A DNA stretch of 64,000 nt, taken from the NCBI RefSeq assembly GCF_009914755.1, contig NC_060926.1. One strand, written 5' to 3'. How positions within the stretch are numbered: the stretch's first letter is position 1; every line of letters starts with the position of its first letter. The position numbers and the translations under genes are program-made. The notes beneath the pieces were generated by a model. It was given only the letters and a program-made list of their open reading frames with translations. It did no database searches and was not told the DNA's origin. Source of the DNA: the human T2T-CHM13v2.0 reference genome, Homo sapiens. Of the stretch, positions 1 through 64,000 are shown one piece after another.

Positions 1-235
1 AGGTTCACTGGGAGGAGAAATCTTGATTTCAATACTTGCTTTTGAAAGTCTTCTAAAGTATATTAGTATACCTTCCTACCTTGATTTATTGAACAAGATG
101 ACTCACTGTTTTGAATATTCTCATTGTCCAGTCTTCTGTAAACTTACATGTCGAACCCTAGACTCACCTTGTAAATTAAATCAGAATGAAATTATTAATG
201 AAGTTTTATTTCTTGTTTTTTCCTTTCTCCTAGAA

Positions 236-367
236 CAGTGGTCTCAACGTGGCTGCACATACAAGTCACCAGAGAGGCTTTTAAAAGATGATATCTGTGT
301 CCCATCCCTAGGGATTCTGATTTAATTGGTCTGATTATTCTTACGCGCTAGGGCTGAGAAACCACTG
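236..367. mobile_element. MER5-type hAT-Charlie MITE
   Basis: Termini cagtggtctcaa...tgagaaaccactg and internal gattctgatttaattggtctg. Confidence 0.65.
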
Positions 368-551
368 TTCTGTAGGATGTAGGGGAGGAAATTTCTTGGG
401 CTTTTGTTGTTGCTCCCGTAAATTAGGATAATACTAAAAAAAATACTTGAGGTAGGAGTTACTAGACTATAGAGGGAATATTGTACATACATTTTCTGTC
501 AAATTTAAACATTTAACACCTGCATTTTTTATTTCAGATTTATTGCTAAAC

Positions 552-1397
552 ATGGGTGCATTTTTGGATAAACCCAAAACTGAAAAACATAATGCTCATG
601 GTGCTGGGAATGGTTTACGTTATGGCCTGAGCAGCATGCAAGGATGGAGAGTGGAAATGGAAGATGCACACACAGCTGTTGTAGGTATTCCTCACGGCTT
701 GGAAGACTGGTCATTTTTTGCAGTTTATGATGGTCATGCTGGATCCCGAGTGGCAAATTACTGCTCAACACATTTATTAGAACACATCACTACTAACGAA
801 GACTTTAGGGCAGCTGGAAAATCAGGATCTGCTCTTGAGCTTTCAGTGGAAAATGTTAAGAATGGTATCAGAACTGGATTTTTGAAAATTGATGAATACA
901 TGCGTAACTTTTCAGACCTCAGAAACGGGATGGACAGGAGTGGTTCAACTGCAGTGGGAGTTATGATTTCACCTAAGCATATCTACTTTATCAACTGTGG
1001 TGATTCACGTGCTGTTCTGTATAGGAATGGACAAGTCTGCTTTTCTACCCAGGATCACAAACCTTGCAATCCAAGGGAAAAGGAGCGAATCCAAAATGCA
1101 GGAGGCAGCGTGATGATACAACGTGTTAATGGTTCATTAGCAGTATCTCGTGCTCTGGGGGACTATGATTACAAGTGTGTTGATGGCAAGGGCCCAACAG
1201 AACAACTTGTTTCTCCAGAGCCTGAGGTTTATGAAATTTTAAGAGCAGAAGAGGATGAATTTATCATCTTGGCTTGTGATGGGATCTGGGATGTTATGAG
1301 TAATGAGGAGCTCTGTGAATATGTTAAATCTAGGCTTGAGGTATCTGATGACCTGGAAAATGTGTGCAATTGGGTAGTGGACACTTGTTTACACAAG
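552..1397 (+). CDS. PPM1B: PPM1B first coding exon, codons 1-282 (PP2C catalytic domain)
   Basis: Strong Kozak aaacATGG and Gly2 (myristoylation site in PPM1A/B). Motifs GWRxxMEDAH, YDGHAG (D60), [20 protein letters not shown] and CDGIWD (D243). Donor AAG|gtatgt at 1397/1398, phase 0. Confidence 0.98.
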
Positions 1398-3986
1398 GTA
1401 TGTAAACTTTTTTGTCATTAAAATAACATGTTAATTTTGAAAAGTTACGGTAGGTAAAGTTAAGCTAACTTAAAATTTTAAAACTTTTAATATTTTCACA
1501 GAAGCTGTATATTTTGAAGTACTTTACCAGAAATGAAACCATTGTTTTCTTTGCCATCCTTGTTTGTCCCAGCCTTCTAATTTGAAAATTAAGCTTGATA
1601 AATTTGAGGCATTTGTTGTCATTTAAGTACTTCATAGCTTGTTGCTGTAGCAAAAGCATTTACACAGAGTGACTTTTTCTTGACATTGGCAGTAACCATC
1701 TTATGCCTGATTATGAAGCAGCTTGATAAAATATGTATATAGTAGAATTCTGTACTAGATATTACTAAAAGATCAAGAGCCATGTGAAATATTGGAAGAT
1801 GTACTAGATGCCTAGCCTGTATAAAATTTAGTCCTGAGCCTCCTAGCAGTGAAGACAAAAACTGAAATAAAAATATGGGTTGTATATTTCTCATTGTCTT
1901 CTAAAAGCAGCTCTTATCTGGCAATACAATCTAAAAAGGATTTACATGTGGCTCTCTAAGTAATACATGACTTGGATAGTATCTTTTGTAGAAGATAAAA
2001 TTCTTTTCATATAGATGTTTTTATTATTTCTGATTAAAAACCAAAGGCTTCTATAAAACATAATCTTGTGAAAAATTCCTGTGGAACACTAAAGTTTATT
2101 TAGATTTGTAATTTTGTATGAATCATTGCTTGATACAGTAATAGAAAAAAAGTCCAGAGTAATAGATAATTGGCAATCCTTTGAATATCTTTAAAATACT
2201 CAGTTGTTTCAAGTGGGTTTTTGACAGCATCTATATATAATTCAATTAAAATTTGAGTTATCTGGCCAGTGTCTGGAGTGTGTAAGTATTTGACTGAAAA
2301 GATACCAAGGTAAAACTGACCTTTAGTTACATGAAATAAATAAAGGGTTTGACTTATTTATTCTGTCTAGATTAGAACCACTGTATCTCCCTACTCCAAA
2401 ATGTACTGTGGAAGGTATGGGCATAACCAGAAAGTTTTTCAGAAAGGATCTCTGGGTCTCTGGAAATGCCCAGATTTTGGTTAAATACCGATTTCTTTTT
2501 AATAGAATGGAAAGAGGCAGTTTTAAAAACAGAAGATTTAAAGGCCGTTCTTGTCAGTGGACAGCCTTTTTCTGAAAGGATTTTAATGATGGTACCTCTA
2601 GCTCCTCTGATTTTTATTTTTAACACACTGTATCTTTTTACTTCTGGATGAGTTAAGTAAAGAAGTATTGATGGTTGTCAGTGATCAAATAGTAAGTGGG
2701 TCTAAAATTATGTATTTGTCTTTGAACTCTAAATGAAGCAATTCTGACCTGTAGATTTTTGAGACAAGCATAGGCATATGTTTGTTGCCTGACTAGCTAA
2801 TGAAAACAGCATTTTCCCCAATTATAAAAAAAAAGGTATATACTTACTATTGGAAAAAAAATCCAGATGATGAAGAAAATATAGAGAAACACCCAAAATT
2901 TTGCCATCCACCCTAAGTCAGCTACTTTCATTGTTGTGGTGTATATTGTTCCAGTCTTTTCTGCCTGCCTGTGAGTGTGTGTATTTTTATAAAACCGAGA
3001 TGATTATACTTGTTATTCTACAGCCTGCCTTTTCCAACAATATATTGTAGAGAGATCTCCATGCCTATAAGTATTGATCTGTATCATTTTTCTTGGCTGC
3101 GTAGTATTTTATTGAAAGAATGAGGTTGTGAGGGAATAGCCAAAAAATCTATTAGGTCTGTAATTTGGACTAAGGAAAGAAGTTTGTGTTAGTAGATTAA
3201 CTCACTTATCCATTGAAAGGATGCTAGTTTTTGAGAATTTTGACTCGACCCTTCTGAATGAGGTTTAAATATTTCTGGTGGTATATCTTCACTTGCTAGC
3301 TTTTATCAATTTAGAGTGATTAAATGTTCATGTTGATGGTGTTAAAAGATTCTAGATGGCATCCTAGAATCTCAGAAATGAGGAATGATAATAACAGACA
3401 AGAAGTTGGGGCCCATGATTCATTCAATGTTAATGGAAGCTGACCATCATAGTTCCTTCTAATGGAGCTGCATTCAAATTGAAATCAGTTTGGAGGTTTG
3501 AATTGAAACAAAACAGACTTAAAATTATTTTTGAACCTTTGAAAGTTACTTATGGAAACCTTCATTTCTGTTTAACTTCGTAATTTTGTCTTTCCATTTA
3601 TTTGTATTGTAAAAGCAAGGGTTAGCAATAAGATCAAATATAATTACTTTGAATTTACTCAGAAAAATTGTAAGTTAAAAATTCATGGAAAGCACTTAGC
3701 GATTGCACAGTAGTTACCTGCTGTAAGAGGAGAGGAAACATTAATAAGTAGATGTTTCCCTGATAAGAGATTTAAATGAAGTCCTAGTTTTTTCTAACAC
3801 CTCCATCACTTGTCATACTTTCATAATTTATAAGCACTTTTATCTTAACTCATTAAATCTTGGGAGGTTATCATAATCATAATCGTGGTAGTATTAGTAA
3901 ATTATTGCTTTCTGTAAGCCAAACACTATTCTAAATACTTTACATATTTTAACTCATGTAATTTTCACAACCATATGAGGTAGTTA

Positions 3987-4250
<264 letters not shown>

Positions 4251-4686
4251 TCAGGGTTGCCAGTTAATATTAATCTGTAAGTGTTGTATGACTGTGGTCA
4301 GGTATTATCCTATTTAAATTAGGTATTTAACTCGAGGGGAGAATGGGAGCTAAGAAAGCAACCCTCCCATTTTATTTGCAATGCTGGCATTTATGGTGTT
4401 TACTGCCAACTAATTTCGGGTTGCTTAAAATATGTAACTGCCACGTGCATAGCTTTTCATAACTTGTAAATGATACATACTTATTAATCCTCATAGTAAC
4501 TTTCTGAGGTGAACAAAATAAAAAGTTTTTTTAATTTGCAAGTAAGGAAATGGAGGTTGTTTGATATTAAAAGATATCCATAAGTCATATACTTGGTGAG
4601 TATTGAGGCTGAGACTAGTTTTCTGACTCAAGTTTAGTATTTTTGTTAACAATATTTCCCAGAAGGGCCTGATAAAATAAAGAAGA

Positions 4687-4728
4687 GTGGGTGTGGGTGT
4701 GGGTGTGTGTGTGTGTGTGTGTGTGTGT
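4687..4728. repeat. (GGGTGT)n/(GT)n microsatellite
   Basis: Directly visible in the sequence. Confidence 0.95.
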
Positions 4729-5215
4729 AAGTGTCTGTCTGTTTCGGTTTTCATGGTCTGAGAAATTTTTCCCCAAGGGAAACATTAAGACTAAATTTTT
4801 TTTGTAACAAATACAGAGATGTTTGAAGTAAAGTGATTCCCCTTGATGTTTCTGCTTTCCAGTCTCATCTCACTTAGGGAACCACTGCTCATGGTTTGCT
4901 GTATATCTTTCCAAATGGTTCTCTGTGATTATTGATAGAAATGTATAAACGTAAAATAGGATTTTTTCTTTTTTTGTATTTTATAGAAAAAGATCATGCT
5001 ATGTTTGTTACTTTGTCACCTGTTTTGTTTTTCTTAAATTATAAAAGTCGGTATTCTTTTAAATTGTTCTTTTAAAACATTATTTGATTTTCCAAAATTT
5101 CATTTATATACCATCTACCAGAAGCCTATTTATTTTAAAACATGAGATAGTACCTCATAGTTGGATAAAATTGAGGGAAATTATCATTTTCCAAAGGCAA
5201 CATCATTCTATATTA

Positions 5216-5392
<177 letters not shown>

Positions 5393-6071
5393 TCAGATTG
5401 TTTTCTGTTTAAGTTTAGATGCCCTTATTTATGGCAGGGGCACTGGCGTCTTTGATCTGGTACTATGATTATTAAGAGTGTTAACTGCTGTGCTGTTGTA
5501 AAAAGTAAAAAGAACATGTAATAATCAATTTTTATATGCAGAGCTAATTTCTTTAGTTATCCAAACTGGATTTAGAAAAAAAAATGTTTTATTTATGGAC
5601 TTAGTGAAAACTTTATACTGATTATACAAGGATGTTTTGTCTCTAAAAAACAATGGCACAAAGGAAAGGACCTTTTCTGTTGCTGTATAACAGCTACTGA
5701 AACATATTCATACTTGGTGTTTAGGGGAAAGCCATCTTTACATAGAAATAGAAGCAAGCCAGGCAAGGTGGCTAAGAAGCAACATCACTGAAATCACACA
5801 TGCCTGAGATGTAAATATAAATTATTTCCCTTAAATGTCTTTGGAGAACCATAAATTTATTGGAACTCTCTTTCAATTAATTTTCCAAAAGTATTTATAT
5901 TTTATAACTTACAAAAATCGAATGGAAATTAGATAAGGAAATGTTCCACAATGCTCATGTTGTTGTTACCAAAAACTCAAAAGGGTTAAAAGAAATTAGA
6001 TTTCTAAAAGTGTAAGGTGTTAATTCCGTTTATGCATAAAATTGCTTTATAAAGTGTAATTATGCTTGATT

Positions 6072-6205
6072 CTTTTTTTGTTGTTGTGTTTTAGAAAGGG
6101 TGTCTCACTGTGTTGCCCGGGCTAGTCTCAAACTCCTGGCCTTAAATGATCCTCCTGCCTCAGCCTCCCAAACTGCGGGGATTACAGGCAGCCACCATGC
6201 CCAGC
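6072..6205 (-). mobile_element. Alu monomer (FLAM-like)
   Basis: Antisense left-arm consensus. Confidence 0.8.
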
Positions 6206-6909
6206 TGTTTGATTCTTGAATATCCATGGTGTACTTTAAAATTATTTTTAATTAAAAATTTTTGCTTGAACTGCCCTTATGACATTTATACAAGTATATT
6301 CATATAACCAAACACATACAGTATTTCTAATATAAAAGTTTTGGTGGGTTTCATTAAGGAATGAATTAATTTGGCCAATTTGGAAATGGTTTTTCCAGAT
6401 AACCGGGAATCTAATGAAATACTCAAGTTGGTTCCTTGTTCCAAAGCACAACAATCTGTGACAAGTTAATTTATTTTGAAGTCTTCTGAAGACCCAACCT
6501 TCACTGCCTTCAAACTTTACTCCCATTGAATTAGGAGGTGAAGGCAGAAGTTATTCAAGGCCACCTGTCTTTTGGGCTGTGTCATGTAGGTTCTGAAAGG
6601 CATAAGTCTGAACCGAGCCATGCCTGCCTAGATTCTAGTCATAATAACTGAAAAGACTAGAAAGGGTGTGGTCTTGGTTTCTTTCACTTGAGTTGGCAAA
6701 TTTGGCAAACACTATCAGACAAAATAGCCTACCACCTCCACTGACTTTGTTTTTTAGAGTGAACAGAAAAAGAAAGTTTGAAAAAAATCGTTATTCCAAG
6801 AACAGTTTCATCTGCTCCTGCTCTTAGAAACTCAGTTAAAGTAATATACCTTTAGAAAAAGTAATGAGAACGTATTTTTAATTGATTGCACATAATCTCA
6901 TGGTACTAG

Positions 6910-7532
<623 letters not shown>

Positions 7533-7767
7533 TGTATGCTTCCTTTTTAACATAGGTAATTTGTGATGGTGTGGTTAAAAGGGAGAAATAAAATATGTCC
7601 TTAAATTAGCTATTTTAGCCACTTTATAAAGATTCTGAAACTACTTGCGACTATATAGCAATCTGATGTCTTTTCTTTTAAAAGTTATCACATGACTACA
7701 GTTGGATCTCAGTTGTCCAGTTACAGTCCCCCCTGTTACTGTGCCCTCTGAATAGTTTCTTGTATTA

Positions 7768-8087
<320 letters not shown>

Positions 8088-8556
8088 TTAGTATTTTGGG
8101 TATTCTGCCGAATAACAATTTTCAGCTATGTTAAATTCATGGAGTCGTAGCATTGCTCTGAGGCAGTTTAAAAGCTAAGCTGGAAAACATTTGCATATGT
8201 GTTTGGGAGGATCCATTGTGGACTTAAGCCAGTTTGGGAATAGACAATCTTGAGTGGGAAATAGTTTAGAAGATTTAATATGTATTGAAGATATCTTCAT
8301 TTCTCAGACTGGAATGGCTGTGGGTAATAATAGTTCACCAGAATTAAAAATACAGAAATGCTTACAGATATACCCATACCTAGACACCTTGTTTCTTCAA
8401 GTTGTGTTTTTAGTAATTCATTGGAATAAAAATGAATGTGTTAAACATAAACGTTCTGGATGATTAAATAAACTATAATTGCTTAAAGTATTTTGAAGTA
8501 AATAATAGTTGATTGTAGAAATACAATTTTTTTTCTTTTTTTTCTTTAATACACAG

Positions 8557-8674
8557 GGAAGTCGAGATAACATGAGTATTGTACTAGTTTGCTTTTCAAA
8601 TGCTCCCAAGGTCTCAGATGAAGCGGTGAAAAAAGATTCAGAGTTGGATAAGCACTTGGAATCACGGGTTGAAG
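8557..8674 (+). CDS. PPM1B: PPM1B coding exon, 118 nt ([11 protein letters not shown]...LESRVE)
   Basis: T-rich tract plus acacag acceptor. Supplies the GSRDN motif (D286). Donor AAG|gtaaga. Confidence 0.97.
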
Positions 8675-8694
8675 GTAAGACAAATGCTTTTTAA
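8675..8694 (+). CDS. PPM1B: Intron read-through tail GKTNAF* (327-aa truncated isoform)
   Basis: Reading through the donor gives G-K-T-N-A-F-stop. This matches a database isoform as I recall it; the recollection is unchecked. Confidence 0.5.
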
Positions 8695-8705
8695 AAATAT
8701 AGACA

Positions 8706-9303
<598 letters not shown>

Positions 9304-9562
9304 TTAGAGCTTGCTGGTTTATTTTTTCTTTCTTTTTCTTTCCCTGCGTACATTCCTAGTAGTAAGTGGAGAATCCAGTGAAATTTCCCCTAACAGTGTC
9401 ATGAAAACAAGTACTCTTAATTCCGCTAATACTAATTCTCCCTTTTCGGGTTAATTATCATTGGAATTCATTACGGTATCCTTTCCCTTTTATTGATAGA
9501 GTTAACATTAGTGTTTCAAAAGATTATTTTACATATTTTTTTAAACTTCATTTGGCAATAAA

Positions 9563-9866
9563 TTTTTTTTTTTTTTTTTTTGAGATAGGGTCTTGCTCTG
9601 TTGCCTAGGCTGGAGTACAGTGGCATGATCTCGGCTCACTACAGCCTCAACTCCCTGGGCTCAAGTGATCCTCTCACCTCAGCCTCTCCCAAGTAGCTGG
9701 AACTACAGGCACGTGCCACCACAGCTGGCTAGTTTTCTTTATTTTTTGTAAAGATGAGGTCTCACTGTGTTGCCCAGGGTGGTCTCAAACTCCTGGACTC
9801 AAGCAGTCCTCCCACATTGGCCTACCAAAGTGCTGGGATTACAGGCATGAGCCAGCACAGCCAGCC
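9563..9866 (-). mobile_element. AluJ
   Basis: Antisense dimer with J-type ctgggctcaagtgatcctc. Confidence 0.88.
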
Positions 9867-11960
<2,094 letters not shown>

Positions 11961-12072
11961 GTGTTTCATCTATTTTTTTTTATCCTCCATTCTTGCCTTC
12001 TTTTAGATGTATTCCAGTTCATCCTAGGATTTGCTTATTAGTTACACATTCTTTAAAAAATTCCATTTAGTA

Positions 12073-12409
<337 letters not shown>

Positions 12410-12737
12410 TTACCCTGAGAAAATGAAAATTTTTCAGTCTTAAGGCCCTTTTTTTTTTTTTTTTTCTTTTCCACTTTCAACCCTGAGAAGCTAAGTATCA
12501 TAATCTTAATATAACCTTTTGGTTTTATATATGCTGTTTTTAAGATATGAAATTACTTTTTATAAAGTTAGATTGTCAATCTTTTTTCTTTTCTTTGTGG
12601 GAGGACTTTGATATCATACCAAGCTCTTCCACTCAAGGTTACATAGTTACCTGTATTTTCTCCTAACACTTTTATGTTTTGATTCTTTTTTTTTTTTTTG
12701 GAGAAAATACATTTGAATGATATAACTTACGATGATG

Positions 12738-12815
12738 GTATAATAGTTTGTTGAATTTGGCCATTTTGTATATAGTATAATAGCTTTGTTGAATTTGGTC
12801 ATTTTGTATATAGTA
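12738..12815. repeat. Tandem duplication of a 37/38-bp unit
   Basis: gtataatag(c)tttgttgaatttgg(c/t)cattttgtatata occurs twice. Confidence 0.9.
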
Positions 12816-13370
12816 GGCCACAGTAATTGGTGAGAGTTTTGAAGTGTGAAGATGTGTGATTTCTAATATGTAATTACAATTAAAAGTATAAAACCAAGAA
12901 GAGAGTCTTTTGCAAATTTGGAGAATGGGGATTTATCTTTTCTGTCTCTACAACTATCTAGCTATGCACCCTAAACAATGTGCTTAAAGTTTTTTTTGCA
13001 CCTACAATTTCCTCAGCCCTAAATTAATCTTGTTTTTAGGTCTCAATGCTTTTGAGTCTCAATGAGTCCTGCTTTGAGGGTGATGAAAACGTGAGAAACA
13101 TGTAAGAACACATTGAAGATTATGTCAGATGCGGTCATATTCCTATTGATAATATCATTAAGAGGAGCTGTTTTTATAGGAGTTAATATTTAATGATAAA
13201 TTGTAGTATATTGGGGTTGCAGATTGCTGACTATAGTTTATCAGAAGGTGGGAGGAATTCTCTTAGTTTCCTTCTTCCTCATTCATAAAGAAACTGGGTA
13301 GTTTTTATTTTAGGAAGAGCTCTCTAGTTTGGTCAGCTGGCTGTTATGTGAACTTATCCAACTTGCTTAA

Positions 13371-14204
<834 letters not shown>

Positions 14205-14545
14205 AAATAAATGAGAATTATGTTTGTTAAGCACCTATTATGGTGCCTAGCACGTAAGTCCTCAGCAAACTGTAACTTTATATGAACTCTTAACTTCTGT
14301 AATAACCACATTTTAATTTCTTAAAGGTGTGGTCAATTCAGTTTAACATGAGTTAATAATTTAATATTAATTTTCTTCTGCATAGTTAGTAACTTTCTAA
14401 AGTATATATTATATAGGAGAGATAACAAATATGTAATATGATCTCTAGGGCCTGTAGCAAATAGTTATTATTAATCAGGAGACAAAATTGTTAGCTAGGC
14501 AGCCACTACAAATCAATTTAAGTTGGTACTTAAAATGTAACTTCA

Positions 14546-14817
14546 CAGTAGCTTACACCTATAATTCTTGGGATGCCGAGGCAGAAGGATTGCTTGAGAC
14601 TAGGAGTTCAAGACCAGCCTCGGCATCATAGAGCTACAAAAAAGTTTTAAAGATTAGCTGAGCATGGTGGTGCACACCTGTAGTTCCAGCTACTTGAAGA
14701 CTGAAGCAGGAGGATCACTTGAGTCCAGGAGTTTGGTGTTACAGTGAGCTATGATGGCACCACTGCACTCCAGCCTGGGCCACAGAGTAAGAACATGTCT
14801 TTAAGAAAAAAAAAAAA
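14546..14817 (+). mobile_element. AluJ
   Basis: Diverged dimer with A tail. Confidence 0.85.
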
Positions 14818-15584
14818 GTAACTTTTTATTTGTAAAGCAGTGTTCTTCAGGAGCATTATGTTTCTTCTGGGGTTTTAAATCATGTAATATGACATTAAAT
14901 TTTGTGGTAAATACATTCTGGTGTACTTGGTAAATCTGTGTGTATGCTTTTAATGATGACTGGTCAGGTGGGAAAGGAATAATATTAAAATAAACAGGGA
15001 ATAGTAGTTCACCTGAATTGATGAATTATATATTTAATGATTGCTTTCTACATACAGGTTTACTCAGTGTTTATTGAACATGTGTCACTGAGGATATAGC
15101 AGAAAAAGAAATCTCATAGAATTTGTATTCTAGTAAAAACCTATTTTTTTTTAATAGAGAAATAAAATAGAGTAAGTAGAGAGCAACAAGGAATATTGGT
15201 TAGAAATGTCTCTGTGAGGAAGGATGTTTGAGCAGCCGTGCTTGGAGAGAGAATATCTGAGGGAAGAACATTCCAGGCAATGAGAACAGCAAAGACTAGG
15301 AGGGAATGTTCTTAGTGAGTGCAGCTGGGTTAGAATAAGCCAGTAGAAAACTAGAGGAAAATTAAGAGGTTTGTAGGAGGCATATCATGTGAGGACTTTG
15401 GACTTTGACTTGTGGGAATTCATTGGAAGATTTTGAGTACAAGAGTGATTTGTTCTTTTTTCCAAAGGATCTCTCTTAGTTGCTGTATGGAGAAGAGATT
15501 GTATAAAAGGGACAAGAGAAGCCAAAATACCGATTAGAAATTATGCATTAATGCATGGTAGTGGTAAATTGGACTAGAGTAGAG

Positions 15585-15757
15585 GGGTGTAAAAATGTCT
15601 GGTGACATTTTTGGTGTCATAGCTGAGGGGGTGCCACTGGCATCTAGTGAATGGAGGCCAGGGATGCTGCTTAATATTCCACAGCACACAGGACAGCCCC
15701 CACAACAAAAAAATTGTCTGGTGTAAAATGTCGGTGTTGTTGATGTTGAGAAGCCTT
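15585..15757. mobile_element. MER20 DNA transposon
   Basis: ctggcatctagtgaatggaggccagggatgctgct...acaggacagcccccacaaca. Confidence 0.8.
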
Positions 15758-15990
15758 ATACTATAAGACACAGATTTAAGGTAGAAAACTTACAGTCCTG
15801 CTTTCATGAAGCTTGCAGTCTATGACCCAATAAACATCGTGTATGTGGGAGTATATAGCATTATGGTATACAGTACATGTCATGCATATGGGAGTGTATT
15901 GCAGTGTACCTACTCAGACTTAGGTCAGAGAAGGATTTGAGAATGTGACATATAAAATTGAAACCTCAAGGATGAAAATAGGCATTCATA

Positions 15991-16773
<783 letters not shown>

Positions 16774-17311
16774 CTATTTCAGGTAAGTATCAACTTGTAA
16801 AAATGATTTTTAATTTCTCCCCTTTTTCTTATAATTCTTATCTAGCTAAACTTTTATTATCCTTTAGTAATGGCATTCATAACTTTTATATTGTTTTTAC
16901 TTAATATTAGATCAGAAGTATTTTTCCATATAGCTGTTACTGTATTCATCAAGACACCTATTTCGTAATTTTTAGTGATTATAAACCATTTCACTCAATG
17001 GCTACACCAAAGTTTTTAACTGTCCTCTTGTTGGTGAACATTTAGTTTGTTCCAGTTTTTGCTTTTTATGAATAATGCTGGAATGAACATACATATGCAA
17101 ATAACTGTTTTTTCTTTTTTCCCCCTGCATAGCAATGTTTCAGTCAATAAGTAGCTTTTTGTATTACTTCTTAAAAATTTTTTGTGTGTTGATGGTAATT
17201 TTTTTTAATATATTTTAAAATAGGTACTACCAAATAGTATCTCTTGTTTCACTTCTTGGTGAGTACTGGCTTATCACATTAATTTAGGAACTTTTTTTAA
17301 AAAACCTACAG

Positions 17312-17423
17312 AGATTATGGAGAAGTCTGGCGAGGAAGGAATGCCTGATCTTGCCCATGTCATGCGCATCTTGTCTGCAGAAAATATCCCAAATTTGCCT
17401 CCTGGGGGAGGTCTTGCTGGCAA
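17312..17423 (+). CDS. PPM1B: PPM1B coding exon, 112 nt ([38 protein letters not shown])
   Basis: Acceptor ctacag and donor AA|gtaagt. Frame is continuous with its neighbours and encodes the PP2C C-terminal helical domain motif LPPGGGL. Confidence 0.97.
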
Positions 17424-17824
17424 GTAAGTAGAACAAAAAGCTAATTTTGAGTTCGTTCATAATTAGTAATTAAATAATTTGGGGTAAAAAAACTTAAATC
17501 AGAAGTACATCAATTATCTAGAGGTGAAATGGGTTAGTGTTTCTTATACTAGAGAAGAACTCTTAAAACTTCAACCAAAAACGATTTTTTAAAAGGAATT
17601 ATCTATCATACTCTTTGAGTATGAAGGTCCTTCTTTCCTTGCTAAGGAGTACAAATGGATTGTGCAAAATCAGATTCTGAGAGTAAAGTGTAGAAGGTAT
17701 GTTCTTGACAAGTATAGAGTGTACCAGTTACTTTTTTAGTGTGGTCAGGATGAAATATTGAGATATTCACAAGCTTAAAATTCTGTGTAATTTAATAAAA
17801 CTAAAGCATGTTTTTTTTTTTTAG

Positions 17825-17882
17825 GCGTAATGTTATTGAAGCTGTTTATAGTAGACTGAATCCACATAGAGAAAGTGATGGG
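17825..17882 (+). CDS. PPM1B: PPM1B coding exon, 58 nt (RNVIEAVYSRLNPHRESDG), last constitutive exon
   Basis: T12-ag acceptor and GGG|gtaagt donor. Ends codon 378 in phase 0. Confidence 0.97.
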
Positions 17883-17918
17883 GTAAGTTTTATTTTATTT
17901 CATAAGCATTTGAAGTAA
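17883..17918 (+). CDS. PPM1B: Candidate intron read-through tail VSFILFHKHLK* (389 aa)
   Basis: 11 in-frame codons then TAA, with AATAAA at 17970-17975. Resembles the recalled mouse tail VSLHLFPKYLK. Confidence 0.45.
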   Translation, partial: VSFILFHKHLK

Positions 17919-18984
17919 TTTCACAATATAAATACTAAATATGAATACATTCACATTAACGAAGTCTATAATAAATTATAGTCTGTAGTAAATTACTACT
18001 GCTTTTCATTTTAAAGTGTCAGTTAAAGTTTAAGAAAATGTATTGAAATGAAGGTAGAGATAAAATTTTGTTTTGTAGATAGTTTTGTTGTCACTTTCTG
18101 GGCATCAAATGACCTTTTTTGTTTGGGCTGTCTTTATTTCTTCTCTATATGTCTGCTTTTCCTTCTTCTCCTTTAAACCTTAATTTTGAGGCAAGAATGC
18201 TCTTTTAAATATCTCAATTTCTCCTCCAGCAGGCTGCTGCCATCACCAGAAGTTAGTGATAGTGAGTGAGTTGTTATTTTAATAACTAGACCTTTCAGTA
18301 CCCCTGTATGCCCACTTGGAATACCCGAGGATAGTTTTTTTCTAATATTATTGTTGTATTATGGGTACATGAGTGTTGAGCTGAGATAACCATTTCTGTT
18401 GTACCTTGCTGTACTTCATCAGAGCAAGACTCTATGCCCTTACCTTTTATTTTGCTTTTCTTCGAAATGTCAGTGAGCTGCCAGCTGCCCCTCTATATTG
18501 TTTTGTTTTGTTTTAGTACTATTACCAGGAGACAGAAGTGTCCTTTTTTTTTTTTTAAATCCAAGTTAGTTCAAATAAGTATTTTTCTCTTGGGTTTTCA
18601 AGTTTTTATGTCTAAAAATAAATTATTTAATTTTTAATATATATGCTTCAAAGCTTTAAGGGAACCAAACAGAAATGAAACTGATTGGGAGGAAGAGCCC
18701 ACCTCCAGTCTCCAGCTCCTCTTGGCAGATTGAGAGAGAGAGTATCCATTGGCTAGAAATCATATGTCATCTCAATTGCATTATTTGCTAGGATTCATTG
18801 TTGCACAGCAATATAATATGATTTCTTTTCCTTAACAGTAAAAGTTATCCTGGCAAAAAGGAAAATTTAATAATTAATATAATTTTAGTGAGTCATATAA
18901 AAGTGATGCTATATATTGCTAATTATAATTTATATCTTGGTCTAGAGCAGTGATTCTGAGTCTTTTTTTGTGGCAGGTTCCTCA

Positions 18985-19323
<339 letters not shown>

Positions 19324-22182
19324 TTAATTTAAAAATCCAAATATTTTATGTGATCCATCAGAGAACCCTCAAAGAAATGAGTATAGGATGTTGACATATG
19401 ACTAAAAGGATGGTGGTAATTTGGAAGGTTGAGAGAAGAGAATCTTAACTCTTCAGCTAGATTATAGATTCTTCAGGGCATCCACTACCTTGATTAGAGG
19501 AAATAAGCCCTCAGAAGACAGTTATTGATTCATTATTAGCCATAGAAGTACTCCCATTTCCTCAGGTGTTTCAAAGTGTCAACCCTCATGTGTAATCTTT
19601 AAAAATACATATATATATATATATATACCTTGCTGGATTTTGGGGTCCTTCATAGTCTATTTTTACTCCAAACAAGGTTTTCTGTTTAACATATACCAAG
19701 GATAACTTTTAAATTTTTTAAAAAGAAAAAATGATTACACATAGTAGCTACATAAACAGGGAATAAATAGGCAACGGAACTATGAAACTGGGGGGAAATG
19801 CTCAATATATAAACCTTACCTTAAATAGATTATTATTTGGCTATAGAAATGGGATATATGTACTTAATTACCTTTATACATAAATGTTCTATCAACATCA
19901 GCAGATCAAACACTGACAGTGTGTTGTATAGTGGATTCACAGAGGGAGAAGACTAGAAAACGTAAGACGTGACCCCACCTGTGTGTCTAGTGCAGCTTAC
20001 ACTGTAGTTATAAACACACCTTAAATGATCACAATATTTCGTATAGCTTGGTAACAAATAAATGACAAAATCCAGAATGTGACCATTGCCATGTGACTTG
20101 GACAGTGATTGCTGTAAAAGTTCAGCTGCTTAAGCAGGGGGAAAGTCAGCTTCTTAGAGAAAAGATAGGATTTGAAGAATGATTTGAATGGTAGAAATGA
20201 CATGAGGATGATGACCTTTCAAGTGGACTAGAGAGGCAAGGACAAAGTATAAGATATCTTCAAAAGAAAGGACATCTTTTTTGGCTAAAGCAGAGAACTG
20301 TTGTGGTGAAAAATAAGAATTTAGGTTGCAGAGGTACTTGCTAAGAGACCAGCCTTTTGAACATCATTTTAGGGTAATGGACCACCTTATGTTTAGAGCA
20401 TAAGAATGATAGATTCAAAAAAATATCTGTGGTATTTTAATCTGTTAGAAACATTTACCATATTAGATTAAAGAGATGCAGGCAGTCAGGTAGTTGTGAA
20501 ATAATTACAGAGACCAAATGGTAACTGTAGACTTATTATCATTACATAGATATGTGGATTAAAGGAACTTTCCTTGTTTACTGTGAAAACTGACTTTACA
20601 GCCTAGAATTTTAAATGGGGAAATATTATATGCCTTTCACAATAATCACTAACTTAGAAAAATGTTGAACTATAATTGCAAGTAGCAGAAATGTGCTGAA
20701 AAATACCGCAGAAGGAGAGAGAATGAAGAAAATACAGACGTGATTAAATTCTGAGCTCTTAACTTGACCCACTGTAGCAAAAAGCTAGCCGCAAAGGTGC
20801 TCCATAAATGCTTCTTAACAGTGTGGATGATGTCGCCAGGAGCTGGATGTTAACTTGCGGGGTGGGAAAGATGAAAGTATGCTAGAATTACAGAAGAGGA
20901 GAAAGTTGGAAGGTATTATAAAAATTAAGTTTTTTTAAATAACAAAAATTATTTTTGTTTAGATATTTAAACAAAGAATTCTAGCCAGAGTTAAATCAGA
21001 GGGTTTCTTTAGACTCCTGAATGTCTGCTTTATGTCGGAGAGAATTGTTCTGTTGTAAATGATTATAAGTAGTACCACTAGAAATAGGGATTCATTCATT
21101 TTTCTTATAATTAAGACATCTTTTAAATAAATATTTTTCAGAAAGTAGAGTTGAGTATAAGTCATAAATTAAGTAATTTTAATATATATTCAGAAAGGTT
21201 ACTATTTAGGGGAAACTTCTTAAGTTCTTTACTAAATTTGTTTTTTAGTATGTGTTCCATACTAAACTAACTTTTTAGAATGTGTTCCATCTTCTTACCA
21301 CAAACAATATTGATATTTTCCCAACTTTTAAAATACAAATTTGTAACAAAGGGTTTAGCCAGGGATTCTTAGTCTAGGGATTCACGAATCCCCAGAAATC
21401 TTTTGGAAAATTTCCAGAAAAAGCAAAACTACATTTTGCTGTAAGTTGTCTTTATATTAGACAGGGCTCTGGGATCATACTCCTTCCCTTTTTCTAAAAT
21501 GCTAGTTTGTGTTTTATAATTAGAATATAAATTCTGTGAGATCTGGGACTTGATCTGATTCATTTGTGTCTATAGTCCAAGCACAATCCTGGCATACGGT
21601 GAAAGCTCAGTAAATATTTTTTGAATAGGAAATATTTGTATTTATTCATTTCTAGTAATTTTCTTAAGGCTGTCCTTAAGTCATATATTTAAAAATTAAT
21701 TTGAGGTTACTAATTGGTATGAAAGTCTGTATTTATAGAGTTTTATACTTTCATGCAAAAAGTTCTTCCCTTGAAAAAGACTCATAATGCTTTTGAATTA
21801 GTATGCCACTGATCAAGTAGTTGCACAAGTTGGTAATTTTCCAAGGGTAAAGTTGAGCAGGGGGGTGACCTGTATTTACCCAGCTCCTACTTGTGTCAGG
21901 CCCCTTATTTATACACACACAGAGTCATAGGTAATCTTCTCAGCACCCTTCTTTTACACATGAGACTTACAGAGATGAGGTAGTTTGCACAGGTCACAAA
22001 GCTAAATAAATCATGCAGCCAGAATTTGAATTAGTCTGACTCCTATTCTCTTTACATTATTCCATGTGGCCTCTTTAAGGTAGAGATTATGTATGTCTGT
22101 ACCCCACCTGTGTCTACCATGCAGGAAAAATCATTTCCCATTCTTTTGTAAATATCATGTTTATCAGTCTTAAGATACTCTA

Positions 22183-22474
22183 TTTTATTGATTGAGACAG
22201 GGTCTCATTCTTTGTCCCAGGCTGGAGTGCTATGGCACCATCATGGCTCTCTGTAGCCTCAACCTCCCAGGCTCAAGCGATCCTCCCAGCTCAGCCTCCT
22301 GAGTAGCTGGGATTACAGGCACACAGCACCACACTCGGCTAATTTTTTGTATTTTTTGTAGGGATAGGGTCTCGCTTCATTGCCAGGGCTAGTCTTGAAC
22401 TCCTGGGCTCAAGTTATCTTCCTACCTCAGCCTCCCAAAGTTCTGGGATTACAGACGTGAGCCACTGCATCCAA
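22183..22474 (-). mobile_element. AluJ
   Basis: Antisense dimer. Confidence 0.85.
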
Positions 22475-22872
22475 CCACAAGATAATCTGTTTTTAATGGT
22501 AAATATTTTATAAAGTTGTTGAAAGGAATGAGTTAAGCCCAATTCCTTGTCAGTTATTTTTCACTTAAATACACATATTTATCTTAATCCAAAAACGGTT
22601 TAAGGCATTTTGATCTTAGAGAAGGGAAGGAAAAACAGGACAGATTAGTCTCTTTTTGAGCCCAAAAGAATCTCTGTATTGTTTTCAGATTATTAAATTT
22701 TGCATGCATTTTTCTGTTTTACTTTAAACGGATAAATGCAATACCCATAGCTGCTTTTACATTTTTATATCACAGTTTTTAGAACTATGTGAATATTAGT
22801 TTTTTCATATTTACTTTTTATTCACTTGTCAAAGCATTGCTATGGAGAAGACCTATACTGTTTGAAAATGCA

Positions 22873-23841
<969 letters not shown>

Positions 23842-24969
23842 TCAAAAGATAAATATTGCTGCAAATAAATATTAGCTGGTTAAATTTTATTTTTTAAAAT
23901 GTGCTTAGTTCCCTTCCCCCTCCTATTACTACTCTCTGCTTGATTTATCTAATTTCTATGTCTTATTTGGTGTAAGTTAGTATTTTCATCATGAGAGATT
24001 CGACTTTTAAGCTATGTTAGTCTAGCTGATAGTAAAAGCTTAAACTAGGGTGGATGGGAGATGTCCTGAATTCTCATCTCAGTAATTGCCTTCAATTTAC
24101 TTTACAGAATAATTGTAAACATCCCAGCTGATATGATAGTTTAATCAACATAACTAGTGTTCTATAGTTTTATTAATTTTACTATATTAAGGAAATATAA
24201 ACTTCAATATGAAATAACCTGTGGTGTTCTATAATAATTTCACCAATATTTCTTTAGTAAGAGTCTTACCTGTATGAGGTACTTCCTATGCAAAAAAGGT
24301 CACTCGCCATAATGTATTCAACAGAGCGCAAAGATAGACATTGATGTTAATTATACCTGTGCACAAATCAGAGCCCTGCCATTTACTAAGATTGTCACCG
24401 TGACAAATAACTTAAATCTCTCTGAGCTTTAGTTTCATCACTTATAAAAATGATAACTGGAATCCTTACTTTGTAGGGTACCTGTGAGGATTCAGTAAGA
24501 TTATGTATATAAAGTTCTTAGCACAAATATTATTTTTCCTTCCCTAGATGGTAGGAGGACATAGAATGGAATATGAAATTGTCTTTACTTTAAAAGAGTT
24601 TGCAGTCTAAGTGGAGAGTCTTGTGAACCGTTGCAAGGTAGAGTTAATTGCTATAATAGATGTGTAAAAATAGGTGTGCTATATCAACTGTACGAGTTCA
24701 GATAAAGAAAGTGCAGGAACCTAGATAATAGGTTTCTCTTCTAATATTAATGAAAGCCCATGAGAGAGTTACATAACAGTGTTTGGAAAAATCAAATATA
24801 ATGGCTGCGGAAGAGGTTTCAGTCCTCTATTGTCTATCCAGAGTGATGAGAAAATGTAATTTGCCATAAGATAAAATGACTTTTAAGTGTGGTCATTAGC
24901 TAAAGTTCTTCTCAATTTAGTGATTCTGTAATGTCAGCCATTGCAAATCCGTGTCTACTTGATTTATTG

Positions 24970-27813
<2,844 letters not shown>

Positions 27814-28085
27814 AATGAGGGCAACTTTTTAAAAAATAACATTCATCTGCTCTCATTTTTCTAATAAAACATTGCCATTTATTATATGGCTTTATTAGTG
27901 TTATCTTTGTTGCAAAAGTATATGTAATAGTCTCTAAAGATGGTTAAGAGTTTGTGTCACATCAACTGTATCAATAACCTATTTTGTATTTTATTTTCCC
28001 AATATTTTAAGATGAAAACTTCCAAATGTATTTAAAAAGGGGATATGATATGTTGGAACAGCTGTATATTGTCTCTCTAGATTCA

Positions 28086-28685
<600 letters not shown>

Positions 28686-29334
28686 CTAGTTGTCACTAGA
28701 GTGACTATTGTAATTGTTATTTTGAATCCCAGTCTAATCAAGTTTATCAATCAAGCACATTAAACAAGTCTTTAATCAGTCAAGCCCCTCACCTGTTTTT
28801 TTCCCCTTGAAACTGACTTTGAAGAATCTGAGCCAGTTTTTTACAATACGTCCTGCATTCTGAATTCATATGATTGTTTTCTCATGTGTGCTCTAACTTG
28901 ATCCTCTATTCCCTTTTTTCCTGTAAACTGGGAATTAGCATTATTAGATTCATTCTAAACATTTTTTGGCACGAATACAGGACATGACTGTACTTTATAA
29001 TGCATCATATCAAGAGGCACATACTGTAAAGATATCTTTATTTTAGTCTGTCGGCTTAACTGTGATCAGCTTGGATGATTAGAGCTTGTTCTGTACAGTA
29101 TTAAGTAGTTACTATTGTAGAAACCTGTAGATTTTCCAAAATTCACTAAAATATGAAAGGATTGAGTAGTTTATTATTCATACTGAGAATACTTAATTTA
29201 TTTTTATCTAGAGATGTTTTTATCAAAATAAGAGCAAAAAGTAAATACAATTTTTATCCGTAAAAACTCTAAAATCTTTCAAAAATCTGTTTAAATCTAT
29301 ATAGTTTTATGTTTTGTATTTCCTACTTATTTAG

Positions 29335-29343
29335 CAGAAATGA
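29335..29343 (+). CDS. PPM1B: Alternative acceptor exon giving QK* (380-aa isoform)
   Basis: ttttgtatttcctacttatttag|CAG AAA TGA. Matches a recalled human isoform ending in QK. Confidence 0.6.
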   Translation, partial: QK

Positions 29344-29754
29344 TGAAGAAACTGTTCTGATGGCCTGCTTTTCTGTCCTTTTCCTACTGCTTTAAACATT
29401 GATTTTCTTTTGTACTAAATCATATAGCCAAATATTGTTTAAGTAAGTCAGTTTTAGGAAATGCTTGTGTTGCTGTTGAATTATAAAAGCTGAGTAAATT
29501 TCAGATTAAACTTTAAATGACTGTGAAATAAGACATAAACTAGTTAATGGTAATTTGCTTAAAATGACTTGAGATTATTATTGGAAGTTTTTATTAATTG
29601 ATACAGGTAAGAATTGATATTTAATAAAATGTTCTCATGCTTAGACTATATTACTTTTCGGTAGAGAAATTAGTATTTTGCTGTAATGTGTTATGAAATA
29701 CATGTGATATCCTAGTTTGTCTACTGACACTGGGGTCTTGAATCTTAAAAAAAG

Positions 29755-30060
29755 GCCTCCGATGAAGCAGAGGAAAGTGGATCACAGGGAAAATTGGTGG
29801 AAGCTCTCAGGCAAATGAGAATTAATCATAGGGGAAACTACCGACAACTTCTGGAGGAGATGCTGACTAGTTACAGGCTAGCTAAAGTAGAGGGAGAAGA
29901 AAGCCCTGCTGAACCAGCTGCCACAGCTACTTCTTCGAACAGTGATGCTGGAAACCCAGTGACAATGCAGGAAAGCCATACTGAATCAGAAAGTGGTCTT
30001 GCTGAATTAGACAGCTCTAATGAAGATGCAGGGACAAAGATGAGTGGTGAAAAAATATGA
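29755..30060 (+). CDS. PPM1B: Last coding exon of the long isoform (ASDEAEESGSQGKLVEALRQ...MSGEKI*, 479 aa)
   Basis: 101 codons plus TGA in phase 0 after aaaaaaag|. 378+101=479 aa. Overlaps track ORF 29794..30060. Confidence 0.95.
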   Translation, partial: ASDEAEESGSQGKLVEALRQMRINHRGNYRQLLEEMLTSYRLAKVEGEESPAEPAATATSSNSDAGNPVTMQESHTESESGLAELDSSNEDAGTKMSGEKI

Positions 30061-30786
30061 CTTTCCTTTTTGGTAATATTTTTGTGATCTTTGATGGTTT
30101 TTAACCTAGGAAGTGTAATGTATGCATTTATATAACTGTTTTGTTATTTGAATCTTGGAAAACTAGTTTTATTATATTCAGATAGCCTTGTTTTTTAAAA
30201 AGGCCTTTGCATACACCTTTATGAGATAGTGTAAAATTGACTATTTATAGTACTATGGATTTAATGAAATTATATGTCATTTCACATTGTATGCCAGAAA
30301 TTAGGCTACCAATTATGAATTAAAGTCAGTAGTTAAATTAATACTAGATAGAATTAGAAATTTTGATTAGAGAGATTATGCTATATTATGGAAAAACTTG
30401 TTAATGTAGAATTATACTGCTTCATATTATTTTACCTATTAGTACACTCATAGTTAGCTTTGTAATAAATTTATGTTTTCTTTAATAATTTTAGTTCTTC
30501 AAAGAATGGCTGATGCTGGCCTGTAATTTTTCTTTCAAGGATGATAATTTGTGTGTTGTTTGATTTGTTTATATTTTACATCTCTGTAGTTTTATTTTTA
30601 GAAGTTGTGAGATATTGGATGTGTGGCTATTTTTCCTTTCTCTGTATTCTTTATGAAACATAACTTTTGAAAAACCTATGTATTATTCATACAGCTTTGG
30701 TTTGTATATTCTGTATAGCCTAACTACACACATCAAAATGTATGTCAACCAAGTGTTTAGAATGAAATTATAAGTGTTTAAGTCCA

Positions 30787-30792
30787 AATAAA
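30787..30792 (+). terminator. Poly(A) signal for the long-isoform 3'UTR; a second AATAAA lies at 30464-30469
   Basis: AATAAA followed by GT/T-rich sequence (tgttgtacttattttt). Confidence 0.7.
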
Positions 30793-31657
30793 GCATGTGA
30801 TGTGGAATAATCTATGCATGTTGTACTTATTTTTGAATTAATTTTTTAAAAACAACCAAGTTTGGTATATTGGAAGAATACCCATTAGAAATTCATTTGT
30901 ATTTATATAACATTTAGAACACTTTTGGCTTACCTTTTTTCATTAACAAAAAGGAAAAGTTTAATATTAAAATATATGTGTTGCATACTTAAATCTATTC
31001 TTTTTCTTATCCATCTTTTGTGGTACAAAATATTAATCTTTGGACATTATGGGCACACATTAGACATGTGAGAAAATTGCCACAGTGAGCATTTTAAAGA
31101 TTGCAGAATTGTCCATTTTGTTACAAATTTTTGTTAGTTATTAAGAAATTGAACAATTATGGGCTATTTTTAAAATAGTGGCAGATGAGAGTTTTTGTTT
31201 AAAGGGATTTTTAAATTATAGATTTGTCACATAGGGAAAAATATTTTTTAAAAATTGTTTTATAACTGTAGAACATTAACTTTTCGTCTTTACGTTTATA
31301 TTTATATCATGTGTCTAAAGTTGCTTTAAGTTACCATAAATTGAAACTTCGGAATCTTTGGATGTTATAGCTGATGTTTTGATGTATTTTTCCAATGCCA
31401 GAATATTTTTAAGTGCTTTGAGAAAGGAAGGCATTTGATGGAGAGGGGAGGAAAATAACCCAACCCAGTTATCTATCCATATTAGATACACGTGTACACA
31501 CACAATATGCAATACACAACATCTCTCTGTAAAAGTACCCTTTTCAGACAAAGAAAGGAAGGTAATTTGTTCATCAATTTTGTTTTCTTTTGAAATTCAA
31601 TCCAATCTGGAAGTGGCATAGGTAAATAATAATATTCTTCCTTTTCTCTTCCTGTAG

Positions 31658-31687
31658 GGTGCTGGAGATCTAGAAGACCCATGGTAG
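31658..31687 (+). CDS. PPM1B: Last coding exon of the short isoform (GAGDLEDPW*, 387 aa)
   Basis: Strong acceptor ttcttccttttctcttcctgtag|GGT, then 9 codons and TAG, then about 1.7 kb of repeat-free AT-rich UTR. Confidence 0.95.
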   Translation, partial: GAGDLEDPW

Positions 31688-33381
31688 CCTTAAAAACCTT
31701 CTAAAATGCTTTTGATTCTGAAAATTGGGGGAAAAAACTTTTAATCACAATTTTCTTCAATACAAGGGGAAAATATTCTTGCGGATTCCCAACGTTTTGT
31801 GATATGAGCAGAAAATCATTAGCATTTCCCATCATTTGTTCATATTTGTGTTTTCTGACAGTTGCCACTTGTAGCATTGCCTGTACTACAGTATTTTTTG
31901 CCAACCTCAGGCATACTCGTTACATCTGTATTGAACTTTCGGCCCTAGAAACCAGTGGAGTTATTTCACCACAAATCAACAATGTGCCTGAGGTGCATGG
32001 GAAATATAGTTAGCTATACTCTGAAAATACATTATGTTTTTTTTCTTTAAACAAAACACACAACATGTAAGCATGTAAGAGTAAAGAATTGTATGATATG
32101 TTCCTTTTTTCAGTTCACCAAGTTGGAAGCCTTTTGCAGCTCTGTGGCTTGGAATTTCATTTGAGCAATTTCTATAGGATATGTATTTATTATTGATTGT
32201 TATTTAATTTTTTTCCAATTTTACCTGTATTACCAAACTGGGTTCTCCAATAATGTCCAAATTGTAATGTTGCCTTGCTTCAAGATAAAGTGTATTTGGG
32301 AATAATATTATAAACCCTTACAAATTTTATGCATGTATCTACTGCATCCTTCAACTCTCACTAGAAAATCTTTTGAAACCAAATGGATTAATTTATGGCT
32401 ATTTATAATTTGCTTTGACATCTCACTGTTGGAAATTTTTTAAAGATGAGATTTGCCTTTATAATGTAAATTGTGATTTTTGTTTTACATGTGGGTTTCT
32501 ATAGTTTTAATTTTTTCAGCTTTTAAGATACGAGTTTTGTGTAATTTGGTATTTTTAATCATTTATGTTATTTTAAAAGCTCAGAATATCACATTGAAAT
32601 TACTATAAATACATTTAAAATTATCTATTTTAGATCTAAGGAAATACTACAGAGATATTTTCATGGGTTCAGTAACTTTTCATTTTATAACATTGGGCAC
32701 GGTACAGAGTGATTGTCACATAAGGTACTTGAAGATTTATTAGTTTAATTCTATTTTTACAGTAACCTTGAATTCTTCTGAGTTTTGCATGTATTAAATT
32801 CAATTAATGCTGAACATGAAGAGTAAAGTATTTATCTGAAAGAAGTTTCTGGGTTAGGAGAAGTAATGAATGTATCCATTTGTACATGGTTTACATGTTG
32901 TGGATGCTTTGTAAACATTTTCCTGTATGTTTAAATTGTGTTTCAGCAGGATGTAATTGCCCTTGTGTGTAGTTAAAATGAGTCATCATCTGGTCCTTTG
33001 TGAAATGGAATTCATGGTATTTTCTGTAACGTTTTCCTGAAGCTGTTTCTGGAGAGCCACACATTTAAATACAGACAGCTTTCCTGATCATTTGATTTAT
33101 TGTGCACCTGATTTTTGGTCTAAAAGGAATTATTGCCACAATATATTTTATTTATTCTTTAGATTTTAGCCTTGTAAGTTAAAGTGCTTTACATGATGAT
33201 GTGAAAAGCTGTTTGTCCCTTTACTGGGTTTGGGGGGTTGTTAAAAGATAGGGAATGAAGAATGCAAAATGGTTTATCGTTCAAACTGTCCACTCTGATC
33301 CAACCCTGTACTGATAGTACTTCCCAGTATGATATTGTGATGTTTCATACAATGCAGTGAACATAACCAACTTGTTACCTA

Positions 33382-33387
33382 AATAAA
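33382..33387 (+). terminator. Poly(A) signal for the short-isoform 3'UTR
   Basis: AATAAA, then CA at about 33410 and T/GT-rich downstream sequence. Repeats resume shortly afterwards. Confidence 0.8.
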
Positions 33388-33580
33388 GAATTGATAAAAA
33401 CAGTGTGACATATTACTATTTGGTATGATTCAGTTTTTAATGTTATTTTAAACTTCTTATATGGTTGGCATATTTCTGAAAATTTAATTCCAAAGAGGAA
33501 TTAACCAAACTGTACAGGACAATATTAACCCCTTCTGTACTCTAGAAATATTTATACTCCTTTTAAAAAAACCTGCCTTT

Positions 33581-33913
<333 letters not shown>

Positions 33914-33999
33914 TTACTGGTGCTTGAAACAGAAATAATGTATGAGTTAGTAAAAGAAAAACCCATATTCAGTGTTGACTCATCTGAATTTCCTAGCCT

Positions 34000-34655
34000 G
34001 GCTATTCTCAAGTATTTTGGTCTGAGGACCCACTTATACTCTTACAAATTGTATACTCCAGTGAACTTTTGCTTTTGTGGATACTATCGATATTTACTAT
34101 ATTAGAAATTAAAGCTGAGAAATTATACATACTGTTTTAATTTGTTAACAAAACAATTACATGTTAATATATAAACCATTTTATGAAAAATAATTGTCTT
34201 ATAAGTTAGGATACAAAAATTCAGTGTAAAAAGGACCATTTTTCATTTTTGTGAGCCCTTTAATGTTGAACTGAATTCTTGTTTGTGCTTTTGCGTTCAG
34301 TCTGTTGAAGTGTGGTATGGCCCGATGGTTGAAGTATATGAAGAAACCTGGCCTCACACAGATAGGTAGTTGGAAAACAGGAATATTTTAGTCACTTCAG
34401 ATAACTGTGGATATCAAAACTTGACAACTGATAGTTTCTTGAAGATTGGTTGCAATGTGAAATCGGAAAGTTTATTAGAGGACTTTTCTTAGTTTGTTAT
34501 GTTAAAATCCACTGGGTCTGTCTTGCATTTTGAATGGACCTTCTGGCTATGCATGATTTTGTCACATCATGAATTAGTCATTTGGAAAATACTGGTTCAC
34601 TGAATTATGCAGTTCTTCTAAATATTGATCCGTTATTCTGCAATGATTAAAGTTT
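34000..34655. mobile_element. Charlie1-family hAT transposon fragment
   Basis: ttttggtctgaggaccc...atcgatatttactatattagaaattaaagctgagaaa...tgcatgattttgt...gtcatttggaaaatactggttcactga. Confidence 0.65.
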
Positions 34656-34662
34656 TTTGTTA

Positions 34663-35791
<1,129 letters not shown>

Positions 35792-37243
35792 GTAATGAAC
35801 TGGTCTTCCTATATGAAAATAATGGCGCTGTCTTGCTAGTTGTGATTCTTCTTTCTACCCAGGCTTTAAAATGGTTTTTAATAACAGGAGAAATAATATT
35901 AGTCGGGGAAAAATGTTTCTATAATCATATTAGCCGTATATTTGAGCCAGGAATTGACAGCCTCATTAGTTTACTTTTCAAACTGCCTGATATATTTTCT
36001 GAAACCTTGGAAAATACGCAAACCAGAGGAATATATGGTGCCCAAGTCTTTATCCAGCTTCAATACTTGAAATTAACTGGAACATGTCCATCAAATATCT
36101 TTTGCTGACCAAATATTATTCTTCCTTGTCTTGAATTTAAGGTTATATTTTTTAAATGACATCTCACACTGACATTTCCTCTTCCAAATTGCCTTCATTT
36201 GTGTTTTGAAGTTCATCTGGTTTAAGTATTAAGGGAAAACGTGATAAGATTTCTTGTGGAACACATTTTGTTTTGAGAAGCTAAATAGTATTTAGTGAAA
36301 AATAGCAAAGTGTGATGTTTTTCACATATTAGACAATTCCTAGTTGTGCAAAAAATCCATTATATATGTAAAATAGTCAAATGTTAACATAATTGTTAAG
36401 ATGAATTCAAGCAATGATTTAATTTCAAAGCAATTCTGAAGTTACTTTTTAAATTCTGTACTAGAAAATGCACTGAAATGAAGTTACTTGCTTTTAGTTC
36501 ATAATGGGCATTATAACAATTTGCACTGTCGTTTTTATGCTAAATTGCTTTTAAGTTTTTTTCTGTTCAACTTTGGGAGTTATTTTGTAAACCCTAAAGA
36601 AAATGCTAAACAAGTGTTTGTTTTTGCCTGTTGTTTTGATGATTCGTGTATGTTACATTATGGTCTAGAAGTAAATAGGTGTAGCTACTAATAGAGAATA
36701 CATTGCTTTTCAGGCAGCATCACCGCCATTTCTCACTTCCTGCTGGCTTTTCTGGCTGTGGTATTTTCTCCCCCTTATTTCCTGTTTCAGTTTTATTTTA
36801 CCTGCAAACACCACTTACTAGTACACTGTTTTGTGCTCAGATGTAACTGGTAGATATGCTCTTCTAATTCAGAGGTGAGGGGCACTTAGGAAGTCAGTAT
36901 TTCTGCTATCTTGTAAGTATCCACAACTCCAGTGGGACACAAAAGAGCCATACCTTTTATGGAAAGGTAGAATGAAAGACTGGGCTTTACTTCTTTTAAC
37001 TAGTAGACCTAGTCTATAATATTGGCAACAGTGATTTTTTTTAATGATTAAATCTGTGCAACAAATGTATTCTTTCCATATAACATTCACCTATAATGCA
37101 TTTAAGATGAAGAGGACCAGTACCACCCAGGAGTTACCCTAATGGTGGGTCTGATACCTTCTTTCCCTCTCCTGAGTCGTTTACACTTACTTTTTTGGGC
37201 ACTGATTATGAAGAGGTGGTTTTGCTTCATTCCTAAGTCTTGA

Positions 37244-38563
<1,320 letters not shown>

Positions 38564-38930
38564 TCCGGTTGGATAAGCATGAAATAGTATATAATTTGCA
38601 TTTCTGATTACATGTGAGAAAAACATCTTTCCTATATATATTGGCCATTTGAGTTTCCTCTTTTCTGAATTGAATGCTCACACCACTTGTCCATTTTTCC
38701 ATTGGGTTTGTCTTTTTCTAATTGATTTGTCTTTTTCTATATAGTCTAGATACCAATCCTTTGTTATGCGAGCTGCAAAACCTCTCAGACTGTTTTTCTT
38801 TTTTTCTTTGTTTATGCAGTCTTGCTATTTGTCATTTTTTTGCTGTATGTTTTTCTTGTTTAGGAAATCATCCTCATCCCAAGTTCATATAGTCTCTAAT
38901 TTTTTTAATTTATATATTTTCATTTTCATA

Positions 38931-39022
38931 TCAGGTGGATAATGTAGTAACAAGGCTGAGGGGAGGCACATCTCATGTAAGTGTGAAAACCCAATCATCA
39001 TGCTTGTGAACTACAGAAGGAT
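38931..39022 (-). pseudogene. Retroposed U13 (SNORD13) snoRNA copy
   Basis: Reverse complement reads ATCCTTCTGTAGTTCACAAGCATGATGATTGGGTTTTCAC...GAGATGTGCCTCCCCTCAGCCTTGTTAC...ACATTATCCACCTGA, which is U13-like. Decayed tail at 38901-38930 and TCTCTAAT direct repeats on both sides. Confidence 0.88.
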
Positions 39023-40319
39023 CTCTAATGTTACCTTCCAGCCATTTTAGAAGTCTACCTCCCAAGCACATATATTTAGGTTTTTAATCATTCTTGAATT
39101 TCTTGTTACATAGTATGTGAACTAAGGAATCTTTATTTTCCATCCAGCTAGCTAATTGTGCCAACACCATGCCACCCCTGTCAGATTCCCATTCCCCAAA
39201 TATGTGTGGTCCATTTCTAGTTTCTTCTGCTCTATTGTTTTTTTGTTTTTGTTTTTGTTTTTTTTTTTTGTCTAACCCTGTGGAAATATCACATCATTTA
39301 GATTACTATAGCCTCTTAAGTGCTGACATCTAGCAGGTATACATTGTCTTCACCATATTTAAATTTAGTTCCTTTTATTTTTCATTTTCAAGACAAGGTC
39401 TCACTCTGTTGCCCAGGCTGGAGTGTAGTGGCACCATAGCGCACTGCAGCATCGAACTCCTGTCCTCAAGCAATCCTCCTGCCTCGGCCTCCCAAAGTAC
39501 TGGGAGTACAGACATGAGCCACCGCACATGGCCTAAATCTAGTTCCTTCTAATAAAATGCAACTAATAATCCACATTCTAATATAAAGAGCTTGCATCCA
39601 TTTGGGGATATAATATTGAAAATTGTTCGCCCTTCCTATAATTATTTTGTGTGTTTCTGTTGTACATTTACATTTTTAATTGTACTCTGGGACCATGTTG
39701 CTCACTCATTTTAACCTATCACTCCCTTTCCTCCCCCTGTAAAACAGGATTAGTAACTATACCATGCCAAGTCATGTGGGAGCCTAAGGCAAATGGAAAA
39801 CTCTGTAATGATTATTTTTTTCCCTTTTTCTTTTTTTCAGCAGAGAGTAGATTCTGTCTTATTTAAAATGTTTATATTATGTTCGTCATTTTGCATTAGT
39901 TTTGACTTTTTTAATGTTGCATTAAAATATCTAAAATTTAAAAAAAAATTTATCTTGATTACTTGCCATTCCTTAAATTTTGTCCCCAAAGCAAGTGCTT
40001 CACCCTGGTCCCAGATGATATGTGAATTCCTGGGCCTTTGAAAAGACAATTTTCCTGATTTAAGGCAGATGTTCCCAAGAAGGAATAACTCCTTAGCCTA
40101 CTAGTACCCATTAGCATGAAACAGCGTTTTCTGGGGTGGCTCAGTAAAATGGAGGGAGCGCTAAGCTAAGAGAGTCCCGAGCTCCAGCAGCAGCCAGGTG
40201 CTGTTGGCTTCCTTACGCAGTGAGCTGTCTCTTAATACTTTGAAAACATGATGCTGAGAGAAAGCAAGTTATAAGGGGATGTCTTGTATGTAAATTTGTC
40301 TCCAAAATTAATTCCAAAA

Positions 40320-41645
<1,326 letters not shown>

Positions 41646-42790
41646 GGTACAATTTATGGATAGTAGTATGTACATATAAAACACACATGAAAATAATACA
41701 CATTAACTTTAGAACAGTGGTTACTTTTTTAAAGATATTGGGAAAAGGAGCTTTTTATTTTCTCCTTAAAAAAGGTAAAGATGTCAAAATGTGAAATCTG
41801 GGCAATAGGTAAAATTGTTGTATTTTTCTCTAATTTTCCATATGTTTGAATTTTTCATAAAATCTTGAGTTAAATAAAATACAGAAACAAAATTCAGTGT
41901 CCTAAATTGCCTTTCAGGAAGAGGGTACACATTTACAATCTTAATAGTATACAAGAGTAGCTATGTTTTTCACTTTCTTACCAGTGTTGCACATTGCCAA
42001 GCTGCTGGGTAAAATATTGTAACCTACATTTTCTTGATTTAATTCCCAATTATTTGATTACTAGTGAGTGAAAATGTTTTTCTCATATTTGCTTATTCTT
42101 TTATTGTAAGCCTGCTCACACATGTTAATTGGCAGCATTTTTTCTTAACATTAAAGGATATTCTGTTTACATATTTATAATTTTTCTTGATTTGTGAGAG
42201 CTCTTTATACATGTAGGATTTTAACCATTATTCTGTTACCTATGTCATGGATTATTTTCCTGAGTTCGCCATTTGCCTTTCAATACTGTAATACTGTGTA
42301 TGGTTTGTTGTTGTTGTTTTTAAGGAAAGATATTCACAGATTGGACTAAGACCAAAGGACATCTAGCCATACTGAAATGACCTAATTTTTGAAAAAAACA
42401 CAATCTCAACCTCATAGGGATTTCCCCCCCAAAAAAATCACATCATGCAACTTCTGAGCTTTTTCTTACACAATAACTTTTTGTTTCGATGCCAGCTTTT
42501 CCTACAGGCAGAATAAGGGCTTTCTACTCACTATGATTGGAGCGGTACTAGAGAGAGGGCTAAGATGCTCAGAGCTGAAGAGTATAAGAGAGCTCTCCTT
42601 GGTCAAAAATATTCCCTTTTACCCTTCATATACACTTTTAAATCAAATAGGATTTATTTTGTTTTATTTTACTTTAAAAGAATTGAAAATTTACATACAG
42701 TAAACTACAAAGAGCTTTTGTGTTAAATTTGATATGTTTCAACAAGTGTCATACTTTTACATTCAAAATTTTCAGAATTTTCTTTAACAG

Positions 42791-42841
42791 TTTCATCAAC
42801 CTTCAGTTGCATACAAAGACAATTTTTTATATCCTAAGTAA
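42791..42841 (+). CDS. PPM1B: Candidate distal alternative exon FHQPSVAYKDNFLYPK*
   Basis: aattttctttaacag|TTT CAT CAA CCT TCA GTT GCA TAC. In phase 0 it resembles the recalled mouse tail FYQPSIAYSDNVFLL. Possible donor AA|gtaaat at 42837/42838. Confidence 0.55.
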   Translation, partial: FHQPSVAYKDNFLYPK

Positions 42842-43587
42842 ATATTTACATATATTTTAAGACATTGGCCTTTTGAATATTTGTACTTTAATACAACTGG
42901 AACTTATTTCTGAGGTAAAAATCTAATATAACATTTTCCTATAGATTTTTCCATTATCCCTTTATACCAGCTGTTACATAAGCCAATCTTTTCTCATTAT
43001 TTGAAGTTGTCCTTTATGACATATTCATGTATATGCTTGTATTTTTATAAGCATTCTATTTTATCGTTTTGTGTTGTGTGTCAGTACCATGTCATCTTAA
43101 TTATCATAGTTTTACTATACATTTTATTATCTGATAGGGAAAATGCCCCTTATTATTCTACATTTACAAAAATTGAATGTGTTTATTTTTCCAGATGAAT
43201 TTTTCAATAACTTGGCCAAGATATCCCTGCCAAATAAAAATCTCATTAATGTGTTGATTGAATTGTTGTATGTGTAGATTAATGTAGGGGTCATTGGTAT
43301 CTTTAGCCAAGGTGAGTTCCACCAGGAAGATGCTACATCTTTCTATTTATACAAGTGTTTTTAATGTCCCCAGTACAGTTTTGTAATTTTCTCCATATGA
43401 TCTACACCGTTCTTAAATTAATTCCTTGTTATTTTATATTTCTTATTGCTGTGATGAGTGAACCCCCCTCCTCAGTATATTTTAAATGTATACCTTCTTA
43501 GACAACTAGTTTTATTTACTTACCAACCCCAATCCTGCAAGAAAAAAAAAAACCATATATATATATATATTTCAATTTCTATCATAT

Positions 43588-43601
43588 CCACCAGATGGCA
43601 G
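43588..43601 (+). promoter_or_regulatory. CTCF core motif
   Basis: CCACCAGATGGCAG matches CCASYAGRKGGCRS at all 14 positions. Confidence 0.6.
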
Positions 43602-43777
43602 TCTTGGGCACGTCCATCTGTAAACCTGCTGAGAGCTCTGGTGACAAGAAAGGCAGTGGCTGGCAGACCTTCCAAGCACTCAGAAGCACGCGGACAAAAA
43701 GGTTTTTTTGTAAACCCGAACGAAAAATAAACCCAGCATTATATAATTATAGTATTTGTACTGCTGTTAACCTTTAA
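43595..43777 (+). CDS. PPM1B: Candidate distal alternative last exon MAVLGTSICKPA... (60 aa in phase 0)
   Basis: ccaccag|ATG GCA GTC TTG GGC ACG TCC ATC TGT AAA CCT resembles the recalled mouse tail MADLSTSICKPS. AATAAA at 43726-43731. Confidence 0.55.
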   Translation: MAVLGTSICKPAESSGDKKGSGWQTFQALRSTRTKRFFCKPERKINPALYNYSICTAVNL

Positions 43778-44186
43778 TCTTATAACCCATTAGTGGAGAC
43801 AGAGAAGGACTGTCACTGTGCCCTTCAAAATCATATTTTTTCCTGTCCATGTGATAAACACCTGTGGCTTCTTGGCAGCACTTTTGGTTTGATTCCAGGG
43901 ACTCTTATGGTTAAAGGCAGGCTTTAATCTGGCGTTGTTTTCCTTCTCCTAAAAGCACCATTTAAATCGGAAGTTACTGGATTTCTAAACGGTTAAGACC
44001 GTCTTCCGACTGGTTTTTATCATTCCCAGATCTCTTCTGAAAGGAGGTGGTGTGCATAGTTAATATGAAAGGAACTGGCTTGTTCTACGCGAATACAAAT
44101 CTGAATAACTCTTATATATTAGACCTTTTTTTTTTTTTACTTTAGTGACTTCCAGTATCTATATTTAGAAGTGTATAATTACTTGA

Positions 44187-44187
44187 G

Positions 44188-44220
<33 letters not shown>

Positions 44221-44270
44221 TATATAGTGTGTGTGTGTGTATCTATGTGTATATATATACATATACACAT
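44187..44270. repeat. Compound (TA)n/(CA)n/(TG)n microsatellite
   Basis: Directly visible in the sequence. Confidence 0.9.
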
Positions 44271-44809
44271 GTGTTTTTAGGGCTTTTGGCTTTTTTAGGG
44301 CGGGACACGTGAATCTGGCAGTTGAGACAGAATTTTTCCTATAGCGGTGTAACAGTGTACAATACTAAACTAATGAAATGTCTTTCACTATCAACAATTT
44401 ACGTATCCATGCTGATTGCTTTAACACTAGAAAAAATATGCCAAAATAAACTACATTTTCTAGGCGCTTTCACACCAAAAACACACACACACAGCTGCTT
44501 GCCCATTTGAGAACAGCCAATAAAGCAAACTCTTTGAATGATTTGTGGTTTTGTGTCCCCAGAAGTTTTAACAGTAGTTCTGAAGATTTGTCATTTGTGT
44601 GTGCTTCAAAGATAGAGTAATACATTTTATAGCTGGGCAGATCTCTAACTATATAGTTATAAAATCTCAAAGCTGAGAAAACCCTGAATGCCAGATGATC
44701 TTTCAGCAGCCTCTAGTGTGAGTGTCAGGAATGAGTTCATTTCCATCTTTGATCAGCTCTGCCTGTCGTGTTGCATCTCTGCTTCTTCTCCTCAGTTGTC
44801 TTATTAACC

Positions 44810-45355
44810 CTCGGGGCTATGAAAATAAGTATTTAAAAGCTCCTGGAACCCACAAAAAACACTAAGCCTTGAGAGAGATGTAGTTGATCTGAGTCACATA
44901 TGCTAACAACTTTTTATTTCCCTGATTATTCTTCCTGTTCTGTACAATGACTAGAGAGAATAAAACTACATCAGGTACAAAAACCACCTGCCTTCTTAAT
45001 TAATGACCTTTGTTATAGATTAACTTCTCCTTTGTTGTCCTGCTTCACTTAGATCAGATGACAGAAAACCCATGACTACACCCTCTGTAAAAGGTGTTCA
45101 GTGTACCTTTCCCAAGAGAAACACTGCCTGTAACCAAATTGCTGTAACTATGTGCCAACCTTGTATGAAAAATGTTGCAATCCTGCCAAAAACTCCTGTC
45201 TCTGCCTATGGAAATGAAACCTTGAGCTTCCTTCCTTCAGCACGCTGACTCCATTCCTTTGGAGCTGGTGCTCCTGGGTGGGCTGTCCTCAAACTCTGCG
45301 CTTGAATTATCTGTTTAAATTAGATTCTGACCTTTTTGATTATTTTAGGTTGATA
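44810..45355 (+). mobile_element. Probable ERV1-class solo LTR
   Basis: LTR-like composition ending gattattttaggttgata. Subfamily not assigned. Confidence 0.45.
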
Positions 45356-47254
45356 GGGCCAAAATTTAACCCCACCTATTAGGATAACTTCCAGCATATT
45401 CTCTTTTCTGTCCCCCATTATTTCATTGATTACCATTATATATCCTAACGCCAACTGTATTCACCATCCAGGACCCTTTTCTCCCAATGTGCTCTCATTT
45501 TCTTGATCATTCTTAAAGTATGCAACCCAGAACTGAACATTTATGGGTAGCAGAACTGTCTCCTCCTTTATTCTCATTAATACTTTTCTGTTCTTCTATT
45601 TAACACCGAAATATTGAACTAGATTTTCTGGCAACTGCATGATACTGTTTGAGTCCTTCGAGCTTATTTTTGGTTGGTGTTTTGGTTAACCTATTTTGCA
45701 GGACCTTTATTTGTTCCTATTAAGTTTTCTTGGGTAAAATTTATTAACCTTTTGAGTTGGTTGTGGATTTATCTAAGATATGTTAGCTATCTTCTTCTTT
45801 CCAGTAACTCCAAAATTTCATACATAAACCTCCCATACTGAATGAAACAGGTCCAAGTACTGAGGCCCTGTGGGAGGCCTCAGAAACTTCTCTTCAGTAG
45901 GATGCAAATTGACCAATCTTTTACTCAACACCCATTAGGTAAGAATTTCAGCAATGTACTGATCCACTTATCTGCTCATATTTCTCCAGTTTATCTACAA
46001 GGATATCATAGGATTTTACATTCTTTGCAGAAGTCACTTGCATATAACCCAGCTTAAGCGGAGGCTTCACTTTGACCTATTCCTCTAGGTCCTTGCAAAT
46101 TTTTGGTGTTGGTTTTTGCTTGTGGTATTGCTTGCATCATTTATGCATTTTAAAAATCCTGAGCTTGTTACAATTCTTCCTGTGTAACTGCTGATTTCTT
46201 GGTTTTGTTTTTATTGTTGTTTTATTATTTTTAGGTACCTCTGCCTTTTTATTCTGTATGTATGTTATACTTCAATTAAAATATTTTTAAAAATATCCCT
46301 GATGCATTGAAAAAAATCAAAACTACAAGTTGCTCTGCAACCTGAAGGCCAACTGTAGCAGTGTAGGTTGGTTAAGGTAGAACAGTGCCTCATCCACAGA
46401 CACCAGTCGCATCACAGACACGTGGACTTAGATGTTGCAACCACTCTCCAGCAAGTGGCAGGAAAGTGTTCTAATTCTAATGAAACTAGTATAGTTATAT
46501 TGCAACAAATACCTGACAGGTGGAAGTAACATGACTTGCAAAAAAAGTGCTTTTTTTGGAAGTGGTTTTTCCAATTTACCAAATCTGCCACATGGGCCAG
46601 CAGCAGCCCTGGAGCCTTGAATTCCTCTGGGAGAGGAGACGAGGTAGCTCTGCACCCTACATTCTCCCCTACCTGATATATATCCTCTTTCTTAAATAAA
46701 AAAAATAAAAAAAAAAAAAGAACAATGGAAAAAGGCGACACTGTAGGACTGTGGCACAGGAATTAAGCAGCATCTGAGCAATCTTAAAGGACCAGTTTTG
46801 GTTTCCTAGGCTGGAGTTCAGCCTTTTTGGAAGGGCCTGTGACACACTCAGTATGTCCTTCTACAACTCTTATTCTCTTGACTTCCTCAGTCACCAGGCT
46901 GAAAAAATAGCAAATGAGAAAAAGTAGAAAGGAAGGGAATGCCCCAGATGTAGATAGCATTGTAAATTTCTGCAGATATATGTGTTATTTATAATGTGTA
47001 TATAGATAGTGTATATTTTTGTGCACATTTCGGTATATATGCTATACTTCAATAAAATTTTAAAGAACCTTGAATAATGCAATAAACCTTCATATATATT
47101 TATTTATATGAGGTTTCTGTTGGTGGAAAACATGGAAACAGTTGAATAGATGTGGATATGCTTCGGAGAATATGGATTAAAATATAAATTACATGTATGA
47201 AAAAGTCACTTTCAGGGAAGGAGGGCACACCTTCCAAGAGACAGGCAACAGTTT

Positions 47255-47700
47255 AGTCAGGGTAAGCTAACTTGCTATAACAGAACCAAATCTGTAATGT
47301 TCAAACATAACAGAAGTTTATTTCTTGTTCATCTATAGACCAGGCTAGGTGTTCCAGGTCAGAGGCTTCTTCTCTTCCATGTGGTGACTCAGGTTTGAGG
47401 CGTTTTGCATCTGGTGGCTACTATCACCCAGGGCCTTATTGTTATATATATCCCACCAGCAGAAGGGGAAAGAGAGCAAGGGAAGGGTACCCCTGCTTCT
47501 TCAAAGCCTCAACCTGAAGGTGGTGCACTTTGTTGCTATTCGCACTTCGTTGATGAGAACATGGCCACACTTAGCTGTAGGTGCAAGGTGTGGGGCTGAG
47601 AAACTATTCCTGGTTAGTAGCTGCATCGCAGCTACAACTCAGTTACTATGGAAGACAGGAAGCACAGTGTGAGAGCAACTCCTGTGTCTGCCACAGGCAG
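47255..47700. mobile_element. Old MaLR LTR (MLT1-like)
   Basis: agtcagggtaagcta...acagaagtttatttcttgttcat...acatggccacacttagctg. Confidence 0.55.
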
Positions 47701-47954
47701 CCATTCTCCAGAGCAGGTAAACAGGGTCCACCACTTCGGAGAGATGAGGCATACATATTAAGGCACTGTGGACAGAGAAAACGAATGATTCAAACACAAA
47801 CTTCAAAAATGAGATACTCCACGCACCCACCAGAATTACTAAGATTAAAAAGACTGATAATACCATATGTTGGCGAAGGTTTGTAACAACCAGAACTGTT
47901 GGCATTACTGGTGGAAGCATAATGACATAATCATGTTGGGAAAAGTTTTGGAGT

Positions 47955-48509
47955 TTCTTTTTTTCTTTTTTTTAATTACACTTTAAGTTCTAGGGTACAT
48001 GTGCACAACGTGCAGTTTTGTTACATAGGTATACATGTGCCATGTTGGTTTGCTGCACCCATCAACTCATCATTTACATTAGGCATTTCTCCTAATGCTA
48101 TCCCTCCCTCAGCCCCCCCACCCCCCGACATGCCCCAGTGTGTGATGTTCCCCTCCCTGTGTCCATGTGTTCTTGTTGTTCAGCTCCCACCTATGAGTGA
48201 GAACATGCTGTGTTTGGTTTTCTGTCCTTGTGATAGTTTGCTTAGAATGATAGTTTCCAGCTTCATCCATGTCTCTGCAAAGGACATGAACTCATCCTTT
48301 TTATGGCTGCAGAGTATTCCATGGTATATATGTGCCACATTTTCTTAATCCAGTCTTTCATTGATGGACATTTGGGTGGGTTCCAAGTCTTTGCTATTGT
48401 GACTAGTGCCACAGTAAGCATACGTGTGCATGTGTCTTTATCATAGAATGATGTATAATCCTTTGGGTATATGCCCAGTAATGGGATTGCTGGGTCAAAT
48501 GGTATTTCT
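47955..48509 (-). mobile_element. L1PA 3' end inserted into an older L1ME-type 3' region (~47790-49860)
   Basis: actttaagttctagggtacatgtgcacaacgtgcag is the canonical antisense L1PA 3'UTR. Confidence 0.9.
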
Positions 48510-48566
48510 TATAAAACAAAACATACACCTACATTATGTCCCATCATTTCCATGCCTAGGTATTTA

Positions 48567-49326
<760 letters not shown>

Positions 49327-50191
49327 TCACTGCAGTATAATCACAAAATAGAATGCTACTCAACAATAGAAAGAAAAGAACTATCACTCTATGCAATGGC
49401 TTGGATGAATCCCACAACATTAAGCTGAATAAAAGGAGCTTTACCCAAAGAGTGTACAGCATATGACTATGACTACGTGACTTTTTAGAAGAGGCAAAAC
49501 TATGATGAAGAAGAATCAGCCTGGTGGGTGCTTCAGTTGGGCAGGGGAGCTGGAGGTTGACTAGGAAGGGGCATGAGGGAACTTTCTGGGATGACAGGAA
49601 TGTTCTGTATTGTGATAAGAGGCTTGGGCTACACAGGTAGATGCATTTGTCAAAATGTAGCACATGTTCACTTAAGATGTATTCATTTCATTGTATATAA
49701 ATTTTATCTCAAAGGATAAAATTTATAAATGAATTTTAATCATATGCTTGTTGAAGTATTTAGGGGGGAATGCAGTGTTACCTGAAGTTTATCTTGAAAT
49801 GCATAAAGAAATAAGAGGGCTGGATGGATAGAGAGATGTATAGATGGATAGGTCTGTGATAAAACGTTATGAGACATCCAGACTGCTCAAAATGGAGAAA
49901 CAGGAACTGGACTGAGTCTTTCACATTATGCAAATAGAAAACCAGGCAAAATACCCGAAACAAAGGCTTATAGACACTAGGCTATAGGCAATGTGAAAAT
50001 GAGATTGCTGATTGAAGGTTAAAAAATGAAGTGTGTCCTTTGGTTTCACCAGCTTCCTGTCTAGAAGCAGTTTCCAGGCCATGGCACAGAGTATGGGAAC
50101 CCAGACAGAACTGGGTAGTCTTACTGAGTTAGCAAAGAGAAATCCGAATTTAGAGAGCCCACAGTGCTATATTTCAGCCAGAGAGCAGTGA

Positions 50192-50458
<267 letters not shown>

Positions 50459-50604
50459 TGAGCTCAAGCAGTTCTTCTGCCTTGGCCTCCCAAAGTGCTG
50501 GGATTATAGGCATGAGCCACCATACCTAGCTTCCTTAAAGTTTGGCTGAGTACTGAGATCCTATACAGGTGAGAGGAAACCCCACCTGAGGCCTGAAACA
50601 ACTA

Positions 50605-51279
50605 CAGGCAGACCTTGTTTCCTTGTGCTTCACTTTATTGCACTCCACAGACCCTGCATCAAGCAAGTCTTATGAATGAGCAAAGAAAGTGGTTTCTTGA
50701 GATGGAATCTACTCCTGGTGAAGAAGCTGTGAACACTGTTGAAATTACAGCAAAGAATTTAGAATATTCCATAAACTTAGTTGATAAAGCAGTGGCAGGG
50801 TTTGAGAGGACCAATTTCAATTTTGAACATTTTACTTTGGGTAAAATGCTACCAAACAGCATTGAATGCTACAGAGAACTCTTTGATGAAAGGAAGAGTC
50901 CAATGATATAGCAAACTTCATTGTTGTCTTAGTTTAAGAAGTTGCCACAGCTACCCTAACCTTCAGCAACTCCCACCGTGATCACCCAGCAGCCATCAAC
51001 ATCAAGGCAAGACCCTCCACCAGCAAAAAGCTTAGGATTCACTGAGGGCTCAGATCAATTATTAAAACACGTTAGCAAAAAGCATTTTTAAATAAGATGT
51101 GTCCTTTTTTAGACATAATGACATAATGCTATTGCACACATAATAGACTACAGTATAGTGCAAACATAACTTTTATATGCACAGGGAAACCAAAATGTTT
51201 GTGTGGCTCTCTTTATTGTGATATTCACTTTATTGTGATGGTCTGGAACTGAGTCCACAACATCTCCAAGGTGTGTCTG
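50605..51279 (+). mobile_element. Internally deleted Tigger1 with both termini
   Basis: ta|caggcagacc...ggtgtgtctg|ta (TA TSD). ORF 50615..50911 carries the transposase C-terminal remnant [24 protein letters not shown]. Confidence 0.85.
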
Positions 51280-51372
51280 TACTTGAAAGAAGTAGGCAGA
51301 ACAATGAATAAAATATACACAGGTCTAGGAGGAGTTTGTGTCCCCATAAGCCAGAGTGAAACAACTTCATAA

Positions 51373-51804
<432 letters not shown>

Positions 51805-52875
51805 TAAAGTCAAGTCTCAAAAAGTTCAAACCACTGTGAACCAGAACCAAATCTAACACTATTTAAAGGAATACAACAAAACCCAGCAACTACCAATGTA
51901 AAAGTCTCCATTTCCAGCATCCAATAACAAACTACCAGGCATGCAGAGAAGCAGAAAAAATATAACCGATAGGCAAGATACAAGCCAGTCAATAGAGACT
52001 GAGAAATGGCAAAGATGATGGAACTATCAACAGGTAAGTTAACATGGCTACTATTAAATATGGTCCATTTCTTCAAGAAGACAGAGGAAAATATAAGCAT
52101 GATGAGGAGAGTTGCAGAAAAAAATTTAAAATACAGTATTAGAAATTCTAGAGAAGAAAAATATAATATCTGAAATAAAAATCCGTTGGAATGGATTAAC
52201 ATTAGATTAGATACTGCACAACAAAAGATTGGTGAGCTTGAAGAAATAGCAATAGAAATTATCCAAAATGAAGCACAGAGAGAAAAATGATAGGAAAAAC
52301 AAAACAAAAGAAGAAAACATTAGCAACCAGTGAGAAAATATCAAGTGATCTAACATATATGCAGTTGGAGCATCAGAAGAAAGGATGGTGAAAAAATAAG
52401 GCCTAAAATTTTGTCAAAGCTGAGAACTATAAACCCTCAGATACAAGAAGTCCAAAGAACCATAGCTGGATAAATAGGAAGAAAACAACACCACATCACA
52501 TCATAATCAAATTGCTAAAAACCAGTGATAAAGAAAATCCCTTAAAAGACAGTGAAAGACAAATTATGTATAGAGAACAAAGGAAAGAATGACAGTATAT
52601 TTCTCATCGGAAGCTTCACAAACCTGAAGACACTGAAGAGACATCTTTAAAGCCCTGAATAATCTGCCAGTGTAGAATTCCTTACCTACCAAAAATAACT
52701 TTCCAGTGTTATTTGGACAACAACTCTTTCAGATAAACAAAAGCTTAGAAAATTCAAAAACTTTATAATTTTTCTCATTTTTGATTATTTGAAAGAAAAT
52801 TATTGGCCAGGTGCAGTGGCTCACACCTGTAATTCTAGCACTTTGGGAGACCAAGGTGGGTGGATCACGAGGTCA

Positions 52876-53150
<275 letters not shown>

Positions 53151-53836
53151 TTAAGTAAAATGTACGACAAAAATGACAAAAGATACGAAAGAGGAAATGG
53201 AGGTATGAGATTCTTACATAATACATGAAGCTGTATAATATTATTTAAAGGTGGAATGTGATAAGACAAAAGTGTATATTGTAAAATTCAGAGCAATTGA
53301 TTAAAAAATAAAGAGATATGGCTATAATGGCATTTAATGAAGATAAAATTAAATCATACAAATCAATTCAAAAGAAAGCAGAAAAAGGAAAAAATAAAGA
53401 GCAGGTACAACAAATGAAAAACAAATAGATTCATAGTGGGCATAAACCCAACCATATCCATGATTAGACCAAATGTAAATGGTCTAAACACTTCTGTAAA
53501 AGGCAGAGATTATCACCTGATGCAGTGGCATGTCCTGCAGTCCCAGCTACTCAGAGGCTGAGGCGGGAGGATTGCTTGAGGTTGGCAGTTCAAGGCTACA
53601 GTGTGCTATGACTGTGCCAGTGAATAACCGCTGCATTCCAACCTGACTGACATAGCAAGACCCAATCTCTTAAAAAAAAAAAAAAGGGCAGAGGTTATCT
53701 AGTTAGATAATATAATCATTTATGGAAAGTTCAACTATATATTACCTACAAGAAAACTTCCTTAAAAATAAAGACACAGATAAAGTAAAAGGATAGGAGA
53801 AAATGTACCATAAAAAATACTAATCAAAGGAAAGCT

Positions 53837-56285
<2,449 letters not shown>

Positions 56286-56960
56286 AAGAAAGCTAGGTAG
56301 CTATATTAATATCAGATGAAGTAGATATTAGGACAATGACTGATACCAGGGAGAAAGAGAGACATATCATAATGATAAAAGGCTCAATTAATTGGCCGGG
56401 CACAGTGGCTAACACCTGTAACCCCAGCCCTTTGGGAGGCTGAGGCTGGCAGTTCACATGAGGTCAGGAGTTCAAGACCAGCCTGGCCAACATGGTGAAA
56501 CCCCATCTCTACTAAAAATACAAAAAGTTAGCTGGGCATGGTGGTGCACACCTGTAGTCCTAGCTACTCAGGAGGCTGAGGCAGGAGAACCGCTTGAACC
56601 CAGGAGGCAGAGGCTGCAGTGAAACAAGATTGCACTACCGCACTCCAGCCTGGGTGACAGAGTGAGACTCCATCTCAAAAAAAAAAAAAAAAAAAGACTC
56701 AACTAATCAAAAGGATTATAAATATAAACATGTGTGTATCTAATAACAGTTTCAAAATACACAAGGCAAAAGCTGATAGAAGTAAGAAGAGAACTGGACA
56801 AATTCACCTTTATAGTTGGAGGTCTCAACACTTCTCTGTCAATAATTGATAGAACAAGTAGACAAAAAATGGATAAGGATATAGAAGACTTGGCCGGGCA
56901 CGGTGGCTCACGCCTGTAATGGGGAGGCCAAGGCAGGTGGATCATGAGGTCAGGAGTTCA

Positions 56961-57246
<286 letters not shown>

Positions 57247-57341
57247 TTAAATGCCCACAAAACATCCACAAAGATGGACTATGTTCTGGGCTATACAGGG
57301 AGTCTCACTAAATGTAAGGAAGGTTGTAATTATACAAGGCA

Positions 57342-58048
<707 letters not shown>

Positions 58049-58280
58049 TTTCCATGTTAGAATTAACCTAGTAATAACTGAAGGATAAAAACAACACACT
58101 GCTAAATAATTCATGTGCAAAGAATATATTACAAGTGAAATTAGAAAATACCTTGACTAGCATGAAAATGAAAACAATTTATCAAAATCTGTGGGCTGCA
58201 GCTAAGGCAGTGTTTACAGGGAAATTTATAACTTGAAACACATATTAGTCCAGTTGTGGTGCCTCACGCCTATAATCCTA

Positions 58281-58556
<276 letters not shown>

Positions 58557-58879
58557 TCAGAAAAAATGTAAGATCACAGATTAATGATTTACCAACTTAA
58601 GAATTAAGTACAAGTGCAAGAAAGGAAGGAAACAATAAGAGTAGAAATGGATGGCATAGAATATGGAAAATAGAGGAAAATCAAAACCTGGCTCTTTGAA
58701 AAATATGAATAGCATTAATAAACCTCTCTAACCAGACCAAATCAGGAAAAAAGAAAGACACACATTATTAATATCAGGAATGAAAGGGAAGATATCACGA
58801 CAAACCTGACAGACATTTTTTTTCTTGAGACAGGGTCTCACTCTGTTGTCCAGGCTAGAGTGCAGTGGCACCATCATAG

Positions 58880-59131
<252 letters not shown>

Positions 59132-59998
59132 TGATCTGCCCTTCTCAGCCTCCCAAAGTGTTGGGATTACAGGTGTGAGCCACTGCACCCAGTATAGCTT
59201 CCTGCAGGCTTGACCTCCCAGTCTTGAGTGATCCTCCCACCTCAGCCTCCTGAGTAGCTGGGTCTACAGAAGTGTGCACCCATTTCTAGCTAATTTTTGT
59301 ATTTTTAATATAAACAGGGTTTCACTGTGTTGCCTAGGCTATCTGGAACTCCTGGGCTCAAGGGATCCTCCTGCCTTGGCCTCTCAAAGTGCTGGGATTA
59401 CAGGCATGAGCCACCATGCCTGGGCTAGACATTTTTTTAAAGTTAAAGGAATACCATGAAAATGTTTATACTAATAAATTTGACACCTTAAAGGAAATGA
59501 ACAAATCCCTTGAAAGGCATAAACTACCAAATTTCACTCAAGAAAAAACAGGTAACTTGAATAGCCCTGTGTTTTTTGAAGAAATTGAATTCATAATTGG
59601 ATAGCCCTATATCTATTACAGAAATAACTGCCTAGATATAATACTAAATATACATAAAGTCTCCCAGAGAATTGAAGAGGAGGGAGTCCCTCCAAAACCA
59701 TTTTATAAAATTACCATTACTTTGATATGAAACCAGACAAATCTATTACAAGGAGAAAAAACTACAGACCAATATCTCTAATAAATATTGTTGCAATAAT
59801 TTTTAACAAAATTTCAGCAAACTGAATCTAGCACAATACAAGAAGAATAACAGCTTATGACCAAGTGGGATGCATCCCAAGAATGCAAGATAAGTTTAAC
59901 ATTTGGAAGTCAATCAATGCAATTCGACATGTGAAGTTGAAAAAAATCAAAAAACAAAACCATTTCATTGCCTCGTTAGATTCAGAAAAAGCATTTGA

Positions 59999-62170
<2,172 letters not shown>

Positions 62171-62411
62171 ACACAGGAAAACAAACAAACAAAAGAAACC
62201 GTAGAAGGTATTTAGGTGGGGTGGGGGAAGGGGTTGTCACTTTTTATTTCATACACTTCTGTATCATTTGAATTTCTAAAAAAAGTTTGTATCAGGATTG
62301 TTAACAAAAAATGAATAAGAGAAAATAAATAAGTTTAGAAGGGTCAAAAAAAAAGAGAGAAACTGCTCAACTTGATAAAGGATAACTGTGTTACGACTAA
62401 ACCTAACATCA

Positions 62412-63104
62412 TGCTGGGTGGTGAATCCATAAGGGTCTGCAGCAACCTCAGTTCTTGCCTCCTCAGATGAAATAATTCGACTAAGTGACAGAAGGCAGAG
62501 TGTGAGACTGAGGCAAGTTTTAGAGCAGGAGTGAAAGCTTATTAAAAAGCTTTAGAGCAGGAATGCAAGGAAGTAAAGTACACTTGGAAGAGGGTCAAGT
62601 GGGTGACTTGAGAGATCAAGTGCAGTTTCACCTTTGACTTGGGATTTTATACATTTGTGTGCTTCTGGGGTCTTGCATCCCTTCTCTGATTCTTCCCTTG
62701 AGGTGGGCTGTCCAAGTGCGCAGTGGCCTGTCAGCGCTTCGAAGGGGTCACACGTGCAGTGTGTTTACTGGAGTTGTATGCATGCTCACTTGAGGCATTC
62801 TTCCCTTACCAAAGGTTCCTAGGTCATAGGCCAGTTAAATGCCGCCATTTTTGCCTTCAGTGCACATATGTGAGCCCACTCGCCCTACTACTGAGATTTT
62901 ATTGGGAAGCTGCTGATCGCATTTCAGGTTTTTTCTGTCTATTGGGAGGCTGCCCCTTCCTGGTGCCAGTTGCAACCAATTATTATTTTAGAGTGACAGT
63001 TAACAACCACCTGACCATCACCTGCTGGTTGCCTGATATTCCTGGGGGAGGGCAAGGGGCCCTCTCCTGCCCTGCTCATGCCTGACCAGCTACCTACTGT
63101 AACA
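62412..63104 (-). mobile_element. ERV1 solo LTR (MER50-like)
   Basis: Reverse complement starts tgttacagtaggtagctggtcaggcatgagcagggcaggagaggg. It interrupts host L1 aacatca/atacttaatgg. Confidence 0.7.
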
Positions 63105-64000
63105 ATACTTAATGGTAAAAGACTGAATGTTCCCTCTAACACAGGGAACAAGGCAAGAATGTCTGTCTGCTCTCGCCACTTGTATTCAGTATTGACTGGA
63201 GATCAATTGCCAGTATAGTAAGGCAAAACAAATAAATAAAAGGAAATAAAAGGCATAAATATTGGAAAGAAACAAAATGGTCTTTATTTGCAGATGACAT
63301 GATTATGTAAATAGAAATTCATAAAGAATCTATAAATAAGGTATTAATAAGCTTAGCAAGGTCACAGGATTCAAGGTCAATGTACCAGTATGCATTTCTA
63401 TATATTAGGATCAAACAGTTAAAAATTGAAATTAAAAAATCAATACCATTTACGATAGCATTCAAAACTATGAAATACGGCCAGGTGCAGTGGCTCACGC
63501 CTGTAATGTCAGCACTTTAGGAGGCCGAGGCAGGTGGATCACCTGAGGTCAGGAGTTCAAGACCAGCCTGGCCAACAAGGCAAAACCCCATCTCTACTAA
63601 AAATACAAAAATTAGCTGGGTGTGGTGGCGGTCACCTATAGTCCCAGCTACTCAGGAAGCTGAGGCAAGAGAATCACTTGAACCTGTGAGGCAGAGGTTG
63701 CAGTGAACCAAGATCACACCACTGCACTCCAGCCTGGGTGACAGAGCGAGACCCCATCTCAAAAAAACAAAAAACAAAAAAACCTATGAAATATTAAAGA
63801 TAAATTTAACAAAATATGTGCAAGACCTGAACCTGGGAAACTACAAACCTTTTTGAGAGAAATTAAAGAAGACCTAGATAAACGAAAAGAGATACCATGT
63901 TCTTGGATGTAAGATTAATATTGTTAAGATGTCAATTATCCACAAATTGATTTATAGATAAAATAAAATTCTTGACAGAGTCTCACTCTGTCGCCCAGGC

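What the first reader, a model, noticed from the sequence alone, without database searches (positions are those of the whole stretch)
42791..42841. Hidden distal exon FHQPSVAYKDNFLYPK, too short for the ORF track
It follows a plausible acceptor (aattttctttaacag). Its first 11 residues match the recalled mouse tail FYQPSIAYSDN at 8 positions, and two of the three differences are similar residues. It could terminate here (TAA 42839-41; AATAAA 43233-38; 394 aa) or splice out at AA|gtaaat (42837).
Basis: partly seen in the sequence, partly recalled or inferred. Interest (0 to 1): 0.7.

Follow-up and report, generated by a model that had tools for sequence, protein, structure and literature searches.

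The report
Unannotated human PPM1B last coding exon
This 51-base stretch is the human counterpart of a short tail that a kangaroo-rat gene model splices onto the phosphatase PPM1B, so humans likely have one more, unannotated PPM1B isoform, although no human transcript of it was seen.

Summary
42791-42841 follows an AG, reads FHQPSVAYKDNFLYPK-stop, and is in phase with the PPM1B exon ending at 17882 (394 aa). A kangaroo-rat PPM1B model (P0008, isoform X3) ends in a 15-residue tail after that same exon. The tail maps to exactly 42791 (score 51, next 21; 0 of 2000 shuffles), with 10 of the first 11 residues identical. So this is the human orthologue of a rodent alternative last exon (mouse PP2C-beta-3 type, recalled), absent from the RefSeq table. 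Human use is not shown. Against it: only 1 of 104 anchored tails was of this type, the last codons look shifted by one base against the rodent (492 of 19792 controls as good), and a second AG 15 bases upstream would give N-F-L-stop. The proposed donor at 42837 is weak. New here: the AATAAA at 43233 lies in an old antisense LINE-1 remnant (42886-43460), while the exon itself shows no LINE-1 similarity. Verdict: a known kind of isoform and a likely annotation gap. About 60% that it is still spliced in humans.

The parts
17825..17882 (+). Annotated PPM1B exon whose donor would splice to the candidate; ends codon 378 in phase 0
   Evidence: Gene table
42606..42749 (.). Piece of an old multi-copy repeat just upstream of the acceptor (resembles an L1M 3' end; name recalled)
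   Evidence: (30 matches listed)
42750..42790 (+). Acceptor region: candidate branch adenosines 42759 and 42765, AG at 42789-90
   Evidence: 89th percentile of 4342 plus-strand AGs on a home-made score, annotated acceptors 30th to 99.9th
42774..42775 (+). Competing upstream AG; its use gives in-frame N-F-L-stop, 381 aa
   Evidence: closer than in any of 9 annotated acceptors
42791..42841 (+). Coding part of the alternative last exon, FHQPSVAYKDNFLYPK-stop
42824..42841 (+). Last codons, likely shifted by one base against the rodent; the other frame reads F-I-S-stop with TAA at 42835-37
   Evidence: 492 of 19792 random starts as good
42838..42843 (+).
42915..42920 (+). Second possible donor GAG|GTAAAA (6 of 9), 73 bases after the stop
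42886..43460 (-). Old LINE-1 ORF2 remnant, antisense to PPM1B, forming most of the predicted 3' UTR; not among the longest masked stretches listed
   Evidence: 59% over 553 columns, collinear with the young L1 at 60387-61010, 0 of 200 shuffles
43233..43238 (+). AATAAA with the most T/G-rich downstream of 27 A(A/T)TAAA sites in 34000-47900; predicted poly(A) signal, inside the L1 remnant
43195..43311 (+). Exon-like stretch inside the L1 remnant: clean acceptor and the only 9 of 9 donor among 510 GT sites
43595..47771 (+). Annotated downstream alternative last exon of PPM1B (438-aa product), the competitor for the same donor
   Evidence: Gene table

Best explanation
The stretch matches, at its first base after an AG, the tail that a kangaroo-rat PPM1B model carries, and it is likely a still-used, minor alternative last exon of human PPM1B. 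Shown: position, phase, stop and likeness to the rodent tail. Inferred: the donor at 17882 skips the last exons at 29335, 29755 and 31658 and joins AG 42790; 16 codons are read; the RNA is cut after the AATAAA at 43233, which an old antisense LINE-1 supplies. The predicted 394-aa protein keeps the catalytic and C-terminal helical domains and swaps only a short outer tail, which would tune partners, location or turnover rather than catalysis. Testis germ cells are the likely site, by recalled analogy with mouse PP2C-beta-3. Odds: orthology about 0.97, splicing in humans about 0.6, a protein with its own role about 0.35.
For: Phase 0 and 394 aa. P0008 carries the tail directly after the orthologous exon. 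It maps only to 42791; in the same scan the tails of P0005, P0121 and P0122 land on annotated exons 31658 and 29755. 10 of 11 residues kept: a neutral model gives 66, 219, 970 and 3339 of 100000 at assumed base identities 0.65, 0.70, 0.75, 0.80. Acceptor score within the range of the annotated ones. Best downstream context of 27 poly(A) hexamers. Pfam PP2C and PP2C_C end at P0008 residue 432 and the match to PPM1A structure 3fxj at 441, before the tail at 443-457.
Against: No human transcript or peptide seen; the RefSeq table lists 8 transcripts without it. One rodent only: 1 of 104 anchored tails among 150 proteins, 46 had no anchor; the database collapses isoforms at 90% identity. P0008 is a gene model and may be projected from the mouse protein. 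The last 4 rodent residues do not match in frame. An AG at -17 competes. The T/G-rich context may be only L1 composition. No retrocopy holds the junction, which is weak either way.
Confidence: 0.6

Rival explanations
1. A decaying relic: the exon was used in the primate-rodent ancestor and is used in rodents, but humans no longer splice it at a useful level.
For: Probable one-base shift in the last codons; AG at -17, closer than in any of 9 annotated acceptors; absent from RefSeq.
Against: 10 of 11 residues, the AG and an open frame are kept. The shift touches only the last residues and adds one. Its support is modest (492 of 19792).
Confidence: 0.27
2. The exon is spliced but is internal or mis-ended: it leaves by the donor at 42915 or 43312 to the 43595 exon, which puts the stop 73 or 470 bases before a junction and would trigger nonsense-mediated decay; or the upstream AG is used and a 381-aa form results.
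For: 9 of 9 donor at 43312, 6 of 9 donor at 42915, upstream AG in frame with a stop.
Against: The strong donor has its own clean acceptor at 43195 inside the L1 remnant. The rodent tail begins at the downstream AG. An AATAAA lies before the strong donor.
Confidence: 0.12
3. A chance open stretch after an intronic AG.
For: AG plus 16 open codons is common in AT-rich introns; about 11% of AGs score as well.
Against: Unique best match of an independently fetched rodent tail, starting at the first base after the AG; 0 of 2000 shuffles.
Confidence: 0.01

Closest known systems
Dipodomys merriami PPM1B isoform X3 (P0008, database gene model)
   Same: Same splice position after the shared exon; 10 of the first 11 tail residues identical; core 364 of 377 identical.
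   Different: Rodent tail is 15 residues ending VFIL; the human one is 16 ending FLYPK, likely by a one-base shift.
Mouse PP2C-beta-3 (Ppm1b testis isoform; recalled from Hou 1994, Kato 1995 and the UniProt isoform list, none seen here)
   Same: Recalled as a short C-terminal splice variant with this kind of tail.
   Different: Cloned as cDNA in mouse (recalled); no human transcript seen here and none in the RefSeq table.
Annotated human PPM1B C-terminal isoforms (479, 387, 380 and 438 aa as rebuilt)
   Same: Same 378-residue core and same donor; only the last exon differs.
   Different: Those are annotated. The 479- and 387-aa tail types make up 55 and 25 of 104 anchored tails, fish to mammals, against 1 for this one.
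Transposon-derived exons and poly(A) sites (antisense LINE-1)
   Same: The predicted 3' UTR and AATAAA lie in an antisense L1 ORF2 remnant.
   Different: The acceptor and coding part show no similarity to L1 or to the upstream repeat.

Membership tests
PPM1B short-tail isoform of the rodent beta-3 type | Tail joined in phase 0 directly after the exon that ends codon 378 | tested here: met
PPM1B short-tail isoform of the rodent beta-3 type | Tail sequence homologous to the rodent tail | tested here: met
   10 of the first 11 residues against P0008; 0 of 2000 shuffles
PPM1B short-tail isoform of the rodent beta-3 type | Same frame and stop to the end of the tail | tested here: not met
   0 of the last 4 rodent residues match in frame; a one-base shift fits better
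PPM1B short-tail isoform of the rodent beta-3 type | Catalytic and C-terminal PP2C domains left whole | tested here: met
   Pfam PF00481 and PF07830 end before the tail in P0008; human core 364 of 377 identical
PPM1B short-tail isoform of the rodent beta-3 type | Own poly(A) site | tested here: inconclusive
   AATAAA 43233 with T/G-rich downstream, but inside an L1 remnant; no 3'-end data
PPM1B short-tail isoform of the rodent beta-3 type | Spliced transcript, enriched in testis | not testable with these tools
   No RNA data on hand; mouse expression is recalled
PPM1B short-tail isoform of the rodent beta-3 type | AG and frame conserved across mammals at DNA level | not testable with these tools
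   No other mammalian genome held; one rodent protein only
Exonised LINE-1 | Acceptor and coding bases align to L1 | tested here: not met
   818 of 2000 shuffles as good against the young L1; anchored profile of 25 L1 pieces: 84 of 200 and 55 of 150 shuffles as good, while the control 42886-42995 gave 0 of 200
Exonised LINE-1 | Predicted 3' UTR and poly(A) hexamer lie in L1 sequence | tested here: met
   42886-43460 collinear with L1 ORF2, minus strand, 0 of 200 shuffles

The most novel reading that the evidence does not exclude
Human germ cells make an unannotated 394-aa PPM1B whose 11-residue tail core has been kept by selection since the primate-rodent split as a targeting motif, whose last residues were rewritten by a one-base shift, and whose mRNA end is set by a poly(A) signal recruited from an ancient antisense LINE-1.
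Probability: 0.25. Interest if true: 0.45.

Novelty: new member of a known kind. Interest (0 to 1): 0.3.

Why it matters
If spliced, it adds a missing coding exon and isoform to a much-studied phosphatase that lies in the 2p21 deletion interval (PMC3527508, passage seen). Variants there are now read as deep intronic and the peptide would be missing from RefSeq-based search sets. It would also make a rodent isoform testable in human sperm development. It is an annotation gap of an ordinary kind, not a new mechanism.

Tried and rejected
Exon born from LINE-1: suggested by the flanking remnants, tested three ways and not supported. An nhmmer profile missed even the known L1 stretch and so says nothing; the power check is circular. 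Splicing out at 42837: weak donor. More species with the tail: region searches added none, and the scan of 50% representatives gave 4 hits, of which the 3 read were unrelated repeat proteins. Retrocopy with the junction: none. Rfam over 28000-50000: only snoU13 at 38929-39022. One search returned Alu-like hits and was of no use. Papers: 10 searches listed none describing this exon; 8 look-ups were not held. Most subscription papers are outside the library, so this does not show that it is unpublished. No fold or complex job was run: a 16-residue outer tail would not be resolved.

Full report
Observation. Window 42791-42841 reads FHQPSVAYKDNFLYPK-stop after an AG at 42789-90. The four shared PPM1B coding exons total 1134 bases and end in phase 0, so the join gives 394 aa. 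The 251 bases around the exon matched only themselves in the genome search.

Independent homologue. A search with the first coding exon listed 120 of 999 hits. One, kangaroo-rat PPM1B isoform X3 (P0008), ends in FHQPSVAYTDNVFIL straight after the shared exon. Scanned over 46,074 forward-frame positions downstream of 17882, that tail scores 51 at 42791 and 21 at the next best place; 0 of 2000 shuffled tails reach 51. Of nine other proteins run the same way, three landed on annotated exons 31658 and 29755, five found no clear place and one had no anchor. Ten of the first 11 residues are identical. A neutral substitution model keeps that many in 66 to 3339 of 100000 trials for assumed base identities of 0.65 to 0.80 (the identities are my assumption). 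This points to selection over much of the time since the split, not necessarily today. Limits: P0008 is a gene model. Among 150 proteins fetched, 104 had the anchor and only 1 had this tail; 55 had the long tail, 25 the 387-aa type and 23 others. The database clusters at 90% identity, which hides isoforms. Searches added no second species.

Signs of drift in human. The last four rodent residues match none of the human ones in frame. With one base shifted at codon 12 the human bases read F-I-S-stop (13 of 16 positions identical, the stop in the rodent position) or, shifted the other way, Y-I-L (12 of 16). Random intron starts did as well in 492 of 19792 trials, so this is suggestive only, and the lineage that changed is unknown. 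A second AG lies at 42774-75, closer than in any of nine annotated acceptors; its use gives N-F-L-stop and 381 aa. The branch candidate at 42765 is only 10 bases from that AG, which by the usual scanning rule (own knowledge) would favour the downstream AG; candidates at 42751 and 42759 would favour the upstream one. On a home-made score the acceptor is at the 89th percentile of 4342 AGs; annotated ones run from the 30th to the 99.9th.

How the exon ends. The donor after 42837 matches 6 of 9 consensus positions, as do or exceed 70 of 510 GT sites in 34000-43500. Five of six annotated exon ends tested score 7 or 8; the sixth, 17376, is not a GT donor. Donors at 42915 (6 of 9) and 43312 (9 of 9) would leave the stop 73 or 470 bases before a junction. 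The AATAAA at 43233 has the most T/G-rich downstream of 27 hexamers in 34000-47900. A terminal exon is the best reading.

Repeats. 42886-43460 aligns collinearly to the minus strand of the young LINE-1 at 60387-61010, 59% over 553 columns, score 4261 against a highest shuffle of 2500, 0 of 200 (Pfam RVT_1 in that element). The AATAAA, an acceptor at 43195 and the 9 of 9 donor lie inside it. 42606-42749 is a piece of another multi-copy repeat. I tested whether the exon between them is repeat-derived. It is not detectably so: 818 of 2000 shuffles as good against the young L1, 84 of 200 and 55 of 150 against an anchored profile of 25 L1 pieces whose control passed at 0 of 200 shuffles and 2 of 200 random window pieces, and 82 of 200 against the upstream family.

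Mechanism. Shown: position, phase, stop, rodent likeness, L1 origin of the predicted 3' UTR. Inferred: splicing from 17882 past three nearer last exons, cleavage after 43233, and a protein with whole PP2C and PP2C_C domains (the PPM1A structure 3fxj aligns to P0008 residue 441) plus a 16-residue outer tail that would act on partners, location or turnover. Testis is an analogy with mouse beta-3, recalled.

Literature. I saw search listings for ten searches; none describes this exon. Passages seen: PMC3854238 states that PPM1B has six splice variants; PMC3527508 places PP2C-beta in the 2p21 deletion; PMC8058998, PMC11786752 and PMC4014440 gave nothing on tails; PMC6551743 gave no passage. Two supplementary files of PMC10953240 hold no Ppm1b; other files of that paper may exist. 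The mouse cloning papers were not held and are recalled only. GENCODE and long-read catalogues were not seen and may already list the exon.

Verdict. A real orthologue of a rodent alternative last exon of PPM1B, missing from the RefSeq table. About 0.6 that humans still splice it. New member of a known kind; interest 0.3.

Noticed in passing
window 17883-17918: Reading through the donor at 17882 gives VSFILFHKHLK-stop (389 aa), 7 of 11 identical to the tail of P0133, a protein with the two preceding exons spliced. A second unannotated, possibly conserved tail (mouse beta-2 type, recalled).
   Followed up: partly
window 43195-43311: 117-base exon-like stretch inside the antisense L1 remnant, with a clean acceptor and a 9 of 9 donor; joined to 17882 it would give 398 aa with the stop inside. 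No homologue seen.
   Followed up: partly
window 43595 onward: The annotated distal exon gives a 60-residue tail (438 aa); from recall the mouse counterpart tail is much shorter, so the stop may have moved. Not tested.
   Followed up: no
window 29755: The acceptor of the selected transcript's last exon has a purine-rich tract and scores at only the 30th percentile of AGs.
   Followed up: no
window 38929-39022: LOC124906174 is a snoU13-like copy on the minus strand (Rfam RF01210, 77 bits).
   Followed up: yes
window 60022-62201: 3' part of a young LINE-1 on the plus strand, ORF2 broken by stops, 97-98% to many genomic copies.
   Followed up: partly
window 17376: The annotated shorter exon end 17312-17376 is followed by GCAGAA, 2 of 9 donor consensus; it may be a model artefact or not a donor.
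   Followed up: no
L005-L007 (chr8) and L010 (chr3): Broken PP2C-like copies elsewhere in the genome, likely old retrocopies; none carries the tail junction.
   Followed up: no

What the first reader, a model, noticed from the sequence alone, without database searches (positions are those of the whole stretch)
43595..43777. Apparent 1-nt frameshift in the most distal tail exon: non-stop risk, with rescue by the upstream 47-nt exon
Seen: AAA CCT GC TGA G. One extra base (CCT AGC TGA) would give KPS*, the recalled rodent ending. As written, phase 0 runs 60 aa to TAA at 43775, past the AATAAA at 43726, so cleavage 15-30 nt after that signal would give a stop-less mRNA. If exon 42791-42837 (47 nt) is included first, the frame becomes ...FLYPKWQSWARPSVNLLRALVTRKAVAGRPSKHSEARGQKGFFVNPNEK* and stops at the TAA inside that AATAAA, giving a new basic 60-aa tail (438 aa). 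Inference: lineage-specific loss of one isoform and possible birth of another.
Basis: partly seen in the sequence, partly recalled or inferred. Interest (0 to 1): 0.72.

Follow-up and report, generated by a model that had tools for sequence, protein, structure and literature searches.

The report
Drifting alternative tail exons of PPM1B
This is an already annotated spare last exon of a human phosphatase gene whose long reading frame is shared with other species and drifts freely among them, so it is likely a poorly constrained minor tail rather than a human-specific broken isoform with a built-in rescue.

Summary
All 9 of 9 homologous ORFs covering the exon start, roughly 7-22% diverged, read the human frame (K-P-A-E). 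They differ in tail length (49-110 aa), and 7 of 9 carry frame-shifting indels further on. The recalled rodent ending needs no indel: two substitutions suffice. No rodent protein with that ending was retrieved. The upstream exon at 42791 is real: a kangaroo-rat RefSeq isoform ends with it (10 of the first 11 residues identical). The one-base offset that has tool support lies in that exon and puts its TAA (42835-37) out of frame. Non-stop risk is conditional. RefSeq runs the exon to 47771, past the stop. The AATAAA cannot be encoded in 6 of 7 homologs tested. Cleavage at two Tyr codons would let poly(A) create a stop (7 of 30 positions). The 'rescue' stop inside AATAAA is a 1-in-3 frame coincidence behind a weak donor. 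Verdict: an ordinary, drifting alternative last exon with a small testable side question.

The parts
17825..17882 (+). Last common coding exon of PPM1B; phase-0 donor from which all tail exons are chosen
   Evidence: Hub RefSeq table; core CDS 1134 nt = 378 aa
42791..42837 (+). Unannotated 47-nt exon candidate, homologous to the tail of a rodent PPM1B isoform; weak donor at 42838
   Evidence: P0020 (Dipodomys merriami isoform X3) 10 of first 11 residues identical, minimum 1 nt change, next best site in the window 8; donor score -0.53 vs 3.2-6.6 for five annotated donors (rough matrix)
42835..42837 (+). TAA that aligns with the rodent stop after a one-base offset near codon 12; out of frame in human
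   Evidence: 2 substitutions plus 1 indel in codons 13-16 vs 6 substitutions in codons 12-16 without an indel
42839..42841 (+). In-frame TAA reached if the weak donor is not used: 16-aa tail, 394-aa protein
42886..43460 (-). Ancient antisense LINE-1 ORF2 fragment between the two exons; holds an AATAAA (43233, + strand) with a GU-rich downstream stretch
   Evidence: 350 of 556 aligned bases identical to L1 locus L019, z 16.7 against 60 dinucleotide shuffles; hexamer context
43595..43777 (+). Phase-0 ORF of the distal last exon: 60-aa tail, TAA 43775-77; no Pfam or PDB match
43628..43633 (+). Ala-Glu codons at the alleged frameshift; each is one substitution from Ser and from a stop
   Evidence: same frame in 9 of 9 homologs
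43709..43731 (+). Candidate proximal poly(A) signal: UGUA 43709-12, AATAAA 43726-31, U/GU-rich stretch downstream
   Evidence: hexamer not encodable in 6 of 7 homologs tested
43742..43750 (+). Two in-frame Tyr (TAT) codons, 43742-44 and 43748-50, where cleavage plus poly(A) would create UAA (427 or 429 aa)
43595..47771 (+). RefSeq terminal exon of one PPM1B transcript (4.2 kb); transcript class and coding status not given in the table
   Evidence: Hub table; seven further AATAAA between 44445 and 47081, none just before 47771

Best explanation
The stretch 43595-43777 is the start of an annotated alternative last exon of PPM1B whose long frame is shared with other species and has drifted among them, so it is likely a minor tail under little protein-level constraint and not a recent human frameshift. 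Shown: the phase-0 acceptor, the 60-codon frame, the same K-P-A-E frame in every homolog found, and tail lengths from 49 to 110 aa. Inferred: when the common exon is spliced to 43595 and the transcript runs on, as in the RefSeq model, translation stops normally at 43775 and gives a 438-aa protein with an intact catalytic core and a dispensable basic tail. If the proximal AATAAA is used instead, heterogeneous cleavage would give a mixture: mostly non-stop mRNAs that would be degraded, and some whose stop is completed by poly(A) at a Tyr codon. The upstream 42791 exon is the conserved element. It differs from the rodent copy by a one-base offset that removes its own stop; it would give a 394-aa rodent-like tail if its weak donor is skipped, and the 438-aa 'rescue' form only if that donor is used.
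For: Frame shared by 9 of 9 ORFs that cover the exon start, estimated divergence 7-22%. Seven different tail lengths; frame-shifting indels in 7 of 9; P0003 has no indel but lacks the 43775 stop and differs at 23 of 110 residues, whereas the first coding exon is 100% identical to colobus and 99% to whale and the main isoform's last 60 residues match colobus at 59 of 60. In P0012 the residue before the Met is Thr, so no AG acceptor can sit there. AATAAA not encodable in 6 of 7 homologs tested. RefSeq exon end 47771 (hub table). Rodent isoform P0020 confirms the 42791 exon and locates the offset.
Against: The homologs are unnamed ORFs, so species and polarity are unknown and divergence was estimated from protein only. 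Species with an early stop are invisible to these searches, which biases toward the long frame. The proximal AATAAA has a good context (UGUA upstream, 50% T downstream), and no AATAAA lies just before 47771, so the annotated end may be a coverage end. The first 13 codons differ at only 1-3 positions in each of 7 homologs, hinting at residual constraint, though no single comparison was significant (Fisher p 0.25-1.0). No human RNA data could be examined.
Confidence: 0.6

Rival explanations
1. One reading: a one-base deletion at about 43628 destroyed a short ancestral isoform, direct splicing now gives non-stop mRNA, and inclusion of the 47-nt exon rescues it as a new 438-aa basic-tailed isoform.
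For: The frames work on paper; 23 of 30 cleavage positions are non-stop; the 47-nt exon is homologous to a rodent coding exon; an old deletion at the base of primates is not excluded.
Against: 9 of 9 homologs share the frame; two substitutions give the same rodent-type ending; the rodent ending was retrieved by no call (none among the 98 proteins, tails read); donor 42837 is the weakest scored and 233 of 1634 GT sites in the region score as well; the exon is in no listed RefSeq transcript; the rescue stop is a 1-in-3 coincidence.
Confidence: 0.12
2. The proximal signal is used and cleavage falls mainly at the UA of the Tyr codon 43748-50 (or 43742-44), so poly(A) completes a UAA and the mRNA encodes a 429-aa (or 427-aa) protein with no 3' UTR instead of being a non-stop substrate.
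For: Both codons are in frame, 12 and 18 nt after the hexamer. A review puts the hexamer 21 nt upstream of the cut and names CA and UA as the commonest cut dinucleotides (PMC5546720, passages). Tyr-to-stop conversion by polyadenylation is described (PMC3647115, passage).
Against: Only 2 of the 8 CA/UA positions in the 30 tested create a stop; cleavage is heterogeneous; the hexamer is not conserved; no 3'-end data.
Confidence: 0.13
3. The living human product of this region is the 42791 exon used without the 42837 donor (as a terminal exon ending near the AATAAA at 43233, or with the donor at 42914), giving a 394-aa protein whose tail is nearly the rodent one.
For: Only 1 minimal change in 11 codons between human and kangaroo rat points to long constraint; in-frame TAA at 42839; AATAAA 43233 has 12 GT/TG steps downstream, second highest of the 33 hexamers listed; donor 42914 scores 2.58 vs -0.53.
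Against: Not in the RefSeq table. The 43233 signal lies in an old L1 fragment. Use of donor 42914 would leave the stop 73 nt before a junction, which predicts nonsense-mediated decay by the usual 50-nt rule (recalled).
Confidence: 0.15

Closest known systems
Rodent PPM1B (PP2C-beta) short-tail splice isoforms; Dipodomys merriami isoform X3 (P0020)
   Same: Same phase-0 junction after the common exon; the 42791 exon encodes 10 of the same first 11 residues.
   Different: Human has a one-base offset and lacks the stop at codon 16. The rodent isoform for the distal exon (PP2C-beta-4 type, testis-enriched) is recalled only; no call retrieved it.
Non-stop decay substrates (PELO/HBS1L/SKI pathway; recalled)
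   Same: A poly(A) signal inside an open frame; 23 of 30 simulated cut sites leave no stop.
   Different: Use of the signal is unshown, the annotated exon runs past the stop, and some cut sites create a stop.
Polyadenylation-mediated Tyr-to-stop conversion (Yao et al. 2012, EPRS; label PAY* recalled)
   Same: In-frame Tyr codons at cleavage distance from an AAUAAA in coding sequence.
   Different: Here it is a minor alternative last exon with an unconserved hexamer, not an internal exon of the main isoform; no cDNA or protein evidence. I saw a review passage and a reference entry, not the paper.

Membership tests
PPM1B alternative tail exon | Phase-0 AG acceptor that continues the common frame | tested here: met
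   42791 and 43595 both; 43595 is in the RefSeq table
PPM1B alternative tail exon | Orthologous tail in an annotated isoform of another species (42791 exon) | tested here: met
   P0020, 1 of 98 proteins
PPM1B alternative tail exon | Orthologous tail in an annotated isoform of another species (43595 exon) | tested here: inconclusive
   0 of 98 and no full-length PPM1B; only cluster representatives are visible
PPM1B alternative tail exon | Protein-level constraint on the 60-aa tail | tested here: not met
   Tails 49-110 aa, frameshifts in 7 of 9, 23 of 110 residues differ in P0003
Human- or ape-specific frameshift | Relatives keep the other frame at 43628 | tested here: not met
   0 of 9 homologs; search is blind to 12-aa ORFs
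Non-stop decay substrate | No in-frame stop before the poly(A) tail | tested here: inconclusive
   True for 23 of 30 simulated cut sites, false for 7, and false for the RefSeq 3' end (hub table)
Non-stop decay substrate | Poly(A) site is used in vivo and the RNA is stabilised by PELO/HBS1L/SKI loss | not testable with these tools
   No RNA data
Tyr-to-stop by polyadenylation | In-frame Tyr codon at cleavage distance from a coding-region AAUAAA | tested here: met
   43742-44 and 43748-50
Tyr-to-stop by polyadenylation | cDNAs polyadenylated right after the UA, and the truncated protein detected | not testable with these tools
   No RNA or peptide data

The most novel reading that the evidence does not exclude
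Human PPM1B makes a distal-exon mRNA with no templated stop and no 3' UTR whose fate is set by a one-to-four-base choice of cleavage site: a cut at the Tyr codon 43748-50 yields a stable 429-aa isoform through a poly(A)-made UAA, neighbouring cuts go to non-stop decay, and inclusion of the 47-nt exon yields a 438-aa basic-tailed form; the AATAAA that sets this up is absent in most relatives found.
Probability: 0.12. Interest if true: 0.55.

Novelty: new member of a known kind. Interest (0 to 1): 0.2.

Why it matters
As it most likely stands it matters little: a minor last exon whose frame, stop, acceptor and poly(A) signal turn over between species, with the catalytic core untouched. It does correct one practical point: rodent short-tail PPM1B isoforms cannot be assumed to have exact human equivalents. 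If the novel case held, it would be a natural locus where cleavage micro-heterogeneity alone sorts mRNAs between non-stop decay and a poly(A)-completed stop, testable from existing 3'-end data.

Tried and rejected
PDB sequence search and Pfam scan of the tails: no match. ESM Atlas with the P0020 tail region: best score 0.80, chance level. Own-genome DNA searches with the distal exon, the 47-nt exon region and exon 17312-17423 found only the locus itself, so no retrocopy records a spliced form. The 50-aa N-terminal part of P0006 matches nothing in the window or 38 kb upstream; left unexplained. L1 origin of the exons themselves: not supported (z 0.4, -0.6 and -0.2; only the intervening stretch aligns); a first, cruder scoring did not reach significance even for that stretch. 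RNA structure at the poly(A) signal: z -0.46. Extra conservation of the first 13 codons: not significant. The acceptor matrix did not separate true from false sites (true acceptors scored -6.3 to 10.2), so acceptor scores were not used. Ten paper searches listed no title or abstract start on these PPM1B exons; the original rodent isoform papers and Yao 2012 were not held, so absence from print is not established.

Full report
Observation. The window is human PPM1B (hub table). The four common coding exons sum to 1134 nt, 378 aa, phase 0. Spliced directly to 43595 the frame runs 60 codons to TAA 43775-77, past AATAAA 43726-31. With 42791-42837 inserted it runs 60 codons to the TAA inside that hexamer. 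Both give 438 aa. Neither tail matches Pfam (0 families for 3 proteins), and the direct tail matches no PDB chain.

Is there a frameshift at 43628? I searched with the 60-aa tail (1 of 6 and 4 of 5 candidates passed) and with the best hit against 1.84 billion representatives (8 hits). Together these gave 10 distinct unnamed ORFs. One (P0010) covers only downstream sequence and was left out of the counts. All 9 that cover the exon start read K-P-A-E, the human frame. A frameshift-aware back-translation puts them about 7-22% from human (rough, protein-based). By recalled calibration that spans monkeys to more distant mammals; I could not name the species. So the frame is not recent. If that ending is right, it does not need an indel: the Ala and Glu codons at 43628-33 are each one substitution from Ser and from a stop. 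Against my reading: species with an early stop would give a 12-aa ORF that these searches cannot see, so polarity is open and an old primate-wide loss remains possible.

Is the tail constrained? No. The nine tails are 49 (three), 61, 64, 65, 92, 105 and 110 aa. Seven of nine carry frame-shifting indels, mostly in the T- and A-runs near 43703-43725; P0009 has an in-frame one; P0003 has none but reads through the 43775 stop and differs at 23 of 110 residues. For contrast, the first coding exon is 100% identical to colobus and 99% to whale, and the main isoform's last 60 residues match colobus at 59 of 60. In P0012 the residue before the exon's Met is Thr, so an AG acceptor cannot sit there. The first 13 codons differ at only 1-3 positions in the 7 homologs compared, but no comparison with the following codons was significant.

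The 47-nt exon. This is the better-supported element. P0020, annotated as Dipodomys merriami PPM1B isoform X3, ends right after the common exon in a 15-aa tail; 10 of its first 11 residues match window 42791 onward, at a minimum of 1 nt change, where the next best site on either strand of the window needs 8. From codon 12 the match fails in the human frame (6 changes in 5 codons) but is restored by a one-base offset (2 changes in codons 13-16), which puts the rodent stop exactly on TAA 42835-37, the last three bases before the GT. So the one-base difference with tool support lies here, not at 43628, and the 'rescue' frame is simply what follows from losing this stop. Which lineage changed is unknown. 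The donor at 42837 scores -0.53 on a rough matrix, below five annotated donors (3.2-6.6); 233 of 1634 GT sites in 17920-47771 score as well, and a better donor lies at 42914. If the donor is skipped, the next in-frame TAA (42839-41) gives a 394-aa protein with a 16-aa tail close to the rodent one. The exon is in none of the RefSeq exon lists in the hub table.

Non-stop risk. The hexamer has a fair context: UGUA at 43709-12 and 50% T downstream. But AATAAA occurs 1.1 times per kb on this strand and is not enriched locally (12 vs 8.0 +/- 2.7). It cannot be encoded by the aligned residues in 6 of the 7 homologs tested; P0004 allows it, and P0005 and P0006, not run, have the same residues there. 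RefSeq extends the exon to 47771, beyond the stop, although no AATAAA lies just before that end and the table does not give the transcript's class. If the proximal signal is used, simulated polyadenylation leaves no stop at 23 of 30 positions 5-34 nt after the hexamer and creates one at 7. Among the 8 positions ending in CA or UA, 2 create a stop, both at in-frame Tyr codons (43742-44, 43748-50; 427 and 429 aa). A review places the hexamer 21 nt upstream of the cut and names CA and UA as the commonest cut sites, with heterogeneity (PMC5546720, passages); that points to 43745 (non-stop) and 43749 (stop) as the nearest candidates. Tyr-to-stop conversion by polyadenylation is known (PMC3647115, one passage; Yao et al. 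2012 seen only as a reference entry in PMC12386981); poly(A)-made stops in nuclear genes of Blastocystis were seen as a search listing only (PMC4159000).

Mechanism. Shown: acceptors, frames, homolog frames, the rodent isoform. Inferred: minor use of the distal exon, normal termination at 43775 in long transcripts, a mixture of decay and poly(A)-completed stops in short ones, and no selected role for the tail. Untested: any human RNA or protein.

Literature. Passages on PPM1B in PMC9608770 and PMC9107372 do not mention these exons. Ten searches listed no title or abstract start about them; 'PPM1B, nonstop, polyadenylation' gave 0 papers. The original rodent isoform papers could not be read, and no supplements were examined, so the isoform catalogue of the 2p21 deletion work may already describe these forms.

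Verdict. Observation confirmed; interpretation partly supported. An annotated, drifting alternative last exon; interest 0.2. The cheap decisive test is 3'-end and junction data at this locus.

Noticed in passing
window 42886-43460: Ancient antisense LINE-1 ORF2 fragment (63% identity to a young L1, z 16.7) between the two tail exons; not among the longest masked stretches in the hub table.
   Followed up: yes
window 43610-43625: The antisense strand resembles the L1 reverse-transcriptase motif region at about the position expected by extending the L1 fragment; not significant on its own.
   Followed up: partly
P0006 residues 1-50: Homolog with Trp before the exon's Met and an N-terminal part unrelated to the human locus: spliced from an unknown exon, or a chimeric contig.
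   Followed up: partly
P0004-P0006, homologous to window 43744-43746: In this lineage two one-base losses put a templated stop 13-15 nt after the hexamer position (49-aa tail), so it would escape non-stop status by a different route.
   Followed up: no
window 33360-33383: The last 8 residues of a Colobus PPM1B entry (P0013) match here exactly, inside the 3' UTR of the 31658-33988 exon, just at an AATAAA (33382): a predicted splice into another isoform's UTR.
   Followed up: no
window 29730-29755: The acceptor of the main isoform's last exon is preceded by an A-run and almost no pyrimidine tract (lowest score, -6.3, of ten acceptors), yet the exon is conserved to fish.
   Followed up: no
window 46695-46720: A-rich tract with two AATAAA inside the RefSeq terminal exon; a likely internal-priming site that could confuse 3'-end data.
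   Followed up: no
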